A stretch of 63,618 nt of DNA, the filler included, from Basidiobolus ranarum (taxonomy: Eukaryota): NCBI GenBank assembly GCA_040143965.1. It is 34 parts of 34 records of this genome, joined end to end, with 100 filler letters (N's around TTAATTAATTAA, not from the genome) between each part and the next. Parts side by side here need not be neighbours in the genome. Positions count along the whole stretch, not along the records: positions 1,883 to 3,663 come from JASJQH010004346.1; 33 more parts are not named here. One strand, written 5' to 3'. The notes beneath the pieces were generated by a model. The model saw only the letters and a list, made by a program, of their open reading frames with translations. It ran no database searches and was not told where the DNA came from. This document shows, piece after piece, positions 1-63,618 of this stretch. Position numbers and translations under genes: made by a program. How positions within the stretch are numbered: the stretch's first letter is position 1; every line of letters starts with the position of its first letter.

Positions 1-992
1 AAAAGCAGCTAAAGAAGTACTCAAGGAGCAGGAAGTTAGAAAACCCAAGGGAAAAGCAAAGGAGCCAGTGAGCGTAGGCTCTACTGTCTCACTTACTGCA
101 TTCTTCAACATTACAAAGATTAGCAAATCCAGAGTCAGATATATTGGCAAAAAAGCTTAATTTCACCATTGAACCAGGTACACCAGTTCACAGAGTGCTA
201 AATTTGGAACTTTATCCAACACCTGGCACCTCTCAACAAGCCAAAACACCAGCAAATAAAACTCATGGCTCTCCAACCTCAACTGGTACTTTTCAAAGTG
301 TTGAAATTAGCCCAAAGTTAAAGGCAAGCAAAAAGCCATACAAATACTGCAAAGCACCCTCAATAATGTCACACTACAAGGACATACAAAAAGTAGTCAA
401 AGTGCTTGAGGAGTATTTTCAAAAGTATGAAGGGAAAAATGCAGTGCAAGTATGCAGAAAGTGGCTTCTGAAGAAGAACATTCAACTCAACATTCAGTCT
501 GGTGTTTACTGTGCAGATATCTGGGAAGAACTTAATACAGAGTGGCACAATATTGCAGGGTATCTGCCAGATAGCTGGAAGAATATTGATTCAGCAACAT
601 TAATACAATTGTGGGCTCTGATGGAGATATTGATACAAACTTGCATTGGGTATGGGCTAAACCTTGGGTATGAAGAACTCTATGAAATTATTCAGGAGAA
701 TATATAAAAGTGACTAGGGATTTCAAAGGTGACAGTTTAGCATTCAAGTAGTAATTGTGTAAAATTTGAGTTACATTTTTTGCACATGTGTTATTCCATA
801 GTTCTCTGAGATTGTAGCCAATCATGCACAGCTGTTTTGCAAGATCTTGAAATTTCACTCTTGAAACTGAAAAAATTGATTAAAATCAAATCTAACTTGA
901 TGATTTTATGATGGAAAGTAAATGGTCAATCCCAAATAGATTAAAATTGTGACAGCTTTCCTACAGCAACAATCCTCAAATTTCTGTTAGGG
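1..992 (+). mobile_element. CACTA/EnSpm-like family: C-terminal part of accessory ORF2 plus 'left' terminus
   Basis: ORF 144-707 recurs at 40537-41140, 33900-34440, 28172-28310 and 58116-58300; homology stops sharply at ...AAATTTCTGTTAGGG (992). Confidence 0.85.
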
Positions 993-1465
993 TTGTGCAA
1001 TCCCAACACAAGAACTTTGCTGATAAGAAAAGAAAGCCAAACCCAGATCTCAAGCCAGGAGATTATGTATGGCTAATCTGTAAAAATATCAAGACCACTA
1101 GACCTTGTGATAAGCTTGATCATAAAAGACTAGGGCCTTTTGAGATTATTTAGTAAATCAATTCAATACCCTTCCACCTTGAACTCCCAGACCACTGCAA
1201 AGTCTACAATGTATTCTATGTGTCACTCCTAAAGCCACATTCCAGAAATACCATTCATGGCCAATCCATTGATGCATCCCTCACAATCCAAGTAGAAGAA
1301 CATTCTGAATATGAAGTTAGCAAAATTCTAGATTCCAGAATTTATCAACATAAATTGCAATGTTTAGTGGACTGGAAGGGATACTCAACAAATGATCAAT
1401 CATGGGAGCCAGAAACAAACCTTTCCAACTCTAAGGAACTTTGCAAGGAGTTTCATGAAGCCTAG
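993..1465 (+). mobile_element. Ty3/gypsy (chromovirus) pol 3' end: integrase C-terminus plus chromodomain, degenerate
   Basis: KLDHKRLGPF-like GPF motif near 1110-1140; EYEVSKILDSR...LVDWKGYSTNDQSWEPETNL chromodomain. Confidence 0.85.
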
Positions 1466-1505
1466 TCAGAAAAACCTGGCTCTATGATGTCTGGAAGCCA
1501 TCACT

Positions 1506-1526
1506 AAAGGAGGGGATACTGTCATG
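1506..1526 (+). promoter_or_regulatory. Polypurine tract and start of 3' LTR of the chromovirus
   Basis: AAAGGAGGGGA (1506-1516) followed by TGTCATG at 1520. Confidence 0.7.
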
Positions 1527-1609
1527 ATTCTCATCTTGGTATACTCATCCACTGCAAATAGAACTCTTCTATTGTTAGATTATGACATCATATCTGCTGT
1601 ACCATCCTT

Positions 1610-1782
1610 TAATATGGTGACAAATCTTAACTTGACTAAAAACAACTCAAATCAGATGTTCTTGGATTCAATTGAAAGCCACAAATTTTTTTATTTTTCT
1701 ACAGGTGGAAGTTTAATGTGTATAATGGCAGGAACATGGCCAGATACTGCATATTCTGTTGGAGTTATATCCTAATACCTTC
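1610..1782 (+). mobile_element. Ty1/copia RT fragment
   Basis: GSLMCIMAGTWPDTAYSVG resembles copia GSLMYxMxxTRPDIAYAVG; similar to the 56627-56800 copy. Confidence 0.75.
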
Positions 1783-1882
1783 NNNNNNNNNNNNNNNNNN
1801 NNNNNNNNNNNNNNNNNNNNNNNNNNTTAATTAATTAANNNNNNNNNNNNNNNNNNNNNNNNNNNNNNNNNNNNNNNNNNNN
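1783..1882. other. Artificial contig linker (first of 33 identical ones; last at 61752-61851)
   Basis: 44 N + TTAATTAATTAA (stops in all six frames) + 44 N, recurring every ~1.87-1.88 kb; contig lengths fall from 1782 to 1767 bp. Confidence 0.98.
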
Positions 1883-1884
1883 TT

Positions 1885-2478
1885 CGTAAATCCAGACGTA
1901 TTGAGGGCCAAATGTTTGGTGTTGGTTTCCGAAGCCCTAGAGGAGGTAGGGTTGAAACAGGGATATCTCTTTATAGTATTCCTTGGAAAAAAAAGCAGTG
2001 CCTAGAGCAGATAAACAAGGTACAGAAAGATGCGGAGGAATTGGCTACTTCTATTCAGCGATATGTAGACATCTTTTTGCCAGACATAAAGCAAGACTGG
2101 TGCTGTATACAGATGGAGTATCAAACCCCGACCTTACATCGTGATACCTCGCTGCCGAGTTTCTTTGCTACCAAGGATTACTCCACTAAGATTCATGTAG
2201 ACAATGATAAAACTCAGTATGCCATTGGTGTGAGTTTTATTGATGGGAATGTTGAAGAGCAATACTTCGTTATTCCCAAATATAAAATAGCCGTTCCGTT
2301 GAGTCACAACTTATTATGGTTTTGGCGACCTTCCATTGATGCACACGGGACTACCTCCGTTAATTCTAAAACAAAAGGACATCGATATACCGCAGTTTTC
2401 CAAATCCCAGGAAGACTGGGTAAGAAAAGGACGTATGAAGAGGAGCCCCAGGCATCAACGACTACTCGAGCTCCGTGA
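1885..2478 (+). CDS. TET/JBP-like 2OG-Fe(II) dioxygenase, 5'-truncated by the contig edge
   Basis: Frame open from the contig start (RKSRRIEGQMFGVGFR); HxD = HVD (2194-2202); FVIPKYKIAVPL strand; distal His in DAHGT (2344); Arg in RYTAVFQ (2383); CpGs retained. Confidence 0.75.
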   Translation, partial: RKSRRIEGQMFGVGFRSPRGGRVETGISLYSIPWKKKQCLEQINKVQKDAEELATSIQRYVDIFLPDIKQDWCCIQMEYQTPTLHRDTSLPSFFATKDYSTKIHVDNDKTQYAIGVSFIDGNVEEQYFVIPKYKIAVPLSHNLLWFWRPSIDAHGTTSVNSKTKGHRYTAVFQIPGRLGKKRTYEEEPQASTTTRAP

Positions 2479-3551
2479 TTCATCAATAAAAAGCCATACA
2501 ACTCACTACGCTACGTTGCACTATCGCCATTGAATCCATGTTGCTTCACCTATATTTTGACAAGTTTGTTGTATATATATTAAACACCATCAACCTGGGA
2601 ATATATAAGCATAAATTTCAATACTGCCTTTATTAACTAATTACTATAGTTTTATTGGATTTTTGTGCGCTGACCCTTGCTACTGCATAATTAACTGAGG
2701 TTTACTGATTCAGTCATACATTACAAGAAGAATCATAATTTAGTGGCACGAATTAGCACTTCTTTTTACTTATATAGTAATGAAGTAGAGCTTGACACAT
2801 GATCGCCGATTATTTTGCAACATGCGTTGTAAGGTGGTAAGAAAGAATTCCAAAATAATTCCAAAATCGGAGTTCAGGTATAGTAGAGAAATATTATAAT
2901 TTACTATAAGGTACATTGGTGAATTTTTAAGAGAAGGAAGTAGCTACCATTCTGAATGTCGTTATAAATGCACTTTAACTGATGTCTTTCTTTATTCTTG
3001 CATACATCGAACATAGTTAGATGTGGTGAATGAATTGGATTCAATTAAGGAGCTGTAATCAGTTGTATTTATGTTTCAAGAGCCAGCTCATATTAGATGA
3101 TGCTTTTTATTAATATGAATATCAGCACTCTCACTGTAAGGTTAGTATAGTTTGACAACAGGGCCATTATATATATAGTCTCAAATTACCACGGACTATG
3201 TATGATGACACTGATCACCAAACAAAAGAGACGACATTCATAATTCTCAACGAAGGTCCAGAACTTTATTACCTTGGTGTGGACCAAGCATTTTGACAAT
3301 CTAGAGCTATTCATTGTCAAACCAGTAGTAGATAGTGTCATTCCCCTGGAATACGGCCATGACCTTTGGTGCATAAAATTCAACATATAATAAACAGAGA
3401 AGGTGAACTCGTCGATTTTTCCAAACTTGTATATTTACTTCCCCATTTGGTCTAATTCCACTTTATTTCAACAATCGATATATATCTAGTAAGGTATATG
3501 CATATATGTATATAAAAACGATATAGTTTCATCATTTTCATAACGTTGTAC

Positions 3552-3662
3552 CTAGTATTTATAGGCTGACCCACCACTTCCACCACCATTGCCTCCATAG
3601 TCACCACCAGATCCGCCACCACCACCGCTGTATTTTCCACCGCTTCCACCACCATTGCCTCC
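3552..3662 (-). CDS. C-terminal fragment of a glycine-rich protein
   Basis: Minus-strand frame GGNGGGSGGKYSGGGGGSGGDYGGNGGGSGGSAYKY*, running off the contig end. Confidence 0.65.
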   Translation of the reverse strand, partial: GGNGGGSGGKYSGGGGGSGGDYGGNGGGSGGSAYKY

Positions 3663-3763
3663 GNNNNNNNNNNNNNNNNNNNNNNNNNNNNNNNNNNNNN
3701 NNNNNNNTTAATTAATTAANNNNNNNNNNNNNNNNNNNNNNNNNNNNNNNNNNNNNNNNNNNN

Positions 3764-5544
3764 TGATAGCAAAGTCTACGAAAAGGTATACACTGCTGAT
3801 ATGTGACTAACTGTATGGTCATACAAAACGTTGGGTTTGGGAGGACACTAAAAGGATAATGAGTTTACGAAGTGGTATAGAATCGCTAAAGACTACGGAC
3901 AAATGACAAAGGGTACGGTGATGACCAACCACGGGTGTGGGAAAAACTTAAAGGAGAGTGAACAAAGTGCAAAAGACTACTGACAAGTGATAATGAGCAT
4001 AGAGCCAGGAATAACGGGTATGGGAACACTTAAAGCAGAGTTAACCTAATGCCGGAGGCTACGGGAAAATATAACAAGCAGTATGGGAAACACTTACAAG
4101 AGAGTTTGCGAAGTGCGAAAAACTACTGAGACATGACGAAAGGTATGGTCATAACAAACAAGCGGTATGGGAAACATTAGAAACAACGGGTATGGGAAAT
4201 ACTTCAAGCAGTCTACAAAGTGCGTAAGACTACTGTTAAATGTCAAAGGGTTTGGTGTCAAGAAACAACGGGAAGAGGAAACAATAGTACAGCAAAATTG
4301 CTACTCTGCCAAAAAGCGAGCGGTATGGGACACACTAAAAAGAGAATGCACGCAGTGCAAGAGACTACTAAAAATGAAATGGGTATGAGAGACACTTAAT
4401 GTAGAGCTTACAAAGTACTCAAAACTACTGAAAAAAGACGAAAGGTGTGGTGATAACAAACAAACGGTATGGGAAACATTTACAGCATAGTCAAGGCAGT
4501 GCTAAATACTACTGAAAAGTGATGAAGGGTATGGTGCCAAGAAATGACCGGTATGGAAAACACTTAAAGCACATTTTATCAAGTGCTATATACAACTGAC
4601 AAGTGGCAAAGAGTAAGACTACTAACAAAAGACACAAGTATAGTGCCAAGAACCAAGCGGTATGGGAAATACTTAATGAAGAGTTTATAAAGTGCTAGAG
4701 ACTATAGGAAACACTGATAGCAAAGTCTACGAAAAGGTATACACTGCTAATATGTGACAAACTGTATGGTCATACAAAAGGTTGGGTTTGGGAGGACACT
4801 AAAAGGAGAATGAGTTTACGAAGTGGTAAAGATTTGCTAAAGACTACTGACAATTGATAATGCGCTTGGTGCCAAGAACAACGGGTATGAGAACACTTAA
4901 CCGAGAATTTACGTAGTTTTAGAGGCTACTGGAAAACATAACGAGCAGTATGGGAAACACTTAGAAGAGAGTTAAGGAAGTGCGAAAGACTACTGAAAAA
5001 TGACAAAGGTTACTCTATCAAGAAATGATAGATATGGGAAATACTTGAAGGAGAGCCTATGCAGTTAGAGAGACTACTGGCAAATATCGAATGGTTTGGT
5101 GCCTACAAACGACGGGTATGGGAAATACTTGATAGAGAGTCTTGAAAGCACTAAAGATTACTGATTAATGACAAAGGGTATGATGCCAAGACACAACGGG
5201 TATGGGAAAATCTTACTGACAAATGACAAAGGGTACGAGCCATTAAACAAGCGGTATAGGAAACACTAAAAGGATAGTCTACGCAGTGCTAAAGACTACT
5301 GACAAATGACGATGGGTATGAAAAACGCTTAATTCAGAGTATACGCAGTGCTAAAGACTACTCAAAAAAGACGAAAGGTATGGTGATAACAAACAAGCGG
5401 TATGGGAAACATTTACAGCAAAGCCAAGGCAGGGCTAAATACTACTGACAATCGATGAAGGGCAAGGTGCCAAGAAATGACCGGTACGGAAAACACTTAA
5501 AGCACATTTTATCAAGCGCTAAATACAACTGAAAAGTGAAAAAG
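3764..5544. repeat. Diverged 84-bp satellite with ~0.93-0.95-kb higher-order repeat
   Basis: GGTATGGGAAACACTT...AGTGCTAAAGACTACTGA motif recurs at 84-bp spacing (4468/4552, 5113/5197); blocks 3764~4715 and 4437~5370 are near-identical. Confidence 0.9.
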
Positions 5545-5645
5545 NNNNNNNNNNNNNNNNNNNNNNNNNNNNNNNNNNNNNNNNNNNNTTAATTAATTAA
5601 NNNNNNNNNNNNNNNNNNNNNNNNNNNNNNNNNNNNNNNNNNNNT

Positions 5646-6455
5646 CATCGTGGTGCTGGCGCTTATATTTGAGGCGAAGAGACAGATTTAATTGAATCAA
5701 TTGAAGGAAAGCAGGGAAAACCTAGATTGAAGCCCCCGTTTCCTGCTGATGTAGGTCTTTTTGGTTGCCCTACCACCGTATCTAATGTTGAAACTGTTGC
5801 TGTCGCACCTACCATTTGTAGACGTGGTGGTAGCTGGTTTGCAGGATTTGCCCGTGAACGAAACAGTGGTAATAAATTATTTTGTATTTCTGGACATGTC
5901 AATAATCCTTGTACCGTCGAAGAAGAGATGTCCATCCCATTAAAAGAACTTATCGAACGCCACTGTGGTGGTGTTCGCGGTGGATGGGATAATCTTTTAG
6001 CCATTATCCCTGGTGGTTCCTCTGTTCCACTTCTTCCTAAAAACATTTGTGAAGATGTTCTTATGGACTTCGATTCATTACGTGATGTTCAGTCAGGTCT
6101 TGGTACTGCGGCAGTTATTGTCATGGATAAATCCACTGATCTTGTCCGTGCAATTTCTCGTCTAGCTGCTTTCTATAAGCACGAGTCTTGTGGACAATGT
6201 ACACCCTGTCGTGAGGGTACCAGCTGGATGGCCAACATGATGACTCGATTCGAGCATGGTCAAGCACAGATTGACGAGATTGATATGATCGAGGAACTAT
6301 CTAGACAAATTGAAGGACATACCATTTGTGCATTGGGTGATGCTGCTGCTTGGCCTGTTCAAGGATTAATTCGTCATTTTAGACCAGACATTGAGAAGAA
6401 AATAGCTCAATACAAGCATGGATTAGAGCAGAATGTATCCGCTGTTCAATTCTAA
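5646..6455 (+). CDS. NDUFV1: Mitochondrial complex I 51-kDa flavoprotein subunit, 5'-truncated; in-frame TGA at 5670-5672 (possible pseudogene or base error)
   Basis: [42 protein letters not shown] and [14 protein letters not shown] motifs. Confidence 0.93.
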
Positions 6456-7170
6456 TGGCTTCAAGAACATTTCGAAATATTCTACATGATGTTTTTAAAA
6501 TCATTATCTCGCCGCTCACACTCCCCAATCCCATCCCCCACTGGATAATTCAAACTCTTTTTTCGCTCGCACCTCCCTCAACAACTCACACTAAGCCAAA
6601 TCATTCGTTTTTATCCTATGCTACTGAAAACATCTTTCAGTCTACAGTAAATACTTATCACACCAATTTAATCTGAACCGTGGACCGAACCCTTCTACGT
6701 AGTTTACAAGTTGGAGAGCTCAGATTAGTCAAGGACATGGCACGAGATAGGATAAAACGATATATTTTATTAGTATTAAATAAGAAACCAAATAAATCTT
6801 TTTAATAGTACAATATACTGAATTCGTATTTAGTCTTTGGTCAACAGAACAAATCTGAAGTTAAAGTTAACGAAGAGAACTATAACTTATAACTGGAAAG
6901 TATCATTGTTCAACGTTGAAAAGAATTCTTAACACCAAATCAATGAATAAGGCAATAGAAATGATAGAACAAATAGAAACTTTTTGGAATTCAAGATTGT
7001 ATGATTGATAAAATGGATATTGAAAGATCGACAAAAAAACCAACAAGCAAATGTAGAGAAAAGAAGATACATGTAAAACAACAAAAACCGGTAAGAAAAT
7101 GAAATAATGAGTGCAAATGGGTGAATCTGAGCATTATTTGCTCCTTTATAATAGCGCGTATGTGTGTTGA

Positions 7171-7425
7171 TCATTGCACATTAGTAGAGCCTTGATCGTT
7201 CGACTGTTGCAAATCATTCTCGGGTAGAGGTGCTACTTCTATCTGGTCAGCAGGATTGGCGGCGAAAGAATTTGCATTGGTCTCTTCCCGCTATATTCAA
7301 ATAGGATTTATGTAAAGCCCCTTAAGCAATCTTTGGTGTATGTCTTACCGCTAAAGTTTCATTGTTTACTGAATGTCCGTGAGCACCGCGCGAACCTTGA
7401 GAATGTGATCCAAAGCTATGTTGGA
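7171..7425 (-). CDS. Last two exons of an unknown gene (intron 7291-7348)
   Basis: 58-nt GTAAG...TAG intron joins open frames ...HSVNNETLA | REETNANSF...GSTNVQ*. Confidence 0.55.
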
Positions 7426-7525
7426 NNNNNNNNNNNNNNNNNNNNNNNNNNNNNNNNNNNNNNNNNNNNTTAATTAATTAANNNNNNNNNNNNNNNNNNN
7501 NNNNNNNNNNNNNNNNNNNNNNNNN

Positions 7526-9140
7526 AGAGTAGTTTGTTACTTAATAACATGTTTAGAACAAAAACTAGAATAATAATCTCCACCTTTTTAATTTTTAGTG
7601 CCATTATTTTTTGTGATGCACCCGGCCCATGGTACAACATGATGGAAACCTTTTTGGAATCACCACTCTTCCAATAATGAACAGCAGATCACTGCATTTA
7701 TATTAATAAAACAGGAAATTACATTCTTAACATGGCACTACATGTGGAGGACTTGATCATGGGCACAAATGATCTGAAAGCATTTATTTGGACAAAAAGC
7801 AGCTCAGTAAAACAATTTTGGATGCCCAATGTGATTAAATTAAGTTGCTTCCTTGTAATCCCAATCAAGAGAGATAAACACTATCAGAAAATCATGCTGA
7901 AGAAGTCTAGATACATCTTAGACTTCCTAGAATGCTTCAGCATGAAGAATAGCAAGCCTATATTGATACCAATGGATATATTGTGAAATTAATAAGCATT
8001 TTATGATATTTTGCCTAATATGATTTAAATCAAAGCCAGGAGTTTCCATAATAGTCCATTAACCCAACTGATTTCTTAATAACTCAAAATGTACTTGAGC
8101 TAAAGGTTTGGTTAAGATGTCAGCAATCATTTCTTCAGTGGGGCAATAGAAAAGTTTGATTATACCATTCTGCATTGCTTCTCTAACAAAAAGAAACCCA
8201 ATATATATATGTTTTGTTCTAGCATGAAATGTAGAGTTTTTAGTTAAGAAACTACCACTTTGATTATCTTCAAATACTACAATAGCATGTTTTTGCATGT
8301 ATCCTTAGTTTGAGAATAGCTCCCTGAACCACATAGCCTCTTGTGTAGTAGCAGGGGCAGCCATATTCTCTGCTTCTGTAGTGGAAAGTGCTACCATTGG
8401 TTGCTTCTTACTATTCCAAGTTATGGCTTCATTATCATAGAGAAAAGTCTACCCAGTTGTTGATCGTATATCATCAAGGTGTCTTCCTCAGTCTGTTTCA
8501 CTATAGCCCTCAAAATTGTGTGCATCTGGAGGGGTAGAGTATTCCAAAACTACATCTAATGTTCCTCTCAAATACCTGTGTACTGGTTTTACTACTGTTT
8601 TGCACTTGGATTTTGAATTTTTAAGATATTAGCTGACATTTCCCATTGCCACAGCAATATCTGGATGTGTTCCAACCATTGAAGATTTTAAACTACTCAC
8701 TGTGGATTGATATGAAGCTCCTGGCTTTGATTTGAGTCATTGCGGGTCAAATCAGATGAAATTTTGATTAATTTCACATTGAGATCCATTGGTGTTGATA
8801 CAGGCTTGCTAGTGTGCATGTTGTAGTGTTTTAGGGTATCTAGGTTGTATCTAGACTGATTGAGCATAATTTTCTGTTTGGGTGTATCTCTTTTGTTTTG
8901 GATTCCAAGAAAATTACTTAATTCCCCCATAACAGTCATCTGTAATTGGTCTAGTTTGCAGTTTACAGACCATATCAGGATGTTTTGGGTCAGTCAATCA
9001 ATCTGGTTGCTCCATATGGATCTCTTCAACTAGACTTCCACTCAGAAAGGCTGCTTTTACATCAATTGGATATAAATTAAGGTTATGGGTGGCTGAGAGT
9101 GCCAGGATTGAACTAATGGTGCTAAACCTAGCTTCTTATG
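7526..9140. mobile_element. Ty1/copia remnants: RT (+, ~7620-8055) facing RT/RNase H (-, ~8056-9140)
   Basis: LHVEDL (YVDD-like); FEDNQS, HARTKHI, ADILTKPL RNase H motifs; many stops. Confidence 0.9.
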
Positions 9141-9405
9141 GAAATGTTTCATAAATGTTGAAATTAGGTAAATAGCAACTCATTATTTAGTAGCTAGTTT
9201 ATTCATATTCTGATTATTTAGCACTCAATTCTGTTATTCAAAAACGTGTGTTTATTGCTCTAATTGATAGAAATATCAATTAGATCACTTTTACCAATTT
9301 TCACTNNNNNNNNNNNNNNNNNNNNNNNNNNNNNNNNNNNNNNNNNNNNTTAATTAATTAANNNNNNNNNNNNNNNNNNNNNNNNNNNNNNNNNNNNNNN
9401 NNNNN

Positions 9406-10931
9406 ACTTGATAAAGTCACTGGATAAGAGCAGGTGACTAGTTAGCAATAATGATAAACTAAACAGATATTCAAGCAAGTTGTATAGATATGGTGTAAGT
9501 TTAAGCAACTTTGTATGTTGGTGCATAACAAGCAGCTTTGTAGTTCATGCCTATGATTATCTACAAATCATTATGGTGTTCTGCGTGAGATTCCCTTGTT
9601 GCAATAAATCTATCCAAATTTTCTATGAAGGGGTGTTCAATAGTTGGCAAAGTAGGCATTTTGGAACTTGATGGTCTTGATGATGCGTTTGTTTGACTTT
9701 GCTCAACTATTGATTTACTATGTAATTGAGAGATTTTAAACTCTTCACTTGCACATTGCTAGAGAGGGATACATCTGGTAAATTGATCAATGCTTCATCA
9801 TTACTTGAGTTAGTTTCTAGCATGTTAATGCATTTCAAAGAGGATGGTGGATTGCTAAACTGCTCATCAAGTAAGTTCATTGTTCTTGCTAGTTTTTTAC
9901 CTTTTGTGCCAGCAGGCTTTTGCTTGCAAACCTTTTTAGATTTAGACTTTGAATACTTTTTGAATGGCATCAAAATTTTCGGATGGTAAACTTGTTGCAA
10001 TGAAATTGCTAAGAAACAGCTTATAGTGATCCAAAATTAACATCCATTACTGGAATTATCTTGTAATTCCCCCAATAACTCATCTGTGACACTATCTCAG
10101 AATCAGCTGATGATATTGATGTGTAATACCTAAAATGATGCCCTTATGTAGTGGGTGTTCTGTTACTACAATATCTTTATCATGCTACAGTTGGCCTACT
10201 TTTTTCTTGTGATAATCTGATAGCATTTGCAATGAAAGCTGCAAGACTGACTCCTTGGTTAGATATATCAAAATCCATAATATTATCATCTTAGCCATGG
10301 GGTAATCTATTCAAGCAATGGCACTTCCACTTGTGACAGGATATTTGTAGATTGCAAGTTGGCATGATATTGGCTAAAATCTTGGATGGAAATTTGACAA
10401 ATCCAGGAGCTTATTCTCAATGTTAATGGTAACTAGAGTTAACTAATTACCAAGTGTTCATGCTACTCTGAATTTCAGATGTTCAGCAATTTTTGCATGG
10501 TTAGTTTGCTGGCAGAGCATATTGATATTGTTTAGTTATATCTGATAGGTCAAGTAGGTGAATATATAGAGGCTAAACACAACAAGATTCTTGTCCTTTT
10601 TGAATCTCATTTTGGCAGGAAGATAACATGTTAAATTTCTAAATAAAGGCATGCATACTAATGCAAATCCTATATCAGTGAACCCATAATTTTGCCATTC
10701 AAAATTGGTTTTTTCTAGAAAGTGTAGGTAATTGAATAATGCATGCCAAATACAGAGGACTGATACTTCAGCATGTGTGATTACTATCACAATACCATTA
10801 AGAAGCCACTGGTATGCCACCAAAATCTGTGGCTGAATACAAGTTATTGTTACTGTGATGGTCCTCTGATGGTTTTGTGCTCCTGAAGGGTGGATTCCAT
10901 TCTGATCAAATTGATTTTATTTTTGTTAGAG
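9406..10931. mobile_element. Internally deleted CACTA-like element: ORF2 5' part (-), central spacer, transposase 3' tail (+), 'right' terminus
   Basis: Matches 12000-12400, then jumps at ~10195 to the transposase tail (cf. 47930-48380); ends ATTTTTGTTAGAG. Confidence 0.75.
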
Positions 10932-11284
10932 TAATTCTCCAAGCCACTTCAAACAGGCTCCCAAATATTTTAATAGGTGAGACTATGCAGCACTTCTGCT
11001 TTCAGTTCCAAAGGCAAATGAGTGTAGCTGGAATTTGTGGCATTGATCCATCATCCAATGCTAACTTTCAATTAAAGCTTCCATATAGAAAACCAATTTG
11101 TGCTGAGCTTGTCAGGTAGCCAGTCCCATCTCAATTCTTATGCTATCTCTGAAGTAGCTACCCTTGCCATCCCTACATATGCAGNNNNNNNNNNNNNNNN
11201 NNNNNNNNNNNNNNNNNNNNNNNNNNNNTTAATTAATTAANNNNNNNNNNNNNNNNNNNNNNNNNNNNNNNNNNNNNNNNNNNN

Positions 11285-11498
11285 TATTATGTTTCACCTT
11301 GCAATATCTATATAAGCACCATGTATTCCTTGATCAGACCTCAGTCTGATCAATGCCAGTTATCAATAAAGATTCTTGCAAAGTATCTTCCTTGTCCAGT
11401 CTTGTCTTGTCTTGTCTTGTGGTCTACACCCAAGTACTCTCCTGCCTTCTAGCCTCTTGTCGTTGTTCCCAGTCCTTGTCCAGTTTCTCATTGTGACA
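11285..11498 (+). mobile_element. LTR family L1, 3' part
   Basis: TATATAAG, 10-bp-stem hairpin, AATAAA, ends TGTGACA; copies at 37133-37438, 41496-41705 and 50302-50537 (all minus). Confidence 0.8.
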
Positions 11499-11971
11499 AG
11501 TACTATTCAAATCTCAAATGTTTAGCAATTTTTCCACCATTAGTTTGCTGGTAAAGTGTATGGATGTTGTTGAGTTATGTCTAATCAGTCAAATATGTGC
11601 ATATGTAGAGACTAAACAAAACAAGATTATTGTATTTTTTGATTCTCATTACGGCTGGAATATGAAGTCAAAAATATATATATAAAGGCATGCATACTAA
11701 TTTGAATTCCTACAGCAGTAAACCCAGTAATTTGCCATTCAAAAATTATATTTTTACAAAAATTGCTAGATATTTAATAACACATGCCAATTTGTAGGAT
11801 CAATATTTTAACATGTCTGAATACCATTAAGATACTGTCAAGAAACCACCATCACACCATCAAAATCCCTGGCAGAATGCAAGCCAATGATGTTGTAATG
11901 GTTCTCTGATGGTTTTGCTATTTTGGAGGGTGGATCTAATCCTGATCAAATCGATTTTATTTTTGTTAGGG
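11499..11971 (+). mobile_element. CACTA-like transposase tail and 'right' terminus
   Basis: Ends GATCAAATCGATTTTATTTTTGTTAGGG; inserted in ORF2 of another copy. Confidence 0.85.
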
Positions 11972-13063
11972 GCTGGAAAGGAACATATCTGGTAAATTTA
12001 TAGATGCTTCATCATTGATTGAGTTAGTTTCTGGCATGATAATGCCTTCCAAAGTGGATAGTGGATTGCTAGACTGCTCATCAATTAAGTCCTCTGTTCT
12101 TGCTGTTTTTTTTCTTTCATGCCAGCAGGCTTTGGCTTGGAAGCAGATTTTGACTTAGAATTTGAATACTTTTTGATTGGCATCATAATTTTCAGAGGGT
12201 AAATTTGGTGTAATAAGATTGCTTAGAAACAGCTTATAGTAAGCCAAAATTGCCATCCATTACCAGAAATATTTTGTAATCCCCTGATGCCTCATCTGTG
12301 ACACCATCTTAGAATCAGCTGATGATAATGATTGGCTACACCTAAAATACCACCCTTACACAGTAGGTGTTCTTTTTTCCACAATATCCTTCTCATGCCA
12401 CAACTAAGATGTTTAAGGAAGCCCTGCTATTATTGTCACTAATTCTTGTGCTCTGAAAGCCAGGGGCCTCATGGAAAAAAAATCACAAGCATGGTCTCTT
12501 TACAAAGCCACCAGCTGCACAAAGCCTGGTGAATATCAGCAGTATTAAGTGCACCATATCAACTTTAGTTTTGCCCACCAAGTCCACTGACTGTACTTTG
12601 CGTTAAAGTTTTGGTAACACTGCCAAAAGTCAAGATACCATGGAGTTACCACAGTTATAGGACCAGAATGATGTAGATAGAAATACAACTTTGGATGAAC
12701 CACTAAGTCCAGACAACTTTGAGGACATGCTACTAGATGTTGACCTCAGTTGTTCCAGTACTGATGGTAGTACCTCAGAAGTTGAAGCAGAAGACAACAC
12801 CTTAGTTACAGACTCTTTGCTATTGGCAAGCACTAGTCCACCCATAACACTTGCAGTAAAGGAAGCAGCTTTTGTTATTGAGGAGTGGAGAGTTCAATCC
12901 AATTTTAGCAACCCGGTGTTTATTAGTTTTCTTACACTTTTACCACAGTTGATTGGCAACTGTTGCTTGCTACAGACCTGGTACAAGTGGAAAACACTTG
13001 TCAATTGTACAACTCATAATCCTTTAGTAATTAAACTGCCTTCATGTCCAAATGGTTGTTTGC
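11972..13063. mobile_element. CACTA-like element core: ORF2 N-terminus (-, ATG ~12183-12186) and transposase N-terminus (+, ATG ~12395)
   Basis: Minus M(M)PIKKYS...ASKPKPAG; plus MPQLRCLRKPCYYC ... KLPSCPNGCL. Confidence 0.75.
12187..12394. promoter_or_regulatory. Putative bidirectional promoter between ORF2 and transposase
   Basis: ~208-bp non-coding spacer between head-to-head ATGs; conserved at ~9970-10180 and partly at 62480-62570. Confidence 0.45.
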
Positions 13064-13163
13064 NNNNNNNNNNNNNNNNNNNNNNNNNNNNNNNNNNNNN
13101 NNNNNNNTTAATTAATTAANNNNNNNNNNNNNNNNNNNNNNNNNNNNNNNNNNNNNNNNNNNN

Positions 13164-14942
13164 CTTGATTTCCATTTGGAAAGGCTGTTTTTACATCCAT
13201 TTGATGTGGATCAAGGGTATTGATGGCTGAGAGTGCCAGGATTGATCCAATGCAGCTAAACTTAGCTACTGGAGCAAATGTTTCATTAAAATCAACTCCT
13301 GGTGCCTGAGAATAGCCTATCACAACTAATCTTGCTTTAAACCTTTCCAGTGTTCCATCAGCTTGGTTTTTGACTTTGCAGACCCATTTGCAACCTATTG
13401 GCTTTCTCCCCAATGAAAGAGAACTACACTCAAATTTTATTGACCTGAAGAGAGTCATACTCATCTGAAATTGCTTTTTCCCATAGCTTGAATTCTGGAC
13501 AATGCAGGGCTTGATCAATAGTCTGTGGCTCTTTGCATAATGCTGCATAAGCATATACAGCATCATTGGAAGTGTTCCACACTTTTCCTGACTTATTTCT
13601 CCTTCTTGATGAGGTTCTGGGTCCTGAATCATCCTCTGATGTAATTGGGACTGCAATTATGGTTGAATAGGGCTCAGACAGAGCTGGAACTCTGTTAGAC
13701 ACTTAAAGAGACTGGGATTTTGGCCAAATAGAGCTTAGATACAGCTGGAAATTTGTCAGACACTTCCTGAACAGTGCTGATTATGCTTTCTGGAACGCAA
13801 ACTGTGACTTGAGGTGAAAAATTAGCTTTTTATCAGAAAATCACATCTCTGTACTCAATTAACTTCTGGTTCTTGGTATCCAACAGTCTGTATGCCTTAG
13901 ATCCATCACAGTAACCATGAAATATGCATTTTTTGCTTTTGTGTTCCAATTTAGAGCTTTTTTGAGCTCAAATTAGGCAATATGCTGTGCAACAAAAGAT
14001 CCTGTGAAGATCCAAATGTATAGATCCATAAAGGGCTTCAAATGGAGTAGAATTTTGTAGCAATCTTGTTGGGCATTTGTTTTTGATATGGACTGCAGTG
14101 GAGACAGATTCAGCCCAATATGTGTAATCTAACTTTTGATCATATAACATTGATCTTGCCATCTCCACTATGGTCTCAGTAGCACGTTCTGCAACTCCAT
14201 TTTGCTGTGTAGTATAAGGTACAGTAGTTTGTTACTTAATTCTATACTTAGAGCAAAAACTAGCAAAGCCTTTGGGCAGTATTCTCCACCACTATCACTC
14301 CTTGGTGCCCTTATTTTTTGTGCTGATTCTTTCTCTATTACTGTTTAGTAGTGCTTGAACATACCTAAGTCTTGAGATTTTGATTTGCAAAATAATACCC
14401 AAGTGTCACTTGTTTTGCCATCAATAATGGTCATGAAATACACTTTTCCCCCCTAGTGAGATATTTTTCATGAGCCCACATTGGTCAAAATGAATCAGGG
14501 CAGAATTCTGAGTGGATTTGATGTCTCCAGGGCTTGAAAATGGCTGCTTGTGATGTTTTCCATATATGCAACCTTCACACAGATCCTAATGAGTGATATG
14601 TCCAATTTCCAAGCCTGAAACAAGTTAATTTCAGATTATTTGGGTCACTTTTTGTTCCTCAATGTGGTCTAACCTTCTATGCCATGTTGGACAGCCTATT
14701 TTACCAGTTTTGGCCAAGTTTGCATGCTCAGAACACAACTTCTTGCTTTCTAGCTTGTATAAGTTTTAAGTTTTGATCCCAGTAGCTAATTTGGTATTTT
14801 TCTGATTTGTGATAGTGCATCCAGCCTTACTGAACATCAAATTTAGTCCTCACGTTGTTGCTTTTCTTACTGAGAGTTGATCCTTGGCTATATTTTGTAT
14901 CTACAGTACCTCATCTAAATTTGAAGATGGTGTACATGAATA
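13164..14942 (-). mobile_element. Ty1/copia pol remnant (GAG-pre-integrase, integrase, RT N-terminus)
   Basis: WHRRLDH, CEGCIYGK, QQNGVAER, IGCKWVCKVK, RFKARLV, QMDVKTAF. Confidence 0.92.
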
Positions 14943-15229
14943 NNNNNNNNNNNNNNNNNNNNNNNNNNNNNNNNNNNNNNNNNNNNTTAATTAATTAANN
15001 NNNNNNNNNNNNNNNNNNNNNNNNNNNNNNNNNNNNNNNNNNATCATTGTGTCCAATTGTGGTGGGATAGTGCCATATTGTTCCTTATAGTGTCCAATTG
15101 AGTGTTATAGGACGCAGCCATGGTAATTGACAGATCGCACCAGATGGTGTACTAGCAGGCTGGATTGAGCAGCACGATCTGATCTGGTCCGATGGAACAA
15201 ATCTATAGCTCAGTGATATACAGGATAGC

Positions 15230-16510
15230 TAAATACATAGCTATATATGACTATATAGCTGCTTAGGCAATGCTAATTTCCATAATCTCTAGGATTAGCA
15301 TATTCTCTTCTTGTTTTTTGGTCAAAGCCAAATTTCCACTAGCACATATCAAGCATCAAGTCTAGATGCCTAGCAAACCTACTCCCAACCATCACATATT
15401 ATACTACTGCTATTCCCAAGCCCCACATTAGTTAGATCTGCTCTGCTAATATCACCGGCTTAAAAAGCTCTAAGTTTCTGCACTCCACTATTTCTTTGGC
15501 TCTGTAAAGTTCATGACTTGTTATCTACTTCTCTCTTACAGAGAAATATGGTTACTTATATAGCAGAGAAGTAAGTCAATTATTCAAGATATTCAGCAGT
15601 TAGTGTAACAGGATATGATAGATAAGTAGAGGTAATAAGACACACTGTTTACATAGATATTGAGTATTGGAATAAAGGGGCCATAGATGTATTGCTTTCT
15701 GTTTCTGATATAGGTATGGTAACTAAAGTCAACTGAGATGTTAAATAAAGAATAATTTCCCAATATCTTCCCTTTATTCATATTGAGCATTATGCTCATA
15801 TTTACTAATGCCTAGACCTGCTCTTAACTTCTCATAACTTGAAGTTTTAAGTGGCTTTTGTTAGTATATCTGAGAGTGTATTTCAGTATTAGAATACATA
15901 GAGTTTGCTTCTTTGTCTTGAACTTTTCTGATATAAAGTGATGTCATATATCAATATGGTTCATCCTTGAGTCATGAGCAGGATATTTGGTGATCTAAAT
16001 ACAACTCACAGCCAATTGAGGTATTTTGGGAGATTGCTGCAAGTGGCTGGGAGAAGTAGAAGAGCTGTTGGCTTACACCTATTCATTGCTTGAGTGGAAA
16101 GTTAAAGCTTACATCTTGATCAAGGTGTATTCATATAGACACTTAAAACATGCCAAGAAAGGTCCTAGGAGTATATGTGCAAGGTTTGGGGCTTTTACAA
16201 CAATTTTGAAAATCTGTATGTTTGAGAACTTCAAGTTGACTTTCTATTGAAAATGTTGGATGATTAATCTTTATTTAACATTGTGGTTAACTTTAGTTAT
16301 GATATATATATCAGAAACAGAAAGCAAGGTGTCTATAGCCCCTGTATTCTAAATGGGGATATCTCTATATCTATATAACAAGTATGTTTTATTACCTCCA
16401 CTTATCTATTATATCTTGTTACACAAACTCCTGAATATCTCAAACACTTGATTCACTCTTCTACTATATAAGTCACCATATACTCTTAAGAATAAAGTAA
16501 CTAAAATACA
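15230..16510. mobile_element. Cluster of nested LTR fragments, including two inverted copies of one LTR family
   Basis: 15520-15690 is a reverse-complement homolog of 16350-16510; TGTTGGATGATTAAT LTR start at ~16254 recurs at ~18588. Confidence 0.6.
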
Positions 16511-16551
16511 CTATCATAAGTTGCCTCTAATTCCCAAAGTCTATCCCCATT

Positions 16552-16819
16552 ATGTCAAGATCCTCCAACATGGTAGCAGTGAGTGAATTAGAGTCTTCTT
16601 CCCAAAAGGAGATTACTAATATTCCAGCATTCAATGGGGAAGATTTCCATGAATGGAGATTCAAGATGCAACTTGTGCTTCAAGGGAAACATGTCAGGGA
16701 AGTAGTTCAACCAGATGAAGAAGAAAGTATAGATTCTGACATTGAAACAAAGAAGCCAACACATATAGAAGCCAGGGCAACTTTCAAAGAAAAAGACAGA
16801 TTGGCATTTAGGGAAATAT
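16552..16819 (+). mobile_element. Ty1/copia gag N-terminus
   Basis: IPAFNGEDFHEWRFKMQLVL fits the copia gag N-terminal motif (F.G.NF..W.F.M). Confidence 0.8.
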
Positions 16820-16919
16820 NNNNNNNNNNNNNNNNNNNNNNNNNNNNNNNNNNNNNNNNNNNNTTAATTAATTAANNNNNNNNNNNNNNNNNNNNNNNNN
16901 NNNNNNNNNNNNNNNNNNN

Positions 16920-17064
16920 TTATAATTGACATACTTGCTTTTGTACGTTTATATTATAATTGACATACTTGCTTTTGTACGTTTATATTATAATTGACAT
17001 ACTTGCTTTTGTACGTTTATATTATAATTGACATACTTGCTTTTGTACGTTTATATTATAATTG
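16920..17064. repeat. Perfect 34-bp tandem repeat, ~4.2 copies
   Basis: TATAATTGACATACTTGCTTTTGTACGTTTATAT starts at 16921, 16955, 16989 and 17023. Confidence 0.95.
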
Positions 17065-17344
17065 GATTTAATATGAGGATCGTCGTACTCCAAATTAATC
17101 CACTAGTACCTCATTTGCGTGACCTCAACCTCAGTAGTACTTTTCTCATCCTCGTGGTGGGTGCGAGGTTCCTTAGAGATAAGACTGGATGTAGGCTATG
17201 GAAAGTTATCAATGTGGATCAAACGAGATCTGACTAGTTTCTCCTGCAGCTCACTATCCGCTTGCTTCTCAAGATCGCTCTCACAGGTACAACAATAGAG
17301 ATAACGTTTGATGGTATCTCCATAGAGCATGGTCAGTGAGGCTA

Positions 17345-18330
17345 TGCTTAGTATGAGTACAAGCCAGGAAAGTGCACTGCCAAATAGAACCCAAAGTAGA
17401 CGACCTACACCAACACGAACGCGATAAACCAGGGGATATGAATGGGGACGTGAGAAGTCCGTTCCAAAAAAGAATCCCCCTTACGTATTTCACTAGCTGA
17501 GCGAGCAGAAGTACCCCATTGTGTTACATGTGGAGTGATCCTTGCATACATCTTAGATGGAATGAAGAAGAGGAAGTAGTAAAATTCGTAAAATAGAAAA
17601 GCACGAAAGAGAAATACAGACCCCTGATGAGGAAGAAGAAGTAGTAAAATCCATAAAATGAGAACAAAAAGAAGTCAAACCGAGCATAGAGAACCCAGGA
17701 TATGCACAAAAGAGAAATACAGACCCCTTCTTGGGATAATCTGCAATCAAAAGCATGCTTACTAACCTATTCATCTTTACCAACCAACTTCTATGTAGTA
17801 AAGAAGGAGTAGGGTACTCGAACAAATCCAACGGCCCACATGGTTGCCAAGAATACGGCTAATCGTTCGAGACTATAGCTTCCATAGAGATATGCTAAAC
17901 CATTATAAGCTGTGATGAAGGGGCACAATGCTTGTACAAATGTCTCGACACAAAACCAAGGAGAATGGAGAGTGCGAACTTATAGAAATCAAAAGAGTTC
18001 CCTATAGAGGGACTTGCCCCATCTAGTTTGTTGCTTGATCCAGCGAACTATTGTAACTGGCGCATCTGAATAGCAATAGGCGTGATATGTATAAAGAACA
18101 TTAAGATTGCAATTAAGTACTTGATTTGTAAGATGACAATCATGGCCAAAAGTAGTTTCGGTATTTGCAAATTTCTGAGTAACCCAAGATCCGAGAATAA
18201 TTCGGAGAATACGAACATCATATAGTCCAAGTGGGCCACTGACGCATAAGACCCCTAAGTAACCCAAGATCTGAGAATAATTTGGAGAGTACAAACATTG
18301 TATAGTCTAAGTGAGCCACTAACGCACAAT
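17345..18330 (-). pseudogene. Hyaluronan-synthase-like GT2 glycosyltransferase pseudogene (C-terminal half)
   Basis: CVSGPLGLY; TFGHDCHLTN (cf. GDDRHLTN); RWIKQQTRWGKSLYRE; IPSKMYA...QWGTSAR; stops, frameshifts and internal duplications. Confidence 0.8.
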
Positions 18331-18339
18331 GCAAGCTTA

Positions 18340-18696
18340 GCCAAGTATCCCATCAGAACAAAGTTTGATCCAGAAGATGTGTATTTCAGGCCCAGATCCA
18401 CAGAACCTTTCAAATATTGGAAAATCTACTTAACTACAATGATTTAATCAGATCCATATTTTTGTAGATATTGGCACATAACCATCACGGAATATGCAAT
18501 ATCTAGCTATCTTCCACCATGATATACATCAAACTACCAATCATAGGTTGATAAGGAAATTTCTGGCTTTCATTTGAAGTCAAGAATTGTTGGATAATTA
18601 ATCTTTATTCAACATCATAGTTAACTTTAGTTATGATACATATATCAGAAACAGAAAGCAACATATCTATAGCCCCTATATTCTAAATAGGAATAT
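18340..18696. mobile_element. Copia RT fragment (-) and LTR start (~18588)
   Basis: Homologous to 56500-56760; TGTTGGATAATTAAT LTR start. Confidence 0.75.
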
Positions 18697-18796
18697 NNNN
18701 NNNNNNNNNNNNNNNNNNNNNNNNNNNNNNNNNNNNNNNNTTAATTAATTAANNNNNNNNNNNNNNNNNNNNNNNNNNNNNNNNNNNNNNNNNNNN

Positions 18797-19662
18797 TAAA
18801 CTTAACTAATAACTTAATAATTCAAATTGTGCCTGAGCTACAGGCTTGGTCAAGATTCCAGCAATCATTTCTTCATTGGGTCAATAGACAAGTTCATTAA
18901 TATTGTTCTCTATTGCTTCTTTGACAATATGATGCCTGATATCTATATGTTTTGTTCATGATTGAAATGTAAGGCTATTAGCTAATGAAATACAACTTTG
19001 ATTATCTTCAAATACAGCATCAGCATGTTTTTGCATGCATCCTTAGTCCAAAAGTAACTTCCTTAAACAAATAGATTCTAGTGTAGAAGCAGAGGTAGCC
19101 ATGTTCTCTGCTTCTGTAGTGGAAAGTGCTATGGTTGATTGCTTCTTACAATATCAGGTAGGCTCCCAAGGATTGTAATTACTAAATCATCATCATTTAG
19201 AGATGCTCCAAATAGATGAGTGCTGTTCTGCTATAGCTTTTATCCAATTTATATGATTAAATATAGAATCGTCAAAATTCATCTGAATTGAGAATAAATT
19301 TTGCCAAGATAAAGCCTGTTAGCCAAACTTGCAGTCTTATATAGTCCCTCCAGTGTTTCCCAAGCAGTTTGGACATTTTTGGCCTAGTGTATGTGCTTTA
19401 ATTGAGAGTCTCTCAGATTTAGACAAAGTGAAAAGAGATTTTCCTCTGCTTCTTATTAAAGGTAAGAATAGCTATTGGTGGTCTCTTAAGCTCTGTTTCT
19501 TCTCCTGCAACAAATCCCCAAAGGTCTGTGTCCTCTAGCATCATATGCATTTTGAACTCTCAAAGATGAAAGTCTTTGCCATCAAACTCCTCTGTGGATG
19601 CAAAAATGTCAGTAATAGTTCTGGTAGATATTCTTTCAACAGCTAGCTTGGGGCTCATAACC
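18797..19662 (-). mobile_element. Copia remnant: PBS (19651-19662), gag fragment, RNase H fragment
   Basis: Minus strand CA|GGTTATGAGCCC; FDGKDFHL gag motif; EDNQS and TKHIDIRHH RNase H motifs. Confidence 0.8.
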
Positions 19663-19894
19663 TGATAAAATTGTTCAAGGTACTAGGAAGTGTTTTGGAC
19701 AAGATTTGGATTTGTATATTAAACACTTGAGTTTTATTGTACTGAATATATCCTATTTATAGTTTACTACAAAATTAGACTATTCAACATGCTTGGATTA
19801 TAGCAATCATGCCTGCAAAGAATGAGTGAAAGCTTGAGGTGTTTTCAAGAAGTTTTGAGAAAACAGTGAAAATTGGTAAAAGTGTCACTCAACA

Positions 19895-20572
19895 AACCAT
19901 ACATATGAGTGTCAGCATGACAATCTTGCTAAGTGGAATATGTGACAGATTTTCAGGCCTGCACAATGACCTAAAATTGCTTAGGCACATGTAATTAGAA
20001 ATCTGTTACAAGAAGGAGGAACCCAAAAGACCTTGCATGTCAAATCTACTTTCACTTGCTCTGATGATTAAATGATTAGCATCTTTGAAACAGTGCAGAA
20101 TCCTGCCCAGAAGCACCCTTACTTAAGGAAAGTGTACAAAAACCAAATACCAGGCATCTTCTGGTGGGTTCTTGACTTATTTCATGTGGCTTATCCTGGG
20201 TTTGTGCAAGCAAATGGCAATATGGTTAGTATAGACTATTGTTGAAATGTTGCAGAAATGTATGCAAATGCTGACTTGGAAAAGAAAGCAAAGCAGCTAA
20301 AGCTATACTTATGGACCAGGAAGTTAGTAAACCCAGGGAAAATGCAAAGAAGCAAGTGATTTTTGGCTATACAATTACCCTTACTGATTTCTTCACACCA
20401 TCACATATACAAGTATTTCCTTAGTTGGATATATTAGGAAATATATTGTTGAAAAGGCTTGATTTTAATGTGCAGTCAAGAACACCAGTTGACAGAGTTC
20501 AAAAGTTGGAAGCATATCTAACACCCAGCATCTCCCAACAAGCTAAAACACCAGCAAATAAAACTCATGCAT
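19895..20572 (+). mobile_element. CACTA-like ORF2, middle section (degenerate)
   Basis: Overlaps 29680-29945 at its 5' side and 1-270 at its 3' side. Confidence 0.7.
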
Positions 20573-20672
20573 NNNNNNNNNNNNNNNNNNNNNNNNNNNN
20601 NNNNNNNNNNNNNNNNTTAATTAATTAANNNNNNNNNNNNNNNNNNNNNNNNNNNNNNNNNNNNNNNNNNNN

Positions 20673-21009
20673 TATTTTGATTATCATTATGGCTGGAATA
20701 CTAAGCCTAAAATATGCAAATAAAGGCATGCATATTAATTCAAATTCCTACAGCAGTAAACCCAGTAATTTGCCATTCAAAAATTATATTTTTGCAAAAA
20801 TTGCTGGATATTGAATAACACATGCCAAATTTGAGGATCAATATTTTAACATGTATGAATACCACCAAGATACCATCAAGAAACCGCCATCACATCATCA
20901 AAATCCCTGGCAGAATGCAAGCCAATGATATTGTGATGGTTCTCTGATGGTTTGGCTATTTTGGAGGGTGGATCCAATCCGGATCAAATCAATTTTATTT
21001 TTGTTAGGG
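20673..21009 (+). mobile_element. CACTA-like 'right' terminus
   Basis: Ends GGATCCAATCCGGATCAAATCAATTTTATTTTTGTTAGGG. Confidence 0.85.
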
Positions 21010-21445
21010 TTTGTTTATCTTAATATATTGTAGGTGGTGAATTTTGATCATAACACAAATCTGTTAAGAGTTTTGTTAACCATATTGCTTAACTTGTTGC
21101 TTTGAAGGCAGCCATGTATTCCACTTCTGTTGTTGAAAGTGCTACAGTAGGTTGTTTCTTTGAATTCCAAGAAATAGTTCCATTACAGCAAAGAAATAAG
21201 TATCCTGTTGTAGATCTCCTATCTTAAATATCTCTTCCCCAATCTGCATCTGAATATGCCAGCAGATCAAAGTTTGCTCCAAAAAATGTGTATTTTAAAC
21301 ATATATCCAGGGTACCTTTCAAATATCTAAAAATCCACTTAACTGCACTGATTTGATCAAATCCATAATTTTTAAGATATTGTTACCTAACTCGCACAGA
21401 ATATGCAAAAATCTAGCCATGTTCCAGCCATGATATATATCAAAC
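21010..21445 (-). mobile_element. Copia RT/RNase H fragment
   Basis: [27 protein letters not shown]. Confidence 0.85.
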
Positions 21446-22448
21446 TGTTGAAGTTTATAGTCTTTATCATATTTGTTATCTCAATCTTGACACACCTTAC
21501 TATTTCATAAATCACATAAAAGTTAGTAAACATTACTTAGTCAAATATCACATAGCTGAAAATTGGAACATATATTATATATATATGTGAATAATGTGAG
21601 AATTAGCAATTCCATATTGGAAGTTCAAACTTGTCCAAATTGCCTCAAAGATAGCTCATTTTACTCCCACAGATGTTTTAACATAACCCCATTGTTAGTT
21701 TTCTGTATTTCCACCAAAATGTTTAAATGATTTATTTCTGGACAATAAATAAGTATCTCATAAAGCTATTCACAACTCCACTTTTTTAAAGTTCCTCCAA
21801 ACAGCCCATATTTTCCCAATTGGTTATGAACCTTATGTTCTAACCTTTACAGCATGACAGAAACCACTACTACCACTTTTATTAACTAAAGCATTCAAAA
21901 GCTTGATGGAGAAAATTACAATTTCTGGAAGTTCAAGATGAAAATCATGCTGGAAGACAGGGAGCTTTGGGATGTAGTCTCTGGTATGAAAAGGAACCTT
22001 CTGACCCTACTTTATTGGATGCTTACAAGAAAAGAGACAAGAAAGCCTTTACATCATTTGTCAAAGTTTGAAGGATTCACAACTTGTGAATACTCCATAT
22101 GCAAAGACTTCCCATCAAGCTTATACTATATTGGAAGAGTGTTATGAAGCAAAGAGTCTTTCTAATAGACTCTTTCTCAGACAAAAATTCTTTAATATAA
22201 AGATGGAAAAGTCTAAAAGCATGGATACTCATATTGTATATGTGAGATCTTTGGCAAAACAACTGGAAAATATGGGTGCAACTTTACAGGAAGTAGATAT
22301 CATTATGATTCTTCTAAGTAGTTTACCAGAACAGTATTCAAACTTGGCCACAGCTTGGGAAGCAAGATCTGACAAGTTGTCTTTGGAGTGTGTGGTAGCA
22401 AGGCTAATGGATCAGCATCTCAGAAGTATAAATTTGGAAAAAAAATAT
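21446..22448 (+). mobile_element. 5' end of a copia element: LTR family L3 (21446-~21821), PBS (21822-21832), gag (from 21854)
   Basis: TGTTGAAG LTR start (copies at 30391-30770 and 49107-49484); GGTTATGAACC; LDGENYNFWKFKMK and LLSSLPEQY gag motifs. Confidence 0.85.
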
Positions 22449-22548
22449 NNNNNNNNNNNNNNNNNNNNNNNNNNNNNNNNNNNNNNNNNNNNTTAATTAA
22501 TTAANNNNNNNNNNNNNNNNNNNNNNNNNNNNNNNNNNNNNNNNNNNN

Positions 22549-22861
22549 GGAATACAAAGCCTGAGATATCTAACTAAAGGCTTGCATATTAATTTGAATT
22601 CCTACAGCAGTAAACCCAGTAATTTGCCATTTGAAAATTATATTTTGCAAAATTGCCGGATATTGAATAATGCATGCCAAATTTGATGATCAATTTTTTA
22701 ACATGTATGAATACCATCAGAATACCATCAAGAAACTGCCGTCACACCATCACAATCCGTGGCAGAATGCAAGCCACCAATATTGTGACAGTTCTCTGAT
22801 GGTTTTGCTCTTTTGGAGGGTGGATCCAATCCAGATCAAATCAATTTTATTTTTGTTAGGG
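22549..22861 (+). mobile_element. CACTA-like 'right' terminus
   Basis: Ends ATTTTTGTTAGGG. Confidence 0.85.
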
Positions 22862-23875
22862 GCTTGCTATTGTCCATGTTAAAGCATTCAGGATGTCCAG
22901 AATGTATCTAGACTGATTCAGTATAATTTTCTGATTGGGTTTATCTCTCTTGATTTGGATTCTAGGAAAATAACTCAATTCACCCATATCAGTCATACGA
23001 AATTGGTTTGGTAAGCTGCTTTTTATCTTATTCAGTGCTTCAAGATTATTTGTGGTTATGATTAAGTTGGCTAAATATAGTGCCAAGATCATGATGCTAA
23101 TTCCAGTTGTTTTTATGTTAATACTGTCATCTGCCATGCATTTTTGGAATTTTAGTGATTGCAAATAGGTATCTATCTTGCTGTACTATGCCCTGGATGC
23201 TTGCTTGAGTCCATATAACAATTTTGCAGCTTACAGACCATATCAGGATGTTTTGGGTCAACAAGTCCATCTGGTTGCTCCTTATAGTTCTCTTCTTCTA
23301 AATCTCCATTCAGAAAGGCTGTTTTTACATCCATCTGTAGTAGATCAAGGTTGTGGATGGCTGAGAGTGCCAGGATTGATCTAGTGGAGCTAAATCTAGC
23401 TACTGGAGCCAAAGTTTCGTTAAAATCAACTCCTGGAGTCTGGAAATAGCCTTTTGCAACTAATCTTGCTTTATACCTTTCTATAGTTCCATCAGCTTGG
23501 TTTTTGACTTTGTATACCCATTTGCAACCTATTTGCTTTCTCCCTGATGGAAGAGGACTTATGACCCACATTATATTGTCCTGAAGTGTAGAAAACTCAT
23601 ATGACACTGCTTTTTCCCATACTTTTGATTCTAGACACTCCAGAACTTGATCTAGAGTCTGTGGCTTGTCACAGAAGGCTGCATAAGCCTATACATCATC
23701 ATTGAAAGTGTTCTACCAGTTACCTGTCTTATTTCTCTCTCTCAATAATCTTCTGGGCCCTGAGTCATCCTCTGATAAAATTGGGACTGGAATTTCAGTT
23801 GAATGGGGCTCAGATACAGCTGGAATTTTGTTAGAAACTTCCTGAATAGTGCTGATTGTGTTTTCTGGATCAAAA
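22862..23875 (-). mobile_element. Ty1/copia RT remnant
   Basis: [36 protein letters not shown]. Confidence 0.92.
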
Positions 23876-24110
23876 TGTTGTGTCCAAGAGAAAAGTGGAT
23901 AAAAAATCTTAAACTTTACTGAACCAAAGAAACAGTGAAGTGCAGAATCTTAGAACTGTTTAAGCAGGATATATAAGCAGGGCAGATCTAACAAATATAT
24001 GTCTTGGGAATAGCAGTGGGTTGCTACATAACAGTATAGAGTAGGTTTGCTAGACAGCTAGGCTTGGTGTTCTGTGGATGCTAGTGGATACTAGGCTTGG
24101 ATAGAGATGA
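23876..24110. mobile_element. LTR family L4 fragment
   Basis: TGTTGTGTCCAAGAG terminus; reverse-complement copy at 56247-56401. Confidence 0.7.
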
Positions 24111-25103
24111 GAGGAGAATATTGAATTTGTTAAGAAACACTGAGAAGTGTTGAGATCCTAAATTTGTTAAGACACACACTAAACCAAAAAGTTCAGTTAA
24201 CTTTATTTATACTTTTTGATTGCAAAGTGAATTAGTCAGTGCCAAGATATTAGATGACTAATCCGATACAAGATAATGTGATTGGATAGATATATAGATA
24301 GATAAGTGAGTCATGCATCAGCTNNNNNNNNNNNNNNNNNNNNNNNNNNNNNNNNNNNNNNNNNNNNTTAATTAATTAANNNNNNNNNNNNNNNNNNNNN
24401 NNNNNNNNNNNNNNNNNNNNNNNATGGGAAGAATTGGGCTTGCCCAAATTTTCCAAAGGTCAGATCTCTGACCTTTGACATCCCTGAGGAAGAGACACTG
24501 TTTCCAACATTATAACACAGCCTATTCTAGCTTTCATAATTTTTATGAATTTAGAGAAATTTCTCAGATATTGAATATTATTTTAATTTTTGTAAATTTG
24601 CAAGTCTCTGGGAAATCAAAGTGCAGATGTTTTCTTTCAGACTCTGAAAGCTTCTAAGTATTGTAATATTACCATAAGTAAACTGGCTACTTTTTAGCTT
24701 CATAATCCATAAGTTACTTATTGAGAATATCCTTTATATACTATTGAGAGTAATGAAGAAACTTGATTAACATTATGAATTAGTAAAATTTGTAAGAACT
24801 TTGTGAGGTTTACAAAATTAAATAAAGAAGAAAGTGAATATTGGATATATCATAATTTTATTACAAATCTAGAAATATTGAAAGTGTTGATAAAAGCTTT
24901 CTGCTCATGATTTACAAATATTGACATATTACTAGCACTAAGCTCCATACATGTTTATTTATATAAAAAACACAAAATAGTCATTGAATAAACTTTTGGG
25001 CTATGTAACCTGCACAGGACAAAGGTGCTACAAATTTAAAAAGTTGTATAAAATGCAATGTATTTGTAACCAAGGTATTCCAAATAATAGAAATAAAAGC
25101 ATT

Positions 25104-25950
25104 GCGCACTACAGAACCCTCTATAATTTCAACAACTTACTAACTTTTGGGCTGCATATAACTGGAAACATGCCTTTATGCATTGCCTCTGATTTTATAG
25201 GGGCTACATTGGTGGTAGACTGTGAATGTGCACTACAAACATGAGCATCTTTCTAAAAACATTTTTACTTCCATAGTGCATATAACTATTACCATGTCAT
25301 TATATTGTATCTCTGACTTTACAGGAATCATGCAGACCACTCATCCCTTGATGCGCACTACAAACATAAGCCTCTTTTTAGAAACATATTTACTTTTGGC
25401 GTGTGTATAACTGATACCACATCATTATTTTTTACCTTTGACTTTATAGGAGTTACAAAGACCACTCATCCCTGAACGCACACTACAAATGTGAGCATCT
25501 TTCTAAAAACTTGTTTACTTTTGGCATGCATATAACTGATACCATGTCATTATTTTTCCCCTATGATTTTATAGGAGTTATGAAGACCGCTCATCCCTTG
25601 ACATGCACTACAAAAGTGAGCCTCTTTTTAAAAACATATTTACTTTTGGCATGCATATAACTGATACCATGTCATTATTTTTTACCTTTGACTTTATAGG
25701 AGTTACAAAGACCGCTCATCCCTTGACGCGCACTACAAACGTGAGCCTCTTTTTAAAACATATTTACTTTTTGTGTGCGTATAACTTAGACCATGTTATG
25801 ATATTTTTTACTTTTGAATTTAAAGGAGTTACAAAGACTTCTCATCCCTTGACGCGCACTACAAACGTGAGTCTCTTTTTAAAAACATACTAACTTTTGG
25901 CATGCATATAACACATACCCTGTAATGATATTTCACTTTTGACTTTATTT
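25104..25950. repeat. 125-bp tandem repeat, ~7 copies
   Basis: CACTACA starts at 25107, 25231, 25356, 25481, 25606, 25731 and 25857. Confidence 0.92.
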
Positions 25951-26499
25951 AGGGGGGGAGACAGTCACCAAAAGGTGAAATCTTTATTTCAAACAAAACA
26001 AAGAAGCTATAACTACTTTTGTAGTTTCTTAACTAATGTATAGAGATCTGGAGTATTTGTATGAATGTTGCAAAGCAGAAAAGTTAAGTCAGTAGAATCT
26101 AAGACACTGTTAGGTGGAGTGGGAGGGAGTAACAAAGGTAAAAATGGTTTGTCAACAATGGAAATTAGTGGAATGAGGCTAGGATTAACATAAAGCANNN
26201 NNNNNNNNNNNNNNNNNNNNNNNNNNNNNNNNNNNNNNNNNTTAATTAATTAANNNNNNNNNNNNNNNNNNNNNNNNNNNNNNNNNNNNNNNNNNNNAGT
26301 CTGATGCTAGTGTTGTTGTCTTGTGGCTCCCTTTCTAGATTGGCTGGTCTGGTTCCATCAGTGAGTGGTTCAAGTGACAGTTTTACTTTAGTAGCAACAG
26401 TCTTGGACTTGGACCTGACAATGGCTTCTTGTACTCAAGGTCCTAAAGCAGCTTCCCAAGCTAAGTTTGAGCTGGATGTAAAGTGTATTTAGTAGTGAG

Positions 26500-27444
26500 T
26501 GTCTTCTTTGATGGTGCTTCTGCACTGATTTTATGGTGAGTGGCTGGTGCTCCACAAAAGTTGGCAAGCAGTCCTGGGTTGGTTCTGTAAATGGCGTACT
26601 AAGCAGATTCTTCAGGTTAATTCATGACCATTGCTCTGGCTTTAATCCCCCAAGGTCTTCCAAGTAATTGGTTGAAGTTTGCTTTTTGGCAGATGAAGAC
26701 AGGTACAGTGTGCTCTACTCCTTGTATATTGATGGTAAACACATGAATGACTCCTAAAAGTGAAGAGACTCCAGTGTTGGCATTGCGCATATTCCAGTGC
26801 ATGTCAGTTTTCATTGGGAGCAAGAGCTTGCATGGTTATGACTTTTAGAAGTCCATTGGCTTCACACAAATCTCTGACCCACTATCAATCTGGCATTGTA
26901 TAAGGTCTCCATGAGTTGTCCAACTAACTATGGCTGTGGCCACTGAGTAGCGTGTGAATGTAGGTGTTTCCTTGTTCATCTTAGGGAGTGGTTCATCATG
27001 AGTTGTCTGTATATATCTTGCTGAAGGTTGATCTATAGGTTGTCTCCTAGTACATATGTTGTCATCTAGATTCTTTATGACTGTAGAATAAACACTGACA
27101 AGTTCCCCAGTTGTAATGGAGAGGCAAGAGTCTAAGATCTTCTTAGTATTGTTGCAGGTTCTGCCTTCTTGCTGTTGGCCCATAGCAAAGTGACGCATGT
27201 TCTGGTCAGGGTCTTCAGCAATTACCCTTCTGGTGTTGTTAACTGGTGGGTAGTAAGTTGCTCTCATACTTCCTCTTCCAAAGTTTGGCCTGACATTTCT
27301 GCCATTATGATCAAGTATAAACCCTTGTGAGCTCAATTGGAGCTCTCCTTTGTCAAGTAGTTCATTCACTTCAGGACAGTCCTTCTTGTCAAAGGTTCTT
27401 CCGGTCTTGGTTGCTGTTGTTGTCTGCTCTTTTGGAGCATCTTC
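26500..27444 (-). mobile_element. Ty3/gypsy gag-protease remnant
   Basis: CQIDSGSEIC (aspartic protease D-S-G) and LLGRPW; 5' side cut by a CACTA-like insertion. Confidence 0.75.
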
Positions 27445-28071
27445 CCCTAACATAAATTTGAGGATTGTTATCATAGGAAAACCATCACAATTTTAATCCA
27501 TTTGGGATTGACTGTTTACTTACCATCATAAAATAATAAAGTTAGATTTTATTTTAATCAATTTTTTCAATTTCAGTAGTGGAGTTTCAAGATCTTCCCT
27601 AACAAAAATAAAATTGATTTGATCCGGATTGGATCCACCCTCTGAAATAGCAAAACCATCAGAGTACTGTCACAATATTGTTGGCTTGCATTCTGCCAGG
27701 GATTTTAATTGTGTGATGGTGGCTTCTTGATGGTATCTTAATGGTATTCATACATGATAAAATATTGATCCTCAAATTTGGCATGCGTTATTCAATATCC
27801 AGCAATTTTTGAATGGCAAATTACTGGGTTTACTGCTTTAGGAATTTGAATTAATATGCATTCCTTTATTTAGATATTTTAGGCTTTGTATTCCAGCCAT
27901 AATGAGAATCAAAAAATACAAGAATCTCATTGCATTTAGTCTCTACATATGCACATATTTGACTGATTAGACATAACTCAACAGCATCAATATGCTTTAC
28001 CTGCAAACTAACAGTGGAAAAATTGCTAAACATTGGAAATTTTCAATAGCACTGACACTTGGCAAACAGCT
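27445..28071 (-). mobile_element. Two CACTA-like termini: 'left' end at 27445 interrupted by a 'right' end starting at 27597
   Basis: CCCTAACATAAATTTGAGG at 27445; CCCTAACAAAAATAAAATTG at 27597. Confidence 0.85.
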
Positions 28072-28171
28072 NNNNNNNNNNNNNNNNNNNNNNNNNNNNN
28101 NNNNNNNNNNNNNNNTTAATTAATTAANNNNNNNNNNNNNNNNNNNNNNNNNNNNNNNNNNNNNNNNNNNN

Positions 28172-28562
28172 AATACAATGGTGGGCTTTGATGGAGTTAT
28201 TGACACAAACTTGTGTTGGGTATGAGCTCAACCTTGGGTATGAAGAACTCTATAAAAATATTCCGGAGAATATATCAAAGAGACTAGGGATTTTGATGGT
28301 GACAAATTAGCGTTCAAGTGGTAATTGTGTAAAATTTGAGTTATGTTTTTTGCACATGTGTTGATTCATAGTTCTCTGAGATTGTAGCCAATCATGTGCA
28401 ACCATTTTGCAAGATCTTGAAATTTCACTCCTGAAACTGAAAAAATTGATTAAAATCAAATCTAACTTGATGATTTTATGATGGTAAGTAAATGGTCAAT
28501 CCCAAATGTATTAAAATTGTGACAGTTTTCCTACAATAACAATCCTCAAATTTCTGTTAGAG
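28172..28562 (+). mobile_element. CACTA-like ORF2 end and 'left' terminus
   Basis: Homologous to 600-992; ends TTTCTGTTAGAG. Confidence 0.85.
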
Positions 28563-29945
28563 AGTTGTATGATTGACAAGTGTTTTCCACTTGTACTAGG
28601 TCTGTGGCAAGCAAGGGTTGCCAATCAACTGTGGTAAAAGTGTACAAAAACCAATAAACACCTGGTTGCTAAGATTGGATTGAACTCCCCACTCCTCAGT
28701 AATCATAGCTGCTTCCTTTACAGCAAGTGTTATGAGTGGACTGATGTTTGCCAATAACAAAGAGTCTATAACAAAACTGTTGTTTTCTTCTTCAACTTCT
28801 GATATACTACCATTAGTACTGGAATAACCAAGGTTAACATTTAGCAGCAAGTCCTCAAAGTTGTCTGGACTTACTGGTTTAACCAAAGTTGCATTCTGAC
28901 CTACACTATTCTGGTCATATAACTGTGGTAACTCCATGGCATCTTGTCCTTTGACAGTGTTACCAAAACTCTGAAGCAAATTACAGTCAGTGAACTCAAT
29001 GGGCAAAACTAAAGTTGATATGGTGCACTTATTACTGTTGTTATACACCAGGCTTGGTGCAGCTGGTGACTTTGTAGAGTGACCATGCTCAAAATTGGCT
29101 TCCAAGCCAAAGCCTGCTGGCATGAAAGGAAAAAAACCAAAAAGAACAGAGGACTTAATTGATGAGCAGTCTAGCAATCCACTATTCACTTTGGAAGGCA
29201 TTGACTTTCTGGAAACTAACTTAAGTAATGATGAAGCATTAATCAATTTACCAGATTTGTTCCTTTCCAGCAATAGTGCAAGTGAAGAGATTGTAATCCC
29301 TCCATTATGTAGTAAATCAATAGTTGAGCAAAGTTCAACCAAAACACCATCAAGACCATCAACTTCCAAACTGGCTGCTTTGCCCACTATTGAATAACCC
29401 TCCATAGAAAATTTGGATAGAATTATTACAACAAGGGAATTGCAGGCAGAACACCATATTGATTTATATGTAATCATAAGTAAAAACTATGAAGTTGCTG
29501 TACAGGCCATGACAAGCAATACTGCCACAATATTGTAATTAATGCAGCATTTGGAAGCAACTAGTTAACAGTTAGAGAGTCACTCAAGAATGATAAAAGA
29601 CCTTAAGAATGATGTACTTGAGCTACAGCAACATGCTGCTCCCTCCATCCATTCACATACTGGATTTCAATCAATTCCACACCATATATATGAATGTCAC
29701 TGTGACAATCTAGCAGAGCAGAATATGTTTTGGACCAATAAGCCTACACAATGACCCAAAATTGCTTGGGCACATAAATGTAGAAATCACATAAGAAAAC
29801 CAGCAAACCAAATGATTCTGAATGTCAGAGCTGCAATGATTTGCTCTAGTGATGAGTGGTTTGACAATTTGGAAACTGTGTGGTATCTGGCCCAGAATCA
29901 CCTGGATTTGAGCCAATTGTGGAAAAACCAAAAACCAGGCATTAC
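28563..29945. mobile_element. CACTA-like core with the spacer deleted: transposase N-part (-) fused to ORF2 (+)
   Basis: 28563-29090 matches 12490-13010 in reverse; ASKPKPAG ORF2 sequence from ~29095. Confidence 0.75.
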
Positions 29946-30045
29946 NNNNNNNNNNNNNNNNNNNNNNNNNNNNNNNNNNNNNNNNNNNNTTAATTAATTA
30001 ANNNNNNNNNNNNNNNNNNNNNNNNNNNNNNNNNNNNNNNNNNNN

Positions 30046-30366
30046 TTATGGCTGGAATACCAAGCCTAAAATATGTAAGTCAAGGCATGCATATTAATTT
30101 GAATTCCTACAGCAATAAACCCATTAATTTGCCATTCAAAAATTATATTTTTACAAAAATTGCTGGAAATTAATAACACATGCCAAATATGAGGATCAAT
30201 ATTTGACATGTATGAATACTGTCAAAATATCATCAAGAAGCTGCTGTCACACCATCAAAATCCCTGGCAGAATGCAAGCCACTGATATTATGATGGTTCT
30301 CTGATGGTTTTGCAATTTAGAAGGGTGGATCCAATCCAGATCAAATCAGTTTTATTTTTGTTAGAG
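30046..30366 (+). mobile_element. CACTA-like 'right' terminus
   Basis: Ends TTTTTGTTAGAG. Confidence 0.82.
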
Positions 30367-30390
30367 ATATATGTTACTTGCTTAAATCTT

Positions 30391-30770
30391 TATTGGGAAA
30401 ATATGGGCTGTTTGGAGGAACTTTAGAAAAGTGGAGTTATGAATAGCTTTTTTTGAGATAATTATTCATTGTCCAGAAAAGAAGTATTTATACAATTTGG
30501 TAGAAATACAGAGAACTAACAATGGGGTTGTGTTCAGAACATCTGTGGGAGTAAGATGCGCTATTTTTGGGGCAATTTGGACAAGTTTGAAATTTTCAAT
30601 AGAGAATTGCTAATTCTCACATTATTCACATAAATATATAATATATGTTCCAATTTGCAGTTAAGTGATAATTGACCAAGTAATCTTAACTAACTTATAT
30701 GTGATATATGAAATAGTTAGGTGTATAAAGATAGAGATAACAAATATGATAAATATAATAAACCTCAACA
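30391..30770 (-). mobile_element. LTR family L3 (~380 bp)
   Basis: Reverse complement of 21446-21821. Confidence 0.8.
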
Positions 30771-30889
30771 ATCTTGACAAAACTGTATATGTTAACTTTC
30801 TAGTCCATTAATCAATAATTGAATACCATCAATTTCTCCAATTCTCCAAATCACTTCCAACATGCTTCCAAAATACCTTAACAGCCAAA

Positions 30890-31819
30890 TGATAGAGCAC
30901 TATGAAACTATTAAATAGTTTTCAACCAGCCATACAAGTACATCAAATATATAAACCAATTAAGATTTTTAACCATTCAAAATGTTGCCAAATAGACTGT
31001 TCCTTGAGTTTCTTCATTTTTTCCAGGGCAACTGTGCCTCAAGAGATTGTTGTACTTGCTACTCAATATCCATAAGGTCCACTCATTGTTTCATGTGATG
31101 GCTGGTTTAGTTAAAGCCTTTCAATCATTAAGGCCAGTTCTTGTGTGCCTGATTTTGTGTTTAATTGCAAAGAAGGAAAGAGGCTTCACAATTTCTCTTC
31201 TGAGTCTACTGCCTTCCTTAATTTTATATGGACACCTCCAACTACTATAGCAGACCATACTGCATTCATGAATATACTTCAATGCTCAATAACAAAACTT
31301 TGATATGCCTTAGAAGTGGCCACTCAATTAATTAAGACCTTGCCACTTACTAATGAAACCGACAGTGACAACAAAGACTTGATTGCTATCTTGAAATGAA
31401 ATACTGGCTGTATACATTACATGAACTTTGATGAAATATAAGCAAAGTGTGGAATTTTGCATAATTGGTTACATAGGAGTTATACTGTACCTCCACAAAG
31501 GTAGCCAAATATACCAGACCTTTGTGCATTTCATGAATAACTAAGCACAAGTAATCATCACTCATTATATCGTAATGTGTATTGTTCCATTAAACTTTAT
31601 ATTGTATCCTGCTAACCATCTATCATTGTTTCAAGGCAATAAATTGAAATCAGAAAATTTAACAATTGCATACAGCTGGAGTCAGAATGCTGCAACTCTC
31701 TGTACTATTCACTAATTACCTTGTTCTCATATCTGCCTTTGCCTTGTACTAACTTGGCCACAGATAAAATTAGGAGATGTTGTTTATAGTGCAGTATCCA
31801 TTGTATTGCTGAGAGCACC
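30890..31819 (+). mobile_element. Possible decayed Mutator-like transposase (SWIM finger)
   Basis: Cys residues followed by LPCSHIC at ~31688-31736; CpG-depleted; no intact ORF. Confidence 0.3.
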
Positions 31820-31920
31820 NNNNNNNNNNNNNNNNNNNNNNNNNNNNNNNNNNNNNNNNNNNNTTAATTAATTAANNNNNNNNNNNNNNNNNNNNNNNNN
31901 NNNNNNNNNNNNNNNNNNNA

Positions 31921-32409
31921 ACCCTTACATCCATATTCCTGCGACAGAATAGGGGCTCCTCCGACTTTGGATTCAACTCGCATCCACTTACCGCCACCAA
32001 ATTGTCCTTTGAAAAAGTGGTAGAAAGTTACAATCTGTGGGAGCAATTCAAACTATTTGCCGTTCAAGACTTTACCGTTGAGAATGTATTGTTCTATGAA
32101 AGATGTCGCAAACTAAAGTTCGATTGGATCACCGAAGATGGTACAGAGCCAGAAATTAGCTCTATGGAAATGGAAATTCAAGATGTATATAATACATTCG
32201 TAGCTCCAAACGCAAGATTCATGGTAAACTTGAATGGAAAAACTCGTAGATTAATTCAGGATTCCTTAAAGCGAAGAGAATTCAGTGTGGATATCTTTGA
32301 AAGAGCTTTGGAAGAGGTAGGAGAGTTGATGTTCAGAAATACATACCCTAGATTCCTACAATCTCGTCGTAACACTCATTTGAAATGGGAAGAAGTCGGT
32401 AGTGTATAA
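31921..32409 (+). CDS. RGS-domain protein, C-terminal part
   Basis: FKLFAVQDFTVENVLFY...YNTFVAPNARFMVNL...IFERALEEVGELMFRNTYPRFL. Confidence 0.85.
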   Translation, partial: TLTSIFLRQNRGSSDFGFNSHPLTATKLSFEKVVESYNLWEQFKLFAVQDFTVENVLFYERCRKLKFDWITEDGTEPEISSMEMEIQDVYNTFVAPNARFMVNLNGKTRRLIQDSLKRREFSVDIFERALEEVGELMFRNTYPRFLQSRRNTHLKWEEVGSV

Positions 32410-33409
32410 AGAGTTCATATCCTTATCATATTGGCTTCATTAAGCAAGTTATAGATTTTCTTTTCTTAATCTCAGCTCTCTAGGCATTAGAGCTATTTCT
32501 CTTGAAAACAACCACCTCAACAATTCCTTCGGGATAAGGTTTCTACAATATACACGCGTAGTTTTAATTTAACATTAATTGTACACTATATAAATACTCT
32601 TAAAGACTATTATATTCGAACTTCATATTTTAACAGTAGCGATTGAGCCTTGGAAACTTGACTAATTAGCAGTAATGAAGCATCCTTTCCTGCCTATCCA
32701 ATGTTTTTTGTAAGTTTAAATGGAAGATTTTTGATTTGATGTTGCCGCTACTAATTCCTTTCTTCAGCTTGGTTTCTTATGGACGCTAATATGAAACCAA
32801 TTGGTCCGATTTCTATTATATGACATTATATGAGTTGGCTAGTTTTGGTAGCTTTGGTGCAACGTGGGACTTCTAATCGTATGGATCAGATTTGGTGCAG
32901 GACCTAAACTACATCTGTGCTCTCACCTGTGGTTCGTAATTTCAAATCTTGTCCAACATTAGCCATATTTAATGGGATTTTTTCATCAACTTACGTAGCT
33001 TAGAAAAATGTTGACTCAATAAACAATACGCACCATTGGTGATACCTCCAACCCCTACTGTTAGTCAAGATACGTAAATAAGATCAGCTGATATGCAAGA
33101 AAAATCCTTGAATGTTAGAGAAGCTGGGGATCATACTAAAATACCCAATCTCGGAATTTGTATTTACTAATTATCTTGGGAATGGGAATAGGCTAGACTA
33201 GAAGCTGCATTGAAACATTAGTATTCACGTCACCAATCTTTAAACATAATAACAACAATAGAAGGACCAGACTGATCTTTCCGTTCATCGCTCTTCATAT
33301 GAATAATTAATCCGGCTCATCCCAACTCTAACAACAAAATCATAATTGAACTAAAATCAATTTGGAAAGCTATTTTGAGCCACCATATGCTTTCAGATGA
33401 AAAATATTT

Positions 33410-33482
33410 CGACCCGGGTGGGGGTCGAACCCACGACTTTCTCCTCCGGAGGGAGACACTCTTTCCACTGAGCTACAGGGCC
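33410..33482 (-). tRNA. tRNA-Arg(CCG)
   Basis: Cloverleaf GGCCCTG-TA-GCTC..GAGT-G-TCTCC CTCCGGA GGAGA-AAGTC-GTGGG TTCGACC CCCAC-CCGGGTC-G; T run shortly downstream. Confidence 0.9.
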
Positions 33483-33793
33483 TTTTCTTAGTGTTGTTAC
33501 GAAATTGGATTATCAGACAAAAGCGATGGCAATTTTGGAGACAACATAATGTCTCAATCAACTCAATATTTCGTACACATATAATGCATAAGCAAAACTT
33601 GACCTTCACCCAGTTTCATATCTACACCTTTCCCACACGTCTCGCAATCACTGAAACAAGAGAATAAATGCAAATATCTCCAGAACTACTGTANNNNNNN
33701 NNNNNNNNNNNNNNNNNNNNNNNNNNNNNNNNNNNNNTTAATTAATTAANNNNNNNNNNNNNNNNNNNNNNNNNNNNNNNNNNNNNNNNNNNN

Positions 33794-34440
33794 AGATATT
33801 TGAGGATGTTTATTGTCAGACAAACATCACAATTTTGATCCATATGGGTTGGCTATTTACTTACCATCATAAAATTGTCAAGTTAGATTTGATTTTAATC
33901 AATTTTTCAATTTCAGAGTGAAAGCTCTTGCAAAATATTTGCACATGATTGGCTACAACATTAGAAAGCTATGGATCAACACATGTATGAAAAACATAGA
34001 CCAAACTTTACATATTTACCACTTGAACATCAATATGTCACATCTGAAATCCTTAGTTTCTTAGATATATTCTCCCAAATATTGTTACAAAGTACTTCAT
34101 ACCCAAGGTTTGGCTCATAGCTAAAACAAGTTTATATCAGTATCTCCATCAATGCTCACCATTGTATTAACATTGCTGAATCAACATTTTCCAGCTATCT
34201 GGCATATACCATGCTATATTGTACCACTCTGTTTTAAGTTCTTCTTAAATATCCGCATGGTCAGCACCAAACCAAATGTCATGATAAACAATCTTCTTCC
34301 CAAGCCACTTACTACATAATTGCATTGCATCTTTCCCTTCATACTTCTGAAAATACTCTTTAAGGATTTTGCTAATTCTTTTTGTCCTTGTACTTTAACA
34401 CTACTCAGTTGGGAGGATGAAAAGGACCAGGTGGTATGCA
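33794..34440 (-). mobile_element. Diverged CACTA-like ORF2 C-terminus and left subterminal region
   Basis: Reverse homolog of ~350-985. Confidence 0.7.
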
Positions 34441-34599
34441 CTTTATTTAGCTTTTATACTAATCTAAACAAAGTGACAATCAAGACATCAATCTTTTTAG
34501 TTATTGTGACAAAACTGGATCATATCCATACTTAACTTGCTGACTAATGTAATTTGGTTCCAAGGATGTAAACATAGTGTTAAGGGGCAAAGGTGGTAG

Positions 34600-35358
34600 G
34601 CCAAATGGAAGCTACTCAGTACAAACCAAGTGGATCATAGGACAAAAACTTGGAATAATATGGATTAAAAAAAGTGTCTTAGAGGCAAGGTATTGCTTCC
34701 AAAGGTCTAGCTGGAAGTGTATAGCAACAATTTTGGGCTGTTTTGCTTCATGTAGTTGTAAAGCTAGTTCAGAAACAAGAGGATCATCTTGTATCAGTTT
34801 CCAGCATGTTGCTGGATTTGAAGATGGTGTGGCTAGCCGCTTCTTGACCAGTGGATTTCTGCAGCCATTTAGCTGGAGTACAAATCTAGCCCTCAGTAAC
34901 ACTACTCTGATATGACACGGGAAGAATTCAAGTGTTCCATATAGAGCATGATTGTAGGCAGTCTCAGGCAAGTCAGGCATCATCAGCCTGAGGCAGTAGC
35001 TGAAGAATCTATCAAGTTTGAAATAGTCCCTCTGTTTGAGTGGGAGCAGATATACTCCATATTCCAGAACTGGTAACATAAACTGCTTTAGAAGTCTTTG
35101 CAACTATGATAAGATGCATTGGGATGTGTAATTGCAAGTAACTTGTGAACAGCCTGTTTGGCCAAGGCAATTCTAACTGACAGGTATTTCTTCACATCAA
35201 TGCCAGTAAGAGTGAATGGGAAGCCAAGATAGGTTGTATGTTTCATTTGAGGAAGCTCAATATCATACAAGGAAGTAGTACAACCAAGAGGAATTGATTT
35301 GGCGACGGAAAGCTCCAATTTATTTTCTGATAGATACCTCCAAATAGTAGCTTCTTCT
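34600..35358 (-). mobile_element. Non-LTR (LINE) pol remnant, post-RT region
   Basis: TYLGFPFT and RLLKQFMLPVLEYG; homologous to 54378-54880. Confidence 0.75.
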
Positions 35359-35566
35359 TGTTGAAATTAGCATTGCCTAAACACCTATATAGTCATATAT
35401 AGCTTAGTACTTAGTTATCTTATAATTCACTAAGATATTATCAATTATTTTCAATTGGAACTTACTTGCAATATTTTTACCAACTTGGAAGTTCTCAGAT
35501 ATATAGATTTTTCAAACTTGAGCTAGAAGCCCCAGACTTTGCACACATGCTCCTGGGACCTTCCTT
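35359..35566 (+). mobile_element. LTR family L5 fragment inserted in the LINE
   Basis: TGTTGAAATTAGCATTGCC start; related pieces at 39411-40148 and 52508-52987. Confidence 0.7.
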
Positions 35567-35699
35567 NNNNNNNNNNNNNNNNNNNNNNNNNNNNNNNNNN
35601 NNNNNNNNNNTTAATTAATTAANNNNNNNNNNNNNNNNNNNNNNNNNNNNNNNNNNNNNNNNNNNNATTCAGAATGATTCAGAGTGATAGATTTACTCA

Positions 35700-37130
35700 A
35701 TATATCTGTATGGATCTGCAGACCTAAAAAATACATAAGTTCACCTAAATCGGTCATCTTGAATTGCACTGATAGATATTGGTAGCTATAATCAGATCAC
35801 CTACATATAAGGGAAGTATCACCTTACTGTTCTTATCTGTCTTGAAGTAGATCCCAAAATCCACCATACTCTTTTGGAAATCAAGTGATTCCAAGTATGT
35901 ATCTATCTTAGTGTACCAGGCCCTGGGTGATTGTTTAAGTCCATACAGTGATTTTTGTAGCTTACACACATCCTCAGGGTGCTCAGGATTCACAAAACCA
36001 TCTGGTTGATCCATGAATATATCCTCTTCCAAGTCCCCATTCAAAAAAGCAGTTTTAACATCCATTTGATGGATTTTTAAGCTGTGTTTTGCTGCTACTG
36101 CTAGTATGGTTCTGATGGAATTAAACTTTGCTACAGGAGCAAAAGTTTCATTGTAGTCCACTCCTTCCATTTGAGAGTATCCTTTAGCCACAAGTCTGGC
36201 TTTATATCTCTCTACAGATCCATCAGCTTGCTGCTTAACTTTAAACACCCATTTGCATCCAATTGATTTTTGGTCATCAGGTAACTTAACCAAAGTCCAA
36301 GTTTGGTTATCTATGAGTGACTGATACTCCTCTGCCATTGCAGCACTCCAAAACTTTGTGTTGGGACTCTTCATAGCCTTGTGTACTGATTTGGGTGCAT
36401 CAGAAAAGGCTAAATTAGCACCAGGCTTCTTTTGGCCAGTGTGAGAGTAGTAATCAGGTGGAGATCTCATCTGATTGGATCTCCTAAGATGGGAAATTGG
36501 CACTACAACTTCTGGTACCAATTTAGGCAATGAAACCACCTCAGGCTTGGTTGAGGACACTGCAGGTGAGAGATTTTCAATGTTTTTCTCACTGATCATG
36601 ATCAGGTGAGAAAAAGAAGAATTTTCATCAATTTTCTGTTGTTTTTCTTGATCCTGGAATATTTTGATTGAAAATTTTTCTTCTTCAGCAAATTTGACAT
36701 CCCTTGACTTGATTAGCCTCTTATTTTCAGTGTTGTATAGCCTGTACTCTTTTGTTTCATCACAATATCCCAAAAAAAGACATTTCTGGCTTTTTTGGTC
36801 TAATTTTGATCTCTTATTGGTCTGGAATCATTGCATATGTGGTACTTTCAATAACTCTGAGATTAGCCACATCAGGTTTACTTCCAAACCAAGCTTGATA
36901 AGGTGTAATAGCCAATAGAGACCTAGAAGGACATCTGCTCCTATTATATACTGCAGTTGCAACCAAATCAGCCTGGAACTGTTTTGGTAAATCTTGTTCA
37001 TGAAGTATTGATCTTGCCTTTTCCATTATTGATCTGTTGGCATTTTCTGCTACTCCATTCTGCTGTGGAGAATCTGGCACTGTAGTCTGCTGTTTTATCC
37101 CATGTGTTGAGCAGAAGTTAGAGAAGAGTT
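35700..37130 (-). mobile_element. Ty1/copia integrase-RT, relatively intact (339-aa ORF)
   Basis: PQQNGVAE, GYCDETKEYRLY, SIGCKWVFKVK, QMDVKTAFLNG, LYGLKQSPRAW, LYVGDL. Confidence 0.95.
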
Positions 37131-37132
37131 TA

Positions 37133-37438
37133 GTAGACCACAAGACAAAACAAGACTGGACAAGGAAGATACTTTGGCAAGAATCTTTATTGATAACTGG
37201 CATTGATCAGACTGAGGTCTGATCAAGGAATACATGGGGCTTATATAGATATTGCAAGATGAAACATAATATACTTAATAGGGAATATACTGTGGCAAGT
37301 TCTAGAGTTGGGGTGTTGGGGACTGCGAGGACCAATACAAAGAGGGATGATGTAAGGATGATCAGGTGACCTTCCATGGAAGGTCTTGGCGGAAATACAC
37401 TATGTGAGGGATGACATGATTGGTTAGGTTTCATGGAA
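37133..37438 (-). mobile_element. LTR family L1 fragment
   Basis: Reverse complement of 11285-11430, extending further 5'. Confidence 0.78.
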
Positions 37439-38044
37439 NNNNNNNNNNNNNNNNNNNNNNNNNNNNNNNNNNNNNNNNNNNNTTAATTAATTAANNNNNN
37501 NNNNNNNNNNNNNNNNNNNNNNNNNNNNNNNNNNNNNNCATGCCAGGTTGTACAGTGACTCGGATGGGTAGGACGTTTGATAAGAGTAAACCTATCCAAT
37601 ATGAGGGACTATCAGTCATTTCAAACCCTTTTTCACGGTTTCCAACACTCACGCCGCACAATCTCCGTTGAAACAATCCATACAAAAAATTCAATTCGAT
37701 TATTTCTAATTTACATAGTAGATGGGTTTGTAAGCAAACTCTTGAATTTTATTAATTTTAACTGTCTTCCCTACTCTTTAGTGAGCGTTCTAGTCTACTT
37801 GAGTGAGTCTATTGTAGACTTGACAAAGTTTTCTTCTTTTATTTCACTTAAAAAAAATATTCTCTATCTTATTTCTCCTTTAACTAAGAACTTACTTTCA
37901 CTCAATAATACCTGTTCTCTAGTTACCTTTTAAAACTCTTCTTCGAATATCCAGCTAGAATTTACTTGACTCGTTACTTCACACCGGTTCAGGTTTCTTG
38001 TTTATTATCGGTCTGGTTAAAGTGATATATAGTGAGGTTAAATA

Positions 38045-39310
38045 ATGTTAAAAGAACATACCAATCGGCCCAAACGTGGAAAAGAGTTGTGGAATAGTAT
38101 GAGAGGTTCAATACAATCAAGAGCACGAAAGACTTCAACCACCAGCGAAACAGAGACAGAACCATCAGACAGTGATAGCTCAAGTATTCAATCGATTTCA
38201 TCCACCCACAAGACAGAACATCGACGTTCCGAATCTTTCATGAATAAACTTAAAGTTTGGATCGGTTCTTCACCTAATAGTCCAAATAGTTCACCTACCA
38301 CTCCAACTACTCCTACCAAAAGTGATAGAAAATCAATGGAGTCGAAAAAAGATTGCTTCCTTTCTAAAGGTGATACTGGTATACCAATGGCTTTGACTAA
38401 TTTATCTTTAGAGGAGGCTTCTACTCTGTCAGCCAAGAATAAAAGTAAAACTTCTCTTACTATTGATACCAACGAGGCTAATCTGGCTCCACCATCGCCA
38501 CAATCGGAGTCCGACCTTTGTAGCCCAATATCTGACGATGAGCCTCATATATTATGGAACAGCGTTCATCAGGCCATCGATCGCGGTGATCGTACTGCAC
38601 TTTCCAACATATTTATTACGCGCAATTCTTCCTCAGTATTGCAGGTTCTCTTAACCTTCTCGTATTCAAATCATGACAAAATCTATCGGCATGAATCGGA
38701 GATTATTCAAGATGCTGATGAATTGCTAGGGAAGTCTGTAGAGAATCTGAACGCCATACAAATAGCTTGCATGTTGGGAGACGAAGAACTGGGATTGGAT
38801 ATCCTTCAATATGTTGCCTATGAATCCGAGAAAATGGATGCTAAAAAGGTTCTATACGAATTTATGTCGAGAGTTTGGGGTGGTGGTAATACCACATTGC
38901 ATTTGGCTAGTTTCTTGGGAATGGCTGATTTGGTAAAGAAACTATTGGATTTGGGTGCAAATACCAACAAGCGTAACGATCGAAAATACAAACCTGTGGA
39001 CTGTGCAGATGATGATAAAACCAGAGCATTGTTCATGAATTTGTTTGAAGGTGAGTTCGATCATTTCTTAACTTGTCGTACTTATTTTAATCGATTACCT
39101 TTCAGTCGTTCGGTATCCTCTCAAACGAACATACTCAGTGGATGAAGCTTACGCTCGCCGTCGAAGAGAACAAACTGCGGGCAAAACTGCATCAATGGGT
39201 CCAGGCGGCGGAAAAAAAATCGGATATCAAGAGAGGCTGAATGCAGCCTTGAAGTTGCCATACTATCGGCATATCGACCCATTGCTGCCACTTCCCCTAA
39301 TTTCAATTAC
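38045..39310 (+). CDS. Ankyrin-repeat protein, 3'-truncated; intron 39051-39105
   Basis: S/T-rich N-terminus; GGNTTLHLASFLGMADLVKKLLDLGAN ankyrin repeat; GTGAGT...TTTCAG intron keeps the frame into VVRYPLKRTYSVDEAY. Confidence 0.8.
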
Positions 39311-39410
39311 NNNNNNNNNNNNNNNNNNNNNNNNNNNNNNNNNNNNNNNNNNNNTTAATTAATTAANNNNNNNNNNNNNNNNNNNNNNNNNNNNNNNNNN
39401 NNNNNNNNNN

Positions 39411-40340
39411 AATTCACTAAGATATCATCCATTATTCTCAATTGGAATTTACTTGGAATATTTTTACCAACTTAGAAGTTCTCAGATATATAGATTCTTC
39501 AAACTTGTGCTAGAAGCCACAAACTGCGCACACATGTTCCTGGGACCTTCCTTAACACATTCTCCACATTAGTTTGTTTACATCTTGATATAACTATAAA
39601 TGTCACCTTTTTACTCAATAAATCAATAAGTGAAAACCACCAATTCCTCTAATTCTCCAAACCACTTCCAACAGGCTCCCAACTACTTTTTCAGAGGAAG
39701 TTTGAGGAGCTGAGACAGGCCTAAAAACTTTCCCATTTCATAGATACTTCTAAGATATATCTAAACTATGTACCATAAACTTAACGAATGAAATACATTT
39801 TCGACTACCATTGTATATCCTAAATGCCACATACTAAACTCAGATGCCAATGTATATTAACTTAATTCAGATGTCAAGAATCCCAGTGTTATGCAATATA
39901 CTTTTGTCAAGATGTAAACATACCTACATGGAGAATGTGTCAAGGAAGGTCCCAGCAATGTGTGTGAAAAGTTTTGGGCCTCTAGCATAGGTTTGAAAAA
40001 GCTCTATATATGAGAACTTCAAAGTAGGTAGAAAGTTTTAAGTAAATTCTAATTTAGAATAGTGGGAAATATCCCAGAGAAGTTGAAGATAAGTACATAA
40101 TAAGCTATATATGACTGTATAGGTATTTAGGCAATACCAATTTTAACACTCCCTCTCAAATATATAGTCATCTAAACTAATCCTCAGGAAGGTCCAAATT
40201 TGCTTCTAGCATGAAATGTGGGATTTCTAGGTAATTTGATACAACCTTGATTACTTTGAAATATTGTAGTTAATGAATTTTGAGAATTTCCCAAATCTGT
40301 TAAAAGTTTTCTTAAGAATATTGCTTCTTTTGTTGCTCCA
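39411..40340. mobile_element. LTR L5 fragments in opposite orientations plus copia RNase H fragment
   Basis: 39411-39600 versus reverse 39900-40148; NPTFHARSK motif on the minus strand near 40200-40230. Confidence 0.65.
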
Positions 40341-41182
40341 CCCTAACAGAAATTTGAGGATTGCTATTGTAGGAAAACTGTCACAATTTGATTTTAATCA
40401 ATTTTTTCAGTTTCAGGAGTGAAATTTCAAGATCTTGCAAAATAGTTGCACAGGATTGGCTACAATCTCAGAGAACTATGGATCAACACATGTGCAAAAA
40501 ACATAACTCAAATTTTACACAATTGCCACTTGAATGCTAATTTGTCACCTTTGAAATCCCTAGTCTGTTTGATATATTCTCCTGAATATTTTTATAGAGC
40601 TCTTCACACCCAATGTTTAGCTCATACCCAACATAAGTTTGTATCAATATCTCCATCAAAGCCAACCATTGTATTAACATTGCTGAATCAACATTCTTCC
40701 AGCTATATGGCAGATTCCCTGAAACATTGTGCCACTCTGTATTAAGTTCTTCCCAGATATCTGCATGGTCAACACCAAACTGAATGTCAAGTTGAATGTT
40801 CTTCTTCTGAAGCAACTTTTTGCATACTTGCACTGTATTTTTCCCTTCATACTTTTGAAATTACTCATCAAGCACTTTGACTATTTTTGTACATCATTGT
40901 AGTGTGACACTAGTTAGGGTGCTTTGCAGTGTTTGTGTGGCTTTTTGCTTGCCTTTACCTTTGGGGCTAATTTCAACACTTCAAAAAGTACCAGTTGAGG
41001 TTGGAGAGCTGTGAGTGTTATTTGCTGGTATTTTGGATTGTTGAGAGGTGCCAGGTGTCAGATAAACTTCAAAATTTAGCACTCTTCCAACTGGTGTACC
41101 CAGTTCCATGGTGAAATTAAGCTTTTTTGCCAGTATATCTGACTCTGGAATTGCAGATCTTTGTAATGGTGTGAAGAATTTG
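40341..41182 (-). mobile_element. CACTA-like 'left' terminus and ORF2 C-terminus
   Basis: Starts CCCTAACAGAAATTTGAGG; reverse homolog of ~100-992. Confidence 0.88.
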
Positions 41183-41282
41183 NNNNNNNNNNNNNNNNNN
41201 NNNNNNNNNNNNNNNNNNNNNNNNNNTTAATTAATTAANNNNNNNNNNNNNNNNNNNNNNNNNNNNNNNNNNNNNNNNNNNN

Positions 41283-41495
41283 GTGAGAGTTTAATCCAAT
41301 CTTTGCAACCAGGTGTTTATTGGTTTTCTTACACTTTTGCCACAGTTGATTGGCAACTGTTGCTTGCCACAGACCTGGTACAAGTGGAATACACTTGACA
41401 ATTGTATGACTTATAATCCTTCAGTAATTAAACTACCTTCATGTCCAAATGGTTGTTTGGCTTTCACTGGTGATCTAAAAAACCTGAAGTCATGT
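41283..41495 (+). mobile_element. CACTA-like transposase fragment
   Basis: KLPSCPNGCLAFTGDLKNLKSC. Confidence 0.78.
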
Positions 41496-41705
41496 TGTCA
41501 CAATAAGGAAATAGACAAGGACTGGAAACAACAACAAGAGGCTAGAAGGCAGGAGAGTACTTGGATGTAGACCACATGACAACACAAGACTGGACAGGGA
41601 AGATACTTAGGCAAGAACCTTTATTGATAGCTGGCATTGATCACACTGAGGTCTGATCAAGGAATGCGTGGGGTTATATAGATATTGCATGGTGAAACAT
41701 AATAA
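41496..41705 (-). mobile_element. LTR family L1 fragment
   Basis: TGTCACAATAAGG end; hairpin, TATA and AATAAA as in 11285-11498. Confidence 0.78.
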
Positions 41706-43054
41706 TATGTGCTTTAGCTAAAGGTTTGGTTAAGATAGCAGCTAACATTTCTTCAGGAGGGCAATACACAAGTTCAATTATATCATTCTCTATTGCTTTA
41801 ACAAAATGAAGCCTAATATCTATATGTTCTGTTCTAGCATGAAATGTAGGGTTCTTAGCTAATTATATACAACTTTGAATAACTTCAAATACAGTTATAG
41901 CATGTTTTTGCATATATCCTAAGTCTGTAAAAAACTTCCTTAACCACATAGCTTCTTGTGTAGTAGCAGAGGCAGCCATATACTCTGCTACTGTAGTGGA
42001 AAGTGCTATGGTTGGTTACTTCTTACTATTCCAACTTATGGCTCCATTACCATAGAGAAAAGTGTACCCAGTTGTTGATCTTCTATCATCAAGGTTTCTT
42101 CCCCAGTCTGCATCACTGTAGCCTTCAAGATTTTGTGCATCAGGAGTGGTGGAGTATTCCAGAACTAGATCTACAGTTCCTCTCAAATACCTGAATATTT
42201 GTTTTACAGCAGTTTTGTGCTCAGATCCTGGATTTTTGAGATATTGGCTCACAGTTCCCACTGCCACAGCAATGTCCAGACATGTTTCAACCATTATTTA
42301 CATTAAACCACCCACCATGGATTGATAAAGGAACTCCTGGCTTTGATTTGGGTCATTTTGGGCCAATTCAGATGAAATTTTTAATTAATTTAACCTTTGG
42401 ATCCATTGCTATTGAAACAGACTTGCTATTCTCCATGTTGAAGCATTTTAGGGTGTCTAGGATGTATCTAGACTAAATCAGCATGATTATCCAATTGGGT
42501 TTATCTCTCTTGATTTGAATTACAAGAAAATAACTTGATTCACCCATATCAGTGATCTGAAATTGGTTTGATAAGCTGCTTTTTGTCTGATTAAGTGCTT
42601 TTAGATCATTTGTGGCTCTGATTAAGTCATCCACATGTAGTGCCAAGATAAGGATCCTATTTCTGGATGTTTTATTGTAAATACTGGGATCTGCTGTGCA
42701 TTTTTGGACTTCTAGTAATTCCAAATAAGTATCTATCTTGTTGTACCATGCCATGGGTGCTTGCTTGAGTCCATATAGCAAAATTTGCAGTTTACAGACT
42801 ATATCAGGATGTTTTGTGTCAACAAATCCATCTGGTTGCTCCATATAGATCTCTTCTTCTAGGTTTCCATCAAGAAAGGCTGTTTTTACATCCATTTGAT
42901 ATAGATAAAGGTTACGGATGGCTGAGAGTGCCAGGATTGATCCAATGGAGCTAAACTTAGCTACTGGAGCAAAAGTTTCATTAAAATCAACTCCTGGAGT
43001 CTGGGAATAGCCTTTTGCAACTAATCTTGCTTTGTACCTTTCTATGGTTCCATC
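41706..43054 (-). mobile_element. Ty1/copia RT-RNase H remnant
   Basis: MDVKTAFL, LHVDDL, YSDADWG, ISWNSKK, NPTFHART. Confidence 0.93.
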
Positions 43055-43155
43055 NNNNNNNNNNNNNNNNNNNNNNNNNNNNNNNNNNNNNNNNNNNNTT
43101 AATTAATTAANNNNNNNNNNNNNNNNNNNNNNNNNNNNNNNNNNNNNNNNNNNNT

Positions 43156-44109
43156 GAACGTACCTTCGAACCCTGCAGAAAGGCAATGAAGGATGCTGGT
43201 GTTGTTGCTGCTGACATCAATGAAGTCGTCCTTGTCGGTGGTATGTCTCGTATGCCTAAGGCTATTGAAACTGTCAAGGAGTTGTTCGGTAAAGAGCCCG
43301 GAAAGAGTGTAAACCCTGATGAAGCTGTCGCCATTGGTGCTGCCATTCAAGGTGGTGTCCTTTCTGGATCCGTCACTGATATTCTTCTTTTGGATGTTAC
43401 TCCTCTTTCCCTTGGTATTGAGACTTTGGGTGGTGTCTTCACTCGTCTTATCAACCGTAATACTACCATTCCTACCAAGAAATCTCAAGTATTCTCCACC
43501 GCCGCTGATGGTCAAACTCAAGTTCAAGTCAAGGTATTCCAAGGTGAACGTGAACTCTGCCGTGATAACAAGCTTCTTGGTGACTTCAACTTGACTGGTA
43601 TTGCCCCTGCTCCTCGTGGTGTTCCTCAAGTCGAAGTTTCCTTCGATATTGATGCTGATGGTATCGTTAATGTTGGTGCCAAGGACAAGGCCACTGGACG
43701 CGATCAATCCATGTCCATCGTTGCCTCTTCCGGTTTGAGCAAGGACGAGATTGAGAACATGGTCAAGAACGCCGAACAATTCGCTGAAAGTGATGCCAAG
43801 CGTAAGGCTGCTATTGAAGCTACCAATAACGCTGAATCTGCTATCAATGAAACCGAGAAGCACATGAATGACTTCAAGGAACAAATTGATCAACAAGAAG
43901 CCAGCAAGCTCAAGGAACAGATTAACAAATTACGTGAGTCCGTTGCTTTAGGTGAAGAGGCTGATCCCGAAGAACTCCGCAAGGGTACTAACGAGCTTCA
44001 ACAAGCTTCACTCAAGTTGTTCGAGGCTGTGTATAAGAACCGTGCTGCTCAAGATGCCAACACCAACAATTCCGAGACTGTTGTTGACAACGAGGAGAAG
44101 AAAAACTAA
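43156..44109 (+). CDS. SSC1: Mitochondrial Hsp70, C-terminal half (5'-truncated)
   Basis: [57 protein letters not shown] (mtHsp70-type). Confidence 0.95.
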
Positions 44110-44759
44110 ATAATTTTTCGAAAAAATCAATTCATCATTTAAACTTCATATGTTCAAATTAACTCTAATGGAGCTATCGATTTAGATTAATCCGATCTAG
44201 ATAATCTTGAATGTTCAATCATTAGTGTACTATACATCAGCTCTATATTCAATTTTATAACTGCATTCTCATAAAATAAAGCAACTGACTTCATCTGGTT
44301 TGATTTCATATATTTCCTTTGATCATGTATATCGATCTTGATTGCAGTAAGTTACAGTGTCAGGAACGTATCCATACACAATATTAAATTTGATTCTTAT
44401 GTGTATATCTTACAAACCAACTCGTTAGTAAAACCTTGGTGTAACATGTCTTGATATGTTCAGTGTTAGCTAGATATTAACGTTCATTGCGTCCCTAGAT
44501 AGATTATTGTAACAAGAATTGGCAGACATTTGAGGTTGTAAAGACAATAAAATCGCATGTAACTAGAGTTTCACTAGGCATAAAGGAATTGGGTGGCATG
44601 TTGATTGTTGCTAGTTAAAAATATTCAAGTTGTCACGAAAATACAAAGTTTATTCACAATATGGTTATTGAGCCGAGGTGACAGAAAAGCTGTACATGTT
44701 GACAGAAGTCACTCCAATTTATCTAATCAAAGCCTAGATATTGGCATAGAAACGAAAGT

Positions 44760-44924
44760 TTATTCGGCAGCCATTAGTTTTTTAATCTCTGCGATAGCTT
44801 TTCCAGGATTAAGGCCTTTAGGGCAAGTTTTGGCGCAATTCATGATAGTATGACAGCGATATAAGCTAAATGGGTTCTGTAGCTGTTCACGACGTTCAGA
44901 ACCGTATTCATCTCTACTATCAAT
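44760..44924 (-). CDS. SDH2: Succinate dehydrogenase iron-sulfur subunit, C-terminal fragment
   Basis: [54 protein letters not shown]. Confidence 0.95.
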
Positions 44925-45377
44925 CNNNNNNNNNNNNNNNNNNNNNNNNNNNNNNNNNNNNNNNNNNNNTTAATTAATTAANNNNNNNNNNNNNNNNNNN
45001 NNNNNNNNNNNNNNNNNNNNNNNNNGGTGAAAGGATGGTTCAAACACTTTTAAACTTCTCATAGAAAATAGGAAAATAAAGCATCTTTTCATGGATTTTT
45101 CGTTTGTACTTTCGGAAATATGTGGGAGTCCAGCAGAGTATAGGATAATGTTTGGGGTTAAGAAGTAAAGTGGGCTTCCCTTGATGTGAGCATGAAAGAA
45201 GTATCTATAGGATATATATAAGGATACCTACCAAGAGAATAAGAAAAAAAAGGCTTGTTAACTTCAGGAACAAGAGTATAGCCTTCAGAAACTATATAGC
45301 AACTAGAATAAAACCCGTCCGTGTTGGTGCTTTCAAAGGAAGATCTATGAGTTGTATCCTTAAGTAAGTGCTAAAGT

Positions 45378-45896
45378 TTACAAGTTGAAGGTGGGTGGAG
45401 CACTTTCTGTGGCCTCTTTAGCGAGCTGCGAAAGAGTCTCCTTATGAGGAGAAATTTGATAGCCACTTGTAGGTGAATTGGATGGGCTTTGAAGATGATG
45501 AATCTTTTCAGGGCTAGGATGTTGAGAACCAACTTCCGCTGCTGTAGTTTTGCCAGCTTTTTGAAGTGCGTAATCTCCTGAATCGAAATATTTACGGTCC
45601 TACAAGGAATAAATTAAATTAGTGAGAAGTTACATAATGGAAAATATAGTGTTATACCTTCAGACGGTGGTTCACCAGATCCTTACCACTTGGTAAACGG
45701 CCATACATCTTGAAGACTTTCAATTCATCTTCAGTTAATTTCTAAAGTGCTTGTGTTAGTTTGTTTGATATGAATATGGTATATATATGTATACTCAAGA
45801 TAAAGGCAACAGGTTTTTGCCGATTCATAAGATATACTTAAATAATTAGAACAAACTTACACTAAGGTCCACCTTGTTTTGTTTTGCTGGAAGCAT
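45378..45896 (-). CDS. IGO1: Endosulfine/ARPP-19 family protein, complete, 3 exons (45861-45896, 45658-45741, 45378-45599), ~113 aa
   Basis: MLPAKQNKVDLS | KLTEDELKVFKMYGRLPSGKDLVNHRLK | DRKYFDSGDYALQKAG; both introns GT-AG. Confidence 0.9.
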
Positions 45897-46896
45897 ATTG
45901 TGTTTTATAGAGAGGGAACCCGATGAAATGAGAAGAGAGGTTAAGGAGGGTTTAGCAGCCGTGAAGGATGGGTAAGGAAAACAACGTTAATCAAAGTACA
46001 CACGCTTATAAATGTGCTCTCAATGATAGTAAGTTTAGGATTTAGTTGGCTTAGAAAAGGTGGTTTACGTTAATTTTGATCCTTCGTACAGTGCCCAAAT
46101 ATCAAGGGGCTAATACCAGCTTTAAGATCCCTAGTGTGCTTATCTGTACTTGATTGATCTCATGATCATTTTCATAGGGAATTAATTGAATGGAACGTTG
46201 GAGGATCAACTTTGGGTGGCTTGTTGAAGGGTTTTAAACGGGCTAGTACCGGAATCTCTGCAGAGAACAACAGTAGAAATGTAAAAGAAAAGCACATTTG
46301 TACACAAGCATTGTAAGGACTTGGACTACATGTGGCTAATGTCTACCGATCTCAGGTTATATATAACTTTCAGTAGACGTTGAAAGCACCAGTCTCCATA
46401 GCATATCCACTTCATAAACGTATTGACTGATTTAGAGATCACAGTTATATCTTGCTTTGAAGTAACTTGTCCACCATAGAACCAATCATCATTACATTTA
46501 ATATGTTTATTTAAAGAACTAATAGCATTATTTTCAATCGTAGCTGAATCCCCAAATTTATCATGTTCTTTATCAGTATTTTTGATAGCGTAGGGAAGAT
46601 ATTTCTCAGAATAGAGATTGGTATAGTAATCAAAACTCTACTACATTTCTGCAGCTCTCCACCACCTTAACCAATTGCCATTGAACATGCCATGGAATCA
46701 TTTAGCTTTGCAGAGTGTTACTCTACTATGCCTGAGCTTCCATTGGCCATAAGGATAATTATTTATCTTCGTATTCGTATTAGCTGAGATTCACAGNNNN
46801 NNNNNNNNNNNNNNNNNNNNNNNNNNNNNNNNNNNNNNNNTTAATTAATTAANNNNNNNNNNNNNNNNNNNNNNNNNNNNNNNNNNNNNNNNNNNN

Positions 46897-47187
46897 AATA
46901 AAGGCATGCATATTAATTCAAATTCCTACAGCAGTAAACCCAGTAATTTGCCATTCAAAAATTATATTTTTGCAAATATTGCTGGTTATTGAATAACGCA
47001 TGCCAAATTTGAGGATCAATATTTTAACATGTATGATAACCGTTAAGATACCATCAAGAAACCGCCGTCACACCGTCAAAATCCCTGGCAGAGTGCAAGC
47101 CAGCAATATTGTGACAGTTCTCTGACCGTTTTGCTATTTCGGAGGGTGGATCCAATCCGGATCAAATCGATTTTATGTTTGTTAGGG
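46897..47187 (+). mobile_element. CACTA-like 'right' terminus, CpG-rich (young-looking) copy
   Basis: Ends TTTGTTAGGG; keeps many CpGs that are TpG/CpA in sister copies. Confidence 0.88.
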
Positions 47188-48667
47188 AGTTACTATTTAA
47201 CAACATTCTGATATTGCTTACTCAGCTATATAGTAGAAAATTCAATATGAATGATCCATTTGAAATGGGATCAAAGTTTGAATCAATTGGGAAAATGCTT
47301 GAAAATGGCATGATACCATCTTATTTTACCAAGACTCCCATCAATATCCACTCATCTAGGTGTTTATTGAAATTCAAGGACTGGACGTAGTAGATTTGTA
47401 TATATTGAAGTGGAATTTTGAAAAGATTTCTACCTGATAAGTATTGGCAACATTGCAAGTTGTTTGACAATATTGTCAATATATTCTTATGGCACCAATT
47501 CACATTGGCAGATCTTGGGCAGATACAGCAAATGTGCAAGGATTTTGCAATTTGATATGAAAAACTTTATTACAGGTTTAAAAAAGATAGACTGAATCTA
47601 TGCCAGTATTCAATACATTCCCTGCTGCATCTTTCACAATGCTTAGAGATTATAGGCCCTTGCTATACATTCTGGGAGTTCCCAATGGAGCACACCTGCG
47701 TTGAAATGATGCTCCAAGTGAAAACGTCAGTATTACTGTATGCTAATCTGATTAACAGTGTATCAGCAAAATCAGTGATGGATGTAGTGCAACGGGTTAA
47801 GGAGACTCCAGAGTATATTTCCTGCCAACAAAGGGCTCTTTTCAATATCCTCATGGATTTTTGCATTGTTTGAGCACAATAACAGCAAGAAAGCCCAATC
47901 CTTGGATACAGAGTAAGTACCTCTATAATTGGACTAATTTGCTTGTGTGATAATCTGATGGTATTTTTAGGAAAGCTGCAAGACAAACTTCTTGGTGAGA
48001 TAGTTCAAGATACCGGTATTATTGCTTGAGCCATGGGGTAATCTATTCCAGCAATGACATATTTACTTGTGACAGGACATTTGTTGACTGCAGGTTGGGG
48101 ATATATTGGCTGAATTTGTTACAGAAATTTGATAAAATCCAGGAGCTTATTCTCACTGTGAATGGCAACAAGAGTCAGCTATTTGCCAAGTGTCAGTGCC
48201 CTACAAAATTTCAGATGTTTAGCAATTTTTCCACCATTAGTTGGCTGGTAAAGCATATTGATGGTGTTGAGTTATGTCTAATCAGTCAAGTATGTGCATA
48301 TGTAGAGACTAAGCACAACAAGATTCTTGTATTTTTTGATTCTTATTATGGCTTGAATACAAAGCCTAAAATATCTAAATAAAGGCATGCATATTAAATC
48401 AAATTCCCACAGCAGTAAACCTAGTAATTTGCCATGCAAAAATGATTTTTTTTTCAAAAATTGCCACATATTGAATATTGCATGCCAGATGTGAGGATCA
48501 ATGTTTTAACATGTTTGAATACCATCAAAATACCATCAAGAGACCACCATCACACCATCCAAATCCTTGGCAGAATGCAAGCTACTGATATTGTGATGGT
48601 TCTCTGATGGTTATGCTATTTTGGAGGGAGGGTCCAATCTGGATTAGATTCAATTTTATTTTTGTTA
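47188..48667 (+). mobile_element. CACTA-like transposase C-terminal half and 'right' subterminal region
   Basis: SIHSLLHLSQCLEIIGPCYTFWEFPMEH fits the Tnp2-family H.LLH...GP...W.FPMER motif; tail ORF 48026-48382. Confidence 0.85.
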
Positions 48668-49106
48668 NNNNNNNNNNNNNNNNNNNNNNNNNNNNNNNNN
48701 NNNNNNNNNNNTTAATTAATTAANNNNNNNNNNNNNNNNNNNNNNNNNNNNNNNNNNNNNNNNNNNNAAGTATAGAGGAAAATCATTTTGTGGGCCTCAA
48801 TCAAAGTTAGGCAAAGTAGTCAAAATCTTGATTAATTCTCAATACATCCATACTCAAAGATATCCATTGAGAGCTCTAGACTTAAGACACTATGAATAAA
48901 GCTTTCATTCTCTTTTGAATGTGCAATAATGTCCAAAAAGTCCTTTTCTTAAACATACCACATAAGTAAAATAAACTGTTTCCAAAATGGTAAATAACAT
49001 TGTGCCGGATAGTGCCCAATCATGCCAATTTGTGCTGGCACACTTTTTAGCTGGCCTGATCTGGCTCAATAAAATGGAACAAGTCTAATATTTAGTTGAG
49101 TGGGAG

Positions 49107-49484
49107 TGTTGAAGTTTATTGGCTTTATTATATCTGTTATCTCTATCTTTATACACCTAACTATTTCGTATATCACATATAAGTTAGTTATTATTACTTA
49201 GTCAAATATCACTTAACTGAAAAATTGGAACATATATTATATTTGTATGTAAATAATATGAGAATTAGCAATTCCATATTGGAAGTTTCAAACTGGTCCA
49301 AATTGCCCCAAGAATAGCTCATTTTACTCCCACAGATGATTTGAACACAACCCCAATGTTAGTTTTCTGTATTCCTACCAAGTTGTATAAATGTTTTATT
49401 TTTGGACAGTAAATAATTATCTCACAAAGCAATTCACAACTCCACTTTTCTAAATTCCTCCAAACAGCCCATATTTTCTCAATA
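49107..49484 (+). mobile_element. LTR family L3, a 3' LTR preceded by a PPT
   Basis: GAGTGGGAG directly before TGTTGAAG; matches 21446-21821. Confidence 0.8.
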
Positions 49485-49849
49485 ATATTGATACAAACTT
49501 GTGTTGGATATGAGCTAAACCTTGGGTATGAAGAACTCTATAAAAATATTCAGGACAATATAGCAATGAAACTAGGAGATTCAAAGGTGACAAATTAGCA
49601 TTTGAGTGGTAAATATGTAAATTTGAGTTATACTTTTTGCACAAGTGTTGATGCATGGTTCACTGAGATTGTAGCCAATCATGTGCAACTATTTTGCAAG
49701 ATCTTGAAATTTCACTCCTGAAACTGAAAAGATTGATTAAAATCAAATCTAACTTGAAAATTTTATGATGGCAAGTAAACAGTTAATCTCAAATGGTTTA
49801 AAATTGTGACAGTTTTCCTACAGTTACAATCCTCATATTTCTGTTAGGG
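49485..49849 (+). mobile_element. CACTA-like 'left' terminus
   Basis: Ends TTTCTGTTAGGG. Confidence 0.85.
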
Positions 49850-50301
49850 CAAAGTTAACTGTGAAGTTGAATAAATATTAATAATCCAACATCTTCATTT
49901 AATTCTTATTCAGCATTGTGTTTATATTCACCAAGGCCAATTCCTGCTCTTAACTTCTCAAAGCTTGCAGTTTTGAGTGGTTTTGTTAGTATATCTGAAA
50001 GCATGTTTTCAGTATTAAATAAATAAAAATCACTTCTTTGTCTTGACTTTTTTGTGTATAAAAGTATGTCTTATGTCCATATGTTTCATCCTTAAGTGAT
50101 GCTCAGGATTTTTGGTTATCTGAATACAACTAATATTATCTTATATATTGGGGTAGGATTAACTTGATCATATCCTAGTTCCTGGAGAAGACTCCTTAGC
50201 CATATAGCTTCTTGACAGCCATTGAGCTTGCCATACATTCTGCTTCTGTAGTTGATAATGTAACAGTTTGTTGTTTCTTGCTAAACTAACTTATTGACCC
50301 T

Positions 50302-50537
50302 TGTCACAATAAGGAACTGGACACAGACTGGGAACAACAACAAGAGGCCAGAAGGCAGGAGAGTACTTGGGTGTAGACCACAAGACAAGACAAGACAAGA
50401 CAAGAATGGACAAGGAAGATATTTTAGCAAGAATCTTTATTGATGACTGGCATTGATCAGACCTCAGTCTGATCAAGGAATACATGGGGCTTATATAGAT
50501 ATTGCAAGGTGAAACATAATATACTGAATAGGGAATA
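50302..50537 (-). mobile_element. LTR family L1 fragment
   Basis: TGTCACAATAAGG end; (CAAGA)n tract; hairpin. Confidence 0.8.
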
Positions 50538-50637
50538 NNNNNNNNNNNNNNNNNNNNNNNNNNNNNNNNNNNNNNNNNNNNTTAATTAATTAANNNNNNN
50601 NNNNNNNNNNNNNNNNNNNNNNNNNNNNNNNNNNNNN

Positions 50638-50748
50638 AATGGGGGTGCTAATGAGTGGCCTAGTCTGGGGACAATACTGAGTAATTGAAAGATAGTAGTA
50701 CTAAGATTCCCTATCTACAAGCAGTTCATTGGATTCCCAGTTATTTAT
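50638..50748 (+). repeat. Inverted repeat, left arm (111 bp perfect)
   Basis: Exact reverse complement of 52297-52407. Confidence 0.95.
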
Positions 50749-50925
50749 GCACTTGTTAGTAATATTTAGAATGATGCACTATTTTTGGCTATCAAATAAA
50801 TTGTCAGTATTTCCTACAATCGGCTATTTCAAGAGAAAATGATAGTAAATGCATTTATTGATTGTCTGCAAGGTATATGCTACGGTATATTGCTGTGCTA
50901 CGCTCATAACCTAGTTGATATAAAT

Positions 50926-51863
50926 CTATTGTTGGTACCAAATATTGCATAGAGCACCCATTCCTACCATTATTACAGAAATGCTGATCTTAGTGGATTT
51001 ACTGCTTGGAAGGATGGATGTAGATATAGTTCTAGGAGAAGAGCGACTAATTCCTCCGAAAGCAGACGAACTAGGAGTGCCATTTGCTGCCACTCCTTTA
51101 TTTTGTATCCTCCCAGCGAGAGGGGTAGCGAAGGGACCTGTGGCTGCTGTGGGAGTAGGGGTGACTACACCTAAACCATTTGTAGTGTGTACACCCCCAA
51201 AATTTCCACCATTATCTGGAAAAGTGGGTTGGTTTGGATGATCGAATTTTTGGCCATTAGAAGGGAGTGATGGCATGGCCATTCCAATATCGGTGTTAGA
51301 AGATCTATCAGCTCTTGCCTGATCATTACCATCATTGGGTTGATTGAATTGGCCGTTGTTAGGATTGATTTTAGGTGCTATCGCTGATTCTGGATTCTGG
51401 ATTGTGGGCATAGTTGTAGTAGATGCAGAATGTTCCTCAAAGGTATCCTCAAAAGGTGGTCGAGTCACTAGACCGTCTTGTAAGTTATGCCGGTCAAAGT
51501 GAGCTCTAATACACTCATTATGACAGTTGTCATCACCATTATCACATTCATTAACGCACTCTTTCGTCTCTTGAACTATATTTAAAAATATTAGCCATCG
51601 AAGCTTCGATCTTAGGTTCTCTATATCTCATACCATCTTGAATAATCGGATGTGACACGCCAACGCATTCAGCCGCACAAGCCACCCACTGAGTACTGTC
51701 CTGATCGCATTGAGACAAGCATCCTGTAATATTTCAATATTCTGTCATTATTCCCTCACAACTCCGTTCATCTCCATCTACACATACCTTGAACTTCATG
51801 GCTATCTTCTTGTGCAGCTACCAAGGAGAAGGTAGCAAGAGCAATGATAAAGATTGATTTCAT
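50926..51863 (-). CDS. Secreted Cys-rich, S/T/N/P-rich protein, probably GPI-anchored; 3 exons (51788-51863, 51634-51723, 50926-51575), ~271 aa
   Basis: Signal peptide MKSIFIIALATFSLVAA; 8-Cys domain CLSQC...CAAECVGVSHP...CVNEC...CHNEC; hydrophobic C-terminal tail; two phase-1 GT-AG introns. Confidence 0.82.
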
Positions 51864-52296
51864 GTTTGAATTGGTTGAGATGAGTTGGAGGTAAATGACA
51901 AAGAGTTGTTTGACTTCTAGTTGAAATAGTCAAAGTGATGATTGTTATTGTAACTAATTTCTGCTTTGTCGCTCATTTTATACTCGATTCGAGAGCAAGA
52001 CTCAAACAAGGAATTCAAATCAACAGACTAAGGTGTGAACCCCCCACACATTCAACTTTCCAGCACAATATCAAGCGCAAGTAGTCACTCCATACCTTTC
52101 AGTGCATCTAAAATCAGTCCTCATGATATGTCCCCACAACACGAGCTTGAGCATGCACATTTGATTTTCTTTGATTCGGTCATACTTCAGCTTGTTGACT
52201 TCTAATATCATAGATTCTATCTCTCAATTTATTACTACTCAAATATGTATGCGTATTTCATACTTGAAAAAATACTCTACTAACGAATACGAGTGG

Positions 52297-52407
52297 ATAA
52301 ATAACTGGGAATCCAATGAACTGCTTGTAGATAGGGAATCTTAGTACTACTATCTTTCAATTACTCAGTATTGTCCCCAGACTAGGCCACTCATTAGCAC
52401 CCCCATT
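52297..52407 (-). repeat. Inverted repeat, right arm
   Basis: Exact reverse complement of 50638-50748. Confidence 0.95.
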
Positions 52408-52507
52408 NNNNNNNNNNNNNNNNNNNNNNNNNNNNNNNNNNNNNNNNNNNNTTAATTAATTAANNNNNNNNNNNNNNNNNNNNNNNNNNNNNNNNNNNNN
52501 NNNNNNN

Positions 52508-52987
52508 GTTAGTTTGTTTACATCTTGACAAAACTATAAATGTCAACTCAATAAGTGAAAACCACCAATTCCTCTAATTCTCCAAACCACTTCCAACAGG
52601 CTCCCAAATACTTTAACAGTCATCTCCCAACATCTCTGAGATATATATGTCCATAGTAGATTTTATGCATTGGATTTCTGAGACATTTGGTAAATAATAC
52701 AAGCTAAGCATGATATATAAATATTTAGATCAGTATGCTTTCTCATTAATCTCCGCTTATTAGCAAATATATGGAGCAAGATTAATTCAAATATAGTACC
52801 TGGAACATATGTGCCAAGCTTAGGGCTTCTAGCACAAGTTAGAAAAATCTATACATCTTCCAACTCCTAAGCTGGTGTCAATATTCTAAGTAAATTCCTC
52901 TTGAGGTGATATCCTAGTTCAATATGGAATAGCTAAATACTAAGCTATATATGACTATATAGGTGTTTAGGCAATGCTAATTTCAAC
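52508..52987. mobile_element. LTR L5 fragments
   Basis: Ends GGCAATGCTAATTTCAACA, the reverse complement of the 35359 start. Confidence 0.65.
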
Positions 52988-54377
52988 ATTGACTTGCTTT
53001 CTATTCCAGCAAATATTGAAGTTATGGAGATCTTTGAGCTTACTTCGAAACATTCCACATGGATATCCCTATGCAGGCGCTTTATGTATCATATATCTCA
53101 TGGTGGAGACCCTTCCCACTGGTCAATGCTCTTTCCAGACTCTTTGTCAGGGTGCTGCCTTTAATATCGAAACAACAGCAAACTCAAGATTAGCATATGC
53201 AGTGATATAGACCCTCTTGTGATACATTTTCATCTCATAGGTCTAAGATCGATGCCTATAACACCACTTAGACAACACTTCACTCAATTTGTATTTCTTC
53301 ACAATAGTGTAAGAGAAGATCCATAGATTTAACTCACAGAAGTCATGCATTGTACGGTGTCATTTCCCCTCTCCTTGATAGTCAACTACCGGCCCGACTT
53401 GCTTTCAATTGCCATATCTGACTTCCTGATTCAGACTCCAAATATCACTAAATGGATCGTAGTACACAGGATATCCAACTCAAATCATTGATTATTTTGG
53501 CTTTGATACCTCTACGGTAAAGCAGTAGGGTATGCAAGTACATTCCATTTCTTAAACATGCAGTGCTACCCTGAAAAGAATAGCTAATTGTAGAGTCTAG
53601 AATAATAGACGAGTATATTTGCATGTTGTAAAAGGGTACAATACAACGCGAATCCAAATTCAACATACATTTCAACAAATATGGAAAAGTGCAAAAAAAT
53701 CTTGAACTACACAGACGAGTGACAACTTAATCAATAAGTCAGGCAGGCGCTAAAAGTTCATCTATCGACATCCAAGTAATCAAGTCTTAGATTAAAGCAG
53801 CAAGCAATCTATGTACTAGATCAAATACGATTCATCACAAAGGTTGAGTAGAAAAAACAGCCCATTACAAGTAACTAGTCGGAGTTGAACTTCTGTATGG
53901 AGGATTATGGATTAGTGATCGAAAGGTGTTGTGAAACAAAAGTGCTACTTCAAGTCAGAAAATGAAACTAAGCTCATTGAAGATTAACCTGGCTTTGTGG
54001 CGAGTAGTATTAATATACATCATGAATCACTCACCCTACATGACTTGAGAAACGTTGGATTATAATCCCATAAAGTGGAACACTTACCTTCGTTCTTAAT
54101 TACACAAATTTTAGATCTTCCACTTGTTTTCAATTTAGCTAACTTGGAACCCAGTAATCATCTTTATTCGCTGGAGTATTGAAATTTGATGCTTACCCGA
54201 TTAGTTCTTTTTTATTCTACACCCATCTGACATGATCAATATATTATTTGTTATATTTATCCATTCCGCCCCACCATNNNNNNNNNNNNNNNNNNNNNNN
54301 NNNNNNNNNNNNNNNNNNNNNTTAATTAATTAANNNNNNNNNNNNNNNNNNNNNNNNNNNNNNNNNNNNNNNNNNNN

Positions 54378-55330
54378 GTGTATTTATGCAGTCATTTAGT
54401 TGGAGTAAAAATCTTGCCCTCAGTAGCACTACTCTGATATGATATGGGAAGAATCCACATGTTCCATTTAGAGCATGATCATATGGAGTCTCAGGCAAGT
54501 CAGGCATCAATAGCCTGAGGCAGTAGCTGATGAATCTATCAAGATTGGAACAGTCTCTCTGGTTAAGTGGAAGCAGATGTGCTCCATATTCCAAAACTGG
54601 TATCACAAGCTGCTTTAGAAGTCTTTGGCAACTATGATAAGATGTATTGGGAGGTGTAACTACAAGTGACATATGAACAGCATATTTAGCCAAGATAATT
54701 CTAATTGACAGTTATATCTTCACATCACTGCCAGTTTGAGTAAATGGGAAGTGAAGATAGACTGCATGATTTGTTTGAGGGAGCTCAGTAGCATAAGAGA
54801 ATATAGTGCAACCAAGTGGAATTATTTTAGCAATGGAAAGCTCCAAGTTATTTTCTGACAGATATCTCTGAATAGTAGCTGTTTCCTGCAGAGGCAGAGA
54901 AGTAGAAACTCTGATATCATTGGCAAATAAAGTAAGCAAGGGTGCAGGTGACAGCAGAGGAAAATCATTGAGGAATATTACAAAAAGCAGAGGGCCTAGC
55001 ACAGAACCTTGCATCATACCATTTGGCACTGGATATAAACAGGAGAAGAATTCAGGATGGAGAATTCTGGTGTTACTGTCAATAAAGAGGGCCCTTACTA
55101 GTGTAGTGAAGGACTTGGAAGTCAAAGACTGGAGCTTTCTCCACAGCAGATCTCTGTCCACTGAGTCAAATGCTTTGGTAATATCAAACAGAATAGCAGC
55201 TTGTGGATATTGTAAGATCTTGTCATGACTGAGGCCTAGAGTCATATCCAAGGAGAGCTTAGGAAGGAAGCCAAATTGGCTGTTATGAAAGCATGGAAGC
55301 CTCTCATGGATGGACTTCACCACAGCAGAT
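54378..55330 (-). mobile_element. Non-LTR (LINE) reverse transcriptase remnant
   Basis: QFGFLP, LFDITKAFDSVDR, GMMQGSVLGPLLF, LFAND (YADD motif decayed). Confidence 0.9.
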
Positions 55331-55889
55331 AGAACTCAAATTGGATGGCAATAGTATGTTTGGTGAATCTGTGGATATGATGACATGGTAACTTTGTGCT
55401 AGATTTCTATACATCCAACATTTATACAAATTATGGACAATCTTTCTGTATATTCTCTGTTTTATTCCAAACAATCTTTCTATTTCTTTTACACAACTGT
55501 CACTTCTCTATGGATATTCTTGATGTTTCTACATGAAGTGACAAATATTCTATAAACTATTGATATCTTTCCCAAATTAGGAATTTGTTTAATTCAAATC
55601 CATGCTAATTGCATATAACATGCCCAATACATAATGGCTTTCAAGATCATTTCCAAAATAGAACTTAGTTACTAGCTACAAGTATGTAATTGGTTGAAGG
55701 AACATAACGATGTAGATGATTATAAAAATCAATTGGTTCAATATGGAAATGGGTAGAACCTAATCTGAGATATAGGATTTTGGGATTATATCGAAGGGAT
55801 TTTTATTTCAAACACTTGACCAATTGAATGAGCTTCTATGATGTAACTTGGATGTTTGTTAGATATCCGATTAGTTGCATCACATATAC

Positions 55890-56146
55890 GCAGTATTATT
55901 GTTTTAGCCATGGGGTAATCTATTCAAGCAATGACACATCTACTTATGGCAGGGCATTTGTTGACTGCAAGTTGGGGATATATTGGCTGAATTCTTTACA
56001 GAAATTTGCCAAAGTCCAAGAGCTTATTCTCATTGTGAACAGTAACAAGAGTCAGCTATTTGCCAAGTGTGAGTGCTATTCAAAATTTCAGATGTTTAGC
56101 AATTTTTCCACCATTAGTTTGCTGGTAAGGCATATTGATGTTGTTG
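55890..56146 (+). mobile_element. CACTA-like transposase tail
   Basis: SHGVIYSSND...FVDCKLGIYW, as in 48026-48382. Confidence 0.75.
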
Positions 56147-56246
56147 NNNNNNNNNNNNNNNNNNNNNNNNNNNNNNNNNNNNNNNNNNNNTTAATTAATT
56201 AANNNNNNNNNNNNNNNNNNNNNNNNNNNNNNNNNNNNNNNNNNNN

Positions 56247-56401
56247 AACATAGCAACCCACTGCTATTCCCAAGACATATATTAGTTAGATCTGCTCTGC
56301 TTATATATCCTGCTTAAACAGTTCTAAGATTCTGCACTTAACTGTTTCTTTGGTTCAATAAAGTTCAAGACTTTTTATCCACTTTTCTCTTGGACACAAC
56401 A
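56247..56401. mobile_element. LTR family L4 end
   Basis: Ends CTTGGACACAACA; reverse complement of 23876 onward. Confidence 0.72.
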
Positions 56402-57449
56402 GGTAGGTTGTTTCTTTGAGTTCCAAGAAATAGCTCCATTACAGCAAAGAAATAAGTACCCTGTTGCAGACCTCCTGTCTTCAACATCTCTTCCCCAATT
56501 TGCATCTGAATATCTCATCAGATCAAAGTTTGATCCAGAATATGTGTATTTTAAGCACAGATCCACAGTACCTTTCAAATATCTGAAAATCCACTTAACT
56601 GCTATGATTTGATCAGATCCATAATTTTAAAGATATTGACAAATAACTCCCACAGAATATGCAATATCTGGCCATGTTCCAATCATGATATACACCAAAC
56701 TACTAACCATAGATTGATAAGAGAATCTCTGGCTTTCATTTGAATCTAAAAACATCTGATTTGAGCCATACTTGGTCAAGTTAAGATTTGTCTCCATTGT
56801 GGTCAATACTGGATTACAGTCTTCCATTTTAAACTTCTTTAGTATATCTAGGATATACTTAGACTGGTTTAAAGTTACTGTTTTGGTAGCTCTATCTATC
56901 TTAACTTGGATTCCAAGATAGTATATCAGTTCACCAAGATCAGTCATTTTGAATTTGACTAATAAGCTGGATTTGGTTTTCTCCAAAGTCTTCAAGTCAT
57001 TGGCTGCTATAATTGGGTCATCTACATATAAGGCTAATAAAACTAGGTTTGTCTTATCTGGCCTGAAGTAGATTCTTTAGTCAGCATCACTGTTTGGAAT
57101 TTGAGTGTTTCCAAAAAAGTGTTTCTATTACAAGCTCTCAGAGATTGTTTTAAGCCATAGAATGTTTTCAGGAGTTTGCAAACTTTTTTAGGGTTTTCTG
57201 GGTCCACATATCCATCTGGCTGGTCCATATAGATCTCCTCAGCAAGCTTACCATTCAAAAAAGCAGCTTTAACATCCATTTCATCTATCATCAACTCATA
57301 TTTAGCTGCAATTGCTTAAATCAATCTAATCGATTTAAACTTTGCTAAAGGAGCAAAAGCTTCTGTATAATCTATTCCTTGTGTTTGGGAATAGCCTTTG
57401 GCTACTAGTCTAGCCTTGTACCTTTTTATATTGCCATCAGAGTTGTAAT

Positions 57450-57731
57450 TGTTGAAATTATTTAGGGAGAAATATTGGTCTGGCCAGGATTTGAACCGGG
57501 GACTTCCTTCACTCTAGCAAGGTGCTCTAACCACTGAGCTACCAGTCCTTGTATGCTATGCCTATAATGCTAGGGAACCTTAACCTAGTCTGTCAATGTA
57601 TGGTACTTTTGCATTTCAACTATACAAGCAACTGATTGGCCTTAGACTTTGTGTTCAGATGCAGTCACCATACTCTATATTTTCCTCTTTGGGAATTACT
57701 GCTTGCACCACAAGTCACCAGACTTTCAACA
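57450..57731 (-). mobile_element. 282-bp solo LTR containing a tRNA-like sequence; 5-bp TSD GTAAT
   Basis: TGTTGAAA...TTTCAACA ends; GTAAT at 57445-57449 and 57732-57736; removing the insert restores the copia RT frame. Confidence 0.88.
57476..57548 (-). ncRNA. tRNA-derived sequence inside the LTR (A and B boxes; imperfect cloverleaf)
   Basis: GGACTGG TAGCTCAGTGGTTAGAGC A CCTTG CTAGAGT GAAGG AAGTC CCCGG TTCAAAT CCTGG CCAGACC A. Confidence 0.8.
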
Positions 57732-57813
57732 GTAATTAATTTTAAACACCCAGTGGCAGCCAATTGATTTTCTACCATGAGGCAAGTTGGTGAAAATTCA
57801 AGTGTGATTATCA

Positions 57814-58015
57814 CCCTAACAGAAATTTGAGGATTGTTATTGTAGGAAAACCATCACAATTTTAATCCATTTCGGATTGACCATTTACTTACCATCATAA
57901 AATGGTCAAGTTAGATTTGATTTTAATCAATTTTTTCAGTTTCAGGAGTGAAATTTCAAGATCTTGCAAAATAGTTGCGAATGATTGGCTAAAATCTCAG
58001 AGAACTATGGATCAA
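57814..58015 (-). mobile_element. CACTA-like 'left' terminus
   Basis: Starts CCCTAACAGAAATTTGAGG. Confidence 0.88.
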
Positions 58016-58115
58016 NNNNNNNNNNNNNNNNNNNNNNNNNNNNNNNNNNNNNNNNNNNNTTAATTAATTAANNNNNNNNNNNNNNNNNNNNNNNNNNNNN
58101 NNNNNNNNNNNNNNN

Positions 58116-58962
58116 GCAGGGTATCCGCCAGATAGCTGGAAGAATGTTGATTCAGCAACGTTAATACAATGGTGGGCTTTGATGGAGATATTGATACAAA
58201 CCCGTGTTGGGTATGAGCTAAACCTTGGGTATGAAGAACTCTATAAAAATATTCAGGAGAATATATCAAAGAGACTAGGGATTTCGAAGGTGACAAATTA
58301 GCTTTCAAGTGGTAATTATGTAAAATTTGAGTTACATTTTTTGCACATGTGTTGATCCATAGTTCTTTGAGATTTTAGCCAATCATTTGCAACTATTTTG
58401 CAAGATCTCAAAATTTCACTCCTGAAACTGAAAAAATTGATTAAACTCAAATCTAACTTGATGATTTTATGATGGTAAGTAAACGGTCAATCCCAAACAG
58501 ATTAAAATTGTGATGGTTTTCCTACAATAATAATCTTCAAATTTCTGTTAGGGATTAATGTTGTTGAGTTATGTCTGATCAGTCAAGTATATGCAGGTGT
58601 AGGGATTAAACACAACAAGATTCTTGTATTTTTTGATTGTCATCATGGCTGGAATACAAAGCCTAAATATCTAAATAAAGGCATGCATATTAATTCAAAT
58701 TCCATAGCAGTAAACCCAGTAATTTGCCATTCTAAAGTTAGTTTTTTGCAAAATTGCTGAAAACTAAATAACACATGCAAAATGGGAGGATGAATAATTT
58801 AACATGTATGAATACCATCAAAATGCTGTCAAGAAGCTGCTGTCTCACCATCAAAATCCCTGGCAGAATGCAAGACACCAATATTGTGATGGTTCTCTGA
58901 TGGTTTTGCAATCCAGGAGGGAGGATTGGATCCATATCAAATCAATTTTATTTTTGCTATGG
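58116..58962 (+). mobile_element. CACTA-like 'left' end (to 58553) inserted into the 3' end of another copy (58554-~58962)
   Basis: TTTCTGTTAGGG at 58553, then transposase tail and a decayed right terminus. Confidence 0.8.
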
Positions 58963-59399
58963 CATATGGAGCAGCACATGCAGTGTTACACTGCTTCTGT
59001 TTTATCCTTAAGTTGTTGCTGTGTGATGGAGAGGGGAAATTGTCCTCCCAGACTCATTGTTGATGCTAGAGCTTTGCAACAGTTGCCTACACAGTTATGC
59101 TTAAGGTGCCTAGGCTTGTTTAGGCATGCTTCTGTCAATGAATCCTGCTGGTGTCTGCTAGGGTCCCAAGTTCTTTCTGGTATAACTCAATTGCCATAAA
59201 AGAGGAAACAATGCACTTCTCAGATTAGGGCCTCAATAACAGTCATGCAATTCATGTTGATACCTAGCTATGAATTAAAACATCTTTAGAGTTTGGACAC
59301 ACTGTGATGTTGACACTACATATGCACTCACTTTTCAGATATCCATTGGTATTGTAAATGATATATAAAGTGGTGATTTCTTTTTCTTCTTGTTGGGTT

Positions 59400-59670
59400 C
59401 ATCACTCTTGCATTGTTGATGAAGTCATGTGTGTTCTGAATCCTCTTTGTTTTATCTGGTTTGTTTCTGTCATGGTTCCCCTTTTGCCACACACTCAGAT
59501 AGTGGATTCTGAACATCCTATTGCATGCAGTATGGAGAGAAGTTTGCCACAACATTGACACTCCTGGTGCCCCTGAGTGATTGCTTCAGAAAGCCATTTT
59601 ATCAGCATCCATTTAGCACATCTGGGTATATCCACCTTCCACCACTTACTGGGATGGAGTATTATAAGTT
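59400..59670 (-). mobile_element. Probable LINE C-terminal zinc-knuckle remnant
   Basis: LIKWLSEAITQGHQECQCCGKLLSILHAIGCS (C..C...H...C); CpG-depleted. Confidence 0.5.
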
Positions 59671-59688
59671 TAAACGCCCCGATAAAAA

Positions 59689-59761
59689 TGCCTTCTGCCG
59701 GAATTGAACCAGCGACCTTCTGCTTACTAGGCAGACGCTCTGCCAACTGAGCCAAGAAGGC
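59689..59761 (-). tRNA. tRNA-Thr(AGT)
   Basis: Cloverleaf GCCTTCT..GCTC/GAGC..TCTGC CTAGTAA GCAGA..GCTGG TTCAATT CCGGC AGAAGGC A, followed by TTTTT. Confidence 0.95.
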
Positions 59762-59983
59762 TATATATCTTTTAAAAATAGGTTTTTTGGTGTAGCACCA
59801 GGCTCTGCTCAAAATCAGGGAAATTGAGGCCGAGCTGTTTTCCATAGCTAGAGGTTCTTTCTAGGAGCCTGAAAAAGCTTTCGNNNNNNNNNNNNNNNNN
59901 NNNNNNNNNNNNNNNNNNNNNNNNNNNTTAATTAATTAANNNNNNNNNNNNNNNNNNNNNNNNNNNNNNNNNNNNNNNNNNNN

Positions 59984-61751
59984 GGAGCTTCCCAACATTT
60001 CACAAATGAAAAATATTAGTTTGTGGATTATGAAGAAATCCCAGTTGTAAAGGTTTTCACAGGAGATGATTGCATATTGGATGCTATTGGAATGGGAACA
60101 ATTCAAGTCAATTTAACTGGAGCTTCTGAAGAGAAAGTATATACTTTAAAGGATGTACTACATTTTCCAGATATTGCCAAGAATTTAATATCTATATGCA
60201 ATGCCATCTTAGAAGGGCTAAAATTCAATTTTGATAAGTCAGGATGCACCATTGCTGATCAAAATGGGAATTACTTAGCTTCAGGAGAAAAGGATCAAAA
60301 CTTATACAAACTTACATATAATCCAAGAGGTTTATGTGTAAATATAAGTTATTCTAATCAAGAAACTGCTCAATTGTGGCATAAGAGATTTGGCCATATT
60401 AGATTTGATTATTTGAGCAAAATGATCAAAAATTGCCTAATTTCTGGAATTCAAATTAACCCCCCAACCAGAATGGAAATTTGTGAGGGTTGTATATATG
60501 GAAAACAAGCCAGGCAACAATTCAAGAGCTCTGGTCTGATCAAATCTGTCAAAAATTGGATCTAATTCATTCTGATTTGTGTGGATCTATGCAAAATTTT
60601 TCATTAGGTGGAAATGATATTTAATCACATTCATTGATGATTATACAAGATACACTTGGGTCTACTTTATGGAAAGAATAGATGAAGCTCTCTCTATCTT
60701 TAGAGACTTTAAAACACTGGTGGAGACTGAAACTTGAATTAAAATCAAGAAAATAGGTACTGAGAATGGTGGAGAATATACTTCAGCAATATTTATGCTC
60801 TTTTGCATAGTTCATGGAATTAAGCAAGCAACTACTGCCCCCTATTCATCTCAACAAAGTGAAGATGCCAAAAGAGCTAACAGGACTATGATAGAAATGG
60901 CAAGATCTATGACAAATGCACAAATTTTATCTTAAAACTTTTGGGTGGAATATGTTGCTACAGCTGTGTATCTGAGAAATAGGAGTTTTACTAGAAGTCT
61001 GTCTAACTCTACACCATATCAAGGTTGGTTTGGAGTCAAACATGATATAAAACATTTGAGGATCTTTGGATGTATTGTTTGTGTCAAAATTATGACCAAA
61101 AATTGGTCTAAATTTGATCCAAAAAGTAAGAAATACATATTTCTGGCTTATTGTACTTAAACTAAGGCCTACAGACTCTATGATACCAAAATTTCCAAGT
61201 TAATCAAGTCCAGGGATGTTTTGTTTAATGAAAATGAAAAATACTCATCCAAAATAACCTCATATGATGACAAAAATCAATTTTCTCCTGATCAAATCAT
61301 TCAAATTGATTCAAACCAAAACAAAAAAGAAAATAGTATTCCTGTGGACCCTCCAACAAAAATTTTGCCTACTGAAGTGCCAATACAATGCCAGAAGTTG
61401 TAGTACCTTTATCCAAACCAGGAGATCAAATTGGATCAGAAATAGCCTTGATTACTATATCAATCAGTCCCAAAATTGGGCCTATGCCTGCACAGCTCAA
61501 ATACATGAACCCCAGACTGTAAAAGAGGCCTTGAATGGCCCTCACATGAAATTTTGGAGATCTGCCATGGCTGATGAATATCAGGCTTTGATTGATAATC
61601 AAGCTTGGATTTTAACCAACTTACCTGATGATAAAAATCAATTGGCTGCAAATGTGTGCTTGAAGTTAAATACAACTCTGATATCAATATAGAGAGGTAC
61701 AAGACTAGACTAGTAGCCAAAGGCTATTCCCAAACACCAGGAATAGATAAT
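59984..61751 (+). mobile_element. Ty1/copia pol remnant (protease tail, GAG-pre-integrase, integrase, RT start)
   Basis: LKDVLHFPDIAKNLIS, LWHKRFGH, CEGCIYGKQ, HSDLCG, TENGGEY, ERYKTRLVAKG. Confidence 0.93.
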
Positions 61752-61851
61752 NNNNNNNNNNNNNNNNNNNNNNNNNNNNNNNNNNNNNNNNNNNNTTAAT
61801 TAATTAANNNNNNNNNNNNNNNNNNNNNNNNNNNNNNNNNNNNNNNNNNNN

Positions 61852-62480
61852 TATATGTGGTGTGGGATTGATTGAAATGATGTATGAGAATAGAGAGAGG
61901 GAGCAGCATGTTGCTGTAGCTCAAGTACAGCATTCTGAAGGTCTTTTATCATTTTTGAGTGACTCTCTAACTGTTGACTAGTGGATGATGAATTTAGCAA
62001 TAATTGCAATATTGTGGCATTATTACTTGGCATGGCCTGTATAGCAACTTCTTAGCTTTTACTTAAGATTGCATACAAATCATGATGATGTTCGGCCTGC
62101 AATTCCCTTGTTGGAATAATATTATCCAAATCTTCCATTGAAGGTTGTTCAATAGTGGGCAAAGTAGCCATTTTGGTAGTTGATTGTCTTGACAGTGTTT
62201 TAGCTGAACTTGGCTCAATTATTGATTCACTACATATTGGGGGGATTACAATCTCTTTACTTGCACTATTGTTGGAAAGGAACACATCTGGTAAATTGAT
62301 TAATGCTTGTCATTGCTTGAGTTAGATTCCGGAATGTTTATGCCTTACAAAGTGGATAGTGGATTGCTAGACTGCTCATCAATTAAATCCTCTGTTCTGG
62401 CTGGTTTTTTTCCTTTGTGCCAGCAGGCTTTGGCTTGGAAGCAAATCTTTTCTCTGATTTTCAATGCTTTTTGAATGGCA
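61852..62480 (-). mobile_element. CACTA-like ORF2, N-terminal half
   Basis: MPFKK...ASKPKPAG...SQQLESHSKMIKDLQNAVLELQQ. Confidence 0.75.
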
Positions 62481-62579
62481 TTGAAGTTTTCAGATGGTCA
62501 ACTTGGTTTAATGTAACTGCCTAGAAACAGCTTATAATAACCAAAATTGCCATCCATTACAGGAAATATGATAGAATAT

Positions 62580-63618
62580 CAGAAGTTGAAGAAGAAGACA
62601 ACAGTTTTGTTATCAACTGTATGTTATTGGCCAACATTAGTCCACTCATAATACTTACTGTAAAGGAATCAGCTTTGATTATTGAGGAGTGGAGAGTTCA
62701 ATTCAATCTTAGCAACCAGGTGTTTATTGGTTTTCTTACACTCTTCCCACAGTTGCTGGGCAACTATTGCTTGCCACAGACCTGGTACAAGTTGAAAACA
62801 CTTGTCAATCATATGACTTATAATCCTTCAGTAATTAAAGTACCTTCATGTCAAAATGGATGTTTGGCTTTCACTGGTGATCTGAAAAATCTGAAGTCAT
62901 ATACTGTTTGCACACCATTGGCAATCACTGAATCAGGTAAATATTGTTTGTATTTAGCTTACATACCATTGATTCCCTGTCTTAAAGTTTTGATGAAATC
63001 ACCAAAATATAGATCATTGATCTAATACCAAAGTACTCACCATAAAGTTGATGGTATTACTAATGTACTTGATGGATATCACTACCAGAATCTGAAAAGT
63101 CAAGGTTACTTTGAGAACATATATGATCACACATTTGTGTTGGCTCTGGATGGTTTCTCACTAAACAAATATACTATTGGAAAGGCTTGCTGGCTAATAA
63201 TTTTAATCAACTTAAATCTTCCTCCTTCTGAACAGTACAAGAGTCATAATATTTTGAAACTATCAATCATATCTGGAACTAAATCATCAGTGCTTATAGA
63301 TAACTTCTTGGAGCCTTTGATTGTGGAGTTTGAATGGTTACCTAATGTGGTTCAGATGGGTGAATATTTTATTAAAGCTAATATCACTGTATGTATTGGT
63401 GACACTGCTGCCATCAGTAAACCTGGAGGTTTTGCAGGCACAATGCACTATCTTGCTGTAGATTGTGAAAATCAAACAAGTTTTCTCTAACCGGCATAAG
63501 CATTGCACCTTTTGACCTTGAATCTTAGCACTCAATGTCTGACTATTCTCCCCATGTTCTCTTTGGTTTTCCCGAGGTTAGATACAATTGATAGAGCTAC
63601 AAAGCCCCCCAATTCCAG
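62580..63618 (+). mobile_element. CACTA/EnSpm (Transposase_21/Tnp2) transposase catalytic region, decayed
   Basis: CQNGCLAFTG; LALDGF; W..ILINLNLPP; DNFLEPLIVEF; IGDTAAISKPGGFAG. Confidence 0.88.

Follow-up and report, generated by a model that had tools for sequence, protein, structure and literature searches.

The intact 3′ region of a gene for a TET/JBP-family dioxygenase in a Basidiobolus assembly with CpG-poor repeats

The window analysed here, a stretch of 63,618 nucleotides of DNA from the Basidiobolus ranarum assembly, contains the 3′ part of a gene that we assign with high confidence to the TET/JBP family. The portion present, the 3′ two-thirds, is intact, and the gene is predicted to encode a TET-type enzyme that oxidises DNA bases. 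Our best overall explanation, which we put at about an even chance of being right in all its parts, is that it comes from a low-copy host gene of a Basidiobolus-like fungus (Zoopagomycota) and encodes an Fe(II)/2-oxoglutarate (2OG) enzyme for which 5-methylcytosine (5mC) is the most likely substrate. The gene bears on whether early-diverging fungi actively remove DNA methylation. Being a TET homolog of low copy number, from a lineage with extreme CpG decay in repeats and not in genes, it is a concrete candidate for asking whether these fungi oxidise 5mC or N6-methyladenine (6mA), and whether the TETs of fungi were host genes at first and were captured by transposons later. The characterised fungal erasers are reported to be only CcTet, a transposon-linked basidiomycete enzyme, and an AlkB-type enzyme in Mucor.

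The window consists of 34 contigs of 1767-1782 bp, joined end to end by 33 linkers of 100 bp, each of the design N44-TTAATTAATTAA-N44. Because the contigs were joined artificially and the window is not a piece of a chromosome, adjacent contigs supply no gene context; physical linkage to the TET gene stops at the bounds of its own contig, with nothing before 1783 or after 3763. The features of this contig are collected in Table 1.

Table 1 Features of the contig that carries the TET/JBP-family gene (positions along the window; conservation as number of sequences in the 22-sequence homolog alignment).
Feature	Position	Strand	Details
Artificial join	1783..1882		N44, TTAATTAATTAA, N44; bounds the 5′ end of the TET contig
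TET-carrying contig	1883..3663		1781 bp; GC 0.377; CpG o/e 0.71
TET/JBP-family dioxygenase gene, 3′ part	1885..2478	+	197 codons and TGA stop (2476-2478); no internal stop
N-terminal strand motif GQMFGVGFR	1906..1932	+	Residues 8-16; G14 19/22, M10 14/22, R16 13/22
H104-V-D106, first two ligands of the Fe(II) facial triad	2194..2202	+	H 21/22, D 20/22
Core strand FVIPKY	2266..2283	+	F128 20/22, P131 20/22, Y133 21/22; longer motif FVIPKYKIAV from residue 128
H154-G-T, distal His of the facial triad	2344..2352	+	H154 21/22; aligns to HGT of CMD1 and HAT of TET2
R167-Y-T169-A-V-F	2383..2400	+	R167 20/22; T169: T 15/22, S 1/22
Region 3′ of the TET ORF	2479..3551		About 1.07 kb; longest ORF ≤82 codons on both strands; no transposase
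Convergent gene end	3552..3663	-	Gly-rich C-terminus (GGNGGGSGG...SAYKY, stop); runs off the 3′ contig edge

The original prediction described an uninterrupted, CpG-retaining ORF with the motifs GxMxxxGFR and HxD, a F..P.Y..AV strand, a distal HGT and R-x-T-x-V-F; the 197 residues run to the stop codon without a break, retain 21 CpGs (observed/expected ratio, o/e, 0.77) and contain every one of these motifs. It had also placed the loss of the N-terminus at a contig edge. The frame is indeed open up to the first base of the contig, 1883, so that the N-terminus is lost, but the edge is an artificial join inside the window. The leading TT at the contig start fits the Ile of LIRKS in the homologs. 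A chance ORF is excluded by the match to a 386-aa protein of Basidiobolus meristosporus (E 9.5e-90, 74% identity). The window protein aligns to residues 190-372 of this homolog, and about 189-190 N-terminal codons are absent from the window copy. In a model of the homolog, two strands and a helix open the folded domain near residue 140; the contig edge therefore cuts off about 50 residues of this domain, and the window alone does not demonstrate a complete gene or a complete catalytic domain. Aligned over 184 residues to the full-length homolog P0004, the window protein is 74% identical, with one gap of a single residue, and the two C-termini are similar in length; when the window protein is compared with two paralogs, 128 alignment columns are invariant. 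An AATAAA occupies 2485-2490 and starts 7 nt past the stop codon.

Conservation was counted in an alignment of 22 homologs; P0005, a protein of 1422 aa that is repetitive and gave spurious matches, was left out of the alignments, and P0019, which has two tandem domains, was left out of a second alignment. The HxD...H triad is complete, with H104, D106 and H154 aligned to the triad of CMD1, the Chlamydomonas reinhardtii enzyme. R167 aligns to Arg1896 of TET2, reported to bind the C5-carboxylate of 2OG, and T169 to TET2 Ser1898, while R16 is a candidate counterpart of TET2 Arg1261 and CMD1 Arg244. In the likely mechanism, H104, D106 and H154 would hold Fe(II), and R167 and T169, probably together with R16, would hold 2OG. 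Oxidative decarboxylation would then yield a ferryl species that would hydroxylate the methyl group of a base flipped out of duplex DNA, and the flipped base would most likely be 5mC. DNA is the presumed substrate of the predicted dioxygenase.

Profile searches and fold comparison agree on the family. The window protein scores 30.9 bits (E 3.5e-7) against Pfam PF20515 (2OG-FeII_Oxy_6, Tet-like 2OG-Fe(II) oxygenase), for which the cut-off is 27, and covers profile positions 29-209 of 211; P0004 scores 32.6 bits against the same model. The older model PF12851 (Tet_JBP) gave no match to the window protein at E ≤ 10. When the PDB was searched with the window protein as a single sequence, only chance-level matches were returned (E 0.43 and 1), whereas the 22-sequence family profile reached CMD1 (7cy4; E 2.6e-10) and also TET2 (E 0.015). 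The AlphaFold2 model of the window protein (pLDDT 83.1, pTM 0.78) contains a predicted double-stranded beta-helix. Foldseek placed CcTet at ranks 1-10 (E 7e-8 to 7e-7, TMq 0.54-0.59), followed by TET2 (TMq 0.62-0.63), CMD1 and NgTET1 (TMq 0.48-0.56 for NgTET1); AlkB and ALKBH2/3 reached a TMq of only 0.33-0.44. For the full-length B. meristosporus homolog, the 21 matches listed down to rank 26 are CcTet, TET2, NgTET1 and CMD1 only. The assignment to a TET/JBP-like Fe(II)/2OG class in an early-diverging fungus, made originally from motifs, is thus upheld by a score above the Pfam gathering threshold, by the profile matches to CMD1 and TET2, and by the structure prediction that had been proposed as a check. 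An identity as AlkB or prolyl hydroxylase was considered and rejected, since the ranking of folds favours TET-type enzymes.

The four characterised relatives resemble the window protein to different degrees. CcTet of Coprinopsis cinerea (PDB 7vpn, 7w5p, 8jkk) is the best structural match, with an E value of about 1e-7 when the fragment is compared and of 5e-12 with the full-length homolog. Like the window protein it is a fungal TET-family enzyme with a double-stranded beta-helix and an HxD...H triad, but the two are only 12-15% identical in structural alignments and CcTet is not reached by the family profile at E ≤ 10. The alignment to CMD1 (PDB 7cy4-7cy8) extends from HxD by way of the core strands to HGT and the Arg. 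The same fold is found in human TET2 and Naegleria NgTET1, and the Fe triad and the TET2 residues Arg1896 and Ser1898 align to the window protein, which, unlike TET2 and NgTET1, has neither a Cys-rich domain nor a low-complexity insert.

Sequence relatives are few. At E ≤ 0.001, only 22 proteins were matched among 1.84 billion representatives; the closest named relatives come from B. meristosporus and chytrids, and the named relatives include no named Dikarya protein. The closest are three proteins of B. meristosporus CBS 931.73, namely ORY07220.1 (K493DRAFT_295613, 386 aa), K493DRAFT_303872 (393 aa) and K493DRAFT_363281 (344 aa). They are 72-74% identical to the window protein over the shared region, colinear with it, and match it in their motifs and in the length of the C-terminus; they differ in that the first ~189 residues are absent from the window copy. 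These three were the paralogs found in B. meristosporus; they are 65-80% identical to P0004 and lie on contigs of 264, 97 and 29 kb, with ORY07220.1 on the 264-kb contig. In a tree that leaves out P0019, P0011, P0012, P0020 and P0022, the window protein and the three paralogs form one clade (support 100/99), within which the window protein is sister to the other three (support 91/91), which places it in a different species or lineage. The gene is ordinary in kind, and automatic naming already flags one homolog: UniRef calls ORY07220.1 a 'Tet-like 2OG-Fe(II) oxygenase domain-containing protein'. We found no published study of the three paralogs in the literature, and the branch in which the window gene falls is small and unstudied, within a family that is itself well known.

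CpG content divides the contigs of the window sharply. The CpG o/e is ≤0.10 on 19 of the 34, intermediate on 8 and ≥0.60 on 7, the TET contig being one of the seven. Pooled, the 19 CpG-poor contigs have a CpG o/e of 0.05 and a TpG/CpA value of 1.35. The methylation-scarred repeats of the original prediction are therefore a feature of the assembly and not of the TET contig itself, where the flank at 2479-3663 has an o/e of 0.66 and the overall value resembles those of contigs with NADH dehydrogenase, Hsp70 and RGS genes. Ten ORFs were tested on contigs with a CpG o/e of 0.00-0.10, and eight match retroelement families. The repeats of this genome evidently carry 5mC, and the decay of CpG on 19 contigs makes 5mC plausible as a substrate. 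B. meristosporus is reported to have CDCA7F, a partner of the 5mC maintenance machinery. Shared GC content and a common assembly are the only grounds on which we take the TET contig and the CpG-poor contigs to come from the same organism.

The retention of CpGs on the TET contig, while most of the ORFs tested on almost CpG-free contigs are retroelement ORFs, favours a low-copy host gene, and we think it somewhat more probable that the gene belongs to the host than that it is carried by a transposon. A tblastn search found one TET locus in the ~60 kb of contigs. The N-terminal half, sought on the other contigs by tblastn with full-length homologs, was not found, all other matches having E ≥ 0.29. 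Transposon-encoded fungal TET/JBP genes were reportedly described by Iyer et al. in 2014. The gene could be the cargo of a DNA transposon of EnSpm/Plavaka/KDZ type, with its transposase upstream of the contig break, and would then alter or remove the 5mC of its own element to escape silencing. We regard this as unlikely. Such a role has been proposed for the TET-carrying transposons of rusts, mushrooms and truffles, and transposon-borne TET/JBP genes are known in Pucciniomycetes, Agaricomycetes and Pezizomycetes on at least 10 transposon lineages (Kojima 2025, PMC12730594); transposon-borne TETs are reported to be common in Dikarya.

Several pieces of evidence bear on this alternative: (i) A Transposase_21 (tnp2) ORF is present in the window at 63026-63490 (E 2.3e-9), and relatives of the ORF just upstream of it, at 62525-63025, were recognised by eye on two further contigs, which points to a multi-copy tnp2/EnSpm-type transposon in the genome. 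The three contigs of this tnp2 family, however, have CpG o/e values of 0.03-0.08, as against 0.71 on the TET contig. (ii) Basidiobolus genomes are reported to be rich in transposable elements, with expansions of CMC-EnSpm and Harbinger, but the TET gene is a single locus in ~60 kb and only three paralogs were found in B. meristosporus, as compared with 46 copies in Coprinopsis (Kojima 2025, PMC12730594). (iii) The contig break falls inside the gene, as occurs at repeated sequence, yet blastn of the TET contig against the other 33 contigs gave no match at E ≤ 1e-3. (iv) No transposase was found in the 1.2 kb from the TET ORF to the contig end; the first 1.07 kb contain no long ORF either, and the Gly-rich gene end that comes next in convergent orientation has no Pfam match. 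The transposon-encoded PU, AG and PE types (Kojima 2025, PMC12730594) share with our case a fungal TET/JBP domain in a genome whose repeats show decay of the methylation type and in which EnSpm-type transposons abound. They differ in that they are reported only from Pucciniomycetes, Agaricomycetes and Pezizomycetes, and in that the window gene has HxD, where the PE type has HxE, is low-copy and has no transposase in its downstream flank. CcTet itself is of the AG type, linked to Kyakuja transposons (Kojima 2025, PMC12730594). Basidiobolus, Zoopagomycota, Mucoromycota and Chytridiomycota are not mentioned in the main text of that source.

The putative base-reading pocket of the window protein departs from that of solved TETs. 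The residues that read 5mC in TET2, NgTET1 and CMD1 are reported to be Asn/Asp at HxD+3, an aromatic residue at Arg+6 and His/Arg at Arg+8. In the profile alignment these positions are unmatched in the window protein: the 5mC contacts of TET2, Asn1387, Tyr1902 and His1904, align to K109, Q173 and P175. Tyr occupies the Arg+6 column in only 2 of the 22 sequences. D108, at HxD+2, is present in 18 of 22 and might stand in for the usual 5mC reader. The mismatch at K109, Q173 and P175 concerns the substrate and not membership in the family. That 5mC is the main substrate is, on balance, a call that we consider evenly poised.

A more far-reaching reading of the same pocket, which we think rather improbable, is that Basidiobolus and a few chytrids and amoebae hold a small, old, host-encoded branch of TETs with a base pocket unlike that of every solved TET, having Lys/Arg at HxD+3, no stacking aromatic and no His/Arg reader. 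Such enzymes could act on a new substrate or in a new manner, for example on 6mA, thymine or a hypermodified base, or could patrol genes against the CpG methylation through which the repeats have mutated and lost nearly all their CpGs.

An eraser that oxidises 6mA in duplex DNA, as CcTet does, is a narrower and also improbable reading, to which we give slightly less weight. CcTet, the best structural match, is reported to act on both 5mC and 6mA (PMC11040006), but it is remote from the window protein in sequence, as described above, and its 6mA-accommodating residues Gly331 (HxD+3) and Asp337 (HxD+9; Kojima 2025, PMC12730594) correspond by offset to K109 and G115 and are thus unmatched. The absence of the canonical 5mC readers would suit this activity, as would the variable and often high levels of 6mA reported for early-diverging fungi, in which it is the abundant mark.

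The co-substrate is likely to be 2OG rather than ascorbate, to judge from the aligned residues. CMD1 is reported to use ascorbate, to yield 5-glyceryl-methylcytosine, and to reject 2OG because its Trp358 occupies the place of the Arg1896 side chain. The residue aligned to Trp358 is Ser117 in the window protein and Ser, Cys, Ala or Val in its Basidiobolus and chytrid relatives, and R-Y-T is kept, like R-I-S of TET2. Four of the 22 homologs (P0013, P0014, P0023 and P0024) do have Trp at this position, together with an R-[IV]-[GA] motif like the RWG of CMD1, but in the tree they form a branch separate from the Basidiobolus clade. We therefore consider it very unlikely that the window protein is a hypermodifying enzyme in the manner of CMD1, which would use ascorbate or another co-substrate to add a group to 5mC, or would hydroxylate thymine as JBP does, with no demethylation in either case, even though CMD1 is far ahead of TET2 as a sequence match among solved structures and other activities of divergent fungal TETs are allowed for by Kojima 2025 (PMC12730594).

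There is likewise only a slim chance that the ORF has no function in the organism, as the truncated remnant of a pseudogene or as part of a contaminant: only the 3′ part is present, and the B. meristosporus paralog model P0003 lacks 39 residues that bear the distal His and the Arg, but 197 codons of AT-rich DNA without a stop or frameshift, intact catalytic residues throughout, a frame that is clean to the first codon of the contig, and GC and CpG values that match those of other gene-bearing contigs all argue against it.

Relatives of the TET/JBP-family protein were also sought more widely. A metagenome contig scan with a 3-sequence alignment yielded 592 pattern matches and no true relative. 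A word-indexed profile search of 5.8 billion proteins, limited to 8000 candidates, returned among the matches listed one environmental sequence besides the protein of the window itself and those of Basidiobolus. A protein-atlas look-up provided only leads, namely unnamed clusters and one cluster with Tet_JBP on 16% of its members.

Rather than being a single stretch of chromosome, the 63.6-kb window strings together short unplaced contigs, separated by linkers with stops in all six frames. Within it, the 12-mer TTAATTAATTAA occurs 33 times (0.05 expected), at intervals of about 1.88 kb and with 44 N on both sides of each copy, and splitting at the N runs yields 34 contigs of 1767–1782 bp, ordered by descending length. 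Neighbourhood across any join is artificial, and the contig carrying the TET-like gene has no physical linkage to any of the other 33.

Features of the window and of the TET-like protein
Feature	Position	Strand	Remarks
TET contig	1883-3663		second of 34, 1781 bp
TET-like ORF	1885-2478	+	197 residues, then TGA stop
GQMFGVGFR	residues 8-16		
FVIPKYKIAV	residues 128-137		
H104-V-D106; H154-G-T; R167-Y-T-A-V-F	window protein		translation
Convergent gene end	3552-3663	-	glycine-rich C-terminal tail (GGNGGGSGG...SAYKY, stop); runs off contig 3' end
Chromodomain	contig 1-1782		E 9e-14; contig has a single CpG, o/e 0.02
Transposase_21 (tnp2/EnSpm-type) ORF	63026-63490	+	E 2.3e-9; last contig
ORF just upstream of Transposase_21 ORF	62525-63025	+	
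ORF resembling 62525-63025	12661-13062	+	by eye; another contig
ORF resembling 62525-63025	28596-29486	-	by eye; another contig
Joins	1783-1882, 3664-3763 and so on	.	N44-TTAATTAATTAA-N44

The original prediction described an uninterrupted, CpG-retaining reading frame, and the translation indeed contains no internal stop codon, the ORF retains 21 CpGs (o/e 0.77), and every motif named in that prediction is present. The N-terminus had been described as lost at the contig edge. The frame is open up to the contig's first codon, in agreement with this loss, and the two bases ahead of that codon, TT, are compatible with an Ile codon, as in the ...LIRKS... segment of the homologs; the edge itself is a join inside the window.

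The proposed assignment to the TET/JBP-like Fe(II)/2OG enzymes holds at the level of both profiles and predicted fold. The window protein matches Pfam family PF20515 (Tet-like 2OG-Fe(II) oxygenase) at E = 3.5e-7; its 30.9 bits exceed the curated threshold of 27, and the match spans positions 29–209 of the 211 in the profile. It has no match to the older Tet_JBP model PF12851, and a single-sequence search of the PDB gave nothing significant. When all 1.84 billion cluster representatives were scanned, 22 proteins matched at E ≤ 0.001, five at ≤ 1e-10 and one at ≤ 1e-30. One of the 22, P0005, a repetitive protein with spurious matches, was dropped as a relative, and the query and the 21 remaining matches formed the family alignment, in which H104, D106, F128, P131, Y133, H154 and R167 are each conserved in at least 90% of sequences. 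Searched against the PDB, the profile of this alignment recovered the Chlamydomonas 5mC modifier CMD1 (7cy4) at 43.7 bits and E = 2.6e-10, then human TET2 at E = 0.015; all other matches were at E ~1.

The AlphaFold2 model of the window protein, generated from the family alignment (pLDDT 83.1, pTM 0.78), has one strand at the N-terminus, a pair of long helices and a series of strands characteristic of a double-stranded β-helix. In a Foldseek search against the PDB, the first ten ranks all went to Coprinopsis CcTet, at E = 7e-8 to 7e-7 and TMq 0.54–0.59, followed by TET2 (TMq 0.62–0.63), CMD1 and the Naegleria enzyme NgTET1; ALKBH2 first appeared at rank 16, and TMq for AlkB, ALKBH2 and ALKBH3 was 0.33–0.44. 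For a full-length model of the homolog P0004 (pLDDT 71.8), the 21 matches listed to rank 26 were CcTet, TET2, NgTET1 and CMD1 only, with ALKBH1 and FTO ranking below them. With a double-stranded β-helix predicted, and TET-type enzymes rather than another 2OG oxygenase class ranked highest, the TET/JBP family assignment stands.

P0004 (ORY07220.1 of Basidiobolus meristosporus CBS 931.73, 386 aa) is also the top match in the protein search, at 74% identity, its residues 190–372 aligning with query residues 1–184. Its model is confident from about residue 140 (strands 148–153 and 156–163, helix 168–183), after ~140 poorly predicted residues. Since the window ORF begins at the equivalent of P0004 residue 190, it lacks about 50 folded residues and the N-terminal region, which tblastn with full-length homologs located on none of the window's other contigs. 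The gene is a real, intact but 5'-truncated member of the TET/JBP family.

In this protein, H104, D106 and H154 are the predicted 2-His-1-carboxylate triad. Profile alignment places R167 and T169 at TET2 Arg1896 and Ser1898, the former of which holds the C5-carboxylate of 2OG (PMC7854593). Two reasons have been given for the use of ascorbate in place of 2OG by CMD1: Trp358 sits where TET2 has its Arg1896 side chain, and Arg410 of CMD1 itself turns away (PMC7854593). Trp358 aligns with Ser117 of the window protein, and Ser, Cys or Ala occupies this column in the Basidiobolus and chytrid sequences. Because R167 and T169 match the TET2 residues and Ser117 stands in place of Trp358, the window protein is probably 2OG-dependent. 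Four environmental homologs (P0013, P0014, P0023 and P0024), on a separate tree branch, combine Trp in this column with an R-[IV]-[GA] motif resembling the RWG of CMD1, and are candidate ascorbate-type TET homologs outside green algae.

Three positions read 5mC in solved TETs: HxD+3, an Asn or Asp (Asn1387, Asp234, Asp350); Arg+6, an aromatic that stacks (Tyr1902, Phe295, Phe416); and Arg+8, a His or Arg (PMC7854593). The window protein instead has K109, Q173 and P175, and the family mostly Arg, Thr/Gln and Thr/Ser, respectively. D108 (HxD+2), which 18 of the 22 sequences share, might make the N4 contact instead. CcTet Gly331 and Asp337, credited with 6mA accommodation (PMC12730594), likewise have no match by offset. 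With 5mC- and 6mA-reading residues both unmatched, the target base can be inferred from context only; the predicted base pocket does not resemble the pockets of solved TETs.

That context includes the CpG decay of repeats, which the present counts confirm. Retroelement contigs have lost CpG near-totally and gained TpG and CpA to match, the signature of methylation-driven decay. CpG o/e is ≤ 0.10 in 19 of the 34 contigs (pooled 0.05; CpA 1.36, TpG 1.35), intermediate in 8 (pooled 0.29) and ≥ 0.60 in 7 (pooled 0.76). Eight of ten ORFs tested, from ten contigs with o/e 0.00–0.10, match retroelement families (RVT_2 four times, RVT_1, gag_pre-integrs, Retrotran_gag_2 and Chromo, from copia, gypsy or LINE ORFs); the chromodomain presumably derives from a Ty3/gypsy element. 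B. meristosporus encodes a fungal CDCA7F protein, and almost all CDCA7-bearing species of the study reporting it also had DNMT1 and HELLS, B. meristosporus not being among the exceptions listed there (PMC10538959). A methylated substrate for a TET enzyme in this genome is plausible.

Such an enzyme could be transposon cargo or a host protein. A rich TE content and expanded CMC-EnSpm elements have been reported for Basidiobolus genomes (PMC5751038), and the window includes three tnp2-family contigs; these are CpG-poor (o/e 0.03–0.08), and no TET domain was seen on them. The TET contig is CpG-normal in its non-coding flank (o/e 0.66) as well as in its ORF; CpG-normal contigs carry housekeeping genes, the three long ORFs tested on them encoding Hsp70, an RGS protein and the 51-kDa subunit of NADH dehydrogenase. 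Blastn of the TET contig against the other 33 gave no match, the 1.07 kb downstream of the gene contains no long ORF, and the glycine-rich tail of the convergent gene, which follows, has no Pfam match. In the Kojima survey, TE-borne TETs come from Pucciniomycetes, Agaricomycetes and Pezizomycetes, and neither Basidiobolus nor any early-diverging phylum is named in the main text (PMC12730594). The CpG class, the lack of blastn copies and of a long downstream ORF, and this distribution favour a low-copy host gene, which the TET gene probably is.

In literature on Basidiobolus or on TET/JBP of early-diverging fungi, we found no discussion of a TET homolog in the Basidiobolus lineage; a review from 2026 names no fungal TETs other than CcTet and the transposon-borne genes of Dikarya (PMC13297926). 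The automatic UniRef name of ORY07220.1 is already "Tet-like". A search with P0004 found three proteins only, all from B. meristosporus: P0004 itself, P0034 (393 aa) and P0003 (344 aa), on contigs of 264, 97 and 29 kb. Other named relatives are from the chytrids Geranomyces variabilis, G. michiganensis and Powellomyces hirtus and the amoebozoan Planoprotostelium fungivorum; among the 20 matches looked up (P0022 lies outside these), 15 are environmental and no named relative is from Dikarya. In a maximum-likelihood tree of 19 rows (P0005, P0011, P0012, P0019, P0020 and P0022 left out), the window protein and the three paralogs form one clade (support 100/99), the former being sister to the latter (91/91). 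This points to a Basidiobolus-like fungus other than B. meristosporus as the source, in line with the reported TE richness of Basidiobolus genomes and the tnp2 ORF in the window. The gene belongs to a small TET branch common to chytrids and an amoebozoan.

The gene model of P0003 (K493DRAFT_363281) passes from ...IPKYKI to PGRLGKK... and so lacks 39 residues, among them the distal His and the Arg for 2OG; at 16.8 bits it falls under the Pfam cut-off. The gap reflects either a wrongly called intron or decay of this paralog. P0019, a 629-aa protein from an ENA contig of 89 kb, carries two TET-like domains in tandem.

What the first reader, a model, noticed from the sequence alone, without database searches (positions are those of the whole stretch)
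57445..57736. Solo LTR carrying a complete tRNA-like Pol III cassette
Seen: a 282-bp insert with 8-bp inverted ends (TGTTGAAA/TTTCAACA) and a 5-bp TSD (GTAAT) splits a copia RT; removing it restores ...WVFKINYNSDG.... On the minus strand it holds a 73-nt tRNA-shaped sequence with an A box (TAGCTCAGTGG) and B box (GGTTCAAATCC). The cassette ends 26 bp before the LTR end, with no T4 terminator in between. Stems have mismatches, and the nominal AGA (Ser) anticodon lacks the long Ser variable arm, so it is not a normal tRNA. Known (from recall): non-autonomous TRIMs can carry small-RNA-derived LTRs (Cassandra with 5S; Helenus with tRNA-like sequence, 5-bp TSDs in fungi). Inference: this is a Pol III-driven LTR retroelement family in this lineage, transcribed from the tRNA through the internal region and mobilised by copia or gypsy enzymes.
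Basis: partly seen in the sequence, partly recalled or inferred. Interest (0 to 1): 0.8.

Follow-up and report, generated by a model that had tools for sequence, protein, structure and literature searches.

The report
Solo LTR carrying a tRNA-like promoter
A 282-base leftover end of a small retrotransposon, carrying a decayed tRNA copy that could act as its own promoter, sits inside a dead copia element; this kind of element (Helenus) is already described in other fungi, so it is most likely a new host record and not a new mechanism.

Summary
A 282-bp insert (57450-57731) has TGTTGAAA/TTTCAACA ends and a perfect 5-bp duplication (GTAAT). It splits a decayed copia reverse transcriptase. A paralogous copia copy in the window (61593-61751) has the empty site with one pentamer. 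Uninterrupted proteins place both flanks at one residue. The minus strand carries a 73-nt tRNA-like sequence (Rfam tRNA 50.2 bits, three mispaired stem positions, intact A and B boxes). It ends 26 nt before the element end, and no T4 run follows inside the element.

This layout matches the LTRs of Helenus, the tRNA-bearing TRIMs that Kojima described in 2024 (PMC10886601). [quoted passage not shown]

The window is a chain of 34 short contigs. One housekeeping gene is 95% identical to Basidiobolus ranarum, a lineage not among the reported Helenus hosts.

I found no second copy anywhere I could search, and no whole genome or reads were available. Family status, two-LTR copies and Pol III transcription therefore remain untested.

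Verdict: a probable Helenus-type solo LTR, a new member of a known kind, of modest interest.

The parts
57445..57449 (.). Left copy of the 5-bp target-site duplication (GTAAT)
   Evidence: The paralogous empty site has one pentamer.
57450..57731 (-). 282-bp solo LTR. Orientation is taken from the tRNA-like sequence. On the minus strand it reads TGTTGAAAG...TAATTTCAACA.
   Evidence: 8-nt perfect inverted ends. Absent from the paralogous copia copy.
57549..57731 (-). 183-nt 5' (U3-like) part of the LTR, upstream of the tRNA-like sequence
   Evidence: No similarity to anything else in the window.
57476..57548 (-). 73-nt tRNA-like sequence, nominal anticodon AGA, class I shape, three mispaired stem positions
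   Evidence: The free-energy fold is not a cloverleaf and is no more stable than shuffles (z 0.49).
57531..57541 (-). A box (TAGCTCAGTGG)
57487..57497 (-). B box (GGTTCAAATCC)
57450..57475 (-). 26-nt tail between the tRNA-like end and the LTR end (U5-like). It has no T4 run. Its last 11 nt (TAATTTCAACA) are shared with the ends of other repeats in the window.
57732..57736 (.). Right copy of the target-site duplication (GTAAT)
56402..57444 (-). Host: decayed copia pol fragment (RVT_2 and downstream) with stops and frameshifts
57737..57813 (-). Host: the copia reverse transcriptase stretch just upstream of the insertion (...LPHGRKSIGCHWVFKIN). It is cut at about 57814 by another abundant repeat.
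61593..61751 (+). Paralogous copia copy on another contig with the uninterrupted (empty) site. The single pentamer is at 61669-61673.

Best explanation
This is a solo LTR of a Helenus-type element. Helenus is a short, non-autonomous LTR retrotransposon (TRIM) whose LTR carries a tRNA-derived Pol III promoter.

Shown: the 282-bp unit integrated as one piece into a copia reverse-transcriptase sequence and made a 5-bp duplication. Its LTR-type ends match those of other mobile elements of this genome. The tRNA-like sequence lies in the 3' part of the unit with intact A and B boxes and a degraded cloverleaf.

Inferred by analogy with Helenus and Cassandra:
- In the parent element, Pol III started at the tRNA-like sequence of the 5' LTR.
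- It read through the 26-nt tail (no T4 run) into a PBS, a short internal region, a PPT and the 3' LTR.
- The RNA was reverse-transcribed and integrated by the proteins of a resident copia element. Copia integrases give 5-bp duplications.
- Recombination between the two LTRs then left this solo LTR.

The solo LTR can no longer move. If its promoter still fires, the transcript would run on the sense strand of the dead copia to the first T run (T4 at +191, T6 at +287 from the tRNA-like start).
For: 1. Clean insertion with a perfect 5-bp duplication and an empty paralogous site.

2. TG...CA ends. The terminal 11-mer TGTTGAAATTA occurs 7 times in the window against 0.14 expected, and 0 of 100 shuffles reached 7. 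At 9156, similarity to other copia copies stops exactly at the TG. At 35359 and 52988, similarity between copies starts at the TG and their outer flanks differ. These are therefore ends of mobile units.

3. tRNA homology of 50.2 bits, against 69.3 and 56.3 for the two apparently real tRNA genes in the window. The A and B boxes are intact. Each of three stems has one broken pair.

4. The layout matches the Helenus LTR consensus sequences that I read by eye in parts 1 and 4 of the supplement of PMC10886601:
- They start TGTTG/TGTTA and end ...ACA.
- The tRNA-like sequence is on the sense strand, roughly 10-50 nt from the 3' end.
- One family (Helenus-2_PTrit) ends ...gtaatttcaaca; here the end is ...ataatttcaaca.
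- The LTR lengths in the Puccinia species rows I read are 106-284 bp, and every one of those rows has a TSD of 5.

5. The paper reports that nominal tRNA-Ser-AGA predictions in rust genomes are mostly Helenus copies (Table 2). The loop CTAGAGT seen here also occurs in Helenus-9_PSt, -6_PTrit, -2_UVF, -6_CroRib and -15_CroRib (by eye).

6. No sign of a secondary SINE insertion. The tRNA-like part has no body, no A-rich tail and no duplication of its own.
Against: - Only one copy is known. There is no second copy in the window or in metagenome, prokaryote-genome or viral contig collections with two exact patterns. The protein database also gave nothing when searched with a 51-aa frame from the element. 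None of these sources is expected to hold this organism's DNA, so this is weak evidence, but the family is unproven.
- No two-LTR copy, PBS or PPT has been seen, so the TRIM status (short, non-autonomous) is assumed.
- The LTR orientation rests on the tRNA-like sequence alone, because both ends read TGTTGAAA.
- The absence of T4 runs on the sense strand is not significant: 38% of composition-matched shuffles also lack one.
- The tRNA-like sequence does not fold into a cloverleaf by free energy. This fits a promoter-only relic but equally fits plain decay.
- No expression data.
Confidence: 0.6

Rival explanations
1. Solo LTR of an ordinary autonomous, or large non-autonomous, LTR retrotransposon whose LTR happens to contain a tRNA-derived piece as a passenger. 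Transcription would be by Pol II and the tRNA-like part would have no role.
For: Kojima notes that 'not a few' Repbase LTRs contain tRNA-like pieces and that only the short ones are called Helenus. No internal region is available here. The tRNA-like stems are degraded.
Against: The A and B boxes are intact although all three stems carry mismatches, which suggests the promoter was retained. The position and orientation of the tRNA-like part match Helenus LTRs. No other LTR-like repeat in the window resembles the 183-nt upstream part.
Confidence: 0.2
2. An ordinary LTR into which a tRNA gene fragment or a tRNA-derived SINE inserted once, in this copy or its immediate parent. The tRNA-like part would then be a one-off and not a family trait.
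For: Kojima proposes this route for the origin of Helenus. Only one copy is available for inspection.
Against: There is no duplication, tail or SINE body around the 73-nt unit. The unit is gene-like: no extra CCA follows the discriminator base. The whole 282 bp integrated as one piece with clean ends.
Confidence: 0.08
3. Not an LTR at all, but a small DNA transposon (MITE) or a tRNA-derived SINE.
For: It is a 282-bp unit with 8-nt perfect inverted ends and a tRNA-like sequence with Pol III boxes.
Against: For a SINE, the tRNA head should be at the 5' end. Here it occupies positions 184-256 of 282, there is no A-rich or simple-repeat tail, and the ends are inverted repeats. For a MITE, TG...CA with a 5-bp duplication is the LTR/integrase signature (established knowledge). 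The inverted repeat is only 8 nt. The same 11-nt end is found on other repeats that sit among copia and gypsy remains.
Confidence: 0.05

Closest known systems
Helenus (tRNA-bearing TRIM; 'TRIMp3'), fungal families from Pucciniales and Agaricomycetes. Source: Kojima 2024, Biology 13:119, PMC10886601. I read the abstract, the Results, Discussion and Methods 2.1 sections, the tables, and supplement parts 1, 4 and 9.
   Same: - TGTTG...ACA ends and a 5-bp duplication.
- LTR length within the 106-284 bp range of the Puccinia species rows I read.
- The tRNA-like sequence is on the sense strand in the 3' part of the LTR, with conserved A and B boxes.
- A nominal anticodon that does not fit the tRNA body (Ser-AGA without the long arm).
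- Solo LTRs with 5-bp duplications are reported as common.
- Inserted among copia elements, which are the proposed helpers.
   Different: - The host appears to be a Basidiobolus, outside the reported host range. The main text has no mention of Basidiobolus, Zoopagomycota, Mucoromycota or Entomophthor-, and the supplement has none of Basidiobolus, Conidiobolus or Rhizopus.
- No consensus that I read is similar outside the tRNA-like part and the last dozen bases.
- Most rust LTRs have a T4 run just after the tRNA-like part, by eye. This one has none.
- Only a solo LTR is known here.
Cassandra (TRIM with a 5S rRNA sequence in the LTRs, plants). Known to me from Kalendar et al. 2008 as cited and summarised in PMC10886601 (passage); the original paper was not read.
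   Same: A non-autonomous LTR element whose LTR carries a Pol III gene-type internal promoter. It is the only lineage with transcription shown, according to Kojima.
   Different: The promoter is 5S-derived, not tRNA-derived. The host is a plant. A conserved Pol III terminator lies inside the LTR.
tRNA-derived SINEs (SINE2)
   Same: A tRNA-derived A/B-box promoter, non-autonomous, and a source of false tRNA predictions.
   Different: SINEs carry the tRNA head at their 5' end and have a tail. They have no inverted TG...CA ends, and LINE enzymes insert them with duplications of variable length. None of this fits here.

Membership tests
[quoted passage not shown] | The LTR contains a tRNA-derived sequence with box A and box B | tested here: met
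   Rfam tRNA 50.2 bits. ARAGORN agrees. A box at 57531-57541 and B box at 57487-57497.
[quoted passage not shown] | LTR-type termini and a 4-6 bp target-site duplication (5 bp in fungi) | tested here: met
   TG...CA ends and GTAAT on both sides. Empty paralogous site. TSD is 5 in every Puccinia species row read.
[quoted passage not shown] | Two LTRs flanking a PBS and a PPT, whole element shorter than about 1 kb (TRIM) | not testable with these tools
   Only a solo LTR is present. No genome or reads were available. No second copy was found.
[quoted passage not shown] | Repeated family: several copies with different flanks that all carry the tRNA-like part | tested here: inconclusive
   One copy in the 60.7 kb of sequence in the window. 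Nothing in the other collections, which are not expected to hold this organism.
[quoted passage not shown] | Sequence homology of the LTR to a named Helenus family | tested here: not met
   Three exact motifs of 16-22 nt from the element were not found in the supplement. By eye, only the tRNA-like part and the last 11-12 nt resemble any consensus in parts 1 and 4. Parts 2, 3, 5-8 and 10 were not read. Helenus is defined by structure and is thought to be polyphyletic, so this does not exclude membership.
TRIMp3 (TRIMs driven by a Pol III promoter) | Transcription starts at the small-RNA-derived promoter | not testable with these tools
   No RNA data. Kojima states that this has not been shown for Helenus either.
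tRNA-derived SINE | tRNA head at the 5' end, a 3' tail and no terminal inverted repeats | tested here: not met
   The tRNA-like part is at positions 184-256 of 282. The ends are 8-nt inverted repeats. There is no tail.
Functional tRNA-Ser gene | Long variable arm, intact stems and a T-run terminator just downstream | tested here: not met
   Class I shape with three mispaired stem positions. No T4 run for 190 nt. The two apparently real tRNA genes in the window have T5 within 6 nt.

The most novel reading that the evidence does not exclude
Basidiobolus, an early-diverging fungus outside the Dikarya, holds a live family of Helenus-type Pol III-driven TRIMs that is homologous to the rust-fungus families. 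The supporting detail is the shared odd class-I 'AGA' pseudo-anticodon loop CTAGAGT and the ...TAATTTCAACA end. If so, fungal Helenus would be far older than the roughly 130 million years proposed for Pucciniales, or it has moved between fungal phyla.
Probability: 0.15. Interest if true: 0.55.

Novelty: new member of a known kind. Interest (0 to 1): 0.3.

Why it matters
If a family stands behind this copy, it extends the Helenus/TRIMp3 class to a fungal lineage where none is reported. It would also explain part of any excess of "Ser-AGA" tRNA predictions in those genomes, which is a practical point for tRNA annotation. And it would give a second, distant fungal group in which to ask two questions: whether the tRNA-like promoter drives retrotransposition, and whether these elements arose once or many times. 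On its own, a single solo LTR inside a dead copia has no evident effect on the host.

Tried and rejected
- Whole-genome search: no genome is held for this window.
- Earlier findings of this scan: nothing by sequence, by place or by words. The two yeast Ty notes returned do not bear on this element.
- Exact-pattern scans gave 0 matches each: a 22-nt piece of the anticodon arm in metagenome and prokaryote-genome contigs, and a 24-nt piece spanning the B box to the tail in metagenome and viral contigs.
- Protein database with the 51-aa open frame of the element's upstream part: no candidate.
- Exact motifs of the element in the Helenus supplement: none. FASTA line wraps could hide matches.
- The idea that reverse transcription read through a primer tRNA and copied it: rejected. 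The sequence is gene-like, with no CCA beyond the discriminator base, and it lies inside the LTR ends and not beyond them.
- The idea that the other two tRNA hits (59689-59761 Thr-AGT, 33410-33482 Arg-CCG) are further Helenus copies: rejected. They score higher and are followed by T5 terminators. They lie on other contigs, and I saw no TG...CA unit around them.
- T-run avoidance on the sense strand as a sign of Pol III read-through: not significant.
- Taxon check with the protein atlas on the NuoF-like fragment: uninformative, only bacterial fragment clusters.
- Attempt to show that the other TGTTGAAATTA-ended repeats are LTRs with a PBS or PPT: the contigs are too short (about 1.77 kb), and no two-LTR unit lies within one contig.

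Full report
**What is in the sequence**

- GTAAT lies at 57445-57449 and again at 57732-57736.
- Between them is a 282-bp unit that starts TGTTGAAA and ends TTTCAACA, a perfect 8-nt inverted repeat.
- ARAGORN finds a 73-nt tRNA, nominal Ser(aga), at 57476-57548 on the minus strand.
- The Rfam tRNA model scores it at 50.2 bits (gathering score 29) and flags three non-canonical pairs, one each in the acceptor, anticodon and T stems.
- The two other tRNA hits in the window score 69.3 and 56.3 bits.

Read in the tRNA orientation, the unit is 183 nt, then the tRNA-like sequence (positions 184-256), then 26 nt. The A box TAGCTCAGTGG starts at position 191 and the B box GGTTCAAATCC at 235. No run of four T occurs on that strand. 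The first T4 comes 191 nt after the tRNA-like start, in the flank. A free-energy fold of the 73 nt is not a cloverleaf and is no more stable than shuffles (z 0.49). So homology to tRNA is clear, but a working tRNA is unlikely.

**It is a real insertion**

The flanks belong to a decayed copia pol gene on the minus strand, with Pfam RVT_2 in three pieces and stops and frameshifts. Three results show that the 282-bp unit was inserted into it.
- The two flank translations...LPHGRKSIGCHWVFKINY and [21 protein letters not shown]..., end and begin in the same alignment column against three uninterrupted copia paralogs from the window.
- The same holds against the closest external relative, P0121, which is 64-81% identical to the four flank pieces aligned to it and reads ...[24 protein letters not shown]... 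without a break.
- At DNA level, another copy of the same copia family on a different contig (61751-61590, reverse strand) is colinear with both flanks. It has one pentamer, GTATT, where the filled site has GTAAT-insert-GTAAT.

I kept the flanks as separate references throughout and made no joined sequence.

**Context**

The window is not continuous genome. It consists of 34 pieces of 1767-1782 bp in descending length, joined by N44-TTAATTAATTAA-N44 linkers. That is a chain of short contigs from a fragmented assembly. The element's true neighbourhood is 56247-58015:
- another repeat at 56251-56401;
- the copia fragment at 56402-57813, which holds the insert;
- an abundant repeat from 57814 to the contig end.

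Twenty-four of the 34 contigs, including this one, are linked by shared repeats. Copia and gypsy remains are frequent.

A mitochondrial-type HSP70 fragment (43156-44106) is 95% identical to a Basidiobolus ranarum protein and 83% to one of B. meristosporus. The next best hits are Mortierellaceae at about 79%. The assembly is therefore most likely from a Basidiobolus. This rests on one gene, and its contig is not in the repeat-linked group.

**Why an LTR**

TG...CA ends with a 5-bp duplication are the mark of integration by an LTR-retrotransposon integrase (established knowledge).

The 11-mer TGTTGAAATTA, which is the plus-strand start of the unit and so its 3' end in the tRNA orientation, occurs 7 times in the window against 0.14 expected. 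None of 100 shuffles reached 7.
- At 9156, similarity to other copia copies stops exactly where the 11-mer begins.
- At 35359 and 52988, two copies of one repeat start at the 11-mer and their outer flanks differ.

So this is a shared end of several mobile families of this genome, as expected if they use related integrases. I could not show a PBS or PPT next to any of them, because no contig holds a two-LTR unit.

**Comparison with what is known**

Kojima (2024, PMC10886601) described Helenus, TRIMs whose LTRs carry a tRNA-like sequence. I read the abstract, Results, Discussion, Methods 2.1, the tables and supplement parts 1, 4 and 9.

Reported hosts:
- rust fungi (113 families in Pucciniales);
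- a few Agaricomycetes;
- several animal phyla;
- Selaginella.

Features of the fungal families:
- They make 5-bp duplications.
- They are thought to be moved by copia elements.
- They often survive as solo LTRs.
- They account for most of the inflated tRNA-Thr-AGT, Ser-AGA, Ser-TGA, Ala and Pro predictions in rust genomes (Table 2).

The consensus LTRs I read begin TGTTG or TGTTA and end ...ACA. They carry the tRNA-like part on the sense strand, roughly 10-50 nt before the 3' end (by eye). LTR lengths in the Puccinia species rows I read run from 106 to 284 bp.

The present unit fits on every one of these points. Some details match by eye:
- TAGCTCAGTGGTTAGAGCACC is identical in Helenus-3_MLP, -1_MAec, -6_CroRib and -15_CroRib.
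- The loop CTAGAGT occurs in at least five rust families.
- Helenus-2_PTrit ends ...gtaatttcaaca.

Outside the tRNA-like part and the last dozen bases I saw no similarity, and three exact motifs from the element were absent from the supplement. The string CTAGAGT occurs 13 times in the supplement file, though not all of these need be in tRNA-like parts. Much of this likeness may be ordinary tRNA conservation.

**What is not shown**

No second copy was found:
- none in the 60.7 kb of sequence in the window;
- none with two exact patterns in the metagenome, prokaryote-genome and viral contig collections;
- none with a 51-aa frame in the protein database.

The whole genome and sequencing runs were not available. 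These negatives are weak, because none of the sources is expected to hold Basidiobolus DNA.

The TRIM status, the PBS and PPT, Pol III transcription and the identity of the helper are inferences from the Helenus/Cassandra model. Kojima states that Pol III transcription has not been shown for Helenus either. The absence of T4 runs on the sense strand fits read-through by Pol III but is not significant (38% of shuffles).

**Rivals**

- An LTR of an ordinary, possibly autonomous, element with a passenger tRNA piece cannot be excluded without internal sequence (about 0.2).
- A one-off tRNA or SINE insertion into an ordinary LTR is unlikely. The 73-nt unit has no tail, body or duplication of its own (about 0.08).
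- A SINE or MITE reading fails on the position of the tRNA-like part, the ends and the duplication length (about 0.05).
- A copy of a primer tRNA made during reverse transcription is rejected. No CCA follows the discriminator base, and the sequence lies inside the LTR.

**Novelty and verdict**

The class is known. The host lineage appears to be new.
- The main text of the Kojima paper has no mention of Basidiobolus, Zoopagomycota, Mucoromycota or Entomophthor-.
- Its supplement has no mention of Basidiobolus, Conidiobolus or Rhizopus.
- Its survey was seeded from Repbase and extended only to relatives of the seed hosts.
- My four literature searches returned no other paper describing tRNA-bearing LTRs in fungi. 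From those searches I read only the listings, plus passages of PMC13570524, which merely cites Helenus.

I rate it a new member of a known kind, with interest 0.3. My confidence that it is a Helenus-type solo LTR is 0.6.

Noticed in passing
whole window; linkers such as 1783-1882 and 58016-58115: The window is a chain of 34 contigs (1782 down to 1767 bp, sorted by length) joined by N44-TTAATTAATTAA-N44 linkers. Neighbouring pieces are not neighbours in the genome.
   Followed up: yes
299, 9156, 35359 (+); 25134, 40978, 52988 (-): The 11-mer TGTTGAAATTA starts at least four different repeat families, 7 hits against 0.14 expected. It is probably a shared integrase-recognition end of the resident LTR elements.
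   Followed up: partly
19650-19662 (-): GGTTATGAGCCCC follows directly after ...TTTTATCA. It looks like a copia-type primer-binding site complementary to the initiator-tRNA anticodon arm. Kojima reports the same type for most rust Helenus and their copia partners.
   Followed up: no
59689-59761 (-) and 33410-33482 (-): tRNA-Thr(AGT) at 69.3 bits and tRNA-Arg(CCG) at 56.3 bits. Each is followed by a T5 run within 6 nt, so they look like real genes and not retroelement relics.
   Followed up: partly
43156-44106 (+) and 43156-43929 (-): A mitochondrial-type HSP70 fragment, 95% identical to a Basidiobolus ranarum protein. The opposite strand of the same stretch matches Pfam NAD-GH (PF10712). From recall, that family is a known antisense artefact of HSP70 genes.
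   Followed up: partly
1885-2475 (+) and 63026-63487 (+): A Tet/JBP-like 2OG-Fe(II) oxygenase fragment (PF20515) and a tnp2/DUF1258 transposase fragment. From recall, this pairing belongs to the Kyakuja-Dileera-Zisupton transposons, which are best known from basidiomycetes. They lie on separate contigs here.
   Followed up: no
25103-25948: A tandem array with a period of about 125 bp (77-83% between copies). It begins right at a ...TAATTTCAACA end.
   Followed up: no
50638-50756 and 52289-52407: The two ends of one contig are 98% identical inverted repeats of 119 bp. This is either a long-TIR element or an assembly fold-back.
   Followed up: no
5673-6452 (+): A NuoF / 51-kDa complex I subunit fragment on a contig that shares no repeats with the others. 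The nearest atlas clusters are bacterial fragments, so it could be a nuclear mitochondrial-type gene or contamination.
   Followed up: no
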